DNA from: Minisyncoccota bacterium | GTDB taxonomy: Bacteria; Patescibacteriota; Minisyncoccia; Phycocordibacterales; DATDWN01 | NCBI GenBank assembly: GCA_036517395.1 | Contig: DATDWN010000010.1 | Coordinates: 33,922 to 97,921 of the forward strand | Length of the DNA: 64,000 nucleotides | Direction: 5' to 3' | Shown: piece after piece, positions 1-64,000 of the stretch | How positions within the stretch are numbered: position 1 is the stretch's first letter | How the letters are laid out: every line of letters starts with the position of its first letter | Program-made: the position numbers and the translations under genes | The notes under the pieces: generated by a model | Seen by the model: the letters and a program-made list of their open reading frames with translations, nothing else | The model's database searches: none | Told to the model about the DNA's origin: nothing

Positions 1-34
1 AGGACTCGATAGACCTACAAATAGGCTGAATTTT

Positions 35-400
35 GTGTTAGGATGTGGAAATATGAGAGATATAAAAGCTTTAACAAAAAGGATAATAGATTTTCGCAAT
101 GCTCGAGACTGGAAGCAATTTCATAACCCAAAGGATTTGGCCTTGTCGCTTGTACTTGAAGCTACTGAGGTCATGGAACATTTTCAATGGAAAAGTAAGG
201 AGGAGATGGAAAAATACATAATAACGAATAAATCTGATATCGGAGAGGAATTAGCTGATGTTTTGTACTGGGTTCTTTTAATGAGTAACGATCTAAAAAT
301 AGATGTGTTAGAGGCGCTAGAGAAAAAAATTAAAATAAATGAAGACAAATATCCTGTAGCCAAAGCAAAGGGCAAGCACACGAAATACAACAAACTATAA
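35..400 (+). CDS. MazG-like nucleoside triphosphate pyrophosphohydrolase (all-alpha NTP-PPase)
   Basis: 121 aa. EATE/ELADV acidic helix motifs typical of the MazG/dCTPase family (LEATEVMEHF...EELADVLYWVL). Confidence 0.7.
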   Translation: MLGCGNMRDIKALTKRIIDFRNARDWKQFHNPKDLALSLVLEATEVMEHFQWKSKEEMEKYIITNKSDIGEELADVLYWVLLMSNDLKIDVLEALEKKIKINEDKYPVAKAKGKHTKYNKL

Positions 401-403
401 ATT

Positions 404-2716
404 ATGATAGTCTATCAATCAACAAAAGAAGTCTTTTTGAAAGATGTTTCTGGTGGATGTATTGAGGATATTATTCGTGAATCTGTAAAGCAAAAACTAA
501 ATAAAAATGTCGGAAACAATGAGTACATTTCGTGGAAAAATTCGCTTGGATCGATGTATCATGTTATCGATAATGAGCTTATTCCGAAAGATTCTGGGAT
601 AGCTATTGAGTATTCAATACCAAGAACAAAAAATAGAATAGACTTTATCATAACTGGCCAGGATGATAATAATAATGACAAGGTAATTATCATTGAGTTA
701 AAACAATGGACCGATATTCAACTTACTGAAAAAGATGCTGTGGTTCTAACTCGCTTCCAGCAAGGACTCAGTGAGGAACTTCATCCATCATATCAAGCGT
801 GGTCTTACTCGTCTCTATTGTTGGGGTTTAATGCGACAGTTTACAATGAAAATATTGGATTAGAGCCATGTGCCTACCTACACAATTATATTAGTGATGA
901 TGTGCTGAAAAATTCTTTTTACGATGACTATTTAAAAAAAGCACCAGTTTTTTGTAAAGGAGAAAAAAAGAAACTTCAGGATTTTATTACAAAGTTTATA
1001 AAACATGGAGACAAGACTAATATAATGTATCGCATTGATAATGGTGAAATCCGTCCATCTAAAAACCTCGCAGATAGTATGGCCTTGATGATTAAGGGTA
1101 ATCAGGAGTTTATAATGATAGATGACCAAAAAATTGTGTATGAAACTGCACTATCTTTTGCAAGAAAATCTAGCAGTTACAATAAAAATGTTTTAATCGT
1201 GGAAGGAGGCCCTGGTACTGGTAAGTCTGTTGTGGCTGTTAATTTGATTGTTGCTATAACCAAACTTGGTTTAAATACTCAATATGTAACTAAAAATGCA
1301 GCTCCTCGTGCCGTATTCGAAAGTAAACTAACAGGAACACTAAAAAAAACACAAATCTCAAATATGTTCACGGGCTCTGGTTCTTATATAGATTGTGAAC
1401 AAAATGTTTTTGATTGTCTTATTGTGGATGAGGCTCACAGACTCAACGAAAAGTCTGGTATGTTTAAAAATCTTGGTGAAAATCAAATAAAAGAAATAAT
1501 AGAGGCTTCAAAATCTTCAGTATTTTTTATTGATGAAGATCAGAAGGTGACATGGCATGACATTGGGAAAAAAGACGAAATTGAAAAATGGGCGAATAAA
1601 ATTGGCGCAAAAGTCCAAAATCTTAAACTCGAATCACAGTTTCGTTGCAATGGTTCTGACGGGTATTTGTCCTGGCTTGATAACATTCTTGGTGTAGAAG
1701 ATACTGCTAACAGTACATTAGATGGCATAGAATATGATTTTAAAGTCGTTGATTCTCCGAATGAATTGAGAGATTTAATTTTTGAAAAAAATAAGATAAA
1801 CAATAAAGCCCGACTTGTCGCGGGGTATTGTTGGGATTGGGTTAGTAAAAAGGACAAGAGTTTAAGTGACATTCTTATTCCAGAATATGATTTTGGCATG
1901 AAATGGAATCTCGCTAGTGATGGAAATATTTGGATTATCTCACCGAAATCTGTAAATGAAGTTGGGTGTATTCATACATGCCAAGGTCTTGAAGTTGATT
2001 ATGTGGGGGTGATAGTTGGAGATGATTTTATTGTGCGAAATGAAAAGGTGATTACTAACCCAAATAACCGTGCAAAGACCGACGCTTCATTGAAAGGATA
2101 TCGAAAAGAATTAAAAGAAAATCCAGAAGCTGCAATTAAGAAAGCTAATGCAATTATCAAAAATACTTATCGCACTCTTATGACGAGAGGCATGAAAGGA
2201 TGTTATGTATATTTTACGGACAAAGAAACAGAAAAATATTTTAAGAACAGAATCAAAACAACACTTTCTACTGATAAATATGTGACGAAAAAAATTGTGT
2301 CGCCATTTGTCTCAGATTTTGAAATGATTAGCTTACCAATGTTTGAATCTGTCGGATGTGGAGAATTGTTATACGCAGATCCAACCGTTCAAGAAATGAT
2401 CTTAGTAAGAAAAGATTACATGTCAGGAGGTTCAAAGTATTTTGTTTTAAAAACTTCTGGTGATTCTATGAATAAAGCTGGTATAAACGATGGAGATTTA
2501 GTTTTATGTAGAAAAGATTATCATCCAGATGAAGGTAACAAAGTAGTAGCCCTCATAGGAGAAGATGCTACGATAAAGGAGTATCACAGAGAAAATGGTT
2601 ATGTTGTTTTAAAACCATGTTCGACTAACCCAACTCACAAACCATTGAAGTTTACAAACAATGAAGAAATGAATGTACAAGGTGTGGTAATTAGGGTTAT
2701 AGAAGAAAACGAGTGA
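404..2716 (+). CDS. Multidomain protein: N-terminal PD-(D/E)xK-like nuclease motif, DUF2075-type P-loop ATPase/helicase, C-terminal S24 (LexA/UmuD-like) peptidase domain
   Basis: E..IDFII..IIELKQW (E-D-ExK). Walker A GGPGTGKS and Walker B LIVDEAHRL. QFRC motif typical of DUF2075. C-terminus has a VGCGE putative Cys-Gly cleavage site, then the GDSM serine and a conserved Lys (TIKEY) of S24 peptidases. Confidence 0.65.
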   Translation: MIVYQSTKEVFLKDVSGGCIEDIIRESVKQKLNKNVGNNEYISWKNSLGSMYHVIDNELIPKDSGIAIEYSIPRTKNRIDFIITGQDDNNNDKVIIIELKQWTDIQLTEKDAVVLTRFQQGLSEELHPSYQAWSYSSLLLGFNATVYNENIGLEPCAYLHNYISDDVLKNSFYDDYLKKAPVFCKGEKKKLQDFITKFIKHGDKTNIMYRIDNGEIRPSKNLADSMALMIKGNQEFIMIDDQKIVYETALSFARKSSSYNKNVLIVEGGPGTGKSVVAVNLIVAITKLGLNTQYVTKNAAPRAVFESKLTGTLKKTQISNMFTGSGSYIDCEQNVFDCLIVDEAHRLNEKSGMFKNLGENQIKEIIEASKSSVFFIDEDQKVTWHDIGKKDEIEKWANKIGAKVQNLKLESQFRCNGSDGYLSWLDNILGVEDTANSTLDGIEYDFKVVDSPNELRDLIFEKNKINNKARLVAGYCWDWVSKKDKSLSDILIPEYDFGMKWNLASDGNIWIISPKSVNEVGCIHTCQGLEVDYVGVIVGDDFIVRNEKVITNPNNRAKTDASLKGYRKELKENPEAAIKKANAIIKNTYRTLMTRGMKGCYVYFTDKETEKYFKNRIKTTLSTDKYVTKKIVSPFVSDFEMISLPMFESVGCGELLYADPTVQEMILVRKDYMSGGSKYFVLKTSGDSMNKAGINDGDLVLCRKDYHPDEGNKVVALIGEDATIKEYHRENGYVVLKPCSTNPTHKPLKFTNNEEMNVQGVVIRVIEENE

Positions 2717-2768
2717 TTTTTTAAAAGAAAACAAAAGAAACTTTGCAACACGAAAAAGAATAAAATTT

Positions 2769-3299
2769 ATGGATTTACCATCAATAAAATTTAGATATTA
2801 TGAAAAACTTAAATTGTGGCATGATTATTTGTCACCGAATAGTATTTTTGAGACCAAAAAAATTGAATATTGGAAGCATGAAAAGATAATACTTTTGTGG
2901 GCATACTCAGGTGAACACCAGCATCTCTATTCGTATTTTGATAGTAATAGGATTCGTGAAATATATGGCATTGGCAAGAACAATCCAGAAATCTCGATTG
3001 ATAAAGAATTGGTTGAAGATTTTAAGAAGGATTACAATGATAGAGTGTACTACTTAACAGGAAATCTAGTTATAAAAGGTTTTGCTGAGACAATCATTGA
3101 AAATCCTGGCGGATATCCAGAAAAAATTAGAATAACCCCAAAGGGCTTATTGCTTGGCGAAATTATTTCAGAATCAAAATCTAACAATTTTTTAAAAAAG
3201 AATTCTATGCAATACAGAATAGGGTACTACCTTCTGGTAGGTATCATAATTTTCTCTATACTACTAATCGTCATGACTGTTTTTAATCAAGTTGTCTAA
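2769..3299 (+). CDS. Hypothetical protein with C-terminal transmembrane anchor
   Basis: 176-aa ORF with a C-terminal hydrophobic helix (YYLLVGIIIFSILLIVMTVF). No recognisable motif. Confidence 0.4.
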   Translation: MDLPSIKFRYYEKLKLWHDYLSPNSIFETKKIEYWKHEKIILLWAYSGEHQHLYSYFDSNRIREIYGIGKNNPEISIDKELVEDFKKDYNDRVYYLTGNLVIKGFAETIIENPGGYPEKIRITPKGLLLGEIISESKSNNFLKKNSMQYRIGYYLLVGIIIFSILLIVMTVFNQVV

Positions 3300-3313
3300 T
3301 TTATAGAAAAAAT

Positions 3314-3907
3314 ATGGAAATTATGCATATTGTATTCAATTTCGTTAAAAAATATTGGGTTGTGATTGTAGGGATGGTTGTGATTATGGCTGTGACGGGT
3401 GGGATAGAAGCATGGTCGGGGCGAGCGCTTCTTGGTCCTGATGGTCTGTTTGGCTGGTGGGATGGGAATATTTGGGGTAGTGAAAACTCTCAGCGCGTAG
3501 CGGACGCGTATTCTTTTTCGCATATTATTCACGGGATGATTTTCTACTGGTTCCTGTGGCTAGTGGCGAGAAAGGTTCCGGTGAAATACAGGTTTATAAT
3601 GGCTCTGGTTTTAGAGGCGGCATGGGAGCTTTTGGAAAATTCTCCTATCATCATCGACCGCTATCGTGCGGCGACAATCGCTCAAGGTTATGTTGGCGAC
3701 AGCGTGCTGAACTCTGTTTCGGATGTTCTCATGGCTGGGATAGGATTTGTTATCGCAAGGTATTCTCGCGTTTGGGCGACGGTGGTGCTGATTGTCATGA
3801 TGGAACTCGGATGTCTTTTCTGGATTCGGGACAATCTGACACTAAATGTAGTTATGCTAGTTTACCCCATAGAATCTCTCAAAGTCTGGCAATCCGAAGG
3901 GTATTAA
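3314..3907 (+). CDS. Integral membrane protein (DUF2585/UPF0314-like)
   Basis: Multiple transmembrane helices and an SFSHIIHG motif. GC content is moderately above the surroundings. Confidence 0.45.
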   Translation: MEIMHIVFNFVKKYWVVIVGMVVIMAVTGGIEAWSGRALLGPDGLFGWWDGNIWGSENSQRVADAYSFSHIIHGMIFYWFLWLVARKVPVKYRFIMALVLEAAWELLENSPIIIDRYRAATIAQGYVGDSVLNSVSDVLMAGIGFVIARYSRVWATVVLIVMMELGCLFWIRDNLTLNVVMLVYPIESLKVWQSEGY

Positions 3908-3940
3908 AATCCATAAGTTAATTAGATAATTATAAAATAA

Positions 3941-3986
3941 AACAATGACATTCCTACATTCTCAAGAATGTCGGAATGTCATTGTT
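3941..3986. repeat. 46-bp near-perfect palindrome aacaatgacattcctacattct-ca-agaatgtcggaatgtcattgtt (copy 1)
   Basis: 22-bp arms with one mismatch. Lies 19 bp upstream of the ArsR-like gene. Confidence 0.8.
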
Positions 3987-4004
3987 TGTAATGTAGTTTA
4001 AAGT

Positions 4005-4298
4005 TTGTGTTATTATAAAAGTATGAAAACCGCCAAGCAGTGCGAGAGATATTTCAAAGGGGCGGCTAATCATTGTCGGATAGATATTTTAGTTTTGGTT
4101 TCTAAAAACCCCGATATGACTGTGGAGGGTATCGCTGACACTTTGGGTAAAAATATTAAAACTGTTTCCGAACATACCAGACGACTGGTCCATGCGGGTC
4201 TTCTGAATAAAAAATATCAAGGAAGACATGTTATACACTCCCTTTCGCCATATGGAAAAAGATTTGTTCCGTTTATAAAATCATTCCTACATTCTTGA
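4005..4298 (+). CDS. ArsR-like winged-helix transcriptional regulator
   Basis: HTH pattern (VEGIADTLGKNIKTVSEHTRRLVHAGLL) with a winged-helix region following. The stop codon lies inside palindrome copy 2. Confidence 0.5.
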   Translation: MCYYKSMKTAKQCERYFKGAANHCRIDILVLVSKNPDMTVEGIADTLGKNIKTVSEHTRRLVHAGLLNKKYQGRHVIHSLSPYGKRFVPFIKSFLHS

Positions 4299-4312
4299 GA
4301 ATGTCGGAATGA
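4281..4312. repeat. 32-bp palindrome tcattcctacattct-tg-agaatgtcggaatga (copy 2 of the 3941 palindrome core)
   Basis: Same core as the 3941..3986 palindrome. Overlaps the ArsR-like stop and lies upstream of the 4345 gene. Confidence 0.8.
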
Positions 4313-4344
4313 TTATTATAATCTAAAAAATTAATCCAAAACCG

Positions 4345-4851
4345 ATGAAAGCAAAACTAGATCAACAACAAAACAACAACTCATCTCTTCAGCCAATTTT
4401 GTTTACTAGAGAGCAATACAAGGAACTGTTTCGAGCCATTAGCATATACGCTTTGATAAAACAGTCCTCAGCCATGCCCTATCTAGATCCGACTGGTTTA
4501 GGTGACTATATTATGCAACAGGGAGAAAAATTTGGTTTTGGCAAAGTGAAAGAAAATGAAGCCGATTGGTTTGATGAAGTGGAGGAGGAAGTTTTTGAGA
4601 ACATTTTCAATTACGCCCAAGGAGAGATGTTTCATCATTTAGCTCATATGCTCGCGGACAGAGATATCAGCATGGAGATTGAAGATGGAACTGGACTTTC
4701 AGAAGATGAATTGCCGTCCAGTATGTTTATGGATGCTGTGGCCAAGAGGGTGGATATGTATCTAAAAGAATTTGAAAAAAACGGAATTGATAATATAAAG
4801 GTCTTATGTAAGGATGCTGATAAATCTAGTCTAAATATTCGGCCCAAATAA
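4345..4851 (+). CDS. Hypothetical protein
   Basis: 168-aa ORF with no recognisable motif. Confidence 0.4.
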   Translation: MKAKLDQQQNNNSSLQPILFTREQYKELFRAISIYALIKQSSAMPYLDPTGLGDYIMQQGEKFGFGKVKENEADWFDEVEEEVFENIFNYAQGEMFHHLAHMLADRDISMEIEDGTGLSEDELPSSMFMDAVAKRVDMYLKEFEKNGIDNIKVLCKDADKSSLNIRPK

Positions 4852-4910
4852 AATTTTAGATAATTTTAGATAATTGGATAAATAAGGCTGTGGTGGTAAA
4901 GTTATAGGAT

Positions 4911-5465
4911 ATGGGAATAGAAGAAAGATACATTAATCATTTGGATGCTGGGTCGGGCGGGGATATGGGGCTTGAGGGGCAGGGTTTTCCAGCTGAGGAA
5001 GTGGTTGTTAATTTTTTCAATGCCAGTGGTTTTGATGCGCGTTTTTCCACAGCAACTGAGGATGAGGGGACAACTGATATTGGACCGAAACAGATAATAG
5101 ATGCGGTGGTTTATTATGATGGCAAACCAGCCATGGCTCCGCAAATTACTACTAGCACTATTAAAAGTTTCAGAGAGAAAAAATTAGACGAACTGCGTCA
5201 GAGACCATTTCTGCGTTTGGACGAAATGGGTCCGAGTGACCCGGCAATCCCAAAAGTTCTTATTTATTTGAAGGCGAAAGATGTCAAAGCTTTTGGAGAG
5301 GATCCTGATTTTAGCCGCCATCCAGAAATCGCGCTTCAGATTCTTAACAGTAGTATTATCAGTTTGAATTTTGATTTGAGTAAAACCGAAAACCCGCTGG
5401 AGCAAAAAGCTATCACGGAATTGGTAGGAATGCTTGAGACTGAGAAAAAGAAGTACATTCACTAG
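4911..5465 (+). CDS. Hypothetical protein
   Basis: 184-aa ORF with no recognisable motif. Confidence 0.4.
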   Translation: MGIEERYINHLDAGSGGDMGLEGQGFPAEEVVVNFFNASGFDARFSTATEDEGTTDIGPKQIIDAVVYYDGKPAMAPQITTSTIKSFREKKLDELRQRPFLRLDEMGPSDPAIPKVLIYLKAKDVKAFGEDPDFSRHPEIALQILNSSIISLNFDLSKTENPLEQKAITELVGMLETEKKKYIH

Positions 5466-5529
5466 CAGTTTTCAAATTTCAAAACAGTTTTCATTTTTTA
5501 TCGTATATGCTATTCTACGGGCAGATGTT

Positions 5530-5900
5530 CTAGCCCCAACTAACCAAAGTCAGCCCACCGAAGGAGGTGATTGCCGTGGGTGGACATGTGCGCGGTGAAC
5601 TCGCTGAGACTGCAGCCGCTCTATTGCGACTAAGTCTCACTGACTCGACAGTGGTGATCAAGGCGTTCATTGAGGATGGGTACTTCCACCTCGAGGAACT
5701 CCAGGGTCGCGCGACCTGCAACCCCCTGCAGGTGAACAGTCTGGCGCAACGAATCGATAGGGCTGAAAGTCTTCTCGTGACCAAGGCCAAACAGAAAGCG
5801 GGGTTGCTCGCTCGGCGGGAGGTGAGTCGATGAGGTGTCGTTGGGGAGAGTGCTCGTGTTTGCGTGGCCTAGGTCACAAAAGCACGAGCACTTTTCCATT
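5530..5900. other. GC-rich (about 58% GC) 370-nt segment without a consistent ORF; candidate structured RNA or foreign non-coding leader. Ends in a hairpin agtgctcgtg...cacgagcact followed by TTTT.
   Basis: Sharp compositional jump. Overlapping short ORFs on both strands. Terminal stem-loop at about 5850..5897. Confidence 0.3.
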
Positions 5901-5941
5901 TATAGTGACAACATGTCTAATTGTATAAGTCAATATTTCAT

Positions 5942-5970
5942 TTGACATAAACAATAGAGTGTGATAGAAT
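5942..5970 (+). promoter_or_regulatory. Sigma-70-type promoter TTGACA-17-TAGAAT
   Basis: Exact -35 hexamer with 17-bp spacer. SD AGGAGAAGG at 6033..6040 precedes the ATG at 6042. Confidence 0.5.
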
Positions 5971-6041
5971 ATTCAACAGATTGCGAAATACGGCTCATTT
6001 CATGGAGAAATGGGGTATTTCGCGAGTTTTTAGGAGAAGGT

Positions 6042-6938
6042 ATGAAAACACTCCGGTTCGTCGTAGTTTTTCTGATCGCGATTCTCATCTCGGTTTCGTC
6101 GACGTTCGCGCAGTCGGTTCCGACGGCGCCCACGGGGACGTCGCAGCCGGGCATCATTTCGCCAGTTGCGATGGACATCATCTCGATCAAGCCGACGGGG
6201 ATTCAGGGACGTGTCCAGGATTACTGGGGCAACCCGATTCCCGGCGCGTCCCTCGTCGTGTCGATCGTGCGACCCGATGGACAGAGTGGACAGCCATTCG
6301 CCGACCATGCGACCGCCAAGAAATTCGGGCCGTGCGAGTCGGGCAAGACGACGGACTGCGTTCGGAAAGATGGGAACTACAGCATCCCGAACTCGTCTCT
6401 CCCACAGTCGGACAACAAGTACGACGCGTGGCGGACTATCGACCTACGTGGCGAGGCCAAGGGTTTTGTCCATCACCTGGCTAACCCTGTTCAGATCAGT
6501 CTGGACGGGACCTCAAACCAGCAGGTGCAGGCGGTCCAGATGTACGAGAGTGGCTTCGCGACCAGTCAGGCCTATGCCTGGCGGGTGAACGACCGCGTGA
6601 CGGCCGTCGGGTTCTGGATGCGCCAGAACTGGACGGAGACCGTCTCCGTCAACTTCACCTTCAGGGGCTCGGCATGGACAGCGGTTCAAGCCGAGTATGG
6701 TATGACTCCGGTCTATGCCGAGGTTGGTCAAGGACCCCAAGGCAATGGTGTCTGGGTGGAGAGATGGTTCTGGACGCCTCAGAGCCCGACAGCACAGTTC
6801 GGCGGATCGTTCTGCGGGACGATCCAGATCAGCTCGGCCTACGAGGTCGAGCAGGTCAAAGCAGACCTGAAGGAGGTCTGCGTCAAGCTACCCAACGTCG
6901 CCGTAACAGGCGGTGGGGGTGGTGGAGGCAAGGGGTAA
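6042..6938 (+). CDS. Secreted protein with carboxypeptidase-regulatory-like (Cna-B-like) domain and C-terminal poly-Gly tail; GC-rich (about 60% GC)
   Basis: Signal peptide MKTLRFVVVFLIAILISVSSTFAQS. GRVQDYWGNPIPGASLVV motif. Ends GGGGGGGKG. The start is moved to the internal Met that carries a Shine-Dalgarno site. Confidence 0.6.
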   Translation: MKTLRFVVVFLIAILISVSSTFAQSVPTAPTGTSQPGIISPVAMDIISIKPTGIQGRVQDYWGNPIPGASLVVSIVRPDGQSGQPFADHATAKKFGPCESGKTTDCVRKDGNYSIPNSSLPQSDNKYDAWRTIDLRGEAKGFVHHLANPVQISLDGTSNQQVQAVQMYESGFATSQAYAWRVNDRVTAVGFWMRQNWTETVSVNFTFRGSAWTAVQAEYGMTPVYAEVGQGPQGNGVWVERWFWTPQSPTAQFGGSFCGTIQISSAYEVEQVKADLKEVCVKLPNVAVTGGGGGGGKG

Positions 6939-7001
6939 AGTAAATCCCGTGCCATGCTCATTCAAAGGCCGGTCCATCGCGGATCGGCCTTTTGTCATGC
7001 A

Positions 7002-7137
7002 TGTCCGCACACCAACTCTGGCATTGTGTCTTCCGTTGCTAATGTTGATAATTTAAGCGACAAATGTCAGTTGGTCATTGTTTGATTACACTATAATTTT
7101 GACACAGATGCAACGATGCCAGAGTTGGTGTGCGGAT
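7002..7137. mobile_element. MITE-like element (family 1, CCAAC variant) with about 21-bp terminal inverted repeats tccgcacaccaactctggcat
   Basis: Left end tccgcacaccaactctggcat; right end atgccagagttggtgtgcgga. Non-coding interior. Confidence 0.75.
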
Positions 7138-7159
7138 AAAGTTATCCACAGTTTCTTTA

Positions 7160-7195
7160 TTGACAGGTGAACCAGCGTTCACTAAACTGTATTTA
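7160..7195 (+). promoter_or_regulatory. Promoter TTGACA-17-TAAACT with embedded Cheo-type LexA box GAACCAGCGTTC (7169..7180)
   Basis: GAAC-N4-GTTC palindrome lying exactly in the spacer between -35 and -10, upstream of the lexA operon. Confidence 0.6.
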
Positions 7196-7218
7196 TATAA
7201 AAACTAACACAAAATAAA

Positions 7219-7419
7219 ATGTCCAAAAACAATTTAGAAAAAACATTGAGGAAGGAGTTAGAAGTTTTGAACGATGTGATAGATAGGAGAATATTGCGAG
7301 GCTTGTCATACAGTCGGGAGGCAAAGAGGCACAAGTTTGTTCTCTCTAACTTGTCGAGGATTAGACGAGAGTCGAGTGTTGGTAGTGGTTGGCTGTCGAG
7401 ATCGTTTTCAATAATTTAG
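7219..7419 (+). CDS. Small basic hypothetical protein (66 aa), first gene of lexA operon
   Basis: ORF between the LexA-box promoter and lexA. No homology recognised. Confidence 0.3.
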   Translation: MSKNNLEKTLRKELEVLNDVIDRRILRGLSYSREAKRHKFVLSNLSRIRRESSVGSGWLSRSFSII

Positions 7420-7441
7420 ATTTGAAAAATTTCATAAAAAC

Positions 7442-8026
7442 ATGTCAGAAGAAAAATACATAGTACAGAAAAATAAAATCACCTCTTTCTACCAGAAGCA
7501 TCGGCGCATGCCTGGGTATAAAGAAATCATGGATATGGTTGGGTTCAAATCGAAGAACGCCGTTTACAAACTTATAAACAAGCTGGTGGAGGATGAAGTG
7601 GTGGACAAAGATTCCAAAGGCAGACTTACTCCGATAAAAATATTTGGAGCGATACCGCTTCTCGGTCTTGTCGAGGCTGGGTTTCCGACAAGCGTGGATG
7701 AAGATAGATCGGAATCACTGAGCATAGACGAGTATCTGGTTGGTGGGAGCAAACAAGGCTCAACATATTTGCTGGAGGTAAAGGGGGATTCGATGATAGA
7801 TGAAGGGATAAGAGAAGGTGATCTGGTTCTGGCCGAGAGGCGAGGCGATCCGAAAGACGGCGATATAGTTATAGCCGAGGTTGATGGTGGTTGGACTATG
7901 AAATATTTCAAAAAAAAGGGCGATTTGATTTACCTAAAACCGGCGAATAAAAATTACTCACCTATATATCCGCAGTATGACCTAAAAGTTGCGGCGATTG
8001 TTAAGGGGGTGATAAGGAAATATTGA
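7442..8026 (+). CDS. lexA: LexA repressor (S24 peptidase family)
   Basis: N-terminal wHTH. VEAG Ala-Gly cleavage site, GDSM serine and downstream Lys. 194 aa. Confidence 0.85.
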   Translation: MSEEKYIVQKNKITSFYQKHRRMPGYKEIMDMVGFKSKNAVYKLINKLVEDEVVDKDSKGRLTPIKIFGAIPLLGLVEAGFPTSVDEDRSESLSIDEYLVGGSKQGSTYLLEVKGDSMIDEGIREGDLVLAERRGDPKDGDIVIAEVDGGWTMKYFKKKGDLIYLKPANKNYSPIYPQYDLKVAAIVKGVIRKY

Positions 8027-8433
8027 TGATAGATAATGAGAGCAAGGAATACGATGTATGGAACAGATTGAAGAAAAAGATTCAATCTGGTTCAGATATA
8101 CCCAATTTTTTTCCACAGGAGGGTGAAGTATGGATGTCTTCACTTGGTAAAAACATTGGATTTGAACAAAATGGAAGTGGGGCTAACTTTTCCAGGCCGA
8201 TATTAGTAGTTAAAAAGTTTAATAACCACATGTTTTGGTGTACTTCACTTTCAACTAAACAAAAAAAGTTTGATTTCTACTACAATTTTACAGATCCGAA
8301 TAGAGAAAAAGTTTCTGTTATCCTTGCTCAGTTAAAGTTGGTTAGTGTCAAAAGATTAAAAAGAAAGTTATATGATATTTCATCAGGTAATTTTACAGAA
8401 ATAAAATGCAAATTAAGAGGATTTTTGGAGTAA
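8023..8433 (+). CDS. MazF/PemK-family toxin-like protein (endoribonuclease fold)
   Basis: GEVWMS..GFEQNG..RPILVV..CTSLST..VILAQLKLVSVKRL pattern matches the MazF/PemK fold. The ATGA overlap with the lexA stop suggests translational coupling. Confidence 0.55.
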   Translation: MMIDNESKEYDVWNRLKKKIQSGSDIPNFFPQEGEVWMSSLGKNIGFEQNGSGANFSRPILVVKKFNNHMFWCTSLSTKQKKFDFYYNFTDPNREKVSVILAQLKLVSVKRLKRKLYDISSGNFTEIKCKLRGFLE

Positions 8434-8437
8434 TCGA

Positions 8438-8460
8438 AATCCCACATCTCTGCGGGATTT
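8438..8460 (+). terminator. Stem-loop aaatccc-acatctctgc-gggattt after the lexA operon
   Basis: 7-bp perfect stem immediately after the mazF-like stop. The T-run is weak. Confidence 0.4.
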
Positions 8461-8542
8461 CTCGGAGCCTTTCGGCACTTTGTAACAAAAGTATATATGA
8501 ATGAATATAAATGTCAAGTATAAAATGTGGTAATATAAAAAT

Positions 8543-9109
8543 ATGGATCAATTTTTAATTGAAGCTAGAAGGCTGATGTATAGTGAAGTTGAGAAAACTG
8601 GAATTCCAGCAAAAGCACAGGTTGATTTAGCTGTGGAAAAAGGTATCGAGTTGGCCAAGAGACTCAATGTGAATGTGGATATTATTGAAGCAAGTACACT
8701 ACTCATGGATTGCATGGTTGGGCAGGCTGTAAAGGCTAAACGACTGAATGATCACGTCAGCATGTCACTTGAAAAAGCGAAGGAATTATTGAATCAATCT
8801 TCTTTATCAATAAAAGAAAAAGATAATATATATCATTGCATATTGGAGCATCATGGTGTTGAGAAATTTTATTCTCTTGAATCTGAAATTTGTTGCAATG
8901 CAGATTGTTATAAATTTGCTTCGATGAGAGGTTTTGTTATAGCTTTAAGATATACAAGAGACATGCCGCTAAAGGATTTGGTCGCATTACTCACACAAAA
9001 AGTAGAGGAAAAATGGAGTATTGTCAGTCTTCAGTCGGTCAAAGACGATTTAAAAGATCAATACCAAATGGTTACTAAAATACTTCATAACTTATCATTA
9101 GAAATATGA
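8543..9109 (+). CDS. Hypothetical protein (degenerate HD-domain-like)
   Basis: ASTLLMDCMVGQ resembles the HD motif, with the His replaced. Confidence 0.35.
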   Translation: MDQFLIEARRLMYSEVEKTGIPAKAQVDLAVEKGIELAKRLNVNVDIIEASTLLMDCMVGQAVKAKRLNDHVSMSLEKAKELLNQSSLSIKEKDNIYHCILEHHGVEKFYSLESEICCNADCYKFASMRGFVIALRYTRDMPLKDLVALLTQKVEEKWSIVSLQSVKDDLKDQYQMVTKILHNLSLEI

Positions 9110-9726
9110 AACTAACAAAATATGAACAATCGGGGTTTGTGTTGGAGACTGATGCTGGATTTCGGTTGGCTTTTGATATTGGAGCATATACTCCTGTCGA
9201 AAAGCTAGAGGGTGTAGCGGTAGATGCAATGCTGGTCTCGCATCTGCACGGCGATCACTTTTCACCTGAACAGATAAAAGCACTTAGTGCTAAAAAACTT
9301 TACTTAAATCAGGAATGTGTGGATTTGTGGGGAGAAGGAGGTAATGGTATTGAAGTAGAAAGAGTTAAGGTTGGGGATAGTGTTAAAATCGGAGAGATTA
9401 GTGTGGAACTTTTTGATGTTAATCATGGGACAAATATTTCAATGAGACCAAAAGAGAACTTTGGTTTTTTGATGAAAGCAGATGGGCGGACTGTCTATTT
9501 TGCTGGGGATATGTTTTATGAGTCAGGTATGGATGTGAGTAGTCTTGAAGTTGATTTTGCACTTATACCAGTCGGAATTTTTTATACATTTGGTCCGGAA
9601 GAGGCTTTTGATTTTGCCAAGAAGTTCAAAGGGATTGGCAAAATTATCCCAATGCATTATGAAAAAACTCCAGGGACAAAAAGTAAGTTTATGGAATTAG
9701 CAAAAGGAACATTTGAATTAGAATAA
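9106..9726 (+). CDS. MBL-fold metallo-hydrolase
   Basis: HLHGDH zinc-binding motif (VSHLHGDHF). Confidence 0.7.
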   Translation: MKLTKYEQSGFVLETDAGFRLAFDIGAYTPVEKLEGVAVDAMLVSHLHGDHFSPEQIKALSAKKLYLNQECVDLWGEGGNGIEVERVKVGDSVKIGEISVELFDVNHGTNISMRPKENFGFLMKADGRTVYFAGDMFYESGMDVSSLEVDFALIPVGIFYTFGPEEAFDFAKKFKGIGKIIPMHYEKTPGTKSKFMELAKGTFELE

Positions 9727-9733
9727 ATATCCC

Positions 9734-10120
9734 ATGGTCAGATACAAAATGAGAGTTATACGTGGAGCGTTTACCGATCCTACTGTACTGGATCAGCTGA
9801 ACGCTGTCATTATTGAAAAATATGATCGGGATGAGTGGATAAGTATTGACGAAGTAGTGGTTACACTAGATGAGGTAGAACAGTTACAGAAGTTAATGAT
9901 AAAACATTACGACGACCCAGATGTTCCTTGGTATATGGACGGATACCAAGTTGATGATAAGAACAAAATGATTGTCGCTTTTGGAGCTGATGATGGTGAA
10001 GGGGGAAGAATCTTTCAGTTTGATCGTAGTGATAAAAATATGATGCAAATCGTTGCTAAGTATGGAGTATTAAAAGGCATTCCTGCAGAACAGATGGATT
10101 TTGGAGAGATTGATTTCTAA
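9734..10120 (+). CDS. Hypothetical protein
   Basis: 128-aa ORF with no recognisable motif. Confidence 0.4.
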   Translation: MVRYKMRVIRGAFTDPTVLDQLNAVIIEKYDRDEWISIDEVVVTLDEVEQLQKLMIKHYDDPDVPWYMDGYQVDDKNKMIVAFGADDGEGGRIFQFDRSDKNMMQIVAKYGVLKGIPAEQMDFGEIDF

Positions 10121-10379
10121 TAATATGAAAATATTTGTTAAAGCTAAGGCGGGGGCTAGGGAGAATAAAGTGGTTCCGCCTGTGGCAAGACTTTTGCCAC
10201 TTGGGGATGATGAAGAGGAGTTTTATAGCGTGTCTGTAAAAGAGCCACCACGGCAAGGAAAAGCCAATGAGGCAATAATGAAAGCGTTGGCAGAGTATTT
10301 CAAGGTCTCATTTTCAGAAATTCGACTAGTTTCTGGCGCTTCTTCAAAGAAAAAAGTTTTCGAGATCAAAAATCAATGA
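10101..10379 (+). CDS. DUF167/YggU-family protein
   Basis: MKIFVKAKAGAREN...SVSVKEPPRQGKANEAIMKALAEYF matches the YggU/UPF0235 pattern. Confidence 0.6.
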   Translation: MERLISNNMKIFVKAKAGARENKVVPPVARLLPLGDDEEEFYSVSVKEPPRQGKANEAIMKALAEYFKVSFSEIRLVSGASSKKKVFEIKNQ

Positions 10380-10452
10380 GATTAACTGTTGATATCGGAG
10401 GGTTACAAATTCCCTTGAGATGATATAATTAACACATTATCAGTTAGTCACA

Positions 10453-10574
10453 AGAACTTCCAAATCTGAGACAAGGTCGCGTATAAAATAGAAAAATAGA
10501 TTGGAGACGTACATGTCGTACGATGACAATCATTTTTCTATTTTAGACGAGTGAGTGCTAGATTTGGAAGTTCT
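10453..10574. repeat. 122-bp nested palindrome (outer arms agaacttccaaatct / agatttggaagttct; inner arms aaatagaaaaatagattgg / caatcatttttctattt; centre cgtacatgtcgtacg)
   Basis: Two nested inverted repeats with near-perfect symmetry, lying between a promoter-like TTACAA..TATAAT and the 10583 gene. Confidence 0.7.
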
Positions 10575-10582
10575 AACACAAA

Positions 10583-10837
10583 ATGAATCAACATAAAGTG
10601 GGAATGACGTTAGGTGCGTTTGCTGGTCTAGTGCATTTGGTTTGGGAGGTTATGATCGCTCTAGGATGGGCACAGGGGTATTTGGATTTTGTCTTAAGCA
10701 TGCATTCTCTAAACAATCCATACACGGTTCAAGCTTTTAATCTCGGTCGCGGGATAATGCTCGTCGTGATTGCTTGCGTTATGGGTTATGTGGTTGGATC
10801 GGTCTTTGCTGTTATCTACAACAGAGTTCATAAGTAA
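10583..10837 (+). CDS. Small membrane protein (84 aa, 2 TM)
   Basis: Two hydrophobic helices. Confidence 0.4.
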   Translation: MNQHKVGMTLGAFAGLVHLVWEVMIALGWAQGYLDFVLSMHSLNNPYTVQAFNLGRGIMLVVIACVMGYVVGSVFAVIYNRVHK

Positions 10838-10975
10838 TTTCTGGTCTAATGTATGGGTGTAAAAAAGTCAATGGTTTGGGGCTAGTCCCGCAGTGAAGTT
10901 GGCATCTGTATTTTATGCACAGTAAATCTGTGCTAGACAGACTTCTACTACTGTGGATAACCCATTTGACATTAT

Positions 10976-11004
10976 TTGACAGGTTACAACCCCTTGTGTA
11001 TACT
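10976..11004 (+). promoter_or_regulatory. Sigma-70-type promoter TTGACA-17-TATACT upstream of rpoB leader
   Basis: Exact -35 hexamer with 17-bp spacer. Confidence 0.5.
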
Positions 11005-11171
11005 CTACTTGACTTCACCAAGCACCAAAAGATATTAGTGCTCGGTAAATATGATTGAGTTTTGTCCGATTGGGGAGTCGGAATTTCGCAGTAAATTTTT
11101 AGAAATTATAGGCGGGTAAGTTTTTAGAATATTTTGCGTTTCAATCGCTAACAAAATAACACAAACAAAAT

Positions 11172-11210
11172 AGACCTTGGGGAAGGTCTGTTTTGTGTTT
11201 TTGTTTTCTT
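11172..11210 (+). terminator. Intrinsic terminator/attenuator hairpin agacctt-gggg-aaggtct followed by a T-rich run, 27 nt before the rpoB ATG
   Basis: 7-bp stem with tetraloop, then TGTTTTGTGTTTTTGTTTTCTTTT. Confidence 0.55.
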
Positions 11211-11236
11211 TTATTTATTAAAAACATAAATTTTTT

Positions 11237-14200
11237 ATGCAAAATTTACCATCTGCAACAGGAGTACGTCCGCAGAAGTTTTTCAGTCGCTTCAAGAAGC
11301 CGCTTTTACCGACACCGAACTTTGTCGAATCTCAACTGAACTCTTTCAAGTGGCTCACGGAGAAAGGTCTTTCAGAGGTCTTCACCGAGTTTTCTTCCAT
11401 AAAAGATTATTCGGAGAAAAAGTTCACTTTGGATTTTACTGGCTTTGAACTAGCCCAAGCCAAGTACGACGAGTACTATGCAAAGGACAACAAGCTTTCA
11501 TACGAAGCACCACTGAAAGTCAAGGTAAGGCTAAAAAATCATATTCTTGGCACAGAAAAAGAGCAGGAGATTTTCATGGCGGATTTTCCTCTGATGACTT
11601 CTCACGGTACTTTCATAATTTCCGGCATAGAGCGGGTTATCGTTCCTCAGCTGGCCCGATCCTACGGTGTTTTCTTTACAGCCAGTGAAGTCAAGGGCCG
11701 TAAACTTTTTGGGGCTAAGATTATACCTTCTAGGGGAGCATGGGTGGAGATTGAGTCTGACGCAGATGGTATGATTTTCGTTCGCATTGATCGCAAAAGA
11801 AAGTTTCCTGGCACCACTCTCTTGCGTGTCTTGGGGGCAAAAGATGATGGGGCTATAAAAAAACTTTTCGAAGGTGATAAATTTGCTACGGCGGCTATAG
11901 AAAAAACTCTTTTGAAAGATCACGGCAAAAGTATTGACGAGGCCTATATTGAAATACACAAAAGATTGCGTGATGGTGACTTGGCCACAGCAGAGAACGC
12001 CAAAGAATTTATTGATTCTATATTTGGAGGAGATCGCTATGATCTGTCTCCTGTCGGACGACATATGTTCAACAAGAGGTTTAATAAAAAGATGACAGAG
12101 GCGGAGCTGAAACGAAAAACTTTATCACTCGAAGACGTTGTTACTATTGTTTCTCATATCGCACTTCTAAACAATACTCCGCATGCAGTAGAGGATGATA
12201 TCGATCACCTCGGCACAAGGCGCGTCAGATTTGTCGGAGAACTTTTCCAGCAAAACATCCGCAAGGGAATGGCCCAGATCAAGCGAAATATCCAGAACAG
12301 AATGTCTACTATTGATACGGACGTCACTTTACCCGTACAGTTTGTGGCTCCTCGCCCACTTCAAGCTCGTATAAAAGAATTTTTTACAACCAACCAGCTT
12401 TCACAGTTTATGCTTCAGGAAAATTCTTTGGCCGAAATAGAACACTTGAGAACACTCTCTGCCCTCGGCGCGGGAGGCTTGAACCGTACTCGGGCTGGGT
12501 TTGAAGTGCGTGATGTCCACACTTCTCACTATGGCCGACTTTGTCCAATCCACACACCAGAAGGTCCGAACATTGGACTGGTTTTGCGTATGGCTATTTA
12601 CGCTAGAATCAACGCTTTCGGAATGATAGAAACCCCATACGCCAAAGTAAAAAGCGGAAAAGTGACAGACGAGATAGTTTATCTAAACGCTTCCCAAGAG
12701 GAGGAATACGCTATCGCTCACGCCGCTACTCCGGTAGACGAAACTGGCAAAATAACTGTGGCCCTAGTGGAAGTACGAAAAGAAGGTGAGCCAAGAGCTG
12801 TGCCAAAAGATCAGGTTGATTTTATGGATGTTTCTACAAGTCAGGCTTTTTCTATCGCCACATCTATGATTCCTTTTCTAAACCACAACAAAACTGACAG
12901 AGCGCTGATGGCATCAAACATGCAGAAACAGGCAACTCCTTGTATCGTTCCAGAGGCGCCTCTTGTGGCAACTGGTATGGAAACGAGTGCTATTCGTGAT
13001 ACTGGACGCCTTGTTATAGCGGGAGAAGAGGGCACAGTGACACACTCCGATGGTTTGAAAGTAGCAGTAAAAAATAGTAAAGGAAAAGAAATAGTTCACA
13101 ACTTAGTCAGATTTTCACGAACAAATGGTTTCACCGCTTTTCATCAGAGACCGAGTGTAAATGTGGGAGACAAGGTAAAGTTGGGTGATATCCTAGCGGA
13201 CACAAGCGCAAGTCAAAATGGTCAGTCCGCCATAGGTCAAAACATGCTTACGGCTTTCATGTCGTGGGGTGGTTCAAACTACGAAGACGCTATTATTCTT
13301 TCTGAAAGAGTTGTCAAAGATTCCAAGTTCACATCTATCCACATCGAAGAGTTTGTTGTAAATGTGCGTGATACGAAACTCGGTCCAGAAGTAACGACAT
13401 GCGATATTCCAAACGTAGGTGAAAGTAAACTGAAAAATCTTGCTGAAGATGGAATTGTCAGAGTCGGCGCTGAGGTCAGATCTGGAGATATTTTGGTGGG
13501 AAAGATTACTCCAAAGGGCGAGACACAACTAACACCAGAGGAGAGACTTTTGCGTAGTCTCTTCGGTGAAAAGGCTCACGATGTAAAAGATACATCAAAG
13601 AGAATGGAGGGTGGAAAGCGTGGACGAATCATAAAGGTTCAGATTTTCTCCCGAGAAAAAGGCGACAAACTTGATTCCGGAATTATAAAAAGAATACATA
13701 TTGAGGTAGCTCAACTGCGAAATGTTTCAGTTGGTGACAAACTGGCTGGACGACATGGAAACAAAGGTGTCATCTCGCGAATACTTCCAGAGGAGGACAT
13801 GCCTTATATGGCTGATGGAACTCCTGTTGATGTGATTTTGACTCCGCTCGGTGTGCCAAGCCGCATGAACTTGGGGCAAATATTGGAACTTCACTTAGGT
13901 CTTGCCGCTCATACTCTCGGTTATCAAGCAATAGTTCCGCCTTTTATCGGAGCAACGGGGCAAGAAATCAAAGCGGAGCTTGTGAAAGCGGGATTTCCCG
14001 AGAGTGGCAAGATAAAACTTTTTGATGGTCGAACGGGCGAAGCCTTTGAGAGGGATGTTGCCGTCGGATACATGTACATTATTAAACTTCACCACATGGT
14101 TGAAGATAAAATCCACATGCGTTCTATCGGGCCGTATTCTCTTATTACCCAGCAACCACTTGGTGGAAAGGCACAGAACGGAGGTCAAAGATTTGGAGAA

Positions 14201-14434
14201 ATGGAAGTCTGGGCTCTTCTCGGTCACGGAGCGGCGCATACTTTGCAGGAAATTTTAACTATCAAATCAGACGATATTGTTGGTCGCTCGGCTGCCTTTG
14301 ATGCAATAGTTAAAGGTCTGCCAATAACACAGCTTAACACTCCAGCCTCGTTTAATGTGCTTCTGAACAATCTTCGCGGACTAGCACTTGATGTGCAGAT
14401 AAAGAAAGGGTCGAAGGAGGAGAAGATAACGTAA
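11237..14434 (+). CDS. rpoB: DNA-directed RNA polymerase subunit beta
   Basis: Full-length match to RpoB conserved blocks (e.g. the NMQRQAVP-like region, GDKLAGRHGNKGV). Compact, 1065 aa. Confidence 0.97.
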   Translation: MQNLPSATGVRPQKFFSRFKKPLLPTPNFVESQLNSFKWLTEKGLSEVFTEFSSIKDYSEKKFTLDFTGFELAQAKYDEYYAKDNKLSYEAPLKVKVRLKNHILGTEKEQEIFMADFPLMTSHGTFIISGIERVIVPQLARSYGVFFTASEVKGRKLFGAKIIPSRGAWVEIESDADGMIFVRIDRKRKFPGTTLLRVLGAKDDGAIKKLFEGDKFATAAIEKTLLKDHGKSIDEAYIEIHKRLRDGDLATAENAKEFIDSIFGGDRYDLSPVGRHMFNKRFNKKMTEAELKRKTLSLEDVVTIVSHIALLNNTPHAVEDDIDHLGTRRVRFVGELFQQNIRKGMAQIKRNIQNRMSTIDTDVTLPVQFVAPRPLQARIKEFFTTNQLSQFMLQENSLAEIEHLRTLSALGAGGLNRTRAGFEVRDVHTSHYGRLCPIHTPEGPNIGLVLRMAIYARINAFGMIETPYAKVKSGKVTDEIVYLNASQEEEYAIAHAATPVDETGKITVALVEVRKEGEPRAVPKDQVDFMDVSTSQAFSIATSMIPFLNHNKTDRALMASNMQKQATPCIVPEAPLVATGMETSAIRDTGRLVIAGEEGTVTHSDGLKVAVKNSKGKEIVHNLVRFSRTNGFTAFHQRPSVNVGDKVKLGDILADTSASQNGQSAIGQNMLTAFMSWGGSNYEDAIILSERVVKDSKFTSIHIEEFVVNVRDTKLGPEVTTCDIPNVGESKLKNLAEDGIVRVGAEVRSGDILVGKITPKGETQLTPEERLLRSLFGEKAHDVKDTSKRMEGGKRGRIIKVQIFSREKGDKLDSGIIKRIHIEVAQLRNVSVGDKLAGRHGNKGVISRILPEEDMPYMADGTPVDVILTPLGVPSRMNLGQILELHLGLAAHTLGYQAIVPPFIGATGQEIKAELVKAGFPESGKIKLFDGRTGEAFERDVAVGYMYIIKLHHMVEDKIHMRSIGPYSLITQQPLGGKAQNGGQRFGEMEVWALLGHGAAHTLQEILTIKSDDIVGRSAAFDAIVKGLPITQLNTPASFNVLLNNLRGLALDVQIKKGSKEEKIT

Positions 14435-14565
14435 TTTTCAATTATCAATTTTACAATTTACAATCAATTTTCAAATAACAATGAATTAATTTTCAAAATT
14501 AGAAATTGAAACATTGCAAATTCAATAAAAATTAAAAATTAAAAATTGGAAATTTATTCAACATC
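14435..14565. repeat. AT-rich intergenic repeat family B (caatt/aattg-rich, about 120 bp), copy 1
   Basis: Homologous to 61006..61116 and 61693..61812. Begins ttcaattatcaatttt and ends gaaattgg/aaaattgaaaattt. Confidence 0.7.
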
Positions 14566-17500
14566 ATGATCAAATCAAAATACGCAGAAAGTTCAAACGA
14601 TTTTGAAACCATAGCTCTGAAAATAGCAAGTCCTGAGAGGATAAGGGAGTGGTCTTTTGGTGAAGTAACAAAACCGGAAACCATAAACTATCGTACACAA
14701 AGAAGTGAGAAGAACGGTTTGTTTGATGAAAAAATATTTGGTCCGGACAAAGACTATGAGTGTTACTGTGGTAAATATCGGGGTATCCGTTACAAGGGAA
14801 TTATTTGTGAAAAATGTGGAGTGGAAATTACACGCTCTATTGTTAGACGAGAAAGAATGGGTCACATTGAGTTGGCTACAGTGGTTTCTCATATATGGTT
14901 TTTGAAATCGATGCCAAGCAGGATAAACCTCGTTCTAGGTATTCCAACAGCGGACATTGAAAAAGTCATATACTTTGCCGGTTATATAATCACAAAAGTT
15001 TCCGAGGAGGATCGCACTCGGTATTTGAAGGATCTTGATTCTGAGTACAAGTCCAAAGTGAAGTCACTTCAGGATGAGAAGACAAAAGAGGCAGTCAAAG
15101 AAATGCTTCTCAACGCCAAGAGGGAAATCGAATCTATCCAAGAGGGGCGAGTTCTGGATGAGGTGGAATATTACAACTTTGGCATGAAATACGGGACTAT
15201 GTTTGAAGCGTCTATAGGAGCTGAAGCTATCTATAACATTTTCAAAAAAATCGACCTTCATAAACTCCTCTCCCAACTGAAGACTGAACTGGAAAAAGCA
15301 AGTAGCCTTGAGTCAGTAAAAATAAATAAAAGAATCGGTGTCATATGTGCCATGATTAATTCTGGTATAAGACCGGAATGGATGTTTTTGACAAATATTC
15401 CTGTTATGCCACCAGCTCTTCGTCCTATGGTGCCACTCGATGGAGGAAGATATGCAACCAGTGATGTTAACGACCTCTACAGGCGAGTAATAAATCGTAA
15501 CAATCGATTGAAAAAATTGAAAGAAATTTCCGCCCCGGATGTTATTTTGCGAAATGAGAAAAGAATATTGCAAGAAGCGGTTGATGCTTTGATTGATAAC
15601 TCCATAAGGCACGGTTCAGCCTCGGGCGCTATAAATCAGTCACAAAGACGACCTCTAAAATCCATCGCCGACAATCTCAAAGGCAAACGCGGTATTTTCC
15701 GTCAAAACCTTTTGGGTAAAAGGGTTGATTACTCTGGACGCTCTGTTATCGTGGTCGGCCCTGATCTCCACTTGAATCAATGTGGTTTGCCAAAGCATAT
15801 GGCTCTCGAGCTTTTCAAGCCTTTTGTTATATCGCAACTTTTGCAGAAAGAACTGTCCTATAACATTCGCGGAGCATCGAAGCTCATAGAGGATGGAATT
15901 CCTGAAGTGTGGGCAATTTTAGAGGAGGTTATTTCGACAAGATTTGTTCTTTTGAACCGCGCACCAACTTTGCACAGACTGGGCATTCAGGCTTTTCGTC
16001 CGGTTCTTATTGAAGGAAACGCTATCCAGGTTCATCCGCTAGTATGTTCGGCTTTCAACGCCGACTTCGATGGTGATCAGATGGCCGTTCATGTGCCACT
16101 TTCTGACGAAGCTCAAATGGAAGCTCGAGAAATAATGGCCTCTGACAAAAACATTTTGAAACCTGGTTCTGGAGATCCGACTGTTTCGGCCAAAATGCTG
16201 GATATCGTACTAGGTTGTTACTGGATGACAAAAGAAATTGCCCTAGAAAAGGGAGAGGGCAAATTTTTCTCATCTCCAAATGCCGCTATAACGGCCTATG
16301 ATCTCGGGGCTTTGTCTTTCCGTGCAAAGGTAAAAATTCTAGCGCCAGAAAATGACAGATATCGACAGTTTGATGGAAAACTTTTCGAGACAACAGTGGG
16401 AAGGCTTTTATTTAATTCCATCTTACCTCGAGATTATCCATTCATGAACAATGAGATCAACCGAGAGAAGATGTCTCTTTTGGTTGATGATCTTATTGAC
16501 AGATATGGTATTGAAAATGTGCCAAACATCATAGACAAAATAAAATCTTTTGGTTTTAAGTATGCTACTCACTCCGGTGTGACTTGGGGTATTGATGACA
16601 TAGTTATTCCGGAAGGCAAGAAAGATATTATATTAAAATCAAAAGAAAAGTCGGACATTGTTGTGGAGCATTTCAACCAAGGACTTATTTCTAAAGAAGA
16701 AAGATTGCGGCAAACTATAGAGATTTGGCATGGAGCTAAAGCCGATTTGGAAAAACTAATGCCAGGGACCTTGCCGAAAAATGGTTCCGTGAGCGATATG
16801 GTGCTTTCCAAGGCTCGAGGAACGATGTCAAACATTACACAGATGGCCGGTATGATTGGACTTATCGCAAACAATGCCGGAGAGACTATTGAATTCCCAA
16901 TCATATCTTGTTCGCAGGAAGGATTAACACCCCTTGAATATTTCATCACAACTCACGGTGGTAGAAAGGGTCTGACCGATACAGCTCTGAATACGGCTAA
17001 ATCCGGATATCTTACTCGAAAAATGTTCGTGGTGGCTCAGGACACTATTATCACAGAGGAGGACTGTGGCACAAAAGAAGGTGTAATAATAGACAAGCAC
17101 GCAATCTCCGGCATAGAGATCCCCATTGCAAAACATATAAAGGGTAGGTTTCTTTCGGCCGATGTTGTGGCCAAGGACGGCAAGGTTTTGTTCAAAAAGG
17201 ATCATTTGGTGACGAAAAAAGAAGCTCTAGAAATTGAAAACTCCGGAGTCAGTTCCGTTTCTGTTAGATCGCCGCTTTCGTGCAAGACTTTAAACGGTAT
17301 CTGTGTCAAATGTTATGGTGTTGATTTGGGTAAAAATAAAGTTGTTGAACTTGGTGAAGCCGTGGGTACTGTGGCCGGACAAGCTATTGGAGAGCCGGGA
17401 ACACAACTAACTATGAATACCAAACACGCTGGAGCAGCTTTGGTTTCCGGAGATATTGTTCAGGGTTTGCCTCGTGTGGAGGAGCTTTTTGAAAAAAGAA

Positions 17501-18243
17501 AACCAAAAAATCCGGCTATCGTCTGTTCTGTTGGAGGCACTATTTCGGAAATACGCGTTACGGACAAGGAAAAAGTTATTGTTATAACTCCAAACCTGGA
17601 AGATAGAACCAAAACAAAAGACAAGATCGAATACTCGATTTCTCTCAACCGAACAGTTTTGGTCAAAGTCGGGGATGAAGTCAAAAAAGGCCAAATGATT
17701 ACGGACGGTTCGGCTGACATTGATGAGCTCTTCAAATTTGCTGGACGAGATAAAACTATTGACTATATTATTCACGAAATCAACAAGCCGTACGAACTTC
17801 AGGGAGAAACCGTTTCTCGAAAACATATTGAAACTATCGTTAGACAAATGTTCTCACGAAAGAGAGTGAAGTCCCCCGGGGATTCCGTTTTTCTAGAGGG
17901 AGATATTGTAGAGGAAGCATTCTTTGTTGAAGAAAATAATCGATTGAAGACTGAAGGGAAAGAAGAGGCCAAAGCCGAAGGAGTGGTTATGGGTATTACT
18001 GATGTTTCACTTTCTCGAAAGAGTTTCTTGGCGGCGGCTTCCTTCCAACACACAACGAGAATGCTTATCTCAAGCGCTATCAAGGGTAACGCTGACCAAC
18101 TTTCCGGGTTGATGGAAAACGTTATTCTAGGACGACTTATTCCGGCCGGTACTGGATTCAAGGGGAGCAAGAAAGCGGCGATGATTGCCGAAATGAGAGC
18201 GACCCGACCTGTGGTGTATGAAGATAGGAATCGATTTCAGTAA
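14566..18243 (+). CDS. rpoC: DNA-directed RNA polymerase subunit beta-prime
   Basis: Zn-binding CxxC..CxxC at the N-terminus, NADFDGD catalytic motif. 1225 aa. Confidence 0.97.
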
Positions 18244-18370
18244 TTAACCTAATTTCTAATTATTCTAATTAACCTAAATAATAACCAAGTTCCAATGAAT
18301 CAATTGGAATTTGTATGTTGGGATTTATTTAGAAATTAGAATAATTAGGTCAATTAGAAATTTTTAATCC
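18244..18370. repeat. Palindromic AT-rich intergenic repeat family A (aatttctaattattctaatt...ttagaaattagaataattagg), copy 1
   Basis: Near-identical to 54735..54850 and 28420..28505. Partial copies at 35100..35150 and 59190..59216. Confidence 0.75.
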
Positions 18371-20119
18371 ATGTCCTCATCAGTCGATCAAATCAAATCA
18401 AAAATAGATATTGTCTCGCTTGTTTCCTCGTATATAAAACTGGAAAAAGCCGGGGCGAATTTCAAAGGCAGGTGTCCTTTTCACAACGAAAAGACTCCGT
18501 CGTTTTTTGTCTCGCCTGACAGAGGAAGTTACTATTGTTTTGGTTGCCAAGCCAAAGGTGACATATTCACTTTTGTTCAGGAGTTTGAGGGGCTTGATTT
18601 CATTGGCTCTCTCAAGGTTTTGGCGGACAGAGCGGGAGTTGTGTTGGAGCAGTACAACAGCGGTGATAAAACAGAAAAACAACGTCTGCATTCTGTTTTG
18701 GAACTAGCTGTATTTTTCTACCAGAAAAAGTTGGATGAGAACAAGGAAGCTCTGAAATATCTCCATAGTCGTGGCGTAACCGATGAGACAATAAAAGAAT
18801 TCAGAATTGGTTTTGCTCCGCCCGAGTGGAGGGATTTGTTCGAATATCTTTTGTCGCGGTCTGTGACAGAAGGAGACATGTTGGAAGTTGGTTTGATAAA
18901 GAGGAAAGACGGAACACAATCCAGCTACTACGACACATTTCGAGGACGAATAACATTTCCTATAAATGATTCATCGGGGAGAGTTGTCGGATTTTCCGGT
19001 CGAATACTCGTTCCAGATGACCCCAGTAATAGAGCAGAGCTCAGTACGGGGCAGGCAAGTCAACCAAAATATCTGAACACTCCACAAACTTCGCTTTTCA
19101 ACAAATCAGAAGTTTTGTTTGGGCTGGATAAGGCCAAGAAAGATATAAGGCTAAAAGATTATTCCGTTCTAGTCGAAGGTCAGATGGATCTCATAATGCT
19201 CCATCAGGTTGGTATTACAAACACAGTAGCATCGTCGGGGACAGCACTGACAGAAAACCACCTTATCAAACTGCGCAGATTATCGAACCGCATCATCATG
19301 GCTTATGATGCCGATTCGGCTGGTTTCTCTGCATCAAACAGAAGTTCGCAAATGGCTCTTTCTCTTGGCATGGAACTGAAACTAGCTTCTTTCCCCGAGG
19401 GCAAGGATCCGGCTGATCTGGCAAAGGACGATTTAGAAAAATTAAAAACCTGTTTCAAGAACGCCAAGCACATCATAGATTTCTACACAGACACGCTCCT
19501 AGAGAAGAAACTTCCGCCTCGCGAGTTGGGTAAAGAAATTCAGAAAAACGTTCTGCCTTACGTTTCCATATTGCCAAGTAGCATAGAGCAGTCACATTTT
19601 ATAAAAAGCATCGCTCAAAAGACGTTTATAAAAGAAGAGGCTTTATGGGATGATTTGAAACAAATTGGCAGTACGGGTGTAGTAACAGATAATAGGGCTA
19701 AAAAACCATCTCCGGTTAATCGTACGGAATCTATCGAGAGAAAAATCTATGGAATTATCGCATGGCAAAAAACAAACAAAAGTTCACAGCCAGAGGTCGA
19801 TATTGATGTGCTAGAAAAAAGAGCTAATGAAATTTTTGGACAGAGAATTATAGAACTTCAAAATAGGTATGAAAAAGAGAAAGACTCACTACTATTTGAG
19901 ATAGAATCGTACTATAATGGTAAAACTAATTTAGTAAAAGATGTAGAGGAACTCCTTTTTGGATTGGAGGAAGAATATTTGAAAGAAGAGTTCGCTGTTT
20001 CCATGATTAATCTCCAAAAAGCAGAACAATTAAAAGATGTGGGCCAGATAGCGAAATATTTAGAGGAATGTCAGAGGATTTCACAGAGGATTAATGAGAT
20101 TAAGAGCAAAAAAGTGTGA
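18371..20119 (+). CDS. dnaG: DNA primase
   Basis: CHC2 zinc finger ([15 protein letters not shown]) and TOPRIM domain (EGQMDLI..YDADSAG). Confidence 0.9.
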
Positions 20120-21423
20120 AAGTAGAAAGTATGAAAGTAAAAATAATGAAGAAGATTAAATCAAAAAAGAATAGCGCTAAATCACAGAAGTCTACTAAAA
20201 AAGTAGCGAAAAAAGTGAAAAAAGCAAAGAAGCGCAAGAAATTTGTTGTGCCGAAGATTCGTACCAAAAAGAAAAATAAATCTTCACTGGCCATGAATGC
20301 CGCCAGAAGTGAGAAAAAAGTAACTTCCAAAAGTGGAAAGGCAGATAAACAAGATCAGGGCATGACGCGACTAATGTCAAAGGGTAAAGAGCGCGGTTAC
20401 ATTACCTTTGATGAGATTTTGAAAGAATTTCCAACGGTTGAAGACGATATTATATTTCTTGATGAACTCTATGAGAAACTTTCTGGAAGTGGCATAGATG
20501 TGCTCGAGGGTGGAGGGCTCCTAGAAACTCCGGCCGCAGATGACCCAGCTAATAAAAAATATAGCTACGGGCGAAATACCGAAGGATCGTACGACTCTAT
20601 ACAAATGTATCTGAAAGAAATTGGTCAGTATCAACTCATTTCCGGTGGTATGGAAAAAGAGCTAGCAAAGAGGATAGAGAAGGGCGATGTAGAAGCTATA
20701 AACCTGCTTGCTCGTGCCAACTTGCGCCTCGTGGTTTCCATCGCCAAAAAGTACGCCAACCGAAGTCCAGACTTGACACTTCTTGATCTTATCCAAGAGG
20801 GCAATCTCGGACTTTTCAAAGCTGTTTCCAAATTCGACTGGACAAAGGGCTACAAGTTTTCAACCTACGCTACATGGTGGATTCGTCAGGCCATCACTCG
20901 TGCCTTGGCTGATCAGTCGCGCACGATACGAGTGCCCGTGCACATGGTGGAGACTATCGCCAAATACAAACAGGTTGTGAGAAGGCTTTCGCAAGACCTA
21001 GGCCGTGATCCATTGCCAGAAGAGATTGCTGTGGAGATGAATTTGCCGGTTGATAAGGTTTATACAATAGAGAAAATCGACCAGAGCACGCTTTCTCTTG
21101 AAAGTCCGATAGGTGAGGACGGCGATGAAAGCAAATCTAAACTAGGGGATTTTCTAGCGGATGAAAAGATTCTCTCTCCTGAGCAGGAAGCATCCAGACG
21201 CATTATTTCAGATCAAGTCAAAGAGATTTTAAACGACCTTCCGGAAAAAGAAAGAAAAATTTTGGAACTTCGTCATGGGCTTGTTGATGGTGTGACACAT
21301 ACACTGGAGGAAGTGGGCAAAGAGTTTGGTGTTACTCGCGAGCGTATACGACAGATTGAAGCCAAGGCGCATGAGAAGATTAGGCAACATGATAAGATAA
21401 ACCGATTACGTAACTATTATTAA
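20116..21423 (+). CDS. rpoD: RNA polymerase sigma-70 (primary sigma) with lysine-rich N-terminal extension
   Basis: Regions 1.2 to 4 are conserved ([13 protein letters not shown]; region 4 HTH). The N-terminal 60 aa is K-rich. Overlaps the dnaG stop. Confidence 0.9.
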
Positions 21424-21432
21424 TTTGAAAAA

Positions 21433-21459
21433 TCCTTGGCGGTTAAACCGCCAAGGAAA
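21433..21459 (+). terminator. Hairpin tccttggcggtt-aa-accgccaagga after rpoD
   Basis: Perfect 12-bp stem. Confidence 0.6.
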
Positions 21460-21487
21460 AATTATTCTATATTTATTAATTTATTTC

Positions 21488-21523
21488 CCACTTAACTTTA
21501 GCGGCCGCTAAAGTTAAGTGGGT
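21488..21523. repeat. 36-bp perfect palindrome cccacttaactttagcggccgctaaagttaagtggg
   Basis: Perfect inverted repeat. A related copy lies at 59155..59190. Confidence 0.8.
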
Positions 21524-21566
21524 TGAACTTATTCTGTTTCTTTACTTTAGATTCTAAAAATCAGAC

Positions 21567-21596
21567 AAATTTACTACAGTATACTGTAGTAAATTT
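21567..21596. promoter_or_regulatory. 30-bp perfect palindrome aaatttactacagtatactgtagtaaattt abutting a consensus promoter (operator-like)
   Basis: Perfect dyad symmetry, 5 bp upstream of the -35 hexamer. Confidence 0.5.
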
Positions 21597-21600
21597 GTGC

Positions 21601-21629
21601 TTGACAGTGGTGGCTGTTTGTGCTATCAT
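21601..21629 (+). promoter_or_regulatory. Sigma-70-type promoter TTGACA-17-TATCAT
   Basis: Exact -35 hexamer with 17-bp spacer. Confidence 0.5.
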
Positions 21630-21688
21630 GGATGGCAGAAATCTGAGAGGTGGATGCCCGTCTCCAAGCCAAGAAAGGGCTAAAACTC

Positions 21689-22243
21689 ATGCGTTTCACA
21701 ATTCGTCTCGTCGTCGTTCTCGGCCTTTTCCTTGGCTCCGCCATCCCGGCGAGCGCACAGGGCAAGGTGTCTGGTTCAGTCGAGGTGCAGAACGTGTTGA
21801 GTGAGAGTGGGGTCGTCCCGCAACTCGACGCGTACGTGCACGGGCCACTCTCGGGCAAGATCGGCTGGACGGTTTGGATGCTCGTGTCGAAGTCGTGGAG
21901 TGAGGGGCTCTTCGGGGTCACCTACGCGCCGGCCAAGTGGATCGAGGTGTCCGCGAGCGCTGGGCTGGAAAGCAACAAGAGCCCGTTTCGCGGCGCCGCG
22001 AGTATCTGGATGGGGAGTGGCAAGTACTCCTTCGTCTCGCTCCATGAAAAGGGTGGGAGCGGACGCTGGATGAAGAACGTGGCGACGTATGAGGTCAACA
22101 AGACTCTCACCGTCGGCGTTCTCCAACAGTCGTTCGTTGGGGTCGGCCCCTACGCCGCGGTCAAGGTGGGACGTATGACCATCTGGGGTGCGTACGCCGT
22201 CGCTGACGATCGCGGTTTGCTCACCGCGAAGTTCACGTTCTGA
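21689..22243 (+). CDS. Secreted small beta-barrel (OMP-like) protein, paralog 1; GC-rich
   Basis: Signal peptide MRFTIRLVVVLGLFLGSAIPASAQG. Alternating amphipathic strands. C-terminal ...AKFTF (terminal Phe). The ORF start is trimmed to the Met that carries the signal peptide. Confidence 0.5.
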   Translation: MRFTIRLVVVLGLFLGSAIPASAQGKVSGSVEVQNVLSESGVVPQLDAYVHGPLSGKIGWTVWMLVSKSWSEGLFGVTYAPAKWIEVSASAGLESNKSPFRGAASIWMGSGKYSFVSLHEKGGSGRWMKNVATYEVNKTLTVGVLQQSFVGVGPYAAVKVGRMTIWGAYAVADDRGLLTAKFTF

Positions 22244-22364
22244 GGGAGTCTCGTGTTGGTGGAGTTTCCCGAAAGGGGACTCCACCGGCAGGAGGCAGAG
22301 GTCCAGAGTAGAATTGTCTACTTCTGGGCTTTTTTCGTACTAAAAATTTCACAAATTTTTGAGG

Positions 22365-22393
22365 TTGACAGGGGCGTTTACTTAGTATATAAT
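22365..22393 (+). promoter_or_regulatory. Sigma-70 consensus promoter TTGACA-17-TATAAT
   Basis: Exact consensus hexamers with 17-bp spacer. SD GGAGGG precedes the ATG at 22444. Confidence 0.55.
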
Positions 22394-22443
22394 AAAAACA
22401 GAAAATCGAGAGGCAGAAACCCGTTTCTAAGGCCGGAGGGCAC

Positions 22444-22995
22444 ATGAAAATAAGCGTCGTTGCCGTTCTACTTGCGCTCGTCGCAGGGACGGCGCAAGCG
22501 CAAGAGCCTGAGGCAAAGATCTCGGGGTTCGTTGAGTCGTACAATCAAATTGTGCGGGGAGAGAAACTCAACTCCTCACTCAACCTGTACATCGAGGGGC
22601 CTATCAAGGGCAGGCTCGGCTGGGCCACTGTGCTCTGGGTCCAGAAGGATTGGACCGAGTGGATGGGCGGTTTCACGGTGACTCCTGCACCGTGGATCGA
22701 GTTCATCGCTGTCCTTGGCGGCGAGACCGACGATCGGCCGCTTCGCGGATCCGGAATCCTCTGGCTCTCGAAGGCGGGTCTGACCCTCGAGGCTGAGTAC
22801 GAAGCTGGTGGAAGTGGAACTTGGTACAGGGCGAACGCCAAGTACAAAGTCCATTTCCTCTCGCTCGGCGTCAACTCGGTTGCCGACGTCGGCACCGGAC
22901 CCTACCTCGAGCTTGGCCTGGGCAAGTGGGATCTCTGGGGGTCCTACGTTGTCAAAGCCCACGGCGGAGTTTTTGGACTTCGTCGCAACTTCTGA
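22444..22995 (+). CDS. Secreted small beta-barrel (OMP-like) protein, paralog 2; GC-rich
   Basis: Signal peptide MKISVVAVLLALVAGTAQA. Alignable to paralog 1 (GRLGWATVLWVQKDW vs GKIGWTVWMLVSKSW). C-terminal ...RRNF. Confidence 0.5.
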   Translation: MKISVVAVLLALVAGTAQAQEPEAKISGFVESYNQIVRGEKLNSSLNLYIEGPIKGRLGWATVLWVQKDWTEWMGGFTVTPAPWIEFIAVLGGETDDRPLRGSGILWLSKAGLTLEAEYEAGGSGTWYRANAKYKVHFLSLGVNSVADVGTGPYLELGLGKWDLWGSYVVKAHGGVFGLRRNF

Positions 22996-23131
22996 CTTCT
23001 GTAATGTCTCAGTCGTCCGAGTTGACTCGCGAGGGTGGAACCTGATTTCAGGGTTCCACCATCGCGAGTTTTTTGATACAAGGAATTTGTAATTTATGAT
23101 ACTATTGATGCAGAACTGATTTGGAGGGACC

Positions 23132-23305
23132 ATGGACCAGCCAATTGAGGAGGCGGGAACGGAGAGACTCTGTCCTTATTGCCACAGCTGGAAAGTGGCT
23201 CCTTTCATAGGAGATTACTACCGCTGTGCCAATGAAGGATGTTATAGACTGATTGAAAAAGATGAACTGCTGGTTCGCAAGGTGAACCAGCCCGAGGGAG
23301 AGTGA
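23132..23305 (+). CDS. Small zinc-ribbon protein (57 aa); GC-rich
   Basis: CPYC...CANEGC. SD GGAGGG at 23123. Below the 60-aa cutoff of the ORF track, so translated by hand. Confidence 0.35.
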   Translation: MDQPIEEAGTERLCPYCHSWKVAPFIGDYYRCANEGCYRLIEKDELLVRKVNQPEGE

Positions 23306-23306
23306 C

Positions 23307-23759
23307 ATGGATGCTACTGATCTCATCCGGCCAGTCAACTTGTTCGAGCAAGATTTCAGCCGTGCAACCGAGGCCGAACGCGAACAAGTGGTGGCACTCT
23401 TACGGGTTTTCATGGCGAGGTTGCGTATCATTCTACGTGGGTGTGAACCCATGGTGAGAAAGGTCACCCCGCAGAACGAAGAGCGTTGCGCGACGTGCGC
23501 TTTCAACCCAGTGACGGACTCTCTCCCAGGGTTTGCTCTCACTGCCTATGGGGTTCTCCAGTGCATCTACAACGACCAGAAGGCTTTTCTCTGCCATGGT
23601 GAAAATCCTGACTGGGAGGATCAGCACCTGATCGACCCCGCGAACCCTATCCTGTGCAACGGCTTCCTTGCAGTTCGGCTCTACGCCGGCATCAGTGCGG
23701 CCCTTCTCGCTATCCGTACGATGAAGGCTATTAGGAAGGTTGTTCCAAAAAGTCCGTAA
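23307..23759 (+). CDS. Hypothetical protein (150 aa); GC-rich
   Basis: Start abuts the zinc-ribbon stop (TGAcATG). Followed by hairpin cgtagaa..ttctacg at 23791..23818. Confidence 0.4.
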   Translation: MDATDLIRPVNLFEQDFSRATEAEREQVVALLRVFMARLRIILRGCEPMVRKVTPQNEERCATCAFNPVTDSLPGFALTAYGVLQCIYNDQKAFLCHGENPDWEDQHLIDPANPILCNGFLAVRLYAGISAALLAIRTMKAIRKVVPKSP

Positions 23760-23833
23760 ATGCGGACAAGAAAGGTGTCCGACCAGCCTCACGTAGAATT
23801 GCCTCGGCCCTTCTACGCGGGGCTTTTCTACTA

Positions 23834-23972
23834 CATCCGCACACCAACTTTGCTCTCATTGCATCCAGTCTCAAAATCTAGATGCACATCTAAGATTTAG
23901 ATATGATTTCCAACTTTTGCTTTAGTCTATATGTAGCAATAGGGAGACAAGAGCAAAGTTGGTGTGCGGATA
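23834..23972. mobile_element. MITE-like element family 1 (CCAAC variant; inverse orientation relative to the 45390 copy)
   Basis: Ends catccgcacaccaactttgctct / agagcaaagttggtgtgcggata. Interior shares gcatccagtctcaaaatctagatgcacatc with the 47607 copy. Confidence 0.8.
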
Positions 23973-24106
23973 CATCCGCACACCAACTTTGCCATCGTCC
24001 TGCTTTTTCAAAAAACTTACTCCTGCTTTATAATTTTTGTTGTAATTTGCTTAAAGTACACCTTAAATCAGGACATAAAAAGTAATGGCAGGGTTGGTGT
24101 TCGGAT
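23973..24106. mobile_element. Degenerate MITE-like element family 1, in tandem with the previous copy
   Basis: Intact left end catccgcacaccaactttgcc. Degenerate right end gggttggtgttcggata. Unrelated interior. Confidence 0.55.
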
Positions 24107-24130
24107 AAAAATCCATGCTATTCTATATGC

Positions 24131-27085
24131 ATGTCATCAGACAAAATCTTCGAAGAACGATATAAAAATCTAAACCAGGAACAGAAAAAAGCCGTTGATA
24201 CTATTGAGGGTCCGGTTATGGTTGTGGCCGGTCCCGGCACTGGTAAGACCACGATTCTGACCCTGCGTATTGCCCAGATTTTGCGTAAAGCCACAGGGGT
24301 TTCCGCCAATGCTATTTTAGCTATTACCTACACAGACGCTGGAGTGAAAGTGATGAGAAGCAAACTACGAGAAATTATAGGCAACACCGCCCATGATGTT
24401 TACATTCACACATTCCACTCTTTTGCATCTAGCATGATAGCAGAGTACCCGGATCACTTTTTAAATATAAATGATTTTCGTCAAATAACTCCGGTCGAAC
24501 AAGAGAGTTTGGTAAGAGAAATAATTACAGAACCAAAGTTCAAAGACCTGCGACCTCTGGGCAAACCGGACGCCTATTTGTCGGGAATTATTCGCGCCAT
24601 AGGTGACGCAAAAAAAGAAGCTTTGATTCCCGAAATGGTTGCTGAAAACGCCCTAAAACAAATAAAAAAAATAGAAGAAGACGAAGACAGCATCTCAACG
24701 CGTGGGGCGACGAAGGGCCAACTCAAAGCTGATGCTTTAGAGAGTATAGAGAAATTGAAAAAGACCATTCTTTTTGCCAGAGTTTATGACCGCTATGAGC
24801 AAATAAAAAGGGAGAAGAAACTTCGTGACTATGACGACCTTATTGTTGAGCTTTTGGTGGCTTTGCAGAACGATGAGCTTTTTCTGCGTCTTGTCCAAGA
24901 AAGATTTCTCTATATCTTAGTTGATGAACATCAAGATACGAACGATTCACAAAACTTTATTATTGCTCTCTTGGCTGAGTTTTTCGAGACACCAAATATT
25001 TTTATTGTGGGGGATGAAAAGCAGGCCATATATCGTTTTCAGGGTGCTTCTGTAGAGAACTTTCTTCGTTTACGCAAGAGGTGGCCGGATATGCAACTTA
25101 TTCACCTCGATACAAACTATCGTTCGCACCAGTCCATACTGGATGCTGTTTGGAGCATGATTGAGAATAATTATGATGGGGAAGAGCACAAAGACTTGCG
25201 GGTTAAACTAAAATCCGAATCTGGGGAAAAGAAGAAACCAGTGGATATTGTCACCGCTGAAAATACTCTGGCTATGGAGGAATATTTGATAGGTGAACTG
25301 AAACGAATTACTTCCGATGATCCAGAGGCCAGTGTAGCGATTATTGTTAGGCGTAATCGAGAACTAGAAAGAGTGCTCCGGTTTCTTGATTTGCGTGGAG
25401 TAGAGGTTTCTTCCGAAAGAAGCGTTGATATATTTCACCATCCTATTGGTATGGCCTTTTTTGACCTTATTGAATATATAAACGACCAGACCAAAATCGA
25501 ATCACTAGCAAAGTCCTTGGCCAGTGGATTGTGGGGACTGTCTCATGTATCCTCAATAGAACTTATTCGCTCTATTGCAAAAGAAGAGTTGGGAAATTTG
25601 GATAAGATTTTACCACAACTAAAAGCCATAAGAGAGAGGATGCTTTCCGATGGCGCTCTTGAAGCTTTGATTTTCATCGCGGAATCCTCTGGTCTTACGG
25701 ATATTATTGCTCGCAATCCTGCCAATGTGTCGGTCTGGCGCGGTATCGTTACTTTGGCTGAGTCCGTAATAAGAGACACACAGGCGGATAATCCGGCGGA
25801 ACTTTTCGCTAGTTTGCTTTCATATCGAGATTCGGCCGAACTAAAACCGGTTAAAGTTTCTGTTGGCGCACCAGATTTGAAAATCAAGGCCATGACCGCT
25901 CATGGTTCCAAAGGTTTGGAATTTGATTATGTTTTTATACCATATGCTACGGAAGAGGCTTGGGTCGGTCGTGTTTGGGGTTCGTCTTTTATTTTGCAGG
26001 ATAGAAACTTTGGCGATCATAATGTCGAGGATATAAGACGGCTTTTTTATGTTGCTATAACCAGAGCCAAGAAACATGTCAGTGTTTTGTATGCCAAAGA
26101 AGAGTCTGATGGACGAGTTTTGACCCCACTTAGATTTATAAATGAGTTGTATTCAAAAGATGTCAAATCGATTGAACTATCGAGAGTCCAGCTTGCTTTG
26201 GATTTTCAGGAAGTAAAAGCAAAGAAAAACAAAACGGATGAAAAAGACAACCAGTACCAGAAGCTCATGATAAATGAGGCCAAAAAAGTCCTAACGGAAA
26301 ATGGTCTTTCGGTGACAGCCCTGAATCATTTTCTGGAATGTCCGAGCAAGTTTTTGTATGAGAGTATTTTGAAGTTGCCACAGGCGCCGAGTGCCTCCTC
26401 GGAGAAGGGTACGGCCATGCACGAAGCTATCTCGGAGATTTGGAGATCAAAGAGGGGTGGGGTGGAAGATATTGAAAAAATTATCACATCAATCACAGCG
26501 GAATATATTGACAGATCTCTAATATCCAAAGGTGATAAGGAGGCTTTGAAAAAGGAACTTGCTCTTAACGCTCCGGCTGTTGCCAAGTCACTTTTTCCTC
26601 ATTTTACCACTACATCAAAAACCTCTGTTGAGAGATGGGTGGAAGCGCCCTTCGACACATCTTATGATAAAGAAAAAATCACAATACATGTACATGGAAA
26701 ACTTGATGTTATTTTAGAAGATTTGGACGAGGTATCCGTTTTTGACTACAAGACACGACAGGCCATGTCTGTGGCTAACATAAAAGGCCAAAACAAGGGC
26801 AACGAAAATGGAAACTATTTCAGACAGCTTGTTTTTTATAAACTGCTTTTGGAAAATGTTCACTTGGGCAGGAATAAGAAGGTTTCCACTTCCTTGGTTT
26901 TTGTTTCTCCTGATGATAAAGGTAGGTGTCCGATTATAACTCTAGAAGTAACATCAGATGATATTAAGAAAGTTAAAGATGAGATAAATGATTTAATAGA
27001 GAATGTTTGGAATGGCGAGTTCGTTAGACACTACTGCAGTAATGCAAACTGCTCATACTGTGCTTATCGTAAACTACTTCAATAA
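24131..27085 (+). CDS. UvrD/PcrA-family ATP-dependent helicase fused to a C-terminal RecB-like PD-(D/E)xK nuclease with Cys cluster (AddB/Cas4-like)
   Basis: GPGTGKT Walker A, DEHQDT Walker B. C-terminal VFDYKT nuclease motif and a CSNANCSYC cysteine cluster. Confidence 0.8.
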   Translation: MSSDKIFEERYKNLNQEQKKAVDTIEGPVMVVAGPGTGKTTILTLRIAQILRKATGVSANAILAITYTDAGVKVMRSKLREIIGNTAHDVYIHTFHSFASSMIAEYPDHFLNINDFRQITPVEQESLVREIITEPKFKDLRPLGKPDAYLSGIIRAIGDAKKEALIPEMVAENALKQIKKIEEDEDSISTRGATKGQLKADALESIEKLKKTILFARVYDRYEQIKREKKLRDYDDLIVELLVALQNDELFLRLVQERFLYILVDEHQDTNDSQNFIIALLAEFFETPNIFIVGDEKQAIYRFQGASVENFLRLRKRWPDMQLIHLDTNYRSHQSILDAVWSMIENNYDGEEHKDLRVKLKSESGEKKKPVDIVTAENTLAMEEYLIGELKRITSDDPEASVAIIVRRNRELERVLRFLDLRGVEVSSERSVDIFHHPIGMAFFDLIEYINDQTKIESLAKSLASGLWGLSHVSSIELIRSIAKEELGNLDKILPQLKAIRERMLSDGALEALIFIAESSGLTDIIARNPANVSVWRGIVTLAESVIRDTQADNPAELFASLLSYRDSAELKPVKVSVGAPDLKIKAMTAHGSKGLEFDYVFIPYATEEAWVGRVWGSSFILQDRNFGDHNVEDIRRLFYVAITRAKKHVSVLYAKEESDGRVLTPLRFINELYSKDVKSIELSRVQLALDFQEVKAKKNKTDEKDNQYQKLMINEAKKVLTENGLSVTALNHFLECPSKFLYESILKLPQAPSASSEKGTAMHEAISEIWRSKRGGVEDIEKIITSITAEYIDRSLISKGDKEALKKELALNAPAVAKSLFPHFTTTSKTSVERWVEAPFDTSYDKEKITIHVHGKLDVILEDLDEVSVFDYKTRQAMSVANIKGQNKGNENGNYFRQLVFYKLLLENVHLGRNKKVSTSLVFVSPDDKGRCPIITLEVTSDDIKKVKDEINDLIENVWNGEFVRHYCSNANCSYCAYRKLLQ

Positions 27086-27775
27086 TGCATCAATGATGCC
27101 TTTGAGATTTTCATACGGCTGGGCACCTTGGACTGGAGTTTTTGTTCCGTCTTTTGAAACTATGATTGAGTTTGGTGTGCCCTTACCACCAGCTGCAATA
27201 GCGTCCTCGTAGTCCGCCTGTACTTTTGCTGCATATTTGCCACTAGACAGACATGTGTTGAAAGCGCTTACATCGAGACCTACCGCTTTTGCCATTATTG
27301 GAAGTTGTGCTGGGTCGAGAGAGTTGTTTGATGTTGTCGTGTCATACAAGAGATTTGTGTATTGCCAAAACTTGGATGGTCCACCGAGCTCGTTTGCGCA
27401 CTCCAGTGCCTCGGCTTCTTTTCGGGCTTTTGGGTGGAGGGAATCAATAGGGAAGTGTCTGTAAACCCAAGCCACTTTACCGTCCTTGCCATACTCGTCC
27501 ATCACACGTCTCATTGTGCTATGGAATACTTTGCAGAAAGGACATTCGGGATCAGAGTATTCGACGATTATGAGGTCAGCGTTGGGATTTCCTATGATGT
27601 GATCGTCTACAGAAACAGGTCTCATCTTTATGTCAGTACTTCCGGTCGTTCCCTGAGTTAATTTATTTGTAGCCACAAGCTGTACTCCTTTCAAGTTTGA
27701 ATAATATAAGGCTCCGCCAATAAGCGCACCGGCGATTATTATTGCGATTGGGACTGACAGTTTTTCTAACGTCAT
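27074..27775 (-). CDS. DsbA-like thiol:disulfide oxidoreductase, membrane-anchored
   Basis: N-terminal TM helix and a CPFC active site (YSDPECPFCKVFH). Confidence 0.7.
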   Translation of the reverse strand: MTLEKLSVPIAIIIAGALIGGALYYSNLKGVQLVATNKLTQGTTGSTDIKMRPVSVDDHIIGNPNADLIIVEYSDPECPFCKVFHSTMRRVMDEYGKDGKVAWVYRHFPIDSLHPKARKEAEALECANELGGPSKFWQYTNLLYDTTTSNNSLDPAQLPIMAKAVGLDVSAFNTCLSSGKYAAKVQADYEDAIAAGGKGTPNSIIVSKDGTKTPVQGAQPYENLKGIIDALLK

Positions 27776-27837
27776 ATGTTTTTGTAAAAATTAATTGTTA
27801 TAGGATTATATCGCACGACGCATTTAGTAGCAATCTC

Positions 27838-28419
27838 CTAGAACAGCGACCCTGTCTTCACCTCCGCCACGGGTTCCCAGTGTTTTGTCTCCAGCTTGAT
27901 TTCTTTTGTAAAAGGTCCTTCTTTGAACATCAGACGCTTATTTTTCAGTGCGTATTCGTAAACATCTTTTGTTATTTTGACGTCGTCGAGGCAGTATTTG
28001 CGTATCTCGTCTGTTTTTCCAGTTCTCCACCAGACGACGGCGTCAAAGCCATGACCACTTTTGTTTATGCCAAAAGTACCTTCGGCTATCTGGTCCAGTT
28101 TCATCCGCCGACCGTACTGCATTTTTATTTCTTTCAGGACATCAAGCGAACGGATTTTCGTCAAGTCACCTCGACCTGCTTTTTTGTAATATTTGTTTAG
28201 TAGGGGGATGTCAAAATGCTCGCCTGTAAATGTGATCAGGACATCAGCCTTCTCAAAAATTGGCCACATTTGATCAAACTCTTCCTGTAAAAAGCTCTGG
28301 TATTTACCACTCTCATAATCATAAAGACCAACAACAGAAATGTCCAAATCCGCCGGATCATTTGACCCGATGTCTTGGAATATATTTTTTGTTTCAATAT
28401 CGAAAACGAGTTTACGCAT
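27838..28419 (-). CDS. RNase H-like 3'-5' exonuclease (PolB-exonuclease-like/YprB-type)
   Basis: FDIETKNIF (DxE motif) at the N-terminus. Length 193 aa. Confidence 0.55.
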   Translation of the reverse strand: MRKLVFDIETKNIFQDIGSNDPADLDISVVGLYDYESGKYQSFLQEEFDQMWPIFEKADVLITFTGEHFDIPLLNKYYKKAGRGDLTKIRSLDVLKEIKMQYGRRMKLDQIAEGTFGINKSGHGFDAVVWWRTGKTDEIRKYCLDDVKITKDVYEYALKNKRLMFKEGPFTKEIKLETKHWEPVAEVKTGSLF

Positions 28420-28505
28420 GGGAATGAATTGACCTAATTATACTAATTATTTCTAATTAATCTAAATAATAACCAAATACCAAATTAGAAATTAGAACAA
28501 TTAAG
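28420..28505. repeat. AT-rich palindromic intergenic repeat family A, copy 2 (shorter)
   Basis: ctaattatttctaattaatctaaataataaccaaa...aattagaaattagaacaattaagttaattagaaataat. Confidence 0.65.
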
Positions 28506-29789
28506 TTAATTAGAAATAATTTTTACTATTTCTTCTGGTTTCACTGTTTTCTCCTCTCCGCTTTCCATGTTTTTTACTTTATACAAGCCGGACTTTATTT
28601 CATCTTGACCAACACAAATAATGAAAGGAATTCCTTGTTTGTCGGCAAGTTTTATTTGATCACCAAGTTTTTTGTCAGTCAGATTTACTGAAACATTGAG
28701 ACCGTCTTTACGCAAAGTTTCAGCCAGTTTTTGTGCGTAGTCGTTTACAGAAGAATCGAGTGTGCAAATATAAAGATCTGTGGATGATTTGTATTTTGGC
28801 AAAAGGCCGTGGGATTCCAAAAAGTCTTTGTTAGTAACATCACCCCAGCCGAAACCGACGGCTGGTATCTTTTTTGCTCCAAAAATATCCAAAAGGTCGT
28901 CATATCTTCCCCCGCCAAAAAGTGATCGGTTATTTTCTGGACTAGTATCAAACATTTCAAAAACCACACCTGTGTAATAGTCAAAACCGCGCATCAAGGT
29001 TGGACTGAAAATCACATTTTGAATACCAGCCGAGTCTAATTTCTCAATAAGCCCCATCAGTTCATCTGCATTTTTATTATTACCGAGGGACTCTAGTAGT
29101 CTCTCGCTCGAAGACAGCACTCGCGCGAAATCCGAGGCTTTATCACCAATGATTTTCTCTAAACTTTCTTCAAATGTCTCAGCTGATATTTTATCCTTTT
29201 TATCTATGATTTTTGAAACCGTGTGGGCTTGTTCTTCGTTTAGTTCAAACCGTGCATAAAGGTCGTTTATCAGTTTTCTGCTGTTTATTTTTATGACAAA
29301 GTCGCTGTCTTTTGCCCCGAACTCTTTTATTATGTTGTAGGCTATTGTGATAATTTCAGCATCTGCCTCACTATTTTCCACGCCAAATAAATCCACGTTG
29401 AGTTGCCAGTGCTCACGAAGGCGACCTCTCTGTGGTTTCTCGTATCGAAAAAGATTTGGCATTGAGTACCAGCGTAGAGGGAAAGCGAGGTCGTGGACTC
29501 TTCCTGCCACCAGTCTTGCCACCGTTGGTGTCATTTCTGGTCGCAGGGTTACTTCGCGGTTGCCTCGGTCTGTAAATGTGTAAGTCTGTTCGTTTACTAT
29601 TTCTTCACCCGTTTTTGCTTTGTATAGTTCTGCTGGTTCTAGGATTGATGCGCTGTATTCAACATAACCAAATCTCTCGACTACTTTGCGCCAAGTGTTG
29701 AATATATAGTTCTGCACGAACATATCTTCCGGATAAAAATCGCGTACGCCCTTGTAGCTTTCTGTTGATAGTTTGGATTTATTGGTCAT
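28506..29789 (-). CDS. hisS: Histidine--tRNA ligase
   Basis: Class II aaRS motifs. GGGRYDDL motif 3. Confidence 0.9.
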   Translation of the reverse strand: MTNKSKLSTESYKGVRDFYPEDMFVQNYIFNTWRKVVERFGYVEYSASILEPAELYKAKTGEEIVNEQTYTFTDRGNREVTLRPEMTPTVARLVAGRVHDLAFPLRWYSMPNLFRYEKPQRGRLREHWQLNVDLFGVENSEADAEIITIAYNIIKEFGAKDSDFVIKINSRKLINDLYARFELNEEQAHTVSKIIDKKDKISAETFEESLEKIIGDKASDFARVLSSSERLLESLGNNKNADELMGLIEKLDSAGIQNVIFSPTLMRGFDYYTGVVFEMFDTSPENNRSLFGGGRYDDLLDIFGAKKIPAVGFGWGDVTNKDFLESHGLLPKYKSSTDLYICTLDSSVNDYAQKLAETLRKDGLNVSVNLTDKKLGDQIKLADKQGIPFIICVGQDEIKSGLYKVKNMESGEEKTVKPEEIVKIISN

Positions 29790-29817
29790 GTGGGTTATTG
29801 TTAGTTTAGAATCTCTT

Positions 29818-29972
29818 TCTCACCAAAACCTTTTTGGAAACAGAATAAATTTCTGCTGAAATTTTTCTTCAGCGCTCGGAGCTCAAGTAAATTATCAATT
29901 GATTACAATTGTAATTTTCTAAGCTCTTGTGCGATGTTCCAAAAAGATTTTGCCTCGACGAGATTCTAAAGA
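29818..29972. repeat. 155-bp MITE-like repeat family 2, copy R1 (inverted relative to R2), immediately upstream of hisS
   Basis: About 95% identical to the reverse complement of 34058..34210. Internal 17-bp inverted termini caaaacctttttggaa. Contains the 12-bp palindrome ttacaattgtaa. Confidence 0.8.
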
Positions 29973-29999
29973 ACTGTATTTTATAGTGTATCAGAATAT

Positions 30000-30761
30000 A
30001 TGAAAAAAAATAGTGGTCTAAATTTAATCTATAAAAACCTTGGTGAGACGCCAAATGAGGCGATTTTGAGGTATAAAAGAGAAAATCCCGAATACGCCGA
30101 TCTCGCAATGACCTATGCCGGCAGACTGGATCCTATGGCTGAAGGAGTGCTTCTAGTTTTGTCGGGAGACGAAATAAAGGAGAAAGAAAAATATCTTGGT
30201 TTGCGAAAAACCTATGTTTTTGAAATATTGTGGGGATTTTTGACAGACTCTCTGGATTTACTTGGGCTAGTTTCTGGTCATCACTTGGACACTCCGTTTC
30301 CAAGTGATGAGGAAATGAAGACAAGGCTGAAAGAATACATTAGAAAGTTTGAGCAGAAATATCCAGCGTACTCCTCGAAAACTATTGTGGGTGTGCCATT
30401 ATTTAAACTAGCGAGACAAGGGAAGTTGGCGGATATTGAGATTCCAAAACACGAAGTGGAGATTTTTGAAGCCAAGTTTCTATCTCGCTGGTTTGTTTCA
30501 GGTGATGACTTATTAAAAAATATCGAGCATAAAATATCTCTAGTTTCCGGCGACTTTAGGCAATCTGAAATTTTGAAAAAATGGCAAGCAAACTTGTCAA
30601 CCTCACAGGTTGACAAGTTTGTAATAGACCGGATTGAAGTAACGGTTTCAAGCGGGTTTTATGTTAGGCAGTTTGTTTCGGATATAGCTGAATCTTTTGG
30701 AACAAAGGCCGTTACTTTTCATATAAAAAGAACTAGTATTGAAAATTTTTCAATCTTGTGA
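30000..30761 (+). CDS. truB: tRNA pseudouridine synthase (TruB family)
   Basis: YAGRLDPMAEGVLLVLSGDE matches the TruB catalytic Asp motif (GTLDPLATGVL). Confidence 0.7.
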   Translation: MKKNSGLNLIYKNLGETPNEAILRYKRENPEYADLAMTYAGRLDPMAEGVLLVLSGDEIKEKEKYLGLRKTYVFEILWGFLTDSLDLLGLVSGHHLDTPFPSDEEMKTRLKEYIRKFEQKYPAYSSKTIVGVPLFKLARQGKLADIEIPKHEVEIFEAKFLSRWFVSGDDLLKNIEHKISLVSGDFRQSEILKKWQANLSTSQVDKFVIDRIEVTVSSGFYVRQFVSDIAESFGTKAVTFHIKRTSIENFSIL

Positions 30762-30779
30762 TTATATAAAAAGCGGATT

Positions 30780-31210
30780 GTCGCAACCGCGTAGTTTACT
30801 CTGGAGGCCTAATGAGCGTCGTGTTGAAGGATCTCGAAAGGGCTAGTGGCAGGTTCGGTTTGCTTTTTCGGCGGGGGATGGGGCGAATGTGCCTCAGTTT
30901 CCAAGAGGTGGCAAACCGGTCGCGACTCGACAAGAGGTTAGTTGTCGAGGTTGCGGAAGGGCGGGCACACACCATCCGTCACGCCGAGGTGAGACGGATC
31001 ATGGACGTGGCTCTGCCGAAAGACATCGGTAGGATGAGGTCGGAGGCGTTTCATCTCCTCCTCATCTTCACGCCACGTCCACGTCCACGGTTTGTGCGGC
31101 GCATTCACCCCTCCCGTCGGTTTGCGCCTCAGAGGCGCAACTAGTTCCCGCCCAAAGCTTCGAAAAGGCCCCTCACATGCGATTGCAGCATGTGAGGGGC
31201 TCTCCGCTTA
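30780..31210. other. GC-rich (about 58% GC) 430-nt non-coding segment; candidate structured RNA. Ends with strong hairpin cccctcacatgc-gattgca-gcatgtgagggg
   Basis: The only ORF (30812..31144) is Arg-rich and not protein-like. The terminal 12-bp hairpin lies between the convergent truB and typA genes. Confidence 0.3.
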
Positions 31211-31212
31211 AA

Positions 31213-33048
31213 TTATTTTCTGGTCACTTTCTTTCTTAGTCTGACAGATTTCGGAGTAATCTCTATAAACTCGTCATCGGACATCACTTCCATAGCTTTC
31301 TCAATATCCAGTTTATAGGTAGCGGCGAGGTAAACGCTGTCATCTGATCCGGCCGCTCTCATGTTTGTCAGTTGTTTGCCTTTTGTTGGATTTACAAACA
31401 AGTCGTCGCCCTTTGAAACATTGCCTATGACTTGACCAACGTAGACTTCCACTCCTGGGTCAACATACAAAGTCCCTCTCTGTTGCAAGTTATCCAATGC
31501 AAAAGCCAAGACCTTGCCTTTTTCCATTGAAACCATCGAGCCGTAACTCGTCTTTTTTATTTCACCGACAAATTCTCTAAATTCTATAAATCGCGAAGAG
31601 AGAATGCCGTTGCCTTTTGTATCTACTATAAACTGCCCACGATAACCCAGAAGTCCGCGCGTCGGAATCTCAATTACAATTCTTTGATGCCCGTGTGTCT
31701 GCTTTACACTAGTTAAAATTCCACGTCTTTCTGTCAGTCGAGAAATAACAGAACCAGCCAATTCATCGGAGACATCCACAGTTACTTCTTCAAAAGGTTC
31801 CATTTTCACACCATTAACGTTTTCTTTTATAATAACGTGGGGCTGGGAAACCTGGAGTTCAAATCCTTCACGACGCATGTTTTCCAGAAGTATGGCGATG
31901 TGAAGCTCACCACGCCCGTATACAGTATAGCCTTGGATGGCCGGATTTTCATCATTCCACTCAATTTTCAACCCGACGTTTATTTCCAGCTCTTTTTCCA
32001 AGCGTTCACGAATTTGTCGTCCTGTGACAAACTTTCCTTCACGTCCGGCGAAGGGTGAGTCGTTTACCAAAAAGTTCATGGAAATAGTTGGTTCGTCAAT
32101 GTTTATAGATGGCAGGGTTTCCGCATCTTCGCTCTGGCAAATAGTGTCGCCAATATAAATAGTAGGAAGCCCCGCGATCATAACAATATCTCCCGCGGCG
32201 GCCATATCAGTTTCCACTCTTTTTGTACCTTCAAAGCTGAAAAGTTTTGTAAGTTTTCCCCTAAACTCAGGCTTTGCCTGAGTCGGGCGATCATCCGCTT
32301 CTGCGGATGATTTAGCCGAGATACCTTTTTTAACATATACAACATCGCCACTTTTTACGATGCCCTCGTAAACTCTACAGACAGCAAGTCTGCCGAGGAA
32401 GTTATCATATGCGAGGTTGAAAGATTGAAGTCGGGCTGGGAGATTTTTGTCTCCACTTGCTGCGGGCACTTCACGCAGTATTGTTTCAAGAAGGGGAGTT
32501 AAATCTTTTGATTCATCCGACAGTTTCATTTTGGCAATTCCGTCACGCCCGATAGCGTAAACAGTTGTAAAGTCCAGCTGTTCGTCGTTTGCGCCGAGCT
32601 CTAGGAAAAGCTCCAAAACAAGTTCATGCACTTCCTCTGGCCTTGCCGCTGCTTTGTCTATTTTATTTATTATGACGATAGGTTTCAATCCCAGTTCGAG
32701 AGATTTTTTCAAAACAAATCTAGTTTGTGGCATCGGCCCTTCCTGCGCATCGACGAGCAGAAGCACGGTGTCTATCGAACGTAGCACTCGCTCAACCTCG
32801 GAACCAAAGTCTGAGTGTCCAGGGGTATCAACAATATTTATTTTAGTAACTTCGCGACCTGAGTCTCTACTAGGGTAATACACTGATGTGTTTTTGGCGT
32901 ATATGGTAATGCCACGCTCGAGTTCGAGGGCGTTTGAGTCCATGGTGACACCCTCGGCAGTCATGCCTGTTTGGCGCATGAGAGCGTCGGTGAGAGTAGT
33001 CTTACCGTGATCAACGTGGGCTATGATTGCAATGTTTCGTATCTCCAT
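31213..33048 (-). CDS. typA: Translational GTPase TypA/BipA
   Basis: NIAIIAHVDHGKTTL G1 motif. PTISMNFLVNDSPFAGREGKFVTGRQIRERL and YGRGELHIAILLENMRREGFEL are diagnostic of BipA rather than LepA. Confidence 0.9.
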   Translation of the reverse strand: MEIRNIAIIAHVDHGKTTLTDALMRQTGMTAEGVTMDSNALELERGITIYAKNTSVYYPSRDSGREVTKINIVDTPGHSDFGSEVERVLRSIDTVLLLVDAQEGPMPQTRFVLKKSLELGLKPIVIINKIDKAAARPEEVHELVLELFLELGANDEQLDFTTVYAIGRDGIAKMKLSDESKDLTPLLETILREVPAASGDKNLPARLQSFNLAYDNFLGRLAVCRVYEGIVKSGDVVYVKKGISAKSSAEADDRPTQAKPEFRGKLTKLFSFEGTKRVETDMAAAGDIVMIAGLPTIYIGDTICQSEDAETLPSINIDEPTISMNFLVNDSPFAGREGKFVTGRQIRERLEKELEINVGLKIEWNDENPAIQGYTVYGRGELHIAILLENMRREGFELQVSQPHVIIKENVNGVKMEPFEEVTVDVSDELAGSVISRLTERRGILTSVKQTHGHQRIVIEIPTRGLLGYRGQFIVDTKGNGILSSRFIEFREFVGEIKKTSYGSMVSMEKGKVLAFALDNLQQRGTLYVDPGVEVYVGQVIGNVSKGDDLFVNPTKGKQLTNMRAAGSDDSVYLAATYKLDIEKAMEVMSDDEFIEITPKSVRLRKKVTRK

Positions 33049-33422
33049 TTGTTTGATTTGTATATTTGGCGCATTTCGTTGTTGGAAAGCAAAAAATTAT
33101 TCTCACCTGCGCACTCAGGCAGGCTCGAATCCTTTTTCACTTTCCGCCTAGAACTGCATCCAAATCTCCAAATCAAAGGATGCAATTCATTGAAAAACCG
33201 GCTACAGCCGGCGGTCAAGATTTAATTAAAGCATAATTTGTTTAATGATGCAAATTAGGCCTAATTATGGCTAATTTTAGGCCTTATTTTGGTACTTGAC
33301 ACGAGTATACTTGCGGTATACAATATAGGTAGATTCTTCGGGCTCCTCTCCCTACCCCTCAATACGAACTTCTGGAAAGTTAACTGTTCGGCCACGGGCC
33401 GACGCACACTGAGGTAGCAGCC

Positions 33423-33974
33423 ATGCCAACGTATTCGCAGATTCTGCCCTGGGCTCTGGCCTGGGCTCTGGCCTTCTTCGGTTTTCTCATTCTCTTTGGC
33501 ATCATCTTCCAGAAGAAGCACAAAAGTGACATCGACGCGCTGAAAGTCGACATCACGTTGTGGAAGACGAATTCGAAGGAGCTGTCCACGACGCTCGAGA
33601 ATATGAGGAGGGAGGTGAGTGACCTCACCCATGAACGTGACGACCTGAAGCAGTTCGTCAGCGCGTTCGTCTCGGACGAGCATGCCCTCGAGGTCATGGG
33701 TCTCGCCACGGCGCGTATGCACGAGGTCTGCCAGAAGGCCGTCGGCGATCACGGAAAATTTCCCACATACGACCTCGACCCCGACGAGTTTCAACGGCAG
33801 CTCCTCATGGTTGTATCCATCATGGCGTCGGAGGCGGAGGTCGTCGAACGTGCCGCCGATGACTGGCGATCTCTCATGTATCTCGCGATGCATGCGGGTT
33901 ATCCCACGAGGATCGACCCCACGACCCGGAGGGTGGTCATTGACCGCGAGAAGGAGGCGTCGAGCGCGGCGTAG
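33423..33974 (+). CDS. Hypothetical membrane/coiled-coil protein; GC-rich
   Basis: N-terminal TM helix, then a charged coiled-coil-like region. Chosen over the antisense 210-aa ORF. Hairpin terminator gggccgaac..gttcggccc at about 33998..34030. Confidence 0.4.
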   Translation: MPTYSQILPWALAWALAFFGFLILFGIIFQKKHKSDIDALKVDITLWKTNSKELSTTLENMRREVSDLTHERDDLKQFVSAFVSDEHALEVMGLATARMHEVCQKAVGDHGKFPTYDLDPDEFQRQLLMVVSIMASEAEVVERAADDWRSLMYLAMHAGYPTRIDPTTRRVVIDREKEASSAA

Positions 33975-34057
33975 TCGTCGTCGACAGCGTAGTTCTTTAA
34001 GGGCCGAACCGTATGTGTTCGGCCCTTTCGCTTATCTAAATATAATTTTAACCACTA

Positions 34058-34210
34058 AGCCCAATCTCGTCGAGGCAAAACCTTTTTGGAACATCGCGCA
34101 GGAGCTTAGAAAATTACAATTGTAACCAATTGATAATTTACTTGAGTTCCGAGCGTGAAGAAAAATTTCAACAGAAATTTATTCTGTTTCCAAAAAGGTT
34201 TTGGTGAGAA
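34058..34210. repeat. 155-bp MITE-like repeat family 2, copy R2, immediately upstream of the DedA-like gene
   Basis: Matches the reverse complement of R1. Termini caaaacctttttggaac ... gtttccaaaaaggtttt. Confidence 0.8.
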
Positions 34211-34244
34211 AGAGATTGGGCGAATTGTGTGCTAAAATGTCTCA

Positions 34245-34841
34245 ATGTTCCTATCTCCGACACACGCTCTGGCCATTCTCGAGCACTATCACTACTGGCT
34301 TATTTTTCCTATTGCTGTGATTGAAGGTCCGATTATCATAATCATTTCTGGCTTTCTGGTTTCTCTCGGTTTTCTGAACACATATATCGCTTTTGCCGTT
34401 CTCGTTCTTGCTGACACCATAGGCGACTCTTTGTATTATCTTCTCGGCAGGTATTGGAGAAGGGCGGAGTGGGTTAAAAAAATCGCTCTTTTCTTGGGAT
34501 TTAATGAAGACAAGGAAAAATCTCTGGAAAACCATTTCAAAAAGCATAAAATCAAAACTTTTCTTTTGGCCAAAATATCTCACGGTATTGGTGGGTCGGT
34601 TCAGGTGGCGGGCGGTTACGCCGGAGTGGATTATCTGGAATTTCTAGCCCTTACTCTTCTAGGCACCATACCCAAAACTTTTGTCCTCATGATAGTCGGC
34701 TTTTATTTGGGCAACTCATACATGACCATTGATAGCTTTTTGGATTACATCGGCTTTATAGTTTTCAGTATCTTTGTATTTCTCATCCTATATCTGGTTT
34801 TGGGCAAATATGTCAAAAGTTATTTTGCCAAAGGAGAATAG
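34245..34841 (+). CDS. DedA/VTT-family membrane protein
   Basis: Multi-TM protein. IEGPIIIIISGFL resembles the DedA re-entrant motif. Confidence 0.5.
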   Translation: MFLSPTHALAILEHYHYWLIFPIAVIEGPIIIIISGFLVSLGFLNTYIAFAVLVLADTIGDSLYYLLGRYWRRAEWVKKIALFLGFNEDKEKSLENHFKKHKIKTFLLAKISHGIGGSVQVAGGYAGVDYLEFLALTLLGTIPKTFVLMIVGFYLGNSYMTIDSFLDYIGFIVFSIFVFLILYLVLGKYVKSYFAKGE

Positions 34842-35114
34842 TTGACTTATAATATAGAGATGACAGAGACACTACCTCCACTTACACTACCCACCATTCC
34901 ATATATAAATCTACCTTTTCTTTTTAGTCTGCAAATACTCATGGTTATTTTTGTTCTGTTTCTAATAACATATCTTATTGTGTCCGCGGTTTTGTTTTAC
35001 CACTGGACATCATATGGTATGCGCAGTTTTGGTATATTAGTGGCGGAAACGCTGTTTACCATAGTTTCGGTTACGCTTTTTACCGTGGCTGGTTTAGCCC
35101 TGCATTATTTTTAG
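34842..35114 (+). CDS. Small membrane protein (90 aa)
   Basis: Two hydrophobic helices. Confidence 0.3.
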   Translation: MTYNIEMTETLPPLTLPTIPYINLPFLFSLQILMVIFVLFLITYLIVSAVLFYHWTSYGMRSFGILVAETLFTIVSVTLFTVAGLALHYF

Positions 35115-35151
35115 AAATTAGAATAATTAGGTTAATTAGAAATTTAATAAT

Positions 35152-35694
35152 ATGTCCTACGAAGTATTACATCTAGAACCAGAAGAACACGTTATCCTCC
35201 AAGTCAGAAAACATTGGATCGTCTTTGCTCTATACGCCGCGACTCTTCTCCTGGCCGCTTTCCTGCCTTTCATACTGATTTCACTGGCTCGGGTGTTTGT
35301 TCCCGCTTTGCTTGATTTTCATATCACTGGCAATCAACCCGCTTTGTTTTTATTTTTCTATACACTCTGGCTTCTCACCCTCTGGATTTTCTTTTTTATT
35401 GATTGGACCAAATACTATCTCGACGTCTGGTATGTGACGGAGGAGCGCATCATCGCTATTGACCAGAGACGTATATTTGACAGGGAAGTGTCAAACCTGC
35501 GTTTTGACAGAATACAAGACGTCACTCTGGACGTTCACGGCTTTATCCCGACATTACTTGGTTTTGGTAATATAAAAGTTCAGACAGCCAGTGAAGATAG
35601 CCGAGAGTTTTTTATGACTACGGTTAGAAATCCGGAAGAGATAAGACGAGTCATATTTCAGCAACAAAATAAGATGGTGCTTGGAAGCAAGTAA
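35152..35694 (+). CDS. Membrane protein with bacterial PH (bPH_2/YdbT-like) domain
   Basis: Two N-terminal TM helices, then a YLDVWYVTEERIIAI...NLRFDRIQDV pattern. Confidence 0.55.
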   Translation: MSYEVLHLEPEEHVILQVRKHWIVFALYAATLLLAAFLPFILISLARVFVPALLDFHITGNQPALFLFFYTLWLLTLWIFFFIDWTKYYLDVWYVTEERIIAIDQRRIFDREVSNLRFDRIQDVTLDVHGFIPTLLGFGNIKVQTASEDSREFFMTTVRNPEEIRRVIFQQQNKMVLGSK

Positions 35695-35858
35695 AAAGTC
35701 CATAAAGGCAAAAGTCCATAAAGCAAAGTTTGGAATAAATTCTATTCACTTTTGACTTTATAGACTTTGAGGACTTTATGGACCAATCCAAGTAATCCAC
35801 AGATGTGGGTTTATTCTTCTGCCAGTTATTGTTATAATTAATCCGTTATTATTAATTT

Positions 35859-35993
35859 ATCCGCACACTAACCTTGGTATTGTCTCCCTGTTGTGACATA
35901 AAAAGTTAAACAAAAGTTAGAGATATATTTAAATTTGGGATGTATCTCCAGAATCTGAGACTGGAGGCAACGATACCAAAGTTAGTGTGCGGA
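35859..35993. mobile_element. MITE-like element family 1 (CTAAC variant)
   Basis: Ends atccgcacactaaccttggtattgtctccctgttg / caacgataccaaagttagtgtgcgga. Confidence 0.8.
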
Positions 35994-36007
35994 CATGTTT
36001 TTTATAT

Positions 36008-36209
36008 GAAATCATTACATATGGTTACATTTATCCTTCTAATAGTTGGAGGACTAGCATGGGGACTGCACGCTTTTGGTTATGACCCAATAGACAGTCT
36101 TGGTTCATCGGTTTCTATGATTGTCTATGTTCTAGTTGGTCTGTCAGCAATATATGAGGCTATTAGTCACAAGGGCCTGTGTCGCAATTGTTCCAGTAGT
36201 AGTATGTAG
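36008..36209 (+). CDS. DUF378-family small membrane protein
   Basis: LIVGGLAWGLHAFG...YVLVGLSAIYE pattern. The start is chosen downstream of the MITE; the ORF track starts at 35940, inside the MITE. Confidence 0.45.
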
Positions 36210-36258
36210 TTTTAGCTCAGCCTTTCAAAACAAAAGCTCCCTAAGGGGAGTTTTTGTT

Positions 36259-36582
36259 TTACTCAAAGACGAAATTGTTAATGTTTATAGCGTCATGATG
36301 AGCTGTATAAACCACCTTGCCCTTATTCAGTATTAAAACTTGCGGAGATTCATGTTTTATATCAAAAAAATCTTCAATTTTTTTGGATAACACAGGCATC
36401 TCTTGGACCGTGACTAGATAAATTGGGACAATTAGTCTTTTTTCTTCTAACCTTCGTTTAATTTCATCATACACTCGACCACTCCCGTTGCAATCCGCGG
36501 AATGTATGAAAATAATTACCGACTCGGTATGGGAATCTTCCACTATTTGCGACAAATGAGTAGTTAATCGGAAATGACTCAT
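36259..36582 (-). CDS. Thioredoxin-fold protein (YtxJ/DUF2847-like)
   Basis: Single Cys motif (SADCNGSG) in a thioredoxin-like context. Confidence 0.35.
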   Translation of the reverse strand: MSHFRLTTHLSQIVEDSHTESVIIFIHSADCNGSGRVYDEIKRRLEEKRLIVPIYLVTVQEMPVLSKKIEDFFDIKHESPQVLILNKGKVVYTAHHDAININNFVFE

Positions 36583-36587
36583 ATTTT

Positions 36588-37244
36588 TTAGTTCTTTCCT
36601 TGAGATTTTTCTTTGGATTTATTTCTTTGTTCTTTTTCTTCTTGTTTCTCTCCTAGTTTCAGTATTATTTCTTGGTGTTTGTCTAAAAATTGTTTAAGAC
36701 CAGCATTTAATTCTATTGCACTTTTCTCATCACCACTATCTTTTATTTTGGCAACATCTTGTGACACTTCTTTGGTTCGTGTAGAAAAATTCTTCTCAAT
36801 TTCCGGTGCATTATTTTCATCAAGTTTGTTCTGGTCTGACAGCTCCTCCGCTTCCTTTAGCCTTTCGATGGTGTGTTTTATTTTAACTTCGGTTTGTGCT
36901 TTTGCTCCGACTGCGACCAAAGATTCCACTTTTTCATTTAGGTGTATTTTTACTGGATAAAGAATGTCTCCTGGGAGCGATGAGTTCGCAGCAAAAACTG
37001 TTCCCCCTGTAATAAAGATGAAAAGTACAGCAATCCCCGCTGAAACGAACATTTTTTGTCTCATAAAAAACATATTGAAATATGGAGATTTGCTCAGGTA
37101 TGGGCTTTTTATCGGCCGGTTTTTTGTTTCAACATATTCGATTGGGTTGGTTTTTATAAAATTTTCAAGCACAAGAAGACCCTCAGTTTTTTCTTCCTCT
37201 GTAAGCGTCTCTTTTTTTATTTTTTTGAATATTTCTTGGTCCAT
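36588..37244 (-). CDS. Putative anti-sigma factor (single-pass membrane protein downstream of ECF sigma)
   Basis: Position directly after the ECF sigma gene. Cytoplasmic N-terminus, TM helix, extracytoplasmic charged domain. Confidence 0.45.
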   Translation of the reverse strand: MDQEIFKKIKKETLTEEEKTEGLLVLENFIKTNPIEYVETKNRPIKSPYLSKSPYFNMFFMRQKMFVSAGIAVLFIFITGGTVFAANSSLPGDILYPVKIHLNEKVESLVAVGAKAQTEVKIKHTIERLKEAEELSDQNKLDENNAPEIEKNFSTRTKEVSQDVAKIKDSGDEKSAIELNAGLKQFLDKHQEIILKLGEKQEEKEQRNKSKEKSQGKN

Positions 37245-37255
37245 TTTATTTTTGT

Positions 37256-37768
37256 TTATATTTTCTTACTTTTTATTATTTCCTTCAATCTTTTTATTCC
37301 TCTGTTTATGCGAACCGATATTACATTTACCGATTTGCCGGTTATGGCGGCGATTTCCGAAACACCCAACTCTTCAACATATCTCATGAACAATATTTCG
37401 GAATAAGTCTCTGGAAGGTTTTTTATCAAAACCAACGCTCCCTCTCCGTCCATCTTATCTATCCAAGATTCTCCCGGATTCTCTCCGAAGTCTTGACCAT
37501 CCTCCATTAGCTCATCCAGAGACCTTACACTCGCCCTGCCTTTTTTTCTGTATTCATCTATTACCAAATTGTTCGCTATTTTGTAGAGAAAAGCCTTATC
37601 ATTTTCTACTGCACCATTTTTTGAAATATATACCCATGTTTTCATAAAAACCTCTTGTGTAAAGTCCTTGGCCTTCTCCCTGTCGTTTAGCTTGAAAAAG
37701 ATAAATCGAAAGATTTGGTCAGAGTGGGTGTTGTATGAATCTAGAAATGTCTTTTCGAGGTCCTTCAT
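37256..37768 (-). CDS. ECF-type RNA polymerase sigma factor
   Basis: Region 2 (FTQEVFMKTWVYI) and region 4 HTH (LGVSEIAAITGKSVNVISVRINRG). Confidence 0.8.
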   Translation of the reverse strand: MKDLEKTFLDSYNTHSDQIFRFIFFKLNDREKAKDFTQEVFMKTWVYISKNGAVENDKAFLYKIANNLVIDEYRKKGRASVRSLDELMEDGQDFGENPGESWIDKMDGEGALVLIKNLPETYSEILFMRYVEELGVSEIAAITGKSVNVISVRINRGIKRLKEIIKSKKI

Positions 37769-37934
37769 ATAAGTAGACGTCTTAAATTATTGTTTCTTAC
37801 TTTATCACAAACGTGCCCAAAAAGCCCCCGCTCCTGTAAGAAAGCCATATGATAGGCGTCATAACAGGCGTAAGGGTATTTAAATAGTATCCTTACCTTC
37901 CGTTGATTATTAACCTACATTATTAAAAAAACAT

Positions 37935-38654
37935 ATGAAAAAATATATATCTTATGCACTTACTGTTTCTTGTTTAGGTCTTACTGCTCTGCCTTTGATG
38001 GCCAGCGCTTCGTTGCTTAAATTAGGTGATGAAGAAAAAGCGGAATTAAAGTCTGCTATTAACTCAACTGTTTCGGGTGGTGTAGGCGTTAGTGGAAATG
38101 CTGATGTCAATGCTAATAATAATGGTTTCATTAATAGCGGTAATGCCAACGTTAACAGCAGAACTAACTTCGGGGCAGAAGTTAGGGCTGAGGCTAGATT
38201 AAAAGCAAAGTCAGATGATAGAGGTAATGCAAGCTCAACCTCTGACAAAAATGAGTTAAAGTCTAAGGAAAAAGGTGAGGTCAAGGCCGGTAAAAACGGC
38301 ATGAACTCCTTCGTACAGTGGCTCAAGCAGTTTCGCACCAAAGCAGTTGCTCAAGTTGATGCAATAGCTCCGAAAATATTATTTGAGTCTTCATTCAGAA
38401 TAAATTCCACTTCTTCTCACGTAGTCTGGGTTACAAATGAAAATTCAGATAGTAAAGTATGGTTGAGCACAAGTGCGGGGGTAAGTACAAGCACTACACC
38501 TAGAGCAGTTTCCTCATCAATGTCGCTCTTCCACAACCTAACTGTTTCTGGCTTGGCAACAAGCACAACATATTTTTATGTTGTAGGCAGTACTGACGCC
38601 TCTGGCAACACAATTTACTCAGCTGAGAATTCATTCAAGACCACTCTCCAGTAA
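37935..38654 (+). CDS. Secreted protein with C-terminal fibronectin-III-like domain
   Basis: Signal peptide. TTYFYVVGSTDASGN...FKTT matches the Fn3/PAP-N-like repeat signature also seen in the 46700 and 47752 proteins. Confidence 0.55.
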   Translation: MKKYISYALTVSCLGLTALPLMASASLLKLGDEEKAELKSAINSTVSGGVGVSGNADVNANNNGFINSGNANVNSRTNFGAEVRAEARLKAKSDDRGNASSTSDKNELKSKEKGEVKAGKNGMNSFVQWLKQFRTKAVAQVDAIAPKILFESSFRINSTSSHVVWVTNENSDSKVWLSTSAGVSTSTTPRAVSSSMSLFHNLTVSGLATSTTYFYVVGSTDASGNTIYSAENSFKTTLQ

Positions 38655-38736
38655 CAGATGATAGGAAGTTTTGTGTTTTTTCGTATACAAAATCCGCCTC
38701 CCTCGGATTTTGTACACTAGGGGGGCGGGTGGTTAG

Positions 38737-39453
38737 TCAGCCCCCAATAGTTTTCAAGAGGGCGTTGATTTTTCTCATCTGATCATTGGCACCAATGCTC
38801 TGTGCCATCAGAAGCGCCCGCAGAAGATAGGTGCGGGCCCTGTCATGGTCCTTCATCTCGGGTTTGAGAAACAACTCGCCGGCCTTGCGCAGGACCCGAG
38901 AGAACTGAGCCTTGGCCTGTAGTCGGTTTGGCTCCTGCCGGATTTCCTTGTCCATGGCTACCGCCGTCTCAACCAGGCTCATGATCTCGTTGCGGTTGAA
39001 GTCGGTAGCGTAGATGGTTTCAGCCAGGGTCATCCTGACCAAGGCTCTCTGATGGGCCTTCGCGCCATCTGTGGCTGCTAGAGCCACAGCCCTTCGGGCC
39101 AAGAAAAGCGGCCCCAGATCCTCTGACTGCTTCAGACGGGATGGCTGTCCCACAGTGATTCCTGGGATTCTTGCCCGCGCCTTGAGCAAGAACTGCACCA
39201 GAACATCGAGCTGGGTGTGGCTGCACTTCTTGTATTGTAACCAGAGAAATGTAGCGTGGATGGTGCCGAAGATGCAGAGTTGCACAGGGTGTTGTCGTGC
39301 CACGCTGATGTAGGCCGATAGCATGATGCTGTGGCCTTGGATGTACCGTCCCCAGTTCCTGCATTTTCGGGCGTCAGTTCGAGCCATGGCCAGGGCGTCT
39401 GGGTGGCCCTTCCACATGGCTTCCGCCGTGTTTGCCGGTTTTCTGGTTTCCAA
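38737..39453 (-). CDS. Hypothetical protein; GC-rich (about 57% GC)
   Basis: 238-aa ORF. Compositionally distinct island. Confidence 0.4.
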   Translation of the reverse strand: METRKPANTAEAMWKGHPDALAMARTDARKCRNWGRYIQGHSIMLSAYISVARQHPVQLCIFGTIHATFLWLQYKKCSHTQLDVLVQFLLKARARIPGITVGQPSRLKQSEDLGPLFLARRAVALAATDGAKAHQRALVRMTLAETIYATDFNRNEIMSLVETAVAMDKEIRQEPNRLQAKAQFSRVLRKAGELFLKPEMKDHDRARTYLLRALLMAQSIGANDQMRKINALLKTIGG

Positions 39454-39526
39454 GTATCCTCCTCTCCAGACGCGGTGTGCGTCTGATAATTTCCGAGTTC
39501 AGATTATCACGAGAGTTTAGTTTTGT

Positions 39527-40345
39527 CTAGTATTTGTTTTTTCTTTTCCTATCTTTTAATATCATTTTTAACATTAAGAATATAAAAACAACAGATAACA
39601 CTAAACCAAAATAAAACAGTAATTTAGAACTGACAACAGCGAAAACAGCGTTTGCCAAATGTTTTTGGGTCGTTGGAAGAAAGCCTGTTTCTTGGGTTTT
39701 TGCGGATTGAGTATTGCCCGTTGATTTTGTATTATTTTCAACTTTTTTTGCTAAGGATTTTTCCGCTGTTGTACGCAAAGATTCTGTCATGTTATAAATC
39801 GAACTCAATACTCTTTTTACTATTGGTGTGGATGAGGCAATACCAGCTTGGATAGTATTAGTCACTAGGTTTATAGTTTGGGTCGCCTTCGATGGTGGTG
39901 TTGGTGGTGGGGGAGGCGGAGCAGGTTCGACGTTTATACTTTGACTTCCAGTGGTTTGGTTTGCCACGCTGACGGCAGTTTTGGTATTTGTATCAAACAC
40001 TTCGCTAATTTTGGCTAAAACCAAATGTTTACCGGCTGAAGCTGTCCATGATACAGACTCGACTTGTGTTTCACCCGCGGGAACAGTAAAGCTATTCGTG
40101 CCAACGACAATATCATCGATCAAAAAATCTAGTTTTCCTGTAATTGAGTTTTGACTGCTATTATATAGGACTGTGAAAATATTTACTGAATTTCCTGCGG
40201 TAACATTGCTTTTGGATACCCAAACTGAGTTTGGAGCAAAACCCGCTGACAAATCACTTCCTGCAGAGGCTATTTTCGGTCCGATTTGCAAAAGTAAAAA
40301 TAGTAAAAAAATCAATCGAAAATATTGCATATATTTATTATACAA
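39527..40345 (-). CDS. Secreted/anchored protein with poly-Pro linker, downstream of ECF sigma
   Basis: Signal peptide, PAPPPPPPTPPSK linker and a C-terminal TM helix. Confidence 0.5.
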   Translation of the reverse strand: MYNKYMQYFRLIFLLFLLLQIGPKIASAGSDLSAGFAPNSVWVSKSNVTAGNSVNIFTVLYNSSQNSITGKLDFLIDDIVVGTNSFTVPAGETQVESVSWTASAGKHLVLAKISEVFDTNTKTAVSVANQTTGSQSINVEPAPPPPPPTPPSKATQTINLVTNTIQAGIASSTPIVKRVLSSIYNMTESLRTTAEKSLAKKVENNTKSTGNTQSAKTQETGFLPTTQKHLANAVFAVVSSKLLFYFGLVLSVVFIFLMLKMILKDRKRKNKY

Positions 40346-40414
40346 TACAGTGGTATTTCTGCACTAATTTATGAGGAGACTCGAAATGAAGTTTTGAAAA
40401 CTTAAAAAATCTGT

Positions 40415-40927
40415 CTAGACAAAGTTGTATAAAAGTTTCAGTTTTTCCAAGCCACGGTGGATTTGTACCGCCAGAGCATTTTTTGTCTCTCCTGTGACAA
40501 GGGACATTTCAGAGAGCGATAGGTTTTGTGTAAATCGCATACGCATTACTTTTTGATATTTTTCCGGCAGATGAGCGATAAGTAGGAATGCTGACTTACC
40601 ATCCAAGACGTCAACTAGATGCTCGGAGTCGTCACTCCCTAGGCTGAAGCCATTATCCAGAAGCGTATCGAGAGATGTTGTTTTGCGCTTTCTATACTCA
40701 TCTATAATAAGACAGTTCAGAGCGTGGTAGAGAAAAGCCTTCATAGTATCGATTTTGCCACCCTTGATCAGATAATTCCATGTTTTCATGAAGGTGTCCT
40801 GTACCAAATCCTCACTTAGTTGGCGATTGTTTACCTTGAAGAATGAGTGTTTACAAAGACCGCTCTGGTGGTCTCTGTAAGCCAGAGTCATGGTTGTGTT
40901 CATTTGAATTCGTTCTCTCTCTGTCAT
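40415..40927 (-). CDS. ECF-type RNA polymerase sigma factor (paralog)
   Basis: DLVQDTFMKTWNYL region 2 and a region 4 HTH. Confidence 0.75.
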   Translation of the reverse strand: MTERERIQMNTTMTLAYRDHQSGLCKHSFFKVNNRQLSEDLVQDTFMKTWNYLIKGGKIDTMKAFLYHALNCLIIDEYRKRKTTSLDTLLDNGFSLGSDDSEHLVDVLDGKSAFLLIAHLPEKYQKVMRMRFTQNLSLSEMSLVTGETKNALAVQIHRGLEKLKLLYNFV

Positions 40928-41088
40928 AGCAGTGTTATCAAAATTTAATCTTAATTTAATAATAGTATTCTTGTGTTTGTCTTAAGTCAACTAACCAAGA
41001 ATCAATAACTGTGTTGTAATACGTTTAATTTAATAAGAAGTTAATGATGTTCCTTGCAAATCTTAATAATAGGTGATAGACTCTATGT

Positions 41089-41757
41089 ATGGCAATTCTG
41101 ATTATTGAGGATGAAAAAAAGCTGGTGGATATAATAAAACGCGCTCTGAAAAGTGAGCGTTATTCTGTCGACACAGCATATGATGGACAAGAAGGTCTTG
41201 AGAAGGCCATGAAGAACAATTACTCCTTGATTATTCTTGATATTATGCTTCCGAAAAAGGATGGGTTGACTGTATGTAAGGACCTACGGGCCCGAAATAT
41301 TCATACTCCAATCATAATGCTAACTGCCCGAGGCACGGTGGAAGACAAGGTAAGAGGGCTTGATGTTGGGGCGGATGATTACCTTATAAAACCTTTTGGG
41401 ATAAAAGAACTTTTTGCTCGAATTCGCGCTGTTTTGAGACGAAGAAAAACTACTGATTCGGATATAAAAAAAATTGCTAATCTGGTAATGGATAAAAAGA
41501 AACACGAGGTTACTCGCGCGGGCAAAATTATTGACCTCACACCAAAAGAGTACAAGCTTTTAGACACACTTCTAACGAGAATGGGGGAAGCGGTAAAGAG
41601 GCGAGATCTCATTGATCATGCTTGGGGGCCAGAATTTAAAGAGACAAACAATGAACTGAATGTTCATATTAAATATCTGCGTAACAAAATAGACGCTGGC
41701 AAAAACAAGCCCTTGATACAAACAATACGCGGAGTCGGTTTTGTTTTGAAAGAATAA
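41089..41757 (+). CDS. OmpR-family response regulator
   Basis: Receiver domain (D in ILDIMLP) plus a winged-helix trans_reg_C domain. Confidence 0.9.
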   Translation: MAILIIEDEKKLVDIIKRALKSERYSVDTAYDGQEGLEKAMKNNYSLIILDIMLPKKDGLTVCKDLRARNIHTPIIMLTARGTVEDKVRGLDVGADDYLIKPFGIKELFARIRAVLRRRKTTDSDIKKIANLVMDKKKHEVTRAGKIIDLTPKEYKLLDTLLTRMGEAVKRRDLIDHAWGPEFKETNNELNVHIKYLRNKIDAGKNKPLIQTIRGVGFVLKE

Positions 41758-41762
41758 AAATA

Positions 41763-42914
41763 GTGAAAAAAAAGCCAGAAAAAGAAATAGAAACAAAATT
41801 AAAAGAGTCGGAGATCAGATACCGACGTCTTTTTGAGACAGCCCATGATGGAATACTTATACTTGATTCAAATACCGGACAGATTACAGACGTCAACCCT
41901 TTTTTAGTCACTTTGTTGGGTTATTCTAAAACTGAACTATTGAATAAAAAACTGTGGGAAGTCGGGGCGTTTAAAAACATGAAAGCCTCAAAGGACGCTT
42001 TTAAAATTCTTCAAACACAAGGTCATTTGCGTTATGACAACTTACCCCTAGAGACAAAAGGAGGCCAACCTGTTGAGGTTGAGTTTGTCAGTAACTCATA
42101 CATGGCGGGAGATACTCTGGTTATACAGTGCAATATAAGAGATATAACTGAACGCAAGAGACTCGATCTGATAAAAGAAACAGAACGGCTTCTTCAAGAA
42201 GAGAAGTTAAAAGTGGAATCAATCGCCGACGCCACGCATGAACTTCGTACTCCTATTGCAATAATAAAGGGCAATGTTGATCTAGCCATGCAGGATAAAA
42301 GTAAAAACCCCAAACCGGCAAAGAGTGCCCTCAAAGCCATAAACTATGAGGTAAAGCATCTTAGTAGTATTTTGGCGGATTTGTCTTTGGTAACTTCAAA
42401 AGCTTGGGAATTAAAAAATAGAATTGTTTATGAAAAACTAAATCTGAAATCCCTCGTAACAACTGTAGTGGAGAGGTGTAAAGCTTTGGCTTATAAGAAA
42501 AATATCTCCATAACTACTAGAAATATACCAAGCATAACTCTGGTAGGAGATAAAGTTTATTTAGAAAAAATGTTGGTCAATCTGGTAAAGAACTCGATTA
42601 TTTATGGTAATAGAGATGGTTATACAAAAATCTCAGTAGATAAATCCAAAGAGTTTGTTACGATAAACATAACAGACAATGGAATCGGAATATCGGAAGA
42701 AGATTCACCGCATGTATTTGAGAGGTTTTATAGAGCTGATAAATATCACACTAGTGGTGGAAACAGTATTGGTCTGGGATTGGCTATTGTAAAATGGATT
42801 GCGGAAATTCATGGCGGTACAGTCAGCGTCAAAAGTGTAAAAAATAAAAATAACGCCAAGGGCAGTGTTTTTAGCGTCTCCTTGCCTTTGAAAAACAAAT
42901 CTAAAGCCACTTAA
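41763..42914 (+). CDS. PAS-domain sensor histidine kinase
   Basis: PAS domain, HisKA H-box ATHELRTPIAIIKG, and HATPase_c N/G boxes. Confidence 0.85.
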   Translation: MKKKPEKEIETKLKESEIRYRRLFETAHDGILILDSNTGQITDVNPFLVTLLGYSKTELLNKKLWEVGAFKNMKASKDAFKILQTQGHLRYDNLPLETKGGQPVEVEFVSNSYMAGDTLVIQCNIRDITERKRLDLIKETERLLQEEKLKVESIADATHELRTPIAIIKGNVDLAMQDKSKNPKPAKSALKAINYEVKHLSSILADLSLVTSKAWELKNRIVYEKLNLKSLVTTVVERCKALAYKKNISITTRNIPSITLVGDKVYLEKMLVNLVKNSIIYGNRDGYTKISVDKSKEFVTINITDNGIGISEEDSPHVFERFYRADKYHTSGGNSIGLGLAIVKWIAEIHGGTVSVKSVKNKNNAKGSVFSVSLPLKNKSKAT

Positions 42915-42982
42915 GAAGCTATATTTTTGTTGTTTATTTAATTCTACTTGTGTGATATAAAGCAGGGAGAAAGAGGTGCCAG

Positions 42983-43807
42983 ATGACAATGACAAAGCAG
43001 GCTCTGCTTCTGAGACTTGCCCAAGTTGTCTCCCTGGAACAGAGGGAACAGCTTCGGCAAACTTGGAACAGAAATGTTTCCAGCCCTGCCGCTTTCCTGC
43101 CACACGAGAGGGTGGGGAAAGTGAGCATAGAGGAAGCGGAAGCGAACAACAAGGACCTTGGGAATTTCAGCACCGGTTTTGTCCGGCGCTGTCTTGCCCA
43201 GTTCGCAACCACGCAAGGGAAGGTTCGGCGCGAGATTGAGAGGAAGAAAATCATCGCTGTCGGTTACGGCCGCGGCTATGATTCTCCGTGGATCTATGAA
43301 GCAGGACTGGCGGGGCTGGCCACTTGGTGGATTGATGTGTCGGATAAAGCTTTGGAATTGGCCTGGCCAGACATCGAGGCCCAGGTCTACGCTTCAGAAG
43401 CTCGTGGAGTTTCATGTCCATCCCCCGGCGTGAGGCTGGGAGAAATCCATACAGTTCTCTCAGACCCAAGCAGTATTGGTCTGGAAGATCTGTCCACCAT
43501 TTCGGCTTGGTACTTCGGTCGGACCCTCGGTTGTCTATACAAGTGGAGTGCTCCACTCGTTCTCCAGGAGGTGGGTCAAACCTTGAGTGAGGATGTGGAT
43601 CCCCTTAAGGAGAACCAGATTATTATTGTGCAGGGACTGCAGGATAATAATCAAGGCTATGTCAGCTGTACCAGCACTCTGCACCGTAGGACAATGATTC
43701 AACGAAATATAAGGAAAGGAGCTGGACGCTCTGTTGAGATCGCCCTTGAAGATACACACCCGTATTACGATAAAATCGTAACGGCGATGTGCTTCAAAGC
43801 GATCTAA
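42983..43807 (+). CDS. Hypothetical protein; GC-rich insert between two kinase genes
   Basis: 274-aa ORF at about 55% GC. IIAVGYGRGYD faintly resembles a Rossmann-like motif. Confidence 0.4.
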   Translation: MTMTKQALLLRLAQVVSLEQREQLRQTWNRNVSSPAAFLPHERVGKVSIEEAEANNKDLGNFSTGFVRRCLAQFATTQGKVRREIERKKIIAVGYGRGYDSPWIYEAGLAGLATWWIDVSDKALELAWPDIEAQVYASEARGVSCPSPGVRLGEIHTVLSDPSSIGLEDLSTISAWYFGRTLGCLYKWSAPLVLQEVGQTLSEDVDPLKENQIIIVQGLQDNNQGYVSCTSTLHRRTMIQRNIRKGAGRSVEIALEDTHPYYDKIVTAMCFKAI

Positions 43808-43871
43808 AATGGCGGACGGGAAAGAGGGGAAACCCTTGCTCTCGGCCGCCATTTGTTGTAGTTTATAGGAT

Positions 43872-45092
43872 ATGATTTTGGATAAGATTACTCAGTTGAA
43901 TCAAACTGTTCTGGAATGTCTGGGGGAGACTAGTGAGATTAAAATAGTTAAAGCTTTTACTGAAGCAGGTTTGCAGGTTCTTCATGCTGATTTTGGTTTT
44001 GTGTGGCTTAACTCTGCCAAGTCTCATGCTTTAGAGTTAGTTTATAAAAGTCCAAATCTACCCTATATGCCAGTTGTTCCACGTGAAGAAGGTAGAAACT
44101 ACCGAGTTCTAGAGTTTTCTACTCCTGATTTTGTAACTGACGTAAAAAAAAGAATGGATAAATATGATGTTAGCTCCTACATGAAAAGCTTTGTTATTAT
44201 TCCTCTGGTCTATAAGCAAGCAGTTTATGGCACTATGGTTTTGTGTTTCAAAAAATCGGAATCTTTCTCAAAGGAAAAGAGAATACTCAGTGTTTTTATT
44301 GGAAACAGCATAGCTCAAACCGTTACCATTCGTAGACTTGCTATAAACGAACAAGAAGCCAGAATCTTGTCTGAGAAAAGAGAGCTACTTCTCAATGAAG
44401 AAAAAGTTAAAACAGAATTTATTGCGAACACAACCCATGAGTTTCGTACACCTCTTGCTATTATAAAAGGAAATATTGACCTAGTTTTAATTAATGATTC
44501 AAAAGGAGTAAAGTCTGTTAAAAACACACTTGTTGCTATTAATCATGAGGTGGAATATTTATCGAATATTCTTGCAGATTTGGAATTGCTCACCTCTGAA
44601 AGAGGATCAGTAAAAAATAGAATTGTTTCGAAAGAAGTTAATATGGCAGATTTAATCAGTCGGATTATAAAAAGATGTCAGGCTATCGCTCACAAGAAAA
44701 ATATTTCTATAAAAGCAAAAAATATTCCAAGGATTATTTTGATGGGGGACACTGTCTATTTGGAAAAAGCATTCTTAAACCTTATTAGAAATGCAGTTAT
44801 TTACGGACGAGAAGGAGGATGGATAAAAATTGATGCAGTAAAGATTGGAAGGTCGGTAGAAATAAAAATAAAAGACAACGGTATTGGGATTGATGAAGAA
44901 GACTTGCCACGTATTTTCGATCGTTTTTATAGGGCCGATAAATCGCACAATCGAAGTTCAAAAAATACCGGGCTCGGTTTAGCCATCGTCAAATGGGCGG
45001 TAAATTTGCATGGTGGAAATGTCAGTGTGAAAAGTCATAAGAATAAAGGATCGACTTTTAATGTCATTTTACCTATATTAAAACAGGGTTAA
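43872..45092 (+). CDS. GAF-domain sensor histidine kinase (paralog)
   Basis: H-box NTTHEFRTPLAIIKGNIDL, closely similar to the first kinase. HATPase_c domain. Confidence 0.8.
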   Translation: MILDKITQLNQTVLECLGETSEIKIVKAFTEAGLQVLHADFGFVWLNSAKSHALELVYKSPNLPYMPVVPREEGRNYRVLEFSTPDFVTDVKKRMDKYDVSSYMKSFVIIPLVYKQAVYGTMVLCFKKSESFSKEKRILSVFIGNSIAQTVTIRRLAINEQEARILSEKRELLLNEEKVKTEFIANTTHEFRTPLAIIKGNIDLVLINDSKGVKSVKNTLVAINHEVEYLSNILADLELLTSERGSVKNRIVSKEVNMADLISRIIKRCQAIAHKKNISIKAKNIPRIILMGDTVYLEKAFLNLIRNAVIYGREGGWIKIDAVKIGRSVEIKIKDNGIGIDEEDLPRIFDRFYRADKSHNRSSKNTGLGLAIVKWAVNLHGGNVSVKSHKNKGSTFNVILPILKQG

Positions 45093-45096
45093 GTCA

Positions 45097-45278
45097 AACC
45101 CCATCTCAAAAATAAACGCCAATAATAAAACAAGATTCTTGCCTAACCAAACATTCAAATTTCGGTAAAAAATAGAGTTTCGCCACTCAACATATCCAGA
45201 TATGTTTTGTGTCTCATCCTCTATTTTTCCCTCGAAATTTGAATGTTTGGTTTAGTCATTATTTTTGAGATGGGGTTT
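45097..45278. repeat. 182-bp hairpin-forming palindromic element (arms aaaccccatctcaaaaataa...ccaaacattcaaatttcg)
   Basis: Long inverted repeat with one about 28-bp insertion in the left arm. Inner palindrome aacatatccagatatgtt. Confidence 0.7.
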
Positions 45279-45389
45279 TCAACAGTTTGTGAACAGCTTG
45301 TGCCCTTTTAGGGTTTATTTTTTATTGACTTATTTATTTTGTGATAATAGAATATTAATATTAGATTAAGAATTAATAATTAGTTAATA

Positions 45390-45527
45390 CATCCGCACAC
45401 TAACTTTACTCTTGTCTCCCTGTTGCTACATTAAGAGTCAAGCAAAAGTTAGGGATCATATCTGAGTTTAAGATGTACATCTAGATTTTGAGACTGGATG
45501 CAATGAGAGCAAAGTTAGTGTGCGGAT
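45390..45527. mobile_element. MITE-like element family 1 (CTAAC variant)
   Basis: catccgcacactaactttactcttgtctccctgttgc...gcaatgagagcaaagttagtgtgcggata. Ends 9 bp before the ATG of the 45537 gene. Confidence 0.8.
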
Positions 45528-45536
45528 AAATAAATC

Positions 45537-45800
45537 ATGTTAAAAAGAATTAAATCAATAATAGAGGATTCGATGTCAAATCAAACAAGAAACATAAAAA
45601 GTGGATTTAGGGCTTTAACAATGTGCAAGAAGTGCTACACATTTTATTACAAAAAAGCTTGGCATTTTGAAAGGCCGGAGTATCTGGATGATTATGTTGA
45701 GCAAGAAGTACCTGTGCGCTTTACAGAGTGTCCAGCCTGCTTGGAACAGGATGAAGCTTTGTTTGAAAAAGAATCAAGTTTAGTTTTGAGTAGAGTATAG
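45537..45800 (+). CDS. Small zinc-ribbon protein (87 aa)
   Basis: CKKC...CPAC cysteine pairs. Confidence 0.4.
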   Translation: MLKRIKSIIEDSMSNQTRNIKSGFRALTMCKKCYTFYYKKAWHFERPEYLDDYVEQEVPVRFTECPACLEQDEALFEKESSLVLSRV

Positions 45801-45859
45801 AAGCCCAAGTCAGAAAATATGTTTTTGTTTTGCAATATCTAGCCGCTACCAACGGCTAG

Positions 45860-46450
45860 ATGGATATGAGTACAAATAAAAAAGAAGGTAAGGGGAATCT
45901 GGAGTCTATTGAGGCTGATCTAGGAGAGCATTTCTGGGAAAATAGTTGTTGGCCATATATTAAAACTATCGTTGATGTTGTTCGTGAGCCTGTTTTGATT
46001 CTCGACAAAGATCTCCGAGTAATGATTGCTAACGAGCCTTTTTATAGGGTTTTTCAGGTGGAGGCCAAAGACACTGAAAAAAAGCTTGTTTATGAGCTGG
46101 GCAATGGCCAATGGGATATTCCTGCTCTGCGAAAACTTCTGGAAGATATTTTGCCAAAGAACACTGTTTTCAAGGGTTTTGAAGTTATACACCAATTTCC
46201 CTTTGTTGGGCGTAAGGTAATAATTCTAAATGCTCGTCAGATTCACTTCAAGGATCACGCTGCTTCGGAATTTTTTCCACCTATTATGCTCCTTGCCATG
46301 GAAGATGTGACAGAAATGATGATTATTGCCGAGAAACTTGCTGGACAAGCTAATCAGGTTGAAACCAAAATGTTGGACAGAACGCGCAGATTGGAAGCTC
46401 ATTTATTAAGGTTGGAAAAAGATTTTAACGAACTGAAGCTAACGCTGTAA
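45860..46450 (+). CDS. PAS-domain protein
   Basis: PAS-fold pattern (VLILDKDLRVMIANEPFYRVFQV...GNGQWDIP). Confidence 0.5.
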   Translation: MDMSTNKKEGKGNLESIEADLGEHFWENSCWPYIKTIVDVVREPVLILDKDLRVMIANEPFYRVFQVEAKDTEKKLVYELGNGQWDIPALRKLLEDILPKNTVFKGFEVIHQFPFVGRKVIILNARQIHFKDHAASEFFPPIMLLAMEDVTEMMIIAEKLAGQANQVETKMLDRTRRLEAHLLRLEKDFNELKLTL

Positions 46451-46558
46451 TATTTTGAACATTAAAACGGCATTAATAATGTTAGGTCAAATCAAAGGTC
46501 GGCCCATACAAACAAAAACACAATATACAAAACAATAGGATTAAATTAATAAATAATT

Positions 46559-46692
46559 CATCCGCACACTAACTTCCGTTTTGTCTCCCAGTTGCGACAT
46601 CGGTGGTTATACAAAAGATGCCTTATCCCTAAACGGGGATGTGCATCTAAACTCTGAGACAGGGCAACGAGACAGAAGTTAGTGTGCGGATA
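46559..46692. mobile_element. MITE-like element family 1 (CTAAC variant)
   Basis: catccgcacactaacttccgttttgtctcccagttgc...gacagaagttagtgtgcggata. Ends 7 bp before the ATG of the 46700 gene. Confidence 0.8.
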
Positions 46693-46699
46693 AAATAAT

Positions 46700-47344
46700 A
46701 TGACAAATACAACAACCTTAAATCGAAAGCTTACTTTGGGAATCGCAGGAATCTTGTCCGTTTTCATGTTTGGTATCGCTTATACTGCTTCTGCTGCGAC
46801 GTTATATCGTCAGTTGCAGTTCGGCATGAGTGGTTCTGATGTTTCAGACCTTCAAGTTTTTCTAGCCAAGGATGTCGCTATCTATCCACAGGGATTGGTT
46901 ACAGGATACTTTGGCAACCTTACAAAATCAGCAGTGGTTAACTTCCAAAATCGAAACGGTATCTCTCCAGTAGGTCGTGTCGGTCCAATAACAATGGCGG
47001 CAATAAATGTCCAGATGGGTAGCGACAGTAGCTCTCCATTTATCGGTGCAGTTTCTGTTAGCACTTCAAATAACTTTGCAACTCTCAACTGGAACACAAA
47101 CGAGAATGCTTCAGCAGTAATCTATTACTCGACTATGCCTATCTCTATGATAGAAGGTAGCCCAACAACAGGAGTGACTATTGGTGGTTCAAGTCTACTC
47201 GTTCACACAGATCTTCGTTCTGTACATTCAGCAAGCATAACGGGATTACAAGCAAACACTACATATTACTTCGTTGTATATGTAAGAGATGGTGCTGGTA
47301 ATGAGAGTATCTCATGGCCTTCAACATTTACTACTGCACAATAA
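46700..47344 (+). CDS. Secreted protein: peptidoglycan-binding (PG_binding_1-like) domain plus Fn3-like domain
   Basis: Signal peptide. LQFGMSGSDVSDLQVFLA...GYFGNLTKSAVVNFQ matches the PG-binding repeat. NTTYYFVVYVRDGAGN matches the Fn3-like repeat. Confidence 0.6.
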   Translation: MTNTTTLNRKLTLGIAGILSVFMFGIAYTASAATLYRQLQFGMSGSDVSDLQVFLAKDVAIYPQGLVTGYFGNLTKSAVVNFQNRNGISPVGRVGPITMAAINVQMGSDSSSPFIGAVSVSTSNNFATLNWNTNENASAVIYYSTMPISMIEGSPTTGVTIGGSSLLVHTDLRSVHSASITGLQANTTYYFVVYVRDGAGNESISWPSTFTTAQ

Positions 47345-47349
47345 ACAAT

Positions 47350-47499
47350 ATGTTAACTACTATAGCGGTTGTACTAGTTATCTTGTGGCTACTTGGGGTT
47401 GTCACGGCACACACTATCGGCGGGTTCATCCACATCTTACTTGTTATAGCAATAATAATAGTTCTGATTAGGGTGATTCGTGGCGAGAAAGTACTATAA
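47350..47499 (+). CDS. Small membrane protein (lmo0937-like, about 50 aa)
   Basis: MLTTIAVVLVILWLLGVV...IHILLVIAIIIVLIRVI. Internal start chosen. Confidence 0.4.
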   Translation: MLTTIAVVLVILWLLGVVTAHTIGGFIHILLVIAIIIVLIRVIRGEKVL

Positions 47500-47606
47500 A
47501 AAGTCACAAAACTAAAGAAAAACTATCGAGTCAAATCGATGGTTTTTCTTTGTAATACTTTTCCCTTTCTGGCGTCTTCATTAATATAAGATTAATAAAT
47601 AATGTA

Positions 47607-47744
47607 CATCCGCACACTAACTTTGGTATGGTTGCATCCAGTCTCAAAATCTAGATGCACATCCCAATTTAGATACAATTTCTAACTTTTGCCTAACTCA
47701 ACATATGGCAACAGGGAGACAATACCAAAGTTAGTGTGCGGATA
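47607..47744. mobile_element. MITE-like element family 1 (inverse orientation)
   Basis: catccgcacactaactttggtat...ggcaacagggagacaataccaaagttagtgtgcggata. Ends 7 bp before the ATG of the 47752 gene. Confidence 0.8.
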
Positions 47745-47751
47745 AAAATTT

Positions 47752-48843
47752 ATGAATAAAATAGCAATTCTAGTCGGTGGCATTATTGTAGTCGCCGCAG
47801 TTATCGGGGGTCTGGTTTACATGAGTCGCGGTAGTGCAGTTGACTCAAACGCCACAACCACACCTTCGATTGCCACAGGTGACACTGGTGGTACAGTGGC
47901 AAACTCACCTCAAGCAGGAGTGCCTACAGTCGTCACAAGTTCAAATGTTTCTCCTACAAACACCACAGCTATCGTAAACGGAAATGTCAATCCTAAAGGT
48001 GCTTTCACCAGCTACTGGTATGAGTTTGGCACAAGCTCTGATTTGGGTAACAAGACTACAAACCAAACACTTGGCTCGGGTTTTGTTCAGATTTCAGCTC
48101 CGGGGTATATCACCGGTCTTTTAAAAAATACCACATACTACTTTCGTCTAGTGGGTGAAAATAAATACGGAAGAGTAGCCGGTACCATATACTCGTTTAG
48201 CACAAGCGAAAATAACCCAGCTCCAGTCGGAAGTGCTCCAATCTCAAAAACAATAGCCGCTTCGGGTATTTCTCGAACGACAGCTAACTTAAATGGAGAA
48301 GTCACACCAAACAAATCCTTCACTTCTGTCTGGTTTGAATATGGCAAGACAGCGGATTTAGGTAACACCACAGCATTTTCTTCTGTCGGAGATGGCAGTA
48401 GCAAACTTACAACCTCAGTATCGCTTTCTGGTTTGGATCCTCTAACTACTTATTACTTTCGCTTGAACGCTCAAAATCAGTTTGGCACAATCAACGGTTC
48501 TATATTGAATTTCAAGACGACAGGTCCAACATCTGCAAAAGCGCCGAGTGTAACAACAGGCAACGCTAGCGCCATCTCGGATTCTGGAGCAACTTTGCAT
48601 GGCACGGTTAATCCTAACTTAGCTGATACGACATATTGGTTTGAATACAGTACGGACTCACTTTTAGGTTCAGTTCTGCTTCAATCGACAGATCCTGTCT
48701 CCTTAGGGGCTGGTAGTAGTCCAATGTCTGTAGACGCTGCCATCACAGATCTCAACTCAAAAACTAATTATTACTTTCGCCTAGTTGCCCAAAATTCTCT
48801 TGGCACTGTTCGTGGTGATAAAGTAACATTTAAAACTAAATAA
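47752..48843 (+). CDS. Secreted protein with four tandem Fn3-like repeats
   Basis: Signal peptide and TM anchor. Repeated (T)TYYFRLVA(Q/E)N...F(K/S)T signature (x3-4). Confidence 0.6.
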   Translation: MNKIAILVGGIIVVAAVIGGLVYMSRGSAVDSNATTTPSIATGDTGGTVANSPQAGVPTVVTSSNVSPTNTTAIVNGNVNPKGAFTSYWYEFGTSSDLGNKTTNQTLGSGFVQISAPGYITGLLKNTTYYFRLVGENKYGRVAGTIYSFSTSENNPAPVGSAPISKTIAASGISRTTANLNGEVTPNKSFTSVWFEYGKTADLGNTTAFSSVGDGSSKLTTSVSLSGLDPLTTYYFRLNAQNQFGTINGSILNFKTTGPTSAKAPSVTTGNASAISDSGATLHGTVNPNLADTTYWFEYSTDSLLGSVLLQSTDPVSLGAGSSPMSVDAAITDLNSKTNYYFRLVAQNSLGTVRGDKVTFKTK

Positions 48844-48858
48844 ATCCGAACACTAACA
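48844..48858. mobile_element. Remnant of family-1 MITE terminus (atccgaacactaac)
   Basis: Matches 13 of 14 positions of the MITE terminus. Lies upstream of yggT-like. Confidence 0.35.
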
Positions 48859-48866
48859 CAAAATAT

Positions 48867-49226
48867 ATGGACTCATCATACACTTCCTCAAGTACGAAAC
48901 CACTTTACCGAGGCACGCAGATTGTTTGGTACATACTGGGCATTATAGAGGTTCTCCTAGCCTTCCGCTTCATCCTGAAGCTCTTGGGAGCTAATCCAAC
49001 TGCCGGTTTTACTAGCTTCATATACGGCGTGACTTATGTTTTCGCGGAGCCTTTCCTAAACGTATTTCGTGTTACTCAAGTTTCAGGAAGTACTCTGGAG
49101 TGGACTACACTCCTTGCTATACTTGTTTACTGGGTAATAGCTGTTGGTATTATCAAACTCTTTCTCATGGGTAAAACAGTTTCTACGCCAGAAGCGGCTG
49201 CTAAATTAAATAGTCAGGAAAAATAA
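48867..49226 (+). CDS. YggT-family membrane protein
   Basis: WYILGIIEVLLAFRFILKLL and FAEPFLNVFR match YggT/Ycf19 motifs. Confidence 0.6.
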   Translation: MDSSYTSSSTKPLYRGTQIVWYILGIIEVLLAFRFILKLLGANPTAGFTSFIYGVTYVFAEPFLNVFRVTQVSGSTLEWTTLLAILVYWVIAVGIIKLFLMGKTVSTPEAAAKLNSQEK

Positions 49227-49246
49227 AAGAAGAATAAAAGAAAATC

Positions 49247-49729
49247 ATGCAATTATCAGAAATAAAAAGAGCAATAAATGAAAGCCATCCTTATTTGAAG
49301 AATTTTTTCTATATATCTGTTGCTGTTTTTGTTTTTGGTTTTATGGTCTTCTTCTCGGTTTATTTAATCCCCAATACTAAAGTGGTAAAAGCCGAGGTAT
49401 CGGAAAACTCAGTCTCTCTCGGTAAATCTGTTTTAGAGGTGCACATTGCAAACAATGGCATGGTTTATCTGCAGGGTGCTCGCGTTCTTGCCGTATCGGG
49501 AACTACGGTCTTGGTTAGCACCTCATGGAATCACATGGAATTTAAGTGGACCATCCAAACGAACGCGTCGAATTATGGCAAACGTCACTTCGGCACAAGC
49601 TTTCTTGATTCAAAAGGTAAAAGTGGAACTCTAAATGATATTCGTGTAGGAGATTTTATCAGTATTAATGGTCTTCTGGATATGAATTCTAGTGAGGTGG
49701 TTGTAAAGGCTGATGTTGTTAGAATTTAG
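49247..49729 (+). CDS. Hypothetical membrane-anchored protein
   Basis: N-terminal TM helix. 160 aa. Confidence 0.4.
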   Translation: MQLSEIKRAINESHPYLKNFFYISVAVFVFGFMVFFSVYLIPNTKVVKAEVSENSVSLGKSVLEVHIANNGMVYLQGARVLAVSGTTVLVSTSWNHMEFKWTIQTNASNYGKRHFGTSFLDSKGKSGTLNDIRVGDFISINGLLDMNSSEVVVKADVVRI

Positions 49730-49731
49730 TT

Positions 49732-50154
49732 TTACCTAAGCCAGACTTTTATTTCTTCCTGAGCTTCCTCTGGTGTTTCGGATGAGTGCATAACATTATG
49801 TAGAGCTCTGCCTTCTTCTTGACATTTCTCTAGTGTGTCTATGGTGAAATTATCTCTGACAACTTTTTTAATTTCAAGCATTCTAATAATGGCCTTTTCC
49901 CCCATAACCACCATGGCGCAGATGTTATGGTCTTTAATGTAGCTTTTGCTTAAATAGTCAATGATTTGCTCTTCGGTCGCTCCATAATTTCTGGCTTTGA
50001 CATTGTAGTGTTCACGGCACTGTTTTTCGGTCGCAGATATAAATTTTTGTTCAAGTATTAATAAATCGGAGTCTAAAATGTTCTGAATTATGTGTGGCAA
50101 TAACCCTCTCGATATTCCGTCAGGTTTTACCAGAACCAGTGACTTCTCTTTCAT
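49732..50154 (-). CDS. ndk: Nucleoside diphosphate kinase
   Basis: LVLVKPDG, an NVMHSSE motif (NxxHGSD equivalent), and KVWL at the C-terminus. Confidence 0.8.
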   Translation of the reverse strand: MKEKSLVLVKPDGISRGLLPHIIQNILDSDLLILEQKFISATEKQCREHYNVKARNYGATEEQIIDYLSKSYIKDHNICAMVVMGEKAIIRMLEIKKVVRDNFTIDTLEKCQEEGRALHNVMHSSETPEEAQEEIKVWLR

Positions 50155-50409
50155 AATTCAGCATTTTACCATCTATTTTTAGAAAGGCAATATTTCGAGG
50201 TAATGTGCACATGCATTTGGTACTTTTTAATATTAGTATTAATCTCCCGTGTGTTTTGGCACCGCGGGCAGGGTGATCTTGCTGATAATAATTACTTAGC
50301 TCCGCTCGTTGGATACATTTAGAACTCTCGATTGGGCTCAGATTCAGAGAGAACTTGATTACTCAGGATTATTTTTAAAACCCATTTCTTATGCTAAAGT
50401 ATAACAATT

Positions 50410-50880
50410 ATGGATGTTGACGCAAATCATTTTAAAGAGAAAAAATTAGAAGCAGAAGCAATTTACTCTGCTCAAAAGACTATTTATAACCCTTATTTCA
50501 AAACCAACATTGTTTTAAACTCTGACGGTTTCCATCATTTGCAGTTTTCAGCTCGTAGAGAAAGAAATAAAAGAGAGCAATTATTCAAATTTAGTTTATT
50601 ACCATTCGGATTAGAAATTATTAGAAAATCTGGGACAATTCAAGAGTACAGAAAACTATTAACTCCCATTGGTAAGAAATCAGCAGTAGATGGTTCTATA
50701 CCGATGAAAAATGTTGAGTACTGGGGTTTGATAGGAATAGTTGGTCCAAAAGGAATAAAAGTGAGGACTATATTAAGAAGAGTAGGAGATGGCAATATTA
50801 CTTTTTGGAGTGTTATGCTCTATTCAAAAATAAAGAATGGTAATCAAAAACTATTTACAGAAGGTATGGAAGATGAGTAA
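50410..50880 (+). CDS. Hypothetical protein
   Basis: 156-aa ORF. Followed by hairpin caccacccgaaggtggt. Confidence 0.4.
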   Translation: MDVDANHFKEKKLEAEAIYSAQKTIYNPYFKTNIVLNSDGFHHLQFSARRERNKREQLFKFSLLPFGLEIIRKSGTIQEYRKLLTPIGKKSAVDGSIPMKNVEYWGLIGIVGPKGIKVRTILRRVGDGNITFWSVMLYSKIKNGNQKLFTEGMEDE

Positions 50881-51032
50881 ACAAAAACACCACCCGAAGG
50901 TGGTATCTTTGTTATGCCTGCCTTCAGCTTAGGTATTCCTTAGCTGAACGGGGCTTACGCCCACAGGCACATATAGACACTATCATATCTTACATAAAAA
51001 ATCAATGAAGATTGGGGATTTCCTGTGTTTAG

Positions 51033-51593
51033 CTATTTTTTCAAAATTTTAACAATTCCAACCACAGAATTTGCTTTTTTATCAAGGTTTTTGAACTTCC
51101 AAAGATATTCTTCAAGATGAGGAGCCACAGAAGGTTTAGTGTCGTCTACCTTTTCAGCTTTGACTAGTTGTTTTGGGTCATAAAGCACGAGAAGGTCAAT
51201 TCGCAATCTATAACCTCTATCAATCAAGGTATTTTCATAAAATCGTTTTACATCTTCAGCAAATGACTCACTTATGAGTTTTCCATCCTTTATTTCTATT
51301 GTTCCCGCTTGAATATCAGGTTGGTATGCTTCAAACTCTTCGTGGGCAACACCTTTTCTATTCGGGTCGTATTTATCAGTTCCAGTTTTTAAGATAATAT
51401 CCGCCAGTTCATCAAGAGTGTATTGAGGATGGTCGGCAATACTCAAAGCCCGAAGTAAATAACTCCCTACAAAGTTTTCAGATAGTGATTTGTCTATTTT
51501 TGCTCCTACAACAGAATAATCAGGTTGAGTATCCAAAGTGTATTCAGGAATAGAAATTGTGATGATTTTAGGTTGCATATTATTCTTCTTCAA
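51033..51593 (-). CDS. Hypothetical protein
   Basis: 186-aa ORF. Confidence 0.4.
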   Translation of the reverse strand: MKKNNMQPKIITISIPEYTLDTQPDYSVVGAKIDKSLSENFVGSYLLRALSIADHPQYTLDELADIILKTGTDKYDPNRKGVAHEEFEAYQPDIQAGTIEIKDGKLISESFAEDVKRFYENTLIDRGYRLRIDLLVLYDPKQLVKAEKVDDTKPSVAPHLEEYLWKFKNLDKKANSVVGIVKILKK

Positions 51594-51984
51594 TGGAGGT
51601 ATGCATTATCTCTACTACAAAATTTACGAATAAATCAGGTAGGTCAAAATAGCATTCCTTTTCTGACCAACCACCTTCTCTGAACTTTATGTTTTTACTG
51701 ATAGCCCAATTTTCTACCTTCTTAATAACCCCTCTAGGGTCATCAGAGAGAAACGCTATATGAGTTTTTCTTTTAGTATCTAAATCAGGAATGGGCTTTT
51801 CATCCACTTCAACGACTTGAATAGCAAAATGTAATTGCTTTTGACCGACCATTGCCCATTGATAGCCGTTATTTGGTTGGTAGACAACTTCGCAGTCAAA
51901 GATTTTATACATTTCAAGAACATCAGGAAGAGAACCTTTTGTGATGTTTTGAGCATAGTGATGTAGTCGTGGGTCTATTTTCAT
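51580..51984 (-). CDS. Hypothetical protein
   Basis: 134-aa ORF, tightly packed with its neighbours. Confidence 0.35.
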   Translation of the reverse strand: MKIDPRLHHYAQNITKGSLPDVLEMYKIFDCEVVYQPNNGYQWAMVGQKQLHFAIQVVEVDEKPIPDLDTKRKTHIAFLSDDPRGVIKKVENWAISKNIKFREGGWSEKECYFDLPDLFVNFVVEIMHTSIEEE

Positions 51985-51985
51985 A

Positions 51986-52360
51986 TTATTCAGGTCGGCA
52001 GTATATTTCTAATCTGTAACCATTTGGGTCATCAAACCAAATAAATTCTTTATTACCATATTTATCATTCATTATTCCACTATTCTTTATTCCTGAATTG
52101 TTTAGTGTTTGTTCAAACTCTCTTAGCTCTTCCATACTTCTAACTCCAAAAGCAAGATGATTTAAGCTAGTTTTATCTTTGTCTGATTTCTCAAAATCTC
52201 CATAAGCCAGTCCAAAGAAGATTTTTGTCTCTCCAATTTTATAAGCGACTTGTTCCTTGTCTTGTTGTTCGGGTTTACCAAGAAAAGAATTGTAAAACTT
52301 CTCTGTTTCTTCTATATTCTTAATTATTAAGACTATATGGTCTATGAATTTTGGTTGCAT
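51986..52360 (-). CDS. VOC-family (glyoxalase/bleomycin-resistance fold) protein
   Basis: IDHIVLIIKNIEETEKFY...LNHLAFGV...YRLEIY. Confidence 0.6.
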   Translation of the reverse strand: MQPKFIDHIVLIIKNIEETEKFYNSFLGKPEQQDKEQVAYKIGETKIFFGLAYGDFEKSDKDKTSLNHLAFGVRSMEELREFEQTLNNSGIKNSGIMNDKYGNKEFIWFDDPNGYRLEIYCRPE

Positions 52361-52363
52361 AAG

Positions 52364-52912
52364 TTATTTTAGTTCATACTCCCAACCTGCTTTCCAAGCT
52401 TTTGTTTTCCTCCAATCCTCTGCAAGAGCTTCTTTCCAAGTCTTACCCTTAACTAGAACATCAAGTGAAAGTTGCGGTGCTTTATGTCCAACTATAGCAA
52501 CGCTTTTTCCATCATAATTTTGCTTTAGAAATTCAAGGAAGTCAGCTATTCGTGTTTTCACATTCACATAGCTTTCTCCTTCAGGAAATGGCTTTTCAAT
52601 ACACTCTTCTTCCTGCATTGGCTCAACAATATGAGACGAAGCTCCATTTAGTGTTCCATAATTACATTCTCGTAATCTAGCGTCAGGAACGATTTCATAC
52701 ATTCCTTTCCAAGCTAACTCTGCTGATTTAACTGCTCTCTGTAGGTCTGAACAAAAAACAACATCAAAATGCATATCCTGAGTCTTATCTTTCAAGGCAA
52801 TAGACTGGTCTATACCAATTTGAGACAACTCAACATCTTTCCAGCCAGATGAGATTTCCTTCTCATTATCGGTAGTAGTTCCGTGAACAAAGTATGTAAT
52901 TTTTATAGACAT
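52364..52912 (-). CDS. Histidine phosphatase (phosphoglycerate mutase-like) family protein
   Basis: ITYFVHGTTTDNE N-terminal His motif and an internal GHKA-type second His. Confidence 0.55.
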   Translation of the reverse strand: MSIKITYFVHGTTTDNEKEISSGWKDVELSQIGIDQSIALKDKTQDMHFDVVFCSDLQRAVKSAELAWKGMYEIVPDARLRECNYGTLNGASSHIVEPMQEEECIEKPFPEGESYVNVKTRIADFLEFLKQNYDGKSVAIVGHKAPQLSLDVLVKGKTWKEALAEDWRKTKAWKAGWEYELK

Positions 52913-52913
52913 A

Positions 52914-53342
52914 TTATTTTAGTTCAAAATACTTTTCTAAGACATCAAAGTAATCACTGCCATCATCAACTTCTTTATAGTTATTTTTATCTACCCATCT
53001 AAAGTTATTATGCTCCTCGCTTAATTTAACATCTCCTGATACATATTTTGCTCTGAACGCAACAAGATAAACTACTTTTGGATAATTTCTATGAGTTTTA
53101 GGAAATTCGTGATACCAAACCGCAAAAGGATTATAGACTTCAATTTCTAAACCTGTCTCTTCCATCACTTCTCTTTTTAATGACAAGACTAAAGACGAAG
53201 CATCTGCGTCTACAGCTTCGCCTTCCTGAATTTTACCACCCGCAAAGTCCAATCCTTCAACAGGGTCAAATAACACTAGAACTTTTCCGTCTTTTTCAAT
53301 GAAAGCTTTTTGACCGACACAAAACAGTGCATCATTTTTCAT
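52914..53342 (-). CDS. NUDIX hydrolase
   Basis: Nudix box GGKIQEGEAVDADASSLVLSLKREVMEETGLEI. Confidence 0.7.
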   Translation of the reverse strand: MKNDALFCVGQKAFIEKDGKVLVLFDPVEGLDFAGGKIQEGEAVDADASSLVLSLKREVMEETGLEIEVYNPFAVWYHEFPKTHRNYPKVVYLVAFRAKYVSGDVKLSEEHNNFRWVDKNNYKEVDDGSDYFDVLEKYFELK

Positions 53343-53345
53343 ATT

Positions 53346-53687
53346 TTATATTAAATTAAAACCAACCATTTTTACTATAGTATCCAAACTAACCTTATCT
53401 CCATAATAACTTTTGTAGTGATTGAGCATATCCGCTTGGTCTTTATACTTTTCGTGTCCTTCAAAATCGTCCTCTTCTAATTCTTTTAACTTTTTCTCTT
53501 CAACCTTAGTTATTACCGCCTTTGCAAATTCTTCGCTGGTTGATTTATTTACTAGTGAAAGTTTATCACCTTTTTCTAGGTTTTTATCGTCAAATAACCT
53601 CCAAGTTGAAGTTTTCTCTCCTGATAAAACAGGAGCTACTAAGTAAGGCATAAACTTGAGAGTTTTCATACGATTGAATTTTAACAA
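53346..53687 (-). CDS. ASCH-domain protein
   Basis: ASCH pattern with LSGEKTSTWR near the N-terminus. Confidence 0.5.
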   Translation of the reverse strand: MLKFNRMKTLKFMPYLVAPVLSGEKTSTWRLFDDKNLEKGDKLSLVNKSTSEEFAKAVITKVEEKKLKELEEDDFEGHEKYKDQADMLNHYKSYYGDKVSLDTIVKMVGFNLI

Positions 53688-53852
53688 AATGTAAAGTAAA
53701 GTAAAGGATTATGAGTACTATTGAACAGAACTTAGAACGTAGTTACAACCTCTTTATTAACCGAAATACTCTATCGGATTTTTTTAAAGGTTTAGCCCAG
53801 TATCTTGAATATGTATATGAAGTTCCTGTTCTGAAAGAAGTTATGGAAGTAT

Positions 53853-54209
53853 ATGCAAAAGAAAGAAACGAGGATTACTAAGGGTATGTATGACAAGAAA
53901 CAGCAAGAACTTCAAGACCAGTTACAGTTACTTGGAATTGAAATGTCAGAACATCAGAAAGCAGATTATGATTACCAAACCACTGTTGCTACAGTCATAT
54001 CAGTAGCACGAAGAGCAAAAAATATATTTGAAAATAGTTCTGATGTTGCAGGTAAACGAGCATTTTTGAACTACATACTTCAGAACCCGACAGTAAACGA
54101 AAAAAAGCTATATTTTTCAATAGCTTCTCCGTTCAATCTAGTACTAGAACTAGCTGATAACCCTAACTGGCTCCGCGGGCAGGGATCGAACCTGCGACCC
54201 ATCGCTTAA
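53853..54209 (+). CDS. Hypothetical protein; 3' part reads through the antisense of the tRNA, so the true C-terminus is uncertain
   Basis: The ORF overlaps tRNA-Asn by 42 nt. A 56-aa ORF (53711..53881) lies immediately upstream. Confidence 0.25.
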   Translation: MQKKETRITKGMYDKKQQELQDQLQLLGIEMSEHQKADYDYQTTVATVISVARRAKNIFENSSDVAGKRAFLNYILQNPTVNEKKLYFSIASPFNLVLELADNPNWLRGQGSNLRPIA

Positions 54210-54243
54210 CAGGCGATTGCTACTACCACTGAGCTACCGCGGA
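54168..54243 (-). tRNA. tRNA-Asn (anticodon GUU), 76 nt, CCA encoded
   Basis: Reverse complement reads TCCGCGG-TA-GCTCAGTGGTAGTAGC-A-ATCGC-CTGTTAA-GCGAT-GGGTC-GCAGG-TTCGATC-CCTGC-CCGCGGA-G-CCA. 7-bp acceptor stem, GTT anticodon, GGTTCGATCC T-arm. Confidence 0.85.
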
Positions 54244-54350
54244 ATGTTTTATTTTATGAATATTTCACAAGATACTTACCCATAATATCCAAAAATATGT
54301 AATAAAGCAATTAGTTGTTACGGCTTATTAGAGAGTGATATAATACCAAT

Positions 54351-54734
54351 ATGAAAATAAAAATACGTTCAAAAAATTTTGAGATAACGCCGGCCATTTT
54401 TAATTATGTAAATAAAAAAGTTTCATCTCTGGCCAAATTTCTCCATCTCAGAGACGATGCTCTGTCCGAAGTGGAGATAGGCAGAACGACAACTCATCAC
54501 AAATCTGGAGATATATTCAGAGCAGAAATAAATATTTCAGAACCCGGAGCTAAACAAATTCATGTGGCTGCAGAAGAAGCTGACTTGTACACCGCTATTG
54601 ATGTTGTCCGTGATGAAACAGAACGAGCTATCGTTTCAAGGAAAAATAAATATAGGACAATGTTTCGAAGAGGCGCGATAGGAGTGAAAAATATATTAAA
54701 ACGTATTGATCCTAGAAATTTTAGAAGAAAGTAA
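54351..54734 (+). CDS. hpf: Ribosome hibernation promoting factor (YfiA/RaiA family)
   Basis: MKIKIRSKNFEITPAI...EVEIGR...AEINISEPGAKQIHVAAEEADLYTAID. Confidence 0.85.
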   Translation: MKIKIRSKNFEITPAIFNYVNKKVSSLAKFLHLRDDALSEVEIGRTTTHHKSGDIFRAEINISEPGAKQIHVAAEEADLYTAIDVVRDETERAIVSRKNKYRTMFRRGAIGVKNILKRIDPRNFRRK

Positions 54735-54850
54735 TTATAAATTAATCTAATTTATAATTATTCTAATTAACCTAAATAATAACAAAGCACCAATGATCCA
54801 ATTGGGATTTGATTAGGGCAATTAGGATAACTAGGTCAATTAGAAATTTT
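54735..54850. repeat. AT-rich palindromic intergenic repeat family A, copy 3
   Basis: Near-identical to 18244..18370 (ttctaattaacctaaataataac...caattgg.atttg...ggtcaattagaaattttta). Confidence 0.75.
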
Positions 54851-55696
54851 TAGATTTCCTCTCAAATAATCTTTATAATCCATTTCTTTTTTACCCTCTG
54901 GAACAACTCTCTCCAAAACCAGTTGACCATCCTCAATGTGTGCTCGTTTTACTATGACTCTTTTGTCATTGTCGAAAAAATAAGCCGTTGGCCAAACATG
55001 AAAAGCGCGGATTTTTCGCAGATTGATTTCTGCGTCATTGCCTAGATTTATCTCGCCATCTTCTTTTTCTATTTTCTTACACACTGTGGCGCTTTGGTGG
55101 TCCTGTTCTTTGGCTTCAATTTTTCCTTCCACCCACTCTGGCATGATTTCTGCCAACAGTTTTCCACCCTCATGCGCCAGTTTGTTTTCCAAATCAGCTT
55201 CATAGGGAGGCCACTCGGGCGTATCTACTTTTTTCTGTGCAAGTATTGGTCCATGATCCATCTCCGTATCCAGTTTAATTATGCTTACGCCCGTTTCGTC
55301 TTCTTTCAAAATTGCGCTTTTTATTGGCGACGGCCCTCGCAGTTTTGGTAGGAGAGAAGGGTGAAGATTTAGCGTTCCGTGTTTTGAAATATTTAAAACT
55401 GCTTTTGGGATGATTTTTCCATAAGAAAAAACAATAAAAACATCCCATTTTTTTTCGCCCCACTTGGCGGCTAAGCCGCCAAGTGTTTCAGGTTGCGAAA
55501 TCTCGATCTGGTTTTCCTCAGCCCAAATTTTTACAGGAGGGGGAGTCAGTACAAGCCCCCGCCCTTTTGGTTTATCAGGGATTGTCACTATTAACTCCGG
55601 AACAAATCCAGCGACTTTCAATTCATCCAAAACTATCACAGAAAACTCAGTAGTGCCAAAGAAAACCCATTTCAAATTTTGATTGTCGTTTTCCAT
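54836..55696 (-). CDS. fmt: Methionyl-tRNA formyltransferase
   Basis: Formyl-transferase N domain and an SLLPKLRGPSPI motif. Confidence 0.9.
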   Translation of the reverse strand: MENDNQNLKWVFFGTTEFSVIVLDELKVAGFVPELIVTIPDKPKGRGLVLTPPPVKIWAEENQIEISQPETLGGLAAKWGEKKWDVFIVFSYGKIIPKAVLNISKHGTLNLHPSLLPKLRGPSPIKSAILKEDETGVSIIKLDTEMDHGPILAQKKVDTPEWPPYEADLENKLAHEGGKLLAEIMPEWVEGKIEAKEQDHQSATVCKKIEKEDGEINLGNDAEINLRKIRAFHVWPTAYFFDNDKRVIVKRAHIEDGQLVLERVVPEGKKEMDYKDYLRGNLKISN

Positions 55697-55700
55697 TTCC

Positions 55701-56240
55701 TTAGATACTAGCTACTTTATGCTGTGTCTCCGGTATTATCTCCTCCACATATTTTGCTTTGTCTATGAAAAGCACTCCGTTCAAGTGGTCTATCTCATGC
55801 TGGAAAATCTGCGACATCAGTCCCGTGCCACCTCTTTCAAACTTTTTACCTTTTTCATCAAATGCTTCCACGGTGGCTTTCTTACCACGGCTGACCTGGC
55901 CATACAAATATCTCACAGACAAACAACCTTCCTCCACGACCATCTTTTCTTTTGATACTTTCTTTAATATCGGATTTATAAAAACCAGAGACTGAGTTGT
56001 AGTCTTATCCTCTTGCGTCAGGTTTTTAATGATATTTGGTACTCTTCCCGATACAACAAAAATGCGCAAGGGGTATCCAATCTGTGGCGCGGCTATGGCT
56101 ACCCCGTCATCTTGGGAAGCAAGGGACGATTTCATCTCCGCAATAATTTTCTGAATTTTTGGTGAAGTTATGTCTTTGACAGGAACATCTTGGCATATCT
56201 TGCGCAGTATGGGGGATTCCTTTTGAAGTATTTTTTTCAT
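55701..56240 (-). CDS. def: Peptide deformylase
   Basis: GVAIAAPQIG, EGCLSV and HEIDHLNG motifs. Confidence 0.9.
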   Translation of the reverse strand: MKKILQKESPILRKICQDVPVKDITSPKIQKIIAEMKSSLASQDDGVAIAAPQIGYPLRIFVVSGRVPNIIKNLTQEDKTTTQSLVFINPILKKVSKEKMVVEEGCLSVRYLYGQVSRGKKATVEAFDEKGKKFERGGTGLMSQIFQHEIDHLNGVLFIDKAKYVEEIIPETQHKVASI

Positions 56241-56368
56241 CCCGTTAGAGATAGGAAATCCCTCATACTCGAGGCATTTCCGTAGTTTATTTACATTAAT
56301 TAATTATAATCAATATTATTCTTACCATAAGTATATCAAAAAACAAAACTAACTGATCTCTAACGGGA

Positions 56369-58303
56369 TCATAACAAGGTTGCTGGGTCTATCTTGATCG
56401 TGTATTGAGGCGGGAGCTGGCGCAGCTTTGCGAGCAAAAGTTTATCAACCCATTTGCCCACTGGTAGGGAAATTAAACCATGTATTGTGCACTTACTTTT
56501 GCTCCCAGCAATGAAAGCCTCAAAAACTGTCACCTGGTATGGTTTCATAAACTCCAGTGTTTCCTCCATTTGTTTTTTTATGACATTTTTTTCGCCCTCT
56601 AGGGTTATTTTGATATATGTGGTAAATGGCGGGTATCCGATAGACTCTCGTTCTGCTATCTCATCGCGATAAAAATCAATCAAATTTCCACGCACAGCAT
56701 AGTCAAAGACTTTTGTATTTTCTTGCCGCGTCTGAAATAGTAGATTTTTCTCGGAGATAGCTCGTAGTCCCAGTAGAATATGAAATATTTTTTCGTTTAT
56801 TTGAAAATCAGGAATTGAAAAATATGAGTCAATAGAAACCACAGTGGTATTTTCCACTTTTTGGTTTAGATATGACAGAGCCATCTCTGTTCCGACCATT
56901 ATTCCACCAGCCGTAGCATAAAATGCATCACGGACTTTGACAGCTTGTTTGTGTGTGGATACATTGTCTTTGTCCATGACGAAAAGCATTTTTTTGTTTT
57001 CATTTTCTCCAAGAATTGACCTTACTTCCTCTGCCACTCTTTCAACGCCGATGCCAAGCGGATTTAACCTCCACCCCCCGCAGTGGATACACAACTCTAG
57101 GGCGTCGCGTCTTTCTCCACAATGATTGCAGACAAACAAATTTCCGGTACTTCGCGAAGTCTTTGTTGTTGGTGGTTTACCATATAGTACAACAGGTGCT
57201 TTACAATTTTTGCAAACCACAACCGTGCCACAATCACTACAGAGCGTTATAGGGTAAAGTCCTTTGCGACCGCAAAATAAAAATGTGTGCTCGTTATTTT
57301 CTCTTCCTTTTTTGATCAGGCTTACAAGTTTTTGATCAAATATTTTGAACTCCTTTTTCTTCATATCCTGTGGAGTCTTCATGTTTACTATCTGGCAGTT
57401 GGCCGTCGAGAGAGATCTAAATTTAAGAGGGGATAGTTCCGAGTACACGCCTGCTTTCTCACGCCATATTGTTTCTGTGCGCAAGAGTGTGTCGCCAAAA
57501 ACCAGTCGGATACCGAGCTCTCTTGCTACCATCTCCGCCACGCCACGAATATCTATGAAGGGTCTTGTTTGCATTTTGTAGCCTCTTGAACTTTCTTTGT
57601 CTATGATTATTGTGCCAAGATCACCACGTGGAAGAGATAAAAAAGAACCCGTGCCGATTATCAAAATAGGATGTTCCTCATTAATAGCCTCTTGCCATAT
57701 TTTTAATAATTCTTTTTTTGATACCGGGCGCGAAATTAGCACAGTATATTTTTCTATACCTTTTTCCAAAATAGTTTTGGCGTTCAGCATGTCTTCTGTT
57801 GTTGGTAAGCAGAAAAAAACGCTATGGTCTTTCGCGAACTCTTCACGTATCAGGCTCTTGTATGTGGCGTATCTTTCTTCGTCTTCGGATTGCAAGAGGA
57901 CGGTTTCATAAAACCTTCCAGAGGTTACCCCAGAGGTCTTGTCTGTGGGGTCGTAAGACAATTTATCGCTTCCTTCAAGGATTGCTTTTGGGATAAGAGC
58001 TGAGAGTACAGCCCCGACGCTTGCCGCGTTATAATCCGCTATCTTCTGCGCGGCTTCTATGAAGGCAGGTGAGAGAAATGTTCTAGCGGAAATCTTTTCT
58101 ACTTTTTTGATGCTATATGCCAGAGATTTCAATTCGGACTTTATTTCTTGAGCTATTCTACTTCCCGTTACCAATCCGTATGTAGTTTTGCTTCGTAATG
58201 GTACAGAAACGATAGAGCCCACCGGCACTTCTTTGTTCGTAAAATAAGTCAGCGTGTCCTTGGATATGCCTCGGCTTATAGGAATGACCGTAATAATGCG
58301 CAT
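56369..58303 (-). CDS. priA: Primosomal protein N' (replication restart helicase PriA)
   Basis: Zinc-binding CxxC arrays (CSDCG..CKNC..CNHCG..CIHCGG) inside a helicase core. Confidence 0.85.
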   Translation of the reverse strand: MRIITVIPISRGISKDTLTYFTNKEVPVGSIVSVPLRSKTTYGLVTGSRIAQEIKSELKSLAYSIKKVEKISARTFLSPAFIEAAQKIADYNAASVGAVLSALIPKAILEGSDKLSYDPTDKTSGVTSGRFYETVLLQSEDEERYATYKSLIREEFAKDHSVFFCLPTTEDMLNAKTILEKGIEKYTVLISRPVSKKELLKIWQEAINEEHPILIIGTGSFLSLPRGDLGTIIIDKESSRGYKMQTRPFIDIRGVAEMVARELGIRLVFGDTLLRTETIWREKAGVYSELSPLKFRSLSTANCQIVNMKTPQDMKKKEFKIFDQKLVSLIKKGRENNEHTFLFCGRKGLYPITLCSDCGTVVVCKNCKAPVVLYGKPPTTKTSRSTGNLFVCNHCGERRDALELCIHCGGWRLNPLGIGVERVAEEVRSILGENENKKMLFVMDKDNVSTHKQAVKVRDAFYATAGGIMVGTEMALSYLNQKVENTTVVSIDSYFSIPDFQINEKIFHILLGLRAISEKNLLFQTRQENTKVFDYAVRGNLIDFYRDEIAERESIGYPPFTTYIKITLEGEKNVIKKQMEETLEFMKPYQVTVFEAFIAGSKSKCTIHGLISLPVGKWVDKLLLAKLRQLPPQYTIKIDPATLL

Positions 58304-58384
58304 GGGGGTATTATAACAAAAAACATTGAATTAATTGTCTTAGAAGATCCTTATCAAATCATAAAATATAACATCAATTTTTTA

Positions 58385-59158
58385 TCAAATAATCACTTGT
58401 ATCAGGGTTTCTCCGTCCAAAACATAAATAAAACTAGGGTCGGTTTCTATGAAATGCGGGTCGGTGCCACGGAATATTGGTATGAAATTTTGGGTTCCGC
58501 TTTTGTCGGTTTCTATGACGAAGACAGAATTGCTCGTGGAGAAAATGATAGCGTCGGAGCGATCTTTATAAAAATAAATGTTTCTTATGGGTGTTTCTGA
58601 TTTTATTACTAAGGTCCCCCCTGGGTCTTTCCTAGGAGAATTTACCATGATTGCGTTGCTTCCAAGCCACAATGTTACTGAGCCGTCTTTGCTTGTACGA
58701 GGTGAATCTTTTGTGGGTGGTTTGTCTGCTGAGACTTGATTTCGCAGTTTCCAATATTCAGGATCGTTTTTTGTGATAATCTCACCTGAAACATTTTGAG
58801 TTACGAAAATAGGGAAGAGTGTCACGCTTCCCCCGCTCGACACAATAAAATCTTTTTTCCAAGGGAAGTATCCTTGACGAGAAACGATTATTGAATGTCT
58901 GGTTGGGGTCAGAGAAATTTTCACCACCTCATTGTCTTTTGTCGTTGTGATTTTTTGGTCGGTATCAACGAAAATATCAGTGTTTATTATTGGAATTTCA
59001 ATGGATACCGTGCCCAGTTTTCCTATTTTGAAATTATCCTCGATCCTGTATCCCATTTTGTAGCCAACAAAAACAGCAATCAAAATAATTGTTCCCGTTC
59101 CTGCAAAAACCCAATATTTTTTGTCCCTTCCCATATTTTTAGATTTATCATTATACAC
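58385..59158 (-). CDS. Hypothetical membrane-anchored protein
   Basis: N-terminal TM helix. 257 aa. Confidence 0.45.
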   Translation of the reverse strand: MYNDKSKNMGRDKKYWVFAGTGTIILIAVFVGYKMGYRIEDNFKIGKLGTVSIEIPIINTDIFVDTDQKITTTKDNEVVKISLTPTRHSIIVSRQGYFPWKKDFIVSSGGSVTLFPIFVTQNVSGEIITKNDPEYWKLRNQVSADKPPTKDSPRTSKDGSVTLWLGSNAIMVNSPRKDPGGTLVIKSETPIRNIYFYKDRSDAIIFSTSNSVFVIETDKSGTQNFIPIFRGTDPHFIETDPSFIYVLDGETLIQVII

Positions 59159-59190
59159 TTAACTTTAGCGGTCGCGAGAATTAAGTGTAT
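59155..59190. repeat. Imperfect palindrome acacttaactttagcggtcgcgagaattaagtgt, related to 21488..21523
   Basis: Shares cacttaactttagcgg.cgc and ttaagtg arms with the rpoD-downstream palindrome. Confidence 0.6.
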
Positions 59191-59216
59191 GTGTTTTTAA
59201 TTAGAAATTAGGAATT

Positions 59217-60251
59217 ATGTGTGATATTGTATCTCATATGTCATTTTTCTCAAAAAAACTTGGAATTGACCTCGGCACAGCCAATATTCTGGTCTTTGTT
59301 CCAGGGCGCGGTATCGTCCTAAACGAGCCTTCTGTTGTGGCTGTTTCCGAGGAGGACAACCGCATCGTGGCTATTGGCATAGAGGCCAAGGAAATGATTG
59401 GCCGTACGCCGGAGGCCATCATAGCTTACAGGCCGATGAAAGATGGCGTTATTGCGGACTACAGAGTGACGGAGGCCATGCTACGCCACTACATGGACAA
59501 AGCTCTGGGAAGATGGAACTTTGTAAAACCGGAGGTTCTGGTTTCTGTGCCGGCTGGTGTGACATCGACCGAGAGACGGGCTGTTATAGAAGCGGCTATT
59601 CGTGCTGGAGCAAAAAACGCATATGTGGTCAAAGAGCCGATACTTGCCGCTATTGGTGCGGGCATTCCGATACATCAAGCCATGGGACACATGATAGTTG
59701 ATATAGGTGGTGGAACGACGGACGTAGCAGTCATTTCTCTCGGTGGCATCGTGGCCTCGACTTCGGTCAAATGCGCCGGAAATAAAATTGACTATGCCAT
59801 CACGGACTACATAAAGAAAACATTTAACCTCGGCATTGGCGACAAAACCGCGGAAGATATAAAAATAAAAATCGGCTCAGCCATTCCCCTCGACGAAGAG
59901 CTTTCCATAATGATAAAAGGTCGCGATTTTGTTACGGGACTTCCGCGAAGCGTTGAAATAAAAACAAACGAAGTGGTAAAGGCTATAAGCAAGGACCTGC
60001 GCGAGATGATAAAAGCCATAAAAGATGTTTTGCAGGAAACGCCACCAGAGTTGTCGAGTGACATCATAGATCAGGGGATAATTATGACGGGAGGCACATC
60101 CCAGCTTCGAAACTTCCCCGAGCTTGTTTTTCGACGTACGGGAGTGAAAGCCGTTTTGGCCAAGGATCCGCTCTATTGTGTGGCAAAGGGAACGGGGATT
60201 GCCTTGGAGCATTTGGATGTGTACAAGAAATCGGTGATTAGTAAGCGATAA
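59217..60251 (+). CDS. mreB: Rod shape-determining protein MreB
   Basis: LGIDLGTANILV and actin-fold phosphate motifs (DIGGGTTD). The start may be the internal Met at 59241. Confidence 0.9.
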   Translation: MCDIVSHMSFFSKKLGIDLGTANILVFVPGRGIVLNEPSVVAVSEEDNRIVAIGIEAKEMIGRTPEAIIAYRPMKDGVIADYRVTEAMLRHYMDKALGRWNFVKPEVLVSVPAGVTSTERRAVIEAAIRAGAKNAYVVKEPILAAIGAGIPIHQAMGHMIVDIGGGTTDVAVISLGGIVASTSVKCAGNKIDYAITDYIKKTFNLGIGDKTAEDIKIKIGSAIPLDEELSIMIKGRDFVTGLPRSVEIKTNEVVKAISKDLREMIKAIKDVLQETPPELSSDIIDQGIIMTGGTSQLRNFPELVFRRTGVKAVLAKDPLYCVAKGTGIALEHLDVYKKSVISKR

Positions 60252-60318
60252 AACCCACTCATCATATTTCTCGCAAAACATGATGAGTGGGTTTTAAATT
60301 CTTTGATATAATACCTTC

Positions 60319-61005
60319 ATGCAAGAGCTTATTAATTCCTACAAACAATCGAAAAATCTTCATCATGCTTATTTTTTGGTGGGGGATGGAGAAAAAATCT
60401 TTTCGGAATTAAAGAATTTTTTGGAAAAAAGTGTTGGAATCAAAACTTCCGGTAATCCTGATTTTTGGCATGGGAGGTTTAATAGCTTGACCATTGACGA
60501 GGCGAGAGAGATAGCATTGGCTCAAGAGAGAAAATCTTTTGCGGAAGTCGGACTTCCGCAAAAAAAGATCTTCATTATCCAAGCGGACTTTATAAGTCAC
60601 GAAGCCCAGAATTCGCTTCTTAAAGTTTTTGAAGAGCCAACCGCTGGTACTCATTTTTTCATAATCTCTCCCCAAGATATTTTACTCCCCACCCTCCGCT
60701 CCCGAGTTCACACCATAAACATGGCAAGGACGCCCCTTGCCACTAGTATGTCAAGGACAGTCCTTGACATGAAACTAGCAGAGCGATTGGCAAAGGTTAA
60801 AGAGATTGCAGAAGCCATAGGTGATGAGGAGTCGACAAAACAAGATGCAATATCATTTCTAAACGAGGTTGAAAAAGAGTTGCATGAGGTTGGTGTGGAA
60901 AAATCTGCTAAATCACTAGAGGTCTGCCAACTCGCTCGGGCATCACTATATGACCGTGGTGCACCGGTAAAGATGATCCTGGAAAATGTTGTACTTAGTA
61001 TTTAA
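60319..61005 (+). CDS. holB: DNA polymerase III delta-prime-like subunit (degenerate; lacks P-loop)
   Basis: HHAYFLVG...IFIIQADFISHEAQNSLLKVFEEPTAGTHFFIIS...LLPTLRSRVH matches delta-prime sensor motifs. Confidence 0.55.
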   Translation: MQELINSYKQSKNLHHAYFLVGDGEKIFSELKNFLEKSVGIKTSGNPDFWHGRFNSLTIDEAREIALAQERKSFAEVGLPQKKIFIIQADFISHEAQNSLLKVFEEPTAGTHFFIISPQDILLPTLRSRVHTINMARTPLATSMSRTVLDMKLAERLAKVKEIAEAIGDEESTKQDAISFLNEVEKELHEVGVEKSAKSLEVCQLARASLYDRGAPVKMILENVVLSI

Positions 61006-61116
61006 TTTTCAATTATCAATTTTGCAATTTTCATTGAATTTTCAATGAATTAATTTTCAAACATTGAAACATTGAGAATTGACTGAAAATTGAGAACTAA
61101 AAATTGAAAATTTGGC
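61006..61116. repeat. AT-rich intergenic repeat family B, copy 2
   Basis: ttttcaattatcaattttgcaattt...gaaaattgagaactaaaaattgaaaattt. Confidence 0.7.
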
Positions 61117-61692
61117 ATGATATGTTATGCTGGTAATCAAATGGCTTACAATTTTTCTCAACTAAAACAAAGTATCGCTACAACCGAGGATTGGCTGAAA
61201 AAGGAGTTCTCTGGTATTCGCACAGGCAGAGCTAATCCGGCTATTCTCGATGGAGTCAAGGTGGAAAGTTATGGATCGTTCATGCCCATAAACCAACTGG
61301 CAAATGTTTCAGTTGCAGACGCGCGGATGCTGGTTATTTCTCCATGGGATTCTTCTCAGGTTAAAGCTATTGAGAAGGCCATAATAGATTCGGGACTCGG
61401 ACTTTCGGTCAACGTCGATGACAAAGGGATTCGAGTTATATTTCCGGAACTAACAAGCGACAGACGGGCTGGACTTTTGAAAATTGCCAAACAAAAACTA
61501 GAGGATGCGCGAGTTACTCTTCGCACAGAAAGGGAGAGGGTGATAAAAGATATAGATAAACAGGAAAAGGAGGGTGTGATGTCCGAGGATGAAAAGTTTC
61601 GCCTGAAAGCCGAACTGCAAAAGATGCTGGACGAATCAGGGAGAAATTTGGAAGGAATGTTTGGGAAGAAAGAAAGGGAGATATCTGAATAA
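61117..61692 (+). CDS. frr: Ribosome recycling factor
   Basis: IRTGRANPAILDGVKVE...VISPWD...SDRRAGL motifs. The start may be the Met at 61141. Confidence 0.9.
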   Translation: MICYAGNQMAYNFSQLKQSIATTEDWLKKEFSGIRTGRANPAILDGVKVESYGSFMPINQLANVSVADARMLVISPWDSSQVKAIEKAIIDSGLGLSVNVDDKGIRVIFPELTSDRRAGLLKIAKQKLEDARVTLRTERERVIKDIDKQEKEGVMSEDEKFRLKAELQKMLDESGRNLEGMFGKKEREISE

Positions 61693-61812
61693 TTTACAAT
61701 TTACAATTTTGCAATTTCCAATCAATTCTTAATGGTTCAATGGCCAATTTGAAAATTAATTCATTGAAAATTCAATGAAAATTGAGAACTGAAAATTGAA
61801 AATTTATTAACC
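61693..61812. repeat. AT-rich intergenic repeat family B, copy 3
   Basis: tttacaatttacaattttgcaattt...gaaaattgagaactgaaaattgaaaattt. Confidence 0.7.
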
Positions 61813-62913
61813 ATGTCCATTATCATATTTCTCATCATTCTCGCAATACTCGTTCTTGTTCACGAGCTCGGGCATTTTATTGTTGCCAAAAAATCAGGAA
61901 TAAGAGTCGATGAGTTTGGGTTGGGATTTCCTCCGCGGCTTCTGGCTAAAAAATGGGGAGAGACAACATACACACTGAACGCCATTCCTTTTGGTGGGTT
62001 TGTAAAAATATTTGGTGAGGACAGCCACACGGAGTCTATGTCGGAAGAAGATAAATCAACTAGCTTTTGTTATAAACCGAAATGGGTTCAAGCACTGGTT
62101 CTTGTAGCTGGAGTTACATTTAACATGATATTTGCTTGGCTTGTCATATCTCTCGGCTTTATGATTGGCCTTCCCACTCCCACTGACTATGCAGGTCTGG
62201 GGCAAGTTACAAATCCGCACCTAGTTGTGACAGAAGTCCTCATCAATTCTCCAGCTCAAAAAGCAGGGCTGGAATCAGGCGACAAAATATTGTCCTTATC
62301 CTCTGGTCACATTGTTTTGAAAGACGAAACTCTAACACCCGAAAATGTTCAGCACACTATATCTGAAAGCAAAGCAAAGAGCGTGGAAGTCACGTATAGC
62401 CGAGGTCAAAATCCTCTGGTCGTTGTTTCTATCACACCAAGTACTGATGTTGTCGCTGGCTCTAGAGTAATAGGAATAGCTATGGATATGATAGGCACTC
62501 TCAAACTTCCAATTCATTTGGCTTTGATTGAAGGAGCAAAAACCACATGGTATCTGACGGAGTCCACGCTTATTGGTCTAGGAGGATTTTTGTGGAATGT
62601 GGTGAAGTTTAAATCCGATTTTTCTCAAATCTCCGGTCCTGTGGGTATAGTCTCTGTTGTTTCTCAAGCCAATGCTCTAGGGTTTATATATCTTCTCTCT
62701 CTTATGGCTATCATTTCCATAAACCTCGCTATTATAAACCTCTTGCCTTTTCCCGCTTTGGATGGGGGAAGGCTTTTGTTTGTGGTGATTGAGGCGATTA
62801 TCCGCCGACCCATCTCTCCCAAGTTTGTCAGAATGACAAATACGGTCGGGTTTGCCCTTCTGATTGTTTTAATGATTATCGTAACTGGTCACGACATATT
62901 TAAACTCTTGTGA
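61813..62913 (+). CDS. rseP: RIP zinc metalloprotease RseP (site-2 protease)
   Basis: HELGHF (HExxH) in TM1, a PDZ domain, and an LPFPALDGGRLLF motif. Confidence 0.85.
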   Translation: MSIIIFLIILAILVLVHELGHFIVAKKSGIRVDEFGLGFPPRLLAKKWGETTYTLNAIPFGGFVKIFGEDSHTESMSEEDKSTSFCYKPKWVQALVLVAGVTFNMIFAWLVISLGFMIGLPTPTDYAGLGQVTNPHLVVTEVLINSPAQKAGLESGDKILSLSSGHIVLKDETLTPENVQHTISESKAKSVEVTYSRGQNPLVVVSITPSTDVVAGSRVIGIAMDMIGTLKLPIHLALIEGAKTTWYLTESTLIGLGGFLWNVVKFKSDFSQISGPVGIVSVVSQANALGFIYLLSLMAIISINLAIINLLPFPALDGGRLLFVVIEAIIRRPISPKFVRMTNTVGFALLIVLMIIVTGHDIFKLL

Positions 62914-62925
62914 TAAGATTTGAAC

Positions 62926-64000
62926 ATGCGTCAATCATTACTTTTTACAAAAACTAGAAAAGAAGCTCCAGCAGATGAGGTTTCCAAAAACGCACAGCTT
63001 CTTATCCGCGCTGGCTTCATCCACAAAGAAATGGCGGGAGTATATGATTACTTGCCTTTAGGTTTGCGAGTTATAAACAATTTGCGAAAAATAATAGGAG
63101 AAGAAATGGAAGCTATCGAAAGTCAAGAAGTGTCCCTCTCAACTCTTCAAGACCCAGAAATTTGGAAAGCAACCGACAGGTGGAGTGATGAAAAAGTGGA
63201 TGTTTGGTTCAAGACCAAACTGAAAAATGATACAGAGCTTGGGCTCGGCTGTACTCACGAAGAGCCAATGGTTCGAATGATGAAAGATCACGTGTCATCA
63301 TATCGTGATTTACCAAAATACACACACCAATTTCAGACAAAATTCAGAAATGAATTACGATCCAAATCCGGCATCATGCGCGGGAGGGAATTTCTTATGA
63401 AAGATATGTATTCTTTCAATAAAAGTCTGGAAGAGCTTGACGCTTTTTATGAAAAAGCTATTCAAGCTTACAGAAATGTTTACAACAGAGCGGGAATAGG
63501 CGACAGGACTTATCTGACTTTTGCATCGGGTGGTATGTTTTCCAAATTTAGCCACGAGTTTCAGACTGTTTGTGATGCTGGGGAAGACCACATATATATA
63601 GACAAAGAAAAAAACATGGCCGTGAACGATGAAGTCATGCAGGATGAGATTTTGCAGAGTTTGGATATTAAAAGAGAAAACCTTGTCGAAGCAAAATCGA
63701 TTGAAGTCGGAAATATTTTCAAATACGGAACGAGATATACGACAGAGCTGGGACTTAATTTCAAAGATGAAGAAGGCGACGAAAAAACGGTTGTGCTTGG
63801 AGCCTATGGCATAGGCCTTGGTAGACTTATGGGCACCATAGTTGAATTACTTTCCGATGATAAAGGCATAGTTTGGCCAAAAGGTGTCGCTCCTTTTTCC
63901 GTTCATCTTGTGCGACTTGGAGAAACTCCTGACGTAGTTTCTGCGGCGGATAAACTATATGAAGATTTGAAAAATAAAGGAGTTGAAGTTCTCTACGATG
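62926..64000 (+). CDS. proS: Proline--tRNA ligase (5' partial; continues beyond window)
   Basis: N-terminal class II ProRS pattern (LLIRAGFIHKEMAGVYDYLPLGLRV...FRNELRSKSGIMRGREFLMKDMYSF). No stop before position 64000. Confidence 0.8.
   Translation, partial: MRQSLLFTKTRKEAPADEVSKNAQLLIRAGFIHKEMAGVYDYLPLGLRVINNLRKIIGEEMEAIESQEVSLSTLQDPEIWKATDRWSDEKVDVWFKTKLKNDTELGLGCTHEEPMVRMMKDHVSSYRDLPKYTHQFQTKFRNELRSKSGIMRGREFLMKDMYSFNKSLEELDAFYEKAIQAYRNVYNRAGIGDRTYLTFASGGMFSKFSHEFQTVCDAGEDHIYIDKEKNMAVNDEVMQDEILQSLDIKRENLVEAKSIEVGNIFKYGTRYTTELGLNFKDEEGDEKTVVLGAYGIGLGRLMGTIVELLSDDKGIVWPKGVAPFSVHLVRLGETPDVVSAADKLYEDLKNKGVEVLYD

Follow-up and report, generated by a model that had tools for sequence, protein, structure and literature searches.

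In this study, two tandem genes, A and B, lying between rpoD and uvrD of a Patescibacteria (CPR) genome, were analysed. The reading that we favour, with a probability of roughly 0.6, is that they are native, separately transcribed genes for exported, porin-like, 12-stranded transmembrane beta-barrels belonging to an undescribed CPR family. Transmembrane beta-barrels that end in a Phe signal are regarded as characteristic of outer membranes and their organelle descendants. Barrel genes were unexpected here because an outer membrane is considered absent from the lineage; CPR have been reported without one, and comparative studies regard it as lost in this group. The NCBI label of the two proteins ("Candidatus Paceibacterota bacterium") and this published view agree with the earlier note on this DNA, which had placed the genome in a lineage without a classical outer membrane.

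Genes A and B and their precursors

Features located in the window, the whole 64-kb stretch of DNA analysed, are listed in Table 1. A GTG codon at 21650, which opens the longest ORF, was considered as the start of gene A and was dropped in favour of the ATG at 21689, because the latter gives a canonical signal peptide and agrees with the 184-aa NCBI call (HEY4508980.1). In the source MAG, the NCBI locus tags are VJC13_01705 and VJC13_01710.

Table 1. Positions of genes and predicted signals in and around the rpoD-uvrD interval
Feature	Position	Strand	Description
Palindrome, 36 nt	21487-21522	.	Second perfect palindrome; arms 100% complementary, 0 nt between
Palindrome, 34 nt	21565..21598	.	Perfect, AT-rich; abuts gene A -35 box; arms 100% complementary, 0 nt between
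Gene A promoter	21601..21629	+	TTGACA-17-TATCAT, 11/12, extended -10 TG
Gene A	21689..22243	+	ATG start; 184-aa precursor; C-terminus KFTF; A-type subfamily
Two stable hairpins 3' of gene A	22248..22339	+	Second hairpin 22297-22333, then U-run
Gene B promoter	22365..22393	+	TTGACA-17-TATAAT, 12/12
Gene B	22444..22995	+	183-aa precursor; C-terminus RRNF; B-type subfamily
Intrinsic terminator 3' of gene B	23018..23075	+	18-bp GC-rich stem, then TTTTTT
Promoter-like site before Zn-ribbon/ORF150 pair	23073..23100	+	TTGATA-16-TATGAT, 10/12
Zinc-ribbon protein, 57 aa	23132..23305	+	CxxC...CxxxxC; without signal peptide
ORF150, 150 aa	23307..23759	+	Cys-rich, cytoplasmic; GC3 0.62
Terminator hairpin at island end	23785..23824	+	-31.2 kcal/mol, z -4.3, then UUUUCU
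Two tandem MITE-like repeats, ~135 nt each	23835..24106	.	19-nt inverted repeats at ends; between island and uvrD start

In BLASTP comparison, the A and B proteins were 34% identical over 170 residues (E 4e-33), confirming that they are tandem paralogues as had been proposed. The conserved blocks quoted in support of that proposal (GKIGWT/GRLGWA and KWIEV/PWIEF in A/B) and the C-terminal Phe were found in both. Reading by eye gave AxA-type Sec signal peptides of the kind carried by outer-membrane-type barrels, with n-, h- and c-regions: MRFTIRLVVVLGLFLGSAIPASA in A, cut before QG at ASA-Q, and MKISVVAVLLALVAGTAQA in B, cut before QE at AQA-Q. AQAQ-type cleavage sites are frequent across the family. 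The same inspection bears out the claim of signal peptides followed by mature proteins of about 160 residues; the size of the mature barrel is approximately 17 kDa. Genes A and B are the sole ORFs in the window with both a signal peptide and a C-terminal Phe. Protein A shares 44-53% identity with most of its relatives (alignment A2), and the A-type and B-type proteins represent two old subfamilies of one undescribed family.

Promoters, ribosome binding sites and terminators

A consensus promoter had been claimed in front of each gene; the site before A proved near-consensus and that before B perfect, at the position given for it. Allowing at most one mismatch to TTGACA-N17-TATAAT, 7 sites were present in the 64-kb window against 0.46 expected, the A site among them, and the B promoter was the only perfect match. 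Judged from these sequences, transcription of both genes is probably high. Every family gene inspected is preceded by a promoter-like -35/-10 pair of its own, and most have a GGAGG-type Shine-Dalgarno sequence. The assertion that both genes have strong Shine-Dalgarno sequences held for B (GGAGGG, 3-4 nt before the ATG) and failed for A, whose sequence is of moderate strength only (AAAGGG, lying about 10 nt upstream). The palindrome abutting the gene A promoter is a candidate operator or UP-like element.

The two hairpins downstream of gene A folded with -57.4 kcal/mol (z -7.75; none of 200 shuffled sequences was as stable), and the second of them reads as an intrinsic terminator. The terminator of gene B, with arms at 23025-23042 and 23052-23069, folded with -36.9 kcal/mol (z -5.4), and thus A and B each have a separate terminator. 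A 5'-leader hairpin (GAGAGG followed by a CCCG-loop hairpin) noticed by eye in A, B and the B-type gene of the related locus L001 was dropped as a structured element because its folding z scores were only -0.5 and -0.7; the GAGAGG/CCCG-loop leader might be a Shine-Dalgarno-like stabiliser.

Predicted fold

AlphaFold2 models of A (pLDDT 91.4) and B (pLDDT 90.3, pTM 0.78) both showed a 12-stranded up-and-down beta structure with turns of 2-6 residues on both rims. An even-stranded antiparallel meander barrel is thereby indicated, closure of which was judged from DSSP strings and Foldseek scores. In Foldseek searches of the PDB, the top match of A was the KdgM porin (E 1.3e-5, TM 0.58-0.63), and the matches of B were nearly all outer-membrane barrels, including VhGalP (TM 0.63) and, at rank 4, KdgM (TM 0.57/0.61). 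The best superpositions were with KdgM, VhGalP, NanC, the beta-domains of invasin and intimin and a designed 12-strand transmembrane barrel, with TM values of about 0.5-0.63; values near 0.6 denote a fold class, not homology. Soluble barrels were absent from the top 50 PDB matches of either model. Matches in BFVD were mostly annotated outer-membrane-protein (OMP) barrels (generic phage OMP-like proteins, with low TM) or unnamed proteins. Structure prediction thus came down on the side of the OMP-like barrel postulated from the sequence, the PDB matches being almost exclusively outer-membrane or designed transmembrane barrels, and each mature protein (about 160 residues) is predicted to fold into a 12-stranded antiparallel beta-barrel that would span a membrane.

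Residue pattern of the family

Residue statistics were taken from an alignment of 113 diverse relatives. One face of the strands varies among V, I, L and F, and the opposite face holds conserved Glu, Arg, Trp and Gly residues, the conserved inward-side set comprising E31, E72, E94, R101, E120, W70, W107, W127, W165 and many Gly. The dyad repeat of transmembrane barrels, with a hydrophobic exterior and a polar or small interior, is therefore present in the family. Per-column hydropathy alternates in 10 of the 12 strands, in line with the beta-strand periodicity noted earlier in A and B; in the family consensus, strand 7 has two hydrophobic faces. Taken at the level of the alignment, a variable hydrophobic face together with a conserved polar face is the signature of a putatively lipid-facing barrel, the reverse of that of a soluble barrel. 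Residues invariant throughout the family indicate constraint.

The C-terminus resembles the OMP beta-signal, in the form G-[LVI]-[RK]-[FLY]-x-F, and conforms to the pattern GxxΩxΩ (Ω, aromatic; the terminal residue usually Phe). Of the 113 sequences, 76 end in F; position -2 is F, L, Y or I in 69, and position -5 is G, A, T or S in 95 (G alone in 60).

Size and distribution of the family

At 50% identity, the family fell into 574 clusters with E<=1e-3, 291 of them with E<=1e-10, and among the best 150 of the 574 clusters the length was mostly about 180 aa. A third search for homologues, made with alignment A3, gave only 7 proteins. Taxonomic labels were attached to only a handful of the 574 clusters, and every labelled member was from CPR: Paceibacterota, Zambryskibacteria, Yanofskybacteria and MAGs named "Saccharibacteria". 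With a narrower alignment (A4), 5 genome loci were found, all of them from CPR. Among labelled members the family has so far been seen only in CPR (Paceibacteria-type lineages), to which it appears native so far.

Neither A nor B matched any Pfam family even at E<=1, and NCBIfam likewise gave no match. No Pfam match to KdgM was present among the 113 relatives, no PDB sequence matched the family profile, and no relative was found on IMG/VR contigs, which were searched for phage carriage. By these sequence comparisons, the putative barrel family is undescribed.

Genomic context and origin of the island

Downstream of gene B, the zinc-ribbon protein is a conserved neighbour of the barrel genes: homologues were found directly downstream of the B-type gene at L001 (41% identity, E 8e-16) and at a second related locus, L002 (37%, E 3e-4), and its Pfam and NCBIfam matches were all sub-threshold. 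ORF150 begins one base after the zinc-ribbon stop codon, so that the pair looks translationally coupled. This ORF had no family match in Pfam or NCBIfam and no homologue at the syntenic loci L001 and L002, being specific to the island version of the source genome. Regarding the repeats beyond the island, ATCCGCACACCAACTTTGC had 13 matches in the window against 0 expected, and 12 of these pair to form six elements.

That A and B lie in a GC-rich island, as had been described, is evident from their GC content of 0.59-0.62, compared with 0.41 for the window, and from GC3 values of 0.80 in A and 0.70 in B, compared with 0.39-0.42 in dnaG, rpoD, uvrD, rpoB and rpoC. Composition changes sharply at the limits of the island, about 21600 and 23800; the intergenic promoter regions within it have a GC content of 0.37-0.47, near the host value. 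Several further GC-rich islets occur elsewhere in the 64-kb window.

The order dnaG-rpoD-A-B-Zn ribbon-ORF150-uvrD was recovered with 100% nucleotide identity in ENA assemblies and in separate Logan assemblies, among them on contigs 157 kb and 91 kb long, and the exact B protein was present on 16 contigs. Because the near-identical contigs were fetched by exact identity of the B protein, differences within B were bound to be synonymous only, and a selection test was therefore dropped. In two related genomes (L001; L002/L003), the rpoD-uvrD slot is filled by a homologous cassette, with the shared order rpoD-[secreted protein]-[B-type barrel]-[Zn ribbon]-uvrD. The diverged locus L001 retains the right junction of the island, and L002 retains the left one as well. 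A sharply bounded stretch of atypical composition was thus found, as in an acquired island, together with an occupied site in the relatives. The cassette itself has diverged: B is 44% identical between two genomes in which rpoD and rpoC are 88% identical, and in L002 an unrelated secreted protein stands in place of gene A. In the distant relatives L009, L020 and L021, GC3 is 0.36-0.48, a native AT-rich composition; the family therefore belongs in CPR, the GC bias being a feature of a single subclade.

The earlier note had offered three explanations for the island, two of which did not survive these comparisons. Misjoining of a foreign GC-rich fragment into a CPR contig could account for the sharp composition change at both limits, the only point in its favour, but the occurrence of the B protein on many contigs, the identical arrangement in independent assemblies, the junctions kept at the related loci and the host-like composition of the promoter regions within the island refute a chimeric contig, and an assembly artefact is close to impossible. 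Recent arrival from a diderm (Gram-negative) donor as functionless passenger DNA would agree with the contrast in GC3 between the island (0.70-0.80) and the flanking genes (about 0.40) and with the MITE-like repeats on one side, and the further GC-rich islets suggest frequent small insertions. It is nevertheless highly improbable. No diderm donor was found among the taxonomically labelled relatives, which are all CPR, no known OMP family was matched, the distant relatives are AT-rich, and a homologous cassette occupies the same slot in related genomes, while function is indicated by invariant residues, promoters of host type and undamaged terminators. The gene order recurs in independent assemblies and related genomes, so that neither a chimera nor dead cargo is involved. 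The remaining option, a genuinely novel envelope component, is the best fit of the three.

Possible location and function

If A and B are native porin-like barrels, the genes would be transcribed at a high level, and the precursors would be exported by Sec and their signal peptides cleaved at AxA. The minimal-loop barrel would then insert, possibly spontaneously, into a lipid layer other than the energised cytoplasmic membrane of the cell itself and may serve there as a passive channel, small and porin-like, or as a structural pore; the site would be the cell surface or the interface between symbiont and host. Membrane insertion and pore function are inferred from the predicted fold and the residue pattern. 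As to the destination, we slightly prefer a Gram-negative host, the outer membrane of which would receive the barrels where the symbiont is attached. A point against this is that the barrels would have to enter that membrane from outside, through an LPS leaflet.

Several observations on CPR cells and other envelopes bear on this choice. Cryo-TEM of groundwater CPR showed no outer membrane, a periodic surface layer of 3.2-3.8 nm and Gram-negative hosts, and CPR are reported to have no de novo fatty acid synthesis and to need host lipids. A Pfam scan of the 20 largest further ORFs of the 64-kb window revealed no outer-membrane machinery. The "toga" of Thermotoga is an extended proteinaceous sheath, and a model of that cell envelope includes beta-barrel proteins (PMC10160955).

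The barrels may alternatively be components of the CPR cell's own outer layer, either an unrecognised lipid-containing layer or a toga- or S-layer-like lattice; they would then serve the symbiont as major envelope proteins and pores and would not be directed at the host. Near-consensus promoters and housekeeping neighbours are what would be expected of abundant structural proteins, the C-terminus, being beta-signal-like, hints that an assembly factor recognises it, and the Thermotoga envelope model also speaks for such a layer. On the other side stand the cryo-TEM of CPR cells and the comparative studies cited above; in addition, a second lipid layer would be costly because CPR are without de novo fatty acid synthesis, and the fast turnover of the cassette (divergence of B relative to rpoD and rpoC, replacement of A in L002) is not what one would normally see in a core structural protein. 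By our own estimate, a 12-stranded barrel has a diameter close to the 3.2-3.8 nm of the CPR surface layer, which is a further point for a layer of the cell's own, a reading that is possible but rather unlikely. An extended form of it, in which Paceibacteria-type CPR have kept or re-invented an outer hydrophobic layer of minimal, beta-signal-bearing 12-stranded barrels assembled without canonical BAM, is quite unlikely; if true, the periodic "S-layer" would be a barrel lattice, and CPR would be a living intermediate in the diderm-to-monoderm transition.

It is also conceivable, though very unlikely, that A and B are soluble exported beta-barrels or sandwiches with the hydrophobic face turned inward, for instance binding a ligand or lipid in the cell-wall space. 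An exported lipid-binding barrel would be biologically sensible because CPR depend on host lipids; AlphaFold2 and Foldseek alone cannot tell which face is outward, and strand 7 gives no polar face. Known soluble barrels have 8-11 strands. The hydrophobic cavity enclosed by 12 strands would be far larger than in those barrels, variability of the hydrophobic face with conservation of the charged, Trp and Gly face is opposite to the arrangement in soluble proteins, and the PDB matches and the terminal-Phe motif likewise speak against a soluble protein.

The favoured reading, native exported porin-like barrels, sets a sizeable, conserved and, to judge from promoter sequences, apparently highly expressed family against the published CPR envelope of a single membrane and an S-layer. 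It could mean that CPR cells have an unrecognised outer hydrophobic layer, that neither BAM nor an outer membrane is needed for OMP-type barrels to be assembled and used, or that an epibiont exports porins into the membrane of its host to tap nutrients. Each of these outcomes bears on the feeding of CPR symbionts and on the debated transition from diderm to monoderm cells, and a protein of about 17 kDa is a concrete small target for refolding and testing.

Comparison with known systems

BAM-dependent OMPs (OmpA, OmpX, OmpG and porins) share with A and B the Sec signal, an even number of amphipathic strands, a hydrophobic belt and the C-terminal Phe. They differ in that A and B have no long surface loops and belong to a lineage in which neither an outer membrane nor BamA is known. 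A Bdellovibrio porin, PopA, is reported to act in a foreign membrane (PMC12228718), and OmpA of chlamydiae is reported to reach mitochondria (bioRxiv 10.1101/2025.06.02.657351). The two are a conceptual precedent, relevant to an obligate epibiont, for a barrel of one cell working in the membrane of another; the comparison is an analogy only, since the producers are diderms whose barrel is first in their own outer membrane, and no delivery route is known in CPR.

The KdgM/NanC porins (KdgM, 4fqe/4pr7; VhGalP, 8xua; NanC, 2wjq) are likewise small 12-stranded up-and-down barrels of similar size, and the known ones are monomeric. They are among the best structural matches for A and B (TM 0.49-0.63), whose models show the 12-stranded barrel fold of the KdgM family, and they have the signal peptide and the C-terminal aromatic residue in common with them. 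However, sequence identity is at most 12%, with no Pfam match to KdgM or another OMP at E<=1, the loops of A and B (2-6 residues) are far shorter, and no outer membrane is known in the A/B lineage. Channels of the KdgM/NanC type are basic, with specificity for acidic sugars, whereas the conserved inward residues of A and B are mainly acidic, comprising one Arg and four Glu that are invariant or nearly so.

Designed transmembrane barrels (the 12-stranded 9fdg; TMB10_163, 8uzl) are of comparable length and superimpose with TM 0.57-0.61. They are minimal, with 2-residue turns on both rims, and the minimal-loop architecture of A and B would be a natural counterpart of such designed nanopores. Designed barrels fold into detergent or lipid without BAM, so minimal barrels can insert unaided. 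They are artificial and evolutionarily unrelated to A and B, which belong to a natural family with a conserved polar and aromatic interior, and this conservation suggests a specific function.

Genes A and B as transcription units

Genes A and B, the tandem paralogs of the GC-rich island, are both intact ORFs (see table), and their products could be aligned over 170 residues with 34% identity (E 4e-33). The conserved blocks and C-termini quoted in the earlier note were present, and of the consensus promoters that it placed before each gene, that of B was perfect and that of A deviated at one position. In the whole window, 7 sites with at most one mismatch to TTGACA-17-TATAAT were observed versus 0.46 expected. 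A strong hairpin terminator lies 3' of each gene (z = -7.75 for A and -5.4 for B); with its own promoter and terminator, each gene therefore forms a monocistronic unit. Of the strong Shine-Dalgarno sequences claimed for both, that of B stood, whereas that of A was only moderate.

In the third unit, the ORF for the 150-aa protein (ORF150) starts one base past the zinc-ribbon stop codon. The 34-nt palindrome upstream of A adjoins its -35 box. SD-like GAGAGG motifs were noted about 10-25 nt 3' of the predicted transcription starts of A, B and the B-type gene of the related locus L001; they resemble the 5' "STAB-SD" sequences of Gram-positive bacteria, which act as 5' mRNA stabilizers. RNA folding of the leaders gave no significant structure.

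Features of the window and of related loci
Feature	Sequence	Position	Remarks
Gene A	window	21689-22243	intact ORF
Gene B	window	22444-22995	intact ORF
Promoter of A	window	21601-21629	11/12 consensus match, extended -10
Promoter of B	window	22365-22393	TTGACA-17-TATAAT, perfect
Third unit, promoter-like site	window	23073-23100	57-aa zinc-ribbon and 150-aa Cys-rich proteins; terminator at end
Perfect palindromes	window	21487-21522 (36 nt), 21565-21598 (34 nt)	between rpoD terminator and A promoter
Half-site akin to palindromes	window	59154-59171	2 mismatches
Leader GAGAGG	window	~21640-21655 (A), ~22405-22420 (B)
Leader GAGAGG	L001	~340-356	B-type gene
rpoD terminator hairpin	window	21433-21457	TCCTTGGCGGTTAAACCGCCAAGGA
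Near-identical hairpin	L001	277-301	one base changed
224-aa protein	L002	9177-9851	GC3 0.81, signal peptide
TrmB-family regulator (PF01978)	L009	7039-7809	divergent, directly upstream of barrel gene
TrmB-family regulator (PF01978)	L020	4951-5730	divergent, directly upstream of barrel gene
Other GC-rich islets	window	5501-7100, 30801-31300, 33301-34100, 38701-39500, 43001-43600	GC >=0.52, peaks 0.56-0.63
Secreted protein, 298/325 aa	window	6042/5961-6938	in islet 5501-7100; Gly run at end
Near-consensus promoters	window	5942, 33296	ahead of two of these islets
MITE-like repeats, ~135 nt	window	7003-7137, 23835-23971, 23974-24106, 35859-35994, 45391-45527, 47608-47743	six copies
Schlafen-like/S24 fusion	window	404-2716	770 aa
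S24 peptidase gene	window	7442-8026	separate gene near the fusion

Protein family

Even at a cut-off of E<=1, A and B had no match among Pfam and NCBIfam models. Exhaustive HMMER searching of 1.84 billion cluster representatives gave 574 relatives at E<=1e-3 and 291 at E<=1e-10, and most of the best 150 of the 574 were about 180 aa long. None of 113 diverse members matched an OMP family in Pfam, and no match to PDB sequences was obtained with the family profile. The C-terminal pattern is G-[LVI]-[RK]-[FLY]-x-F, with a terminal Phe in 76 of the 113 diverse members and almost always in closer relatives; judged from these residues, it matches the beta-signal of BAM substrates. Among the proteins of the window, a signal peptide and a terminal Phe occur together in A and B only. 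A was 44-53% identical to most relatives in one family alignment (A2), representing the A-type, and B clustered with relatives P0002, P0006, P0017, P0021, P0027, and P0030 (B-type). Since A and B belong to separate subfamilies, the tandem pair is an old duplication, not a recent one.

Predicted structure and membrane character

AlphaFold2 with family alignments gave models with pLDDT of 91.4 (A) and 90.3 (B) and pTM of 0.78, each predicting a signal helix followed by 12 beta-strands (7-15 residues each) connected by short turns of 2-6 residues. In Foldseek searches of the PDB, nearly all matches were outer-membrane or designed transmembrane barrels, and twelve-stranded ones superposed best: KdgM (TM 0.57-0.63), VhGalP (0.59-0.63), a designed 12-strand barrel (0.57-0.61), invasin and intimin beta-domains (0.56-0.59), and NanC (0.49-0.53), at sequence identities of at most 12%. 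The OMP-type, 12-stranded fold is thus predicted with confidence for both proteins, in line with the OMP-like barrels proposed in the earlier note.

Membrane character was assessed from alignment columns. Hydropathy was found to alternate along 10 of the 12 strands. On the hydrophobic face, V, I, L, and F replace one another freely, and the opposite face holds invariant or near-invariant residues (E31, E72, E94, R101, E120, W70, W107, W127, W165 in gene B numbering, and several Gly). A variable hydrophobic and a conserved polar face is the pattern of a lipid-facing barrel and the reverse of that of a soluble protein. A soluble barrel is therefore disfavoured, and none occurred among the top 50 PDB matches of either model.

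Synteny, distribution and origin

The window (41% GC) carries rpoB, rpoC, dnaG, rpoD, a UvrD/PcrA-type helicase gene, hisS, truB, and bipA, and its source MAG belongs to the CPR/Patescibacteria. In NCBI, both proteins are annotated as hypothetical (VJC13_01705 and VJC13_01710) in a "Candidatus Paceibacterota bacterium" MAG. The exact B protein was found on 16 contigs.

The earlier note had left room for a chimeric contig and for non-functional cargo from a diderm donor; both are disfavoured. Against a chimera, the order dnaG-rpoD-A-B-zinc ribbon-ORF150-uvrD recurred at 100% nucleotide identity in separate ENA and Logan assemblies (contigs including 157 kb and 91 kb), and the rpoD-uvrD site was confirmed by two diverged relatives. 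In L001, the end of an A-type gene is followed by a B-type gene (54% identical) and the zinc-ribbon gene, after which uvrD begins. In L002/L003 (GCA_041664695.1, Paceibacterota), rpoB-rpoC-dnaG-rpoD is followed by the gene for a different, 224-aa secreted protein, then by those for a B-type barrel (44%) and a zinc-ribbon protein, and then by uvrD. Against diderm cargo, this slot is filled in relatives, all five loci found in GTDB species genomes were from CPR (Zambryskibacteria, Yanofskybacteria, Paceibacterota, and two MAGs labelled Saccharibacteria), and distant members are near-native in composition. No relative was found in the viral contigs searched.

The rpoC and rpoD of L002 are 88% identical to those of the window, yet the cassette has diverged or been replaced; hence the slot is conserved and its contents turn over fast. 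The 224-aa protein in the place of gene A is unrelated, without a family match, and seemingly beta-rich, and could represent another type of exported barrel. The near-identical hairpin of L001 lies between the A-type and B-type genes, immediately 5' of the B promoter, which hints that cassette and rpoD have been rearranged locally with respect to each other. In the GTDB loci the barrel gene is solitary among housekeeping genes, e.g., gyrB and P-type ATPases. Every copy inspected had its own -35/-10 promoter-like pair, most with a GGAGG-type ribosome-binding site. The TrmB neighbours accompany distant members; such regulators often control sugar uptake, hinting at regulated, substrate-linked expression in these lineages.

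GC-rich islets and repeats

The GC-rich island was confirmed: GC3 reached 0.80 in A, 0.70 in B, and 0.62 in ORF150 versus 0.39-0.42 in five flanking housekeeping genes, and its promoter-bearing intergenic regions have a GC content of 0.37-0.47, near the host's. Close relatives likewise form GC-rich islets in AT-rich genomes at every locus inspected (GC3 0.63-0.80 against 0.39-0.51), with boundaries coinciding exactly with gene boundaries in L007. Distant members (L009, L020, and L021) have near-native GC3 of 0.36-0.48; the family is therefore native to CPR, with strong GC bias as the mark of one subclade. Most simply, this subclade would have spread laterally across CPR lineages, starting from a GC-richer source; alternative explanations are biased gene conversion and selection on mRNA. 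The other islets of the window each cover one unannotated ORF. Their number, and the near-consensus promoters of two of them, suggest that the source genome is generally prone to small GC-rich insertions.

The MITE-like repeats have 19-nt terminal inverted repeats, ATCCGCACAC(C/T)AACTTTG, and two orientation classes of interior. The terminal pattern had 13 matches in the window versus 0 expected, 12 of which pair into the six elements. Two copies lie in tandem between the island and uvrD, and one at the end of another GC-rich islet. Unrelated to the barrel genes, the 770-aa protein joins a Schlafen-group-3-like helicase domain to a C-terminal S24 (LexA-like) peptidase domain, an unusual combination.

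Possible function and destination

By their sequence signals, A and B are separately transcribed, with strong promoter motifs, and carry predicted cleavable signal peptides. The barrels show a lipid-facing belt, an interior of conserved, mostly acidic and aromatic residues, minimal loops at both rims, and a beta-signal-like end. We consider A and B to be native, functional transmembrane barrels (probability about 0.85). The precursors would be exported by Sec, cleaved, and inserted into a lipid layer outside the cytoplasm as a small porin-like channel or structural pore; unaided insertion is plausible, since minimal loops are also seen in designed barrels that fold without BAM. This full scheme, with a pore outside the cell's own membrane, is somewhat favoured.

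According to the literature, CPR have no outer membrane: its loss in Chloroflexi and CPR was described in a study of envelope evolution (PMC10160955), and cryo-TEM of groundwater CPR showed no outer membrane, a periodic surface layer of 3.2-3.8 nm, and Gram-negative hosts (bioRxiv 10.1101/2020.05.14.094862). Three destinations were considered. Fast cassette turnover, lateral mobility, and minimal loops would suit insertion, at the contact site, into the outer membrane of a Gram-negative host. An outer layer of the CPR cell, of lipid or protein and so far unrecognised, is favoured by housekeeping-like promoters and the beta-signal, and is compatible with the periodic layer. Insertion into the cytoplasmic membrane of the cell itself is improbable, since an open barrel would dissipate its membrane potential.

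Comparison with known systems

The observation in the earlier note was confirmed and its core reading, tandem OMP-like barrels in a lineage without a classical outer membrane, is supported. The family of OMP-type 12-stranded barrels is apparently undescribed and, among labelled members, restricted to CPR; a full-text literature search of incomplete coverage found no earlier description of OMP-like barrels in CPR. In fold and signals, A and B resemble a small KdgM/NanC-type porin and BAM substrates, but by sequence they do not belong to the KdgM family, and the location and assembly machinery that define outer-membrane proteins are contradicted by the literature for their lineage. A and B present a familiar fold in a kind of cell where it was not expected.

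Follow-up and report, generated by a model that had tools for sequence, protein, structure and literature searches.

The inverted repeats R1 and R2, which bracket a 4.1-kb segment in the 64,000-nt stretch of DNA analysed here (the window), are most likely recent copies, both of one subfamily, of a MITE-like mobile element that is non-autonomous and forms a hairpin. We conclude that they belong to a new MITE/RPE-like family in the Zambryskibacteria/Paceibacteria (CPR), a group of ultra-small groundwater bacteria. The first-pass annotation had proposed either a MITE or an invertible segment, and the former is supported by an empty site in five relatives, by copies at unrelated sites and by the lack of any ORF, protein or Rfam match.

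The two copies are 95.5% identical (29810-29965 on the minus strand and 34063-34217 on the plus strand) and align over 156 columns with one 1-nt indel (E ~1e-55; blastn and nhmmer), which bears out their existence as first described and moves their positions by 5-8 nt. No further copy was found within the window. Each is oriented alike relative to the gene that follows it, hisS or a VTT/DedA-family gene, as had been noted. Like orientation of two copies has a chance expectation of 50%, and R1 actually lies between the divergently transcribed hisS and truB. The features discussed below are as follows.

28506..29789, minus strand: hisS (histidyl-tRNA synthetase), downstream of R1 (Pfam tRNA-synt_His, 1.6e-47)
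29790..29799, minus strand: putative hisS-proximal half of the ancestral spacer, AATAACCCAC, abutting the hisS ATG and matching ACAATAACTCAT-ATG of L139 and L160
29800..29987, minus strand: whole 188-nt insertion, comprising the R1 core, the outer stem GTTCTTTAG / CTAAACTAAC and 13 extra nt, ACTATAAAATACA, as defined against the empty sites of relatives
29810..29965, minus strand: R1 core, 156 nt; its sense strand is the minus strand of the window, toward hisS (covariance model score 191.5 bits)
29903..29914, no strand assigned: TTACAATTGTAA in R1, part of the distal stem of hairpin A
29988..29999, minus strand: putative half of the ancestral spacer on its truB side, reading ATATTCTGATAC in the hisS direction, from comparison with five relatives
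30000..30761, plus strand: truB, divergent from hisS, with R1 in the shared spacer (Pfam TruB_N, 2.3e-21)
34059..34221, plus strand: full R2 hairpin, which adds the copy-specific outer stem GCCC/GGGC (MFE structure and outward pairing analysis)
34063..34217, plus strand: R2 core, 155 nt; its sense strand is the plus strand, toward the VTT/DedA gene (covariance model score 190.5 bits)
34114..34125, no strand assigned: TTACAATTGTAA in R2, part of the distal stem of hairpin A, CAATTG-TAAC-CAATTG
34230..34238, plus strand: TGCTAAAAT, extended -10-like box of the VTT/DedA gene, downstream of R2 and 6 nt before the ATG
34245..34841, plus strand: VTT/DedA-family gene, downstream of R2 (Pfam VTT_dom, 1e-13)

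Fold, conservation and wider family

The whole unit folds into a single hairpin with a three-way junction, with an RNA minimum free energy of -76.6 kcal/mol (z = -13.0) for R2 and -61.6 kcal/mol (z = -8.6) for R1. The inverted termini recognised earlier, CAAAACCTTTTTGGAA / TTCCAAAAAGGTTTTG, are genuine (16/16 complementary in R2 and 15/16 in R1), and form the mere core of arms approximately 30 nt long. These arms, conserved as AAAAyCTC-GTCGAsG-CAAAAyCTTTT on the left and AAAAGGTTTTG-GkGAGAAA-GAGrTTTT on the right, pair as a long stem broken by an invariant asymmetric, purine-rich internal loop. Inside the stem, the three-way junction carries two hairpins, A, which is long and subfamily-specific, and B, which is short; the outermost stem is complementary yet copy-specific. 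The element holds no ORF of its own and no Pfam-bearing ORF, its six-frame translation found no protein homologue among 5.8 billion sequences, and an Rfam search gave no match at the gathering or E<=10 thresholds.

A search for further copies returned a third, R3, in the source genome (L147, 18431-18617; approximately 6 kb past the window end), with the same arms and the same architecture (145.7 bits, 62% identity). In a small sample, there are three copies in the approximately 83 kb of source genome examined and five more at non-orthologous sites in three other Zambryskibacteria, the wider census having been confined to exact 22-mers. These other members occupy different spacers in either orientation; all three copies of the source genome lie in sense orientation upstream of a gene. 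One member (L159, 11276-11411) has hisS on one side and an RNase H-like gene on the other and is antisense to each of them, and another (L160a, 9537-9712) lies antisense inside truB, where it adds approximately 49 amino acids to give a 302-residue protein in place of 253-261. As this insertion is in frame and falls at a variable loop, the ORF stays open. L160b (17831-17965; 63 bits) was left out of covariance model building. The remaining two are truncated remnants: L142, antisense to its neighbours, has an R3-type interior and a right arm identical to that of R1/R2 at 36 of 37 positions, and L143 is a solo left arm. Both R1 and R2 are present in all strains sampled, and mobility is thus read from comparison between species and not from polymorphism.

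It is the structure of the hairpin, not its sequence, that is conserved. Across five members, 94% of stem cells are paired and 12 of the 30 stem pairs have undergone compensatory changes on both sides; none of 500 shuffles reached the observed stem covariation, and slid controls were only 37-62% paired. The interior hairpins differ by seven double changes between R2 and L160a and by 14 between R3 and L142, while members with altered stems keep an almost unchanged internal loop (GTCGAsG / GkGAGAAA). In R1, R2 and R3, folding of the sense strand is favoured over that of the antisense strand by 8-14 kcal/mol, and the stem cells contain eight G.U wobbles in the sense strand versus two C.A cells, the would-be wobbles of the antisense strand. 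This invariant asymmetric loop and strand asymmetry exceed the needs of a classical MITE recognised by its terminal inverted repeats in double-stranded DNA.

The palindrome TTACAATTGTAA occurs once per copy, as the first-pass annotation had it, but the operator role proposed for it was rejected, the sequence being one side of a subfamily-specific hairpin stem. It is no feature of the family, because R3, L142 and L159 have a different interior. Even within the subfamily the site reads TAACAATGGTAC in L160a, where the palindrome is lost and the pairing kept, CAATTG/CAATTG having become CAATGG/CCATTG by compensatory change. Within two mismatches, TTACAATTGTAA is found three times in the window against 6.1 expected, with no excess over chance.

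Insertion between truB and hisS

Five relatives (L138, L139, L140, L159, L160; hisS 68-87% identical at the amino acid level) share the gene order DedA, typA, truB, hisS and lack R1. Their truB-hisS spacer measures 18-23 nt, against 210 nt in the window, and given this short spacer in the same gene order, R1 must belong to an inserted stretch of 188 nt. The sequence here is ATTCTGATAC[188 nt]AATAACCCAC, and the flanks of the insertion when rejoined, ATTCTGATAC|AATAACCCAC, match the L160 spacer ATTCTGATACAATAACTCAT. In the relatives, TGATACAAT is followed by 7 nt and the ATG of hisS, an apparently leaderless arrangement. The comparison shows that R1 entered a 20-nt spacer and split what reads as the ancestral extended -10 box of hisS, TGATAC|AAT. 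The truB-proximal half now joins the insertion as TGATACACT, an extended -10-like box that reads into R1 and that we infer to be active. In L140, L159 and L160, the spacer between DedA and typA contains no element.

An internal regulated promoter coordinating hisS and the VTT/DedA gene had also been suggested, and is not supported. A sigma-70 scan called no promoter in the element; its promoter-like stretch, TTGATAATTTACTTGAG, offers TTGATA without a -10 hexamer at 16-18 nt; and the copies have no promoter or terminator consistently beside them. The VTT/DedA gene has an extended -10-like box of its own in TGCTAAAAT, whose position 6 nt before the ATG suggests, on a reading of the letters, a leaderless gene analogous to the TGATACAAT arrangement of hisS in the relatives. 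A known cis-regulatory RNA, such as a T-box upstream of hisS, found no Rfam match, and the spacer of the relatives is 20 nt. Under the mobile-element reading, any local effects would be by-products of insertion: hisS may be transcribed from the displaced promoter through a structured leader of approximately 200 nt, or from a new and weaker -10 located at the right junction, and R2 may have taken the place of the -35 region of the DedA promoter.

Mobilisation and rival explanations

MITEs have been characterised as AT-rich, intergenic units of less than 500 bp with inverted termini and a stable stem-loop (PMC10969869), all of which hold for this element. It is a short non-coding unit (155-190 nt) without a transposase; it has terminal inverted repeats with a 16-bp perfect core and arms conserved in all full members; and its copies are dispersed and differ in presence or absence between genomes. 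Candidate flanking repeats, ATAA (R1), AATT (R2), TTAA (R3), TAACA (L159) and a palindromic TTTTAAAA (L160b), are inconsistent in length and offset, being 4-5 nt or palindromic, and AT-rich DNA will yield such short matches by chance. In the approximately 83 kb of source genome, the search for an autonomous IS with matching ends yielded only solo arms, and the sole transposase gene seen is Y1/RAYT-like, approximately 1.4 kb past the window end.

The first-pass annotation alternatively took the 4.1-kb segment to be invertible by homologous recombination between R1 and R2. In the wider form of this reading, homologous or site-specific recombination would flip truB-typA and alter expression. RecA could in principle act on inverted repeats of 155 bp that are 95.5% identical and lie 4.1 kb apart, and the short contigs L008, L017 and L155 end within them, but contig breaks in a palindrome are an expected assembly artefact. 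We regard this switch as highly improbable. All seven contigs that span both copies, from five assemblies, have the window orientation with 0-1 mismatches over 6336 nt, and in partial contigs the diagnostic bases are wholly those of R1 or wholly those of R2, with no chimeric junction seen, so that one orientation alone was found in assembled contigs. The order DedA (leftward), typA (rightward), truB (leftward), hisS (rightward) is identical in the five relatives that lack R1 and is thus ancestral, not one state of a switch. No recombinase gene occurs among called genes within +/-10 kb, and inversion would switch nothing, since it leaves the flanking genes the same promoter-proximal half of the element. 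Rare RecA-mediated inversion may be compatible with the assemblies; the segment itself we infer to be ordinary core genome, neither cassette nor switch. A further reading takes the family to be a functional structured RNA, whether an sRNA or a module acting in cis, for instance a hairpin that binds a protein or is processed by an RNase. Selection would then act, at the level of RNA, on the conserved closing stem, the asymmetric tandem G.A-type loop and the three-way junction, and dispersal would be secondary. The strand asymmetry of folding and of G.U wobbles, the strong covariation in arms and interior hairpins, and the near-invariance of the loop while stems changed all agree with this reading, as do the three sense copies upstream of genes in the source genome and the probable read-through of R1 from the displaced hisS promoter. 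Even so, it appears unlikely, given the absence of an Rfam match and of a consistent flanking promoter or terminator, the varying orientation within the family (L159 and L142 antisense to their neighbours, L160a antisense within a coding region), the orthologous sites without the element in relatives, and the truncation of L142 and L143. Moreover, pairing in DNA palindromes could also be maintained, without any RNA function, by templated correction of one arm from the other, quasipalindrome template switching being an established process.

The Y1/RAYT-like gene on the same contig (Pfam PF01797, 1.4e-10; NCBIfam REP_Tyr_transpos, 7e-7, below its cut-off) brings to mind a REP/REPIN-type or IS200/IS605-derived (PATE-like) hairpin, moved as single-stranded DNA by a Y1 (HUH) tyrosine transposase. 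Recognition of a single-stranded hairpin would fit the strand-asymmetric folding, the conserved hairpin imperfections, the conserved pairing and the lack of a clear target site duplication. We give this origin little credence, as the hairpins flanking the Y1 gene, GTTAGACACCGAGTGTCTAAC (TGTTAGACACCGAGTGTCTAACA), are unrelated to the element and its arms and absent from the window, no conserved tetranucleotide was seen 5' of the copies, and a 155-190-nt element with a three-way junction is much larger than a REP. A more speculative and rather doubtful proposal is a strand-specific hairpin element, recognised as folded single-stranded DNA or RNA through its invariant loop and inserting without target duplication, whose outer stem would arise by hairpin-templated synthesis at or after insertion, through fold-back priming or quasipalindrome template switching. 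If true, it would represent an as yet undescribed form of mobility, or else a mobile RNA module, specific to CPR bacteria. On the preferred reading, the MITE-like element would be mobilised in trans by a separate enzyme, which probably has the folded single strand as its substrate or as the only form it tolerates, because it is pairing and not sequence that is conserved throughout and because folding is better in the sense strand.

Comparison with known systems

Invertons consist of short inverted repeats around a promoter-sized segment, with an adjacent invertase and both orientations in populations. R1 and R2 likewise bracket a DNA segment as inverted repeats, but none of the other inverton features applies. 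REPINs are said to be doublets of REPs of 20-40 nt, found also around their RAYT gene. The present element resembles them as a hairpin-forming non-coding repeat of a kind thought to move single-stranded, in a genome with a RAYT-like Y1 gene, and differs in that the hairpins flanking that gene have another sequence.

The Correia elements (CREE/NEMIS) of Neisseria have a TA duplication, an IHF site, outward promoters and RNase III cleavage; transcribed together with genes as hairpins, they can break up existing promoters or supply new ones. The element is similar in its length of approximately 155 bp, its inverted termini (approximately 26 nt in Correia elements) and its placement just upstream of genes. 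In contrast, it has no TA duplication at its ends, no promoter was called in R1 or R2, and no IHF site was found in it by eye. It also resembles ERIC elements. Rickettsia palindromic elements reportedly often lie in frame within genes. Here too a reduced genome carries palindromic units of approximately 150 bp, located in spacers and, once, in a housekeeping gene (truB of L160), but that single in-frame case contrasts with the many in RPEs, the phylum is unrelated, and the likeness is one of manner of working, not of membership.

Unlike MITEs, the element has no consistent direct target duplication and no related autonomous IS was found, while its whole-unit pairing is conserved, its asymmetric internal loop invariant and its outermost stem copy-specific. 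In its other features it is like type II MITEs (PMC10969869), being shorter than 500 bp, AT-rich, bounded by terminal inverted repeats, devoid of a transposase and mostly intergenic beside promoters. As with MITEs, its transcripts would form very stable stem-loops, its copies have diverged, and its insertions differ between genomes.

The inverted pair and its surroundings

The long inverted repeat described in the first-pass annotation was confirmed by reading both regions and with a repeat finder. Direct alignment of the reverse complement of R1 (29810-29965) with R2 (34063-34217), the two inverted copies of the element, gives 95.5% identity over 156 columns with one 1-nt indel; the pair is thus real, with positions shifted by 5-8 nt from those first assigned. 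Further copies in the 64-kb window were not found by blastn, nhmmer, fuzzy arm searches or a covariance model. Each copy is a long imperfect palindrome. For R2 the folding energy is -76.6 kcal/mol (z = -13.0) in the RNA form and -48.6 (z = -12.3) in the DNA form; for R1 it is -61.6 kcal/mol (z = -8.6). The fold proceeds from a closing stem through a conserved asymmetric internal loop and a 16-bp perfect stem to a three-way junction, which bears a long hairpin A and a short hairpin B. The "inverted termini" originally described are this 16-bp stem, and TTACAATTGTAA occurs once in each of R1 and R2, within hairpin A.

Genes around R1 and R2 (Pfam assignments), and a gene on L147, the contig running past the window end
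28506-29789, minus strand: hisS
30000-30761, plus strand: truB
31213-33048, minus strand: typA
34245-34841, plus strand: VTT/DedA-family gene (DedA)
L147 13437-14111, about 1.4 kb past the window end: Y1_Tnp/RAYT-like gene, 224 aa

R1 occupies the spacer of the divergent hisS and truB, and R2 lies between a GC-rich gene with its own terminator and DedA. Organism-named homologues of hisS and DedA come from Minisyncoccia, Parcubacteria and Zambryskibacteria MAGs, an identical DedA being annotated in a 'Candidatus Paceibacterota' MAG, and the contigs with identical proteins derive from groundwater-type metagenomes.

Pfam assigned no family to the GC-rich ORFs at 30812-31144 and 33261-33974. The island at 33290-34030 (54-62% GC vs about 39% for the genome) holds a 183-aa ORF (33423-33974, plus strand) with a consensus promoter, TTGACA-17-TACAAT, at 33296-33324, a Shine-Dalgarno sequence and a terminator hairpin at about 34001-34028, and a 210-aa antisense ORF overlaps it. 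Neither Pfam nor NCBIfam gave a match, and PHROG only a weak 'Rz-like spanin' one (7.6e-4). The island is missing from the relative L140, and 33575-34004 is a stretch within which many contigs of the same strain are broken. This has the look of a gene acquired recently that may vary among strains. The second GC-rich stretch (30812-31144, about 58% GC), between truB and the typA 3' end, contains a 110-aa ORF with no family match, in a place where relatives carry other small ORFs. A 33-nt AT-rich direct repeat (TTAGAAATTAGAAyAATTArGTTAATTAGAAAT) is also present at 28485-28517, over the hisS stop codon, and at 35111-35143, just upstream of a bPH_2 gene; the copies are 94% identical, 6.6 kb apart, and partly palindromic with 28427-28468.

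The truB-hisS spacer and the site of R1

Five related genomes were compared (L138, L139, L140/L141, L159 and L160; hisS 68-87% identical). The order DedA<-, typA->, <-truB, hisS-> is common to L140, L141, L159 and L160, the four whose sequence covers it, and the gene order around R1 and R2 is, on this sequence comparison, ancestral. The truB-hisS spacer measures 18-23 nt in relatives vs 210 nt in the window, reading CAT-ATTCTGATACAATAACTCAT-ATG in L160 and CAT-AT-ATTCTGATAC-(188 nt)-AATAACCCAC-ATG in the window. As judged from these spacers, R1 is shown to be an insertion relative to the relatives. Their hisS has an extended -10 box, TGATACAAT, 7 nt before ATG, in what looks like a leaderless arrangement, and the comparison of the L160 and window spacers places the insertion (29800-29987) inside this ancestral box. 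The left junction thereby became TGATACACT, a box that points into the element and is used naturally by L140, while the right junction became a weakened box, CTAACAAT-AACCCAC-ATG. Transcription of hisS may now be driven from either the left-junction or the right-junction box.

In L140, L159 and L160 the covariance model detected no element between DedA and typA, and R2 is therefore also lineage-specific. Exact-protein look-ups for hisS, DedA and truB returned no strain without R1 or R2, all strains carrying both. Insertion of R1 into a pre-existing palindrome is disfavoured, as neither of its outer-stem arms is present in the relatives' empty sites. The centre of a CAATTG palindrome was likewise rejected as the target and attributed to coincidence, since the register differs among copies. 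A T-box or riboswitch upstream of hisS was rejected given the short spacer in relatives and the lack of an Rfam match.

An extended -10 box (TGnTAnAAT) 6-7 nt before ATG, with no Shine-Dalgarno sequence, is found at the relatives' hisS (L138 560-581, L139 449-466, L160 9981-10000) and at the window DedA (34230-34247), which suggests that leaderless mRNAs are common in the lineage. Within a spacer of 20 nt, the -10 box of truB overlaps that of hisS on the other strand.

A dispersed family of hairpin elements

An exact-pattern scan of species-representative genomes gave two partial matches, L142 and L143, both from Zambryskibacteria. A third copy in this genome, R3, was found by walking 10 kb beyond the window end; it lies at L147 18431-18617, about 6.3 kb past that end, between a PBP gene and greA, and is only 62% identical yet has the same arms and architecture as R1 and R2. 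The interior of L142 is homologous to R3 and its right arm matches R1/R2 at 36/37 aligned nt, its left arm having been lost. Sampling two more relatives yielded three further members. The L159 copy (about 130 nt) is situated between hisS and an RNase H-like gene, antisense to both, and L160a, of the R1/R2 subfamily, lies inside the truB ORF, so that the L160 TruB is 302 aa vs 253-261 aa, the reading frame being kept across an insertion of roughly 49 aa in a variable loop. The second L160 copy, L160b, was found by the covariance model alone (63 bits, E = 5e-13) and was left out of model building. In the sampled DNA, density is about one copy per 10-30 kb. These dispersed and diverged copies, one of them intragenic and in frame, show that the element forms a family.

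The left arm has the consensus AAAAyCTC-GTCGAsG-CAAAAyCTTTT and the right arm AAAAGGTTTTG-GkGAGAAA-GAGrTTTT. In a five-member alignment, 94% of stem cells are paired and in 12/30 stem pairs both partners have changed, as in TTGGAA/TTCCAA to TCAGAG/CTCTGA, or AATCTC/GAGATT to AACCTC/GAGGTT to AAATTC/GAATTT. None of 500 shuffles reaches the observed values, and sliding the partner lowers pairing to 37-62%. In the interior hairpins, double changes number 7 for the pair R2/L160a and 14 for R3/L142. Pairing is thus shown to be maintained by compensatory change. In R1, R2 and R3, all three copies of this genome, the fold of the sense strand is 8-14 kcal/mol more stable than that of the antisense, and wobble cells, which are non-independent, number 8 sense vs 2 antisense, weakly favouring the sense strand. 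The internal loop is nearly invariant while the surrounding stems vary. Beyond the AAAA...TTTT ends, a copy-specific outer stem extends for 3 bp in R1, 2 in R2, 8 in R3, 0 in L159, 1 in L160a and 4 in L160b, far above chance for R3 (about 2e-5) and L160b. Such stems could arise by fast compensatory turnover of the element's own termini, by hairpin-templated synthesis at insertion, or by later quasipalindrome template switching.

Other repeats were encountered in these searches. A solo left arm of the R1/R2 family has as its neighbour, at L143 1339-1468, another palindromic element, about 130 nt long (GTCATAACTTCCAAATCTG ... CAGATTTGGAAGTTCTGAC), which suggests nesting of several families of hairpin elements within the spacers of Zambryskibacteria. 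A loose metagenome scan (CTTTTTGGAAN{85,115}TTCCAAAAAG) gave, among the matches listed, unrelated sequences. Another palindromic family, AAAAAAGTAGCCCCCC..AAAACTTTTTGGAA ... TTCCAAAAAGTTTTAGGGGGG..CTAC, occurs on three metagenome contigs (L035 166-330, L092 1730-1896, L106 2205-2372) and was rejected as R1/R2 kin, only a 14-nt stem core being common to both. On the viral contig L150, positions 3952-3975, within a phage ORF (…PKGFGEKEI…), agree exactly with 24 nt of the right arm (AAAAGGTTTTGGTGAGAAAGAGAT); scans of viral contigs found no partner arm for this match, which is probably due to chance.

Inversion, regulation and affinity to known mobile elements

It had been proposed that the 4.1-kb segment between R1 and R2 is invertible. 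This is unsupported: seven spanning contigs from five assemblies match the window over 6336 nt with 0-1 mismatches, the gene order is ancestral, and no recombinase gene lies near R1 or R2. Shorter contigs ending within the region carry pure R1 or pure R2 diagnostic bases, and L158, the only contig to diverge, has a variant of R1 that differs by one deletion and one substitution and is not chimeric. A composite transposon, R1-truB-typA-R2, was also rejected, the genes it would carry belonging to the syntenic core in relatives. The suggested operator role of TTACAATTGTAA fares no better, as L160a reads TAACAATGGTAC and keeps the stem CAATTG/CAATTG as CAATGG/CCATTG; the motif is therefore a by-product of the stem and no operator. 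Nor does a shared promoter find support, since a promoter scan called none inside the element in the sense direction and a TGCTAAAAT box belonging to DedA itself follows R2. The number of promoter-like sites across the region is at chance level (19 vs 13.8 +/- 3.8 expected), greA has TTGACC-17-TATACT after R3, and family members differ in how they face their neighbours (L159, L142, L160a). The element has no Rfam match even at E<=10, and its six-frame translation no protein relative at E<=1. Shape alone suggested a 6S-like RNA, retron, attC, bridge RNA or omega RNA; all were rejected, given the lack of an adjacent partner gene, the differences in site and orientation from copy to copy, and the occurrence of truncated remnants.

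Genomes of CPR bacteria (Patescibacteria) are tiny, and we know of no small non-coding mobile element described from them. Literature searches found no description of such hairpin elements in CPR bacteria, and the phrase 'candidate phyla' is absent from a 2024 review of prokaryotic MITEs. An essential tRNA synthetase gene has received the element in its -10 box, and truB carries one in frame, which shows that even streamlined CPR genomes tolerate such hairpins and are shaped by them. With a covariance model and clear end motifs now available, annotation of the family would guard CPR MAGs against mis-annotation of spacers, spurious ORFs and contig breaks caused by palindromes. Its conserved asymmetric loop, strand bias and copy-specific outer stems also make the family a reasonable test case for palindromic-element movement where no transposase is evident.

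The element is shown to be a discrete non-coding hairpin unit, which would be mobilised in trans by some enzyme. No evidence links the Y1_Tnp/RAYT-like gene to it, because the GTTAGACACCGAGTGTCTAAC hairpins that flank and lie within that gene have no relation to the element and do not occur in the window. The Y1_Tnp/RAYT-like region spans L147 12427-14150, about 0.4-2.2 kb beyond the window end, with a GC-rich 289-aa ORF without known family preceding the gene. A consistent target duplication was not found at the element copies.

The features specific to Correia elements and to REPINs are both lacking, although hairpins adjoining promoters recall Correia and ERIC elements, and the one in-frame insertion recalls the Rickettsia palindromic elements. 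Compared with MITEs (criteria in PMC10969869), the element does not show consistent direct repeats and a parent IS was not found in the roughly 83 kb of this genome covered, but it shares their size, TIRs, non-coding character, AT-rich intergenic setting and stem-loop. The alternative reading as a MITE was right, and the element represents a new family within an established kind.
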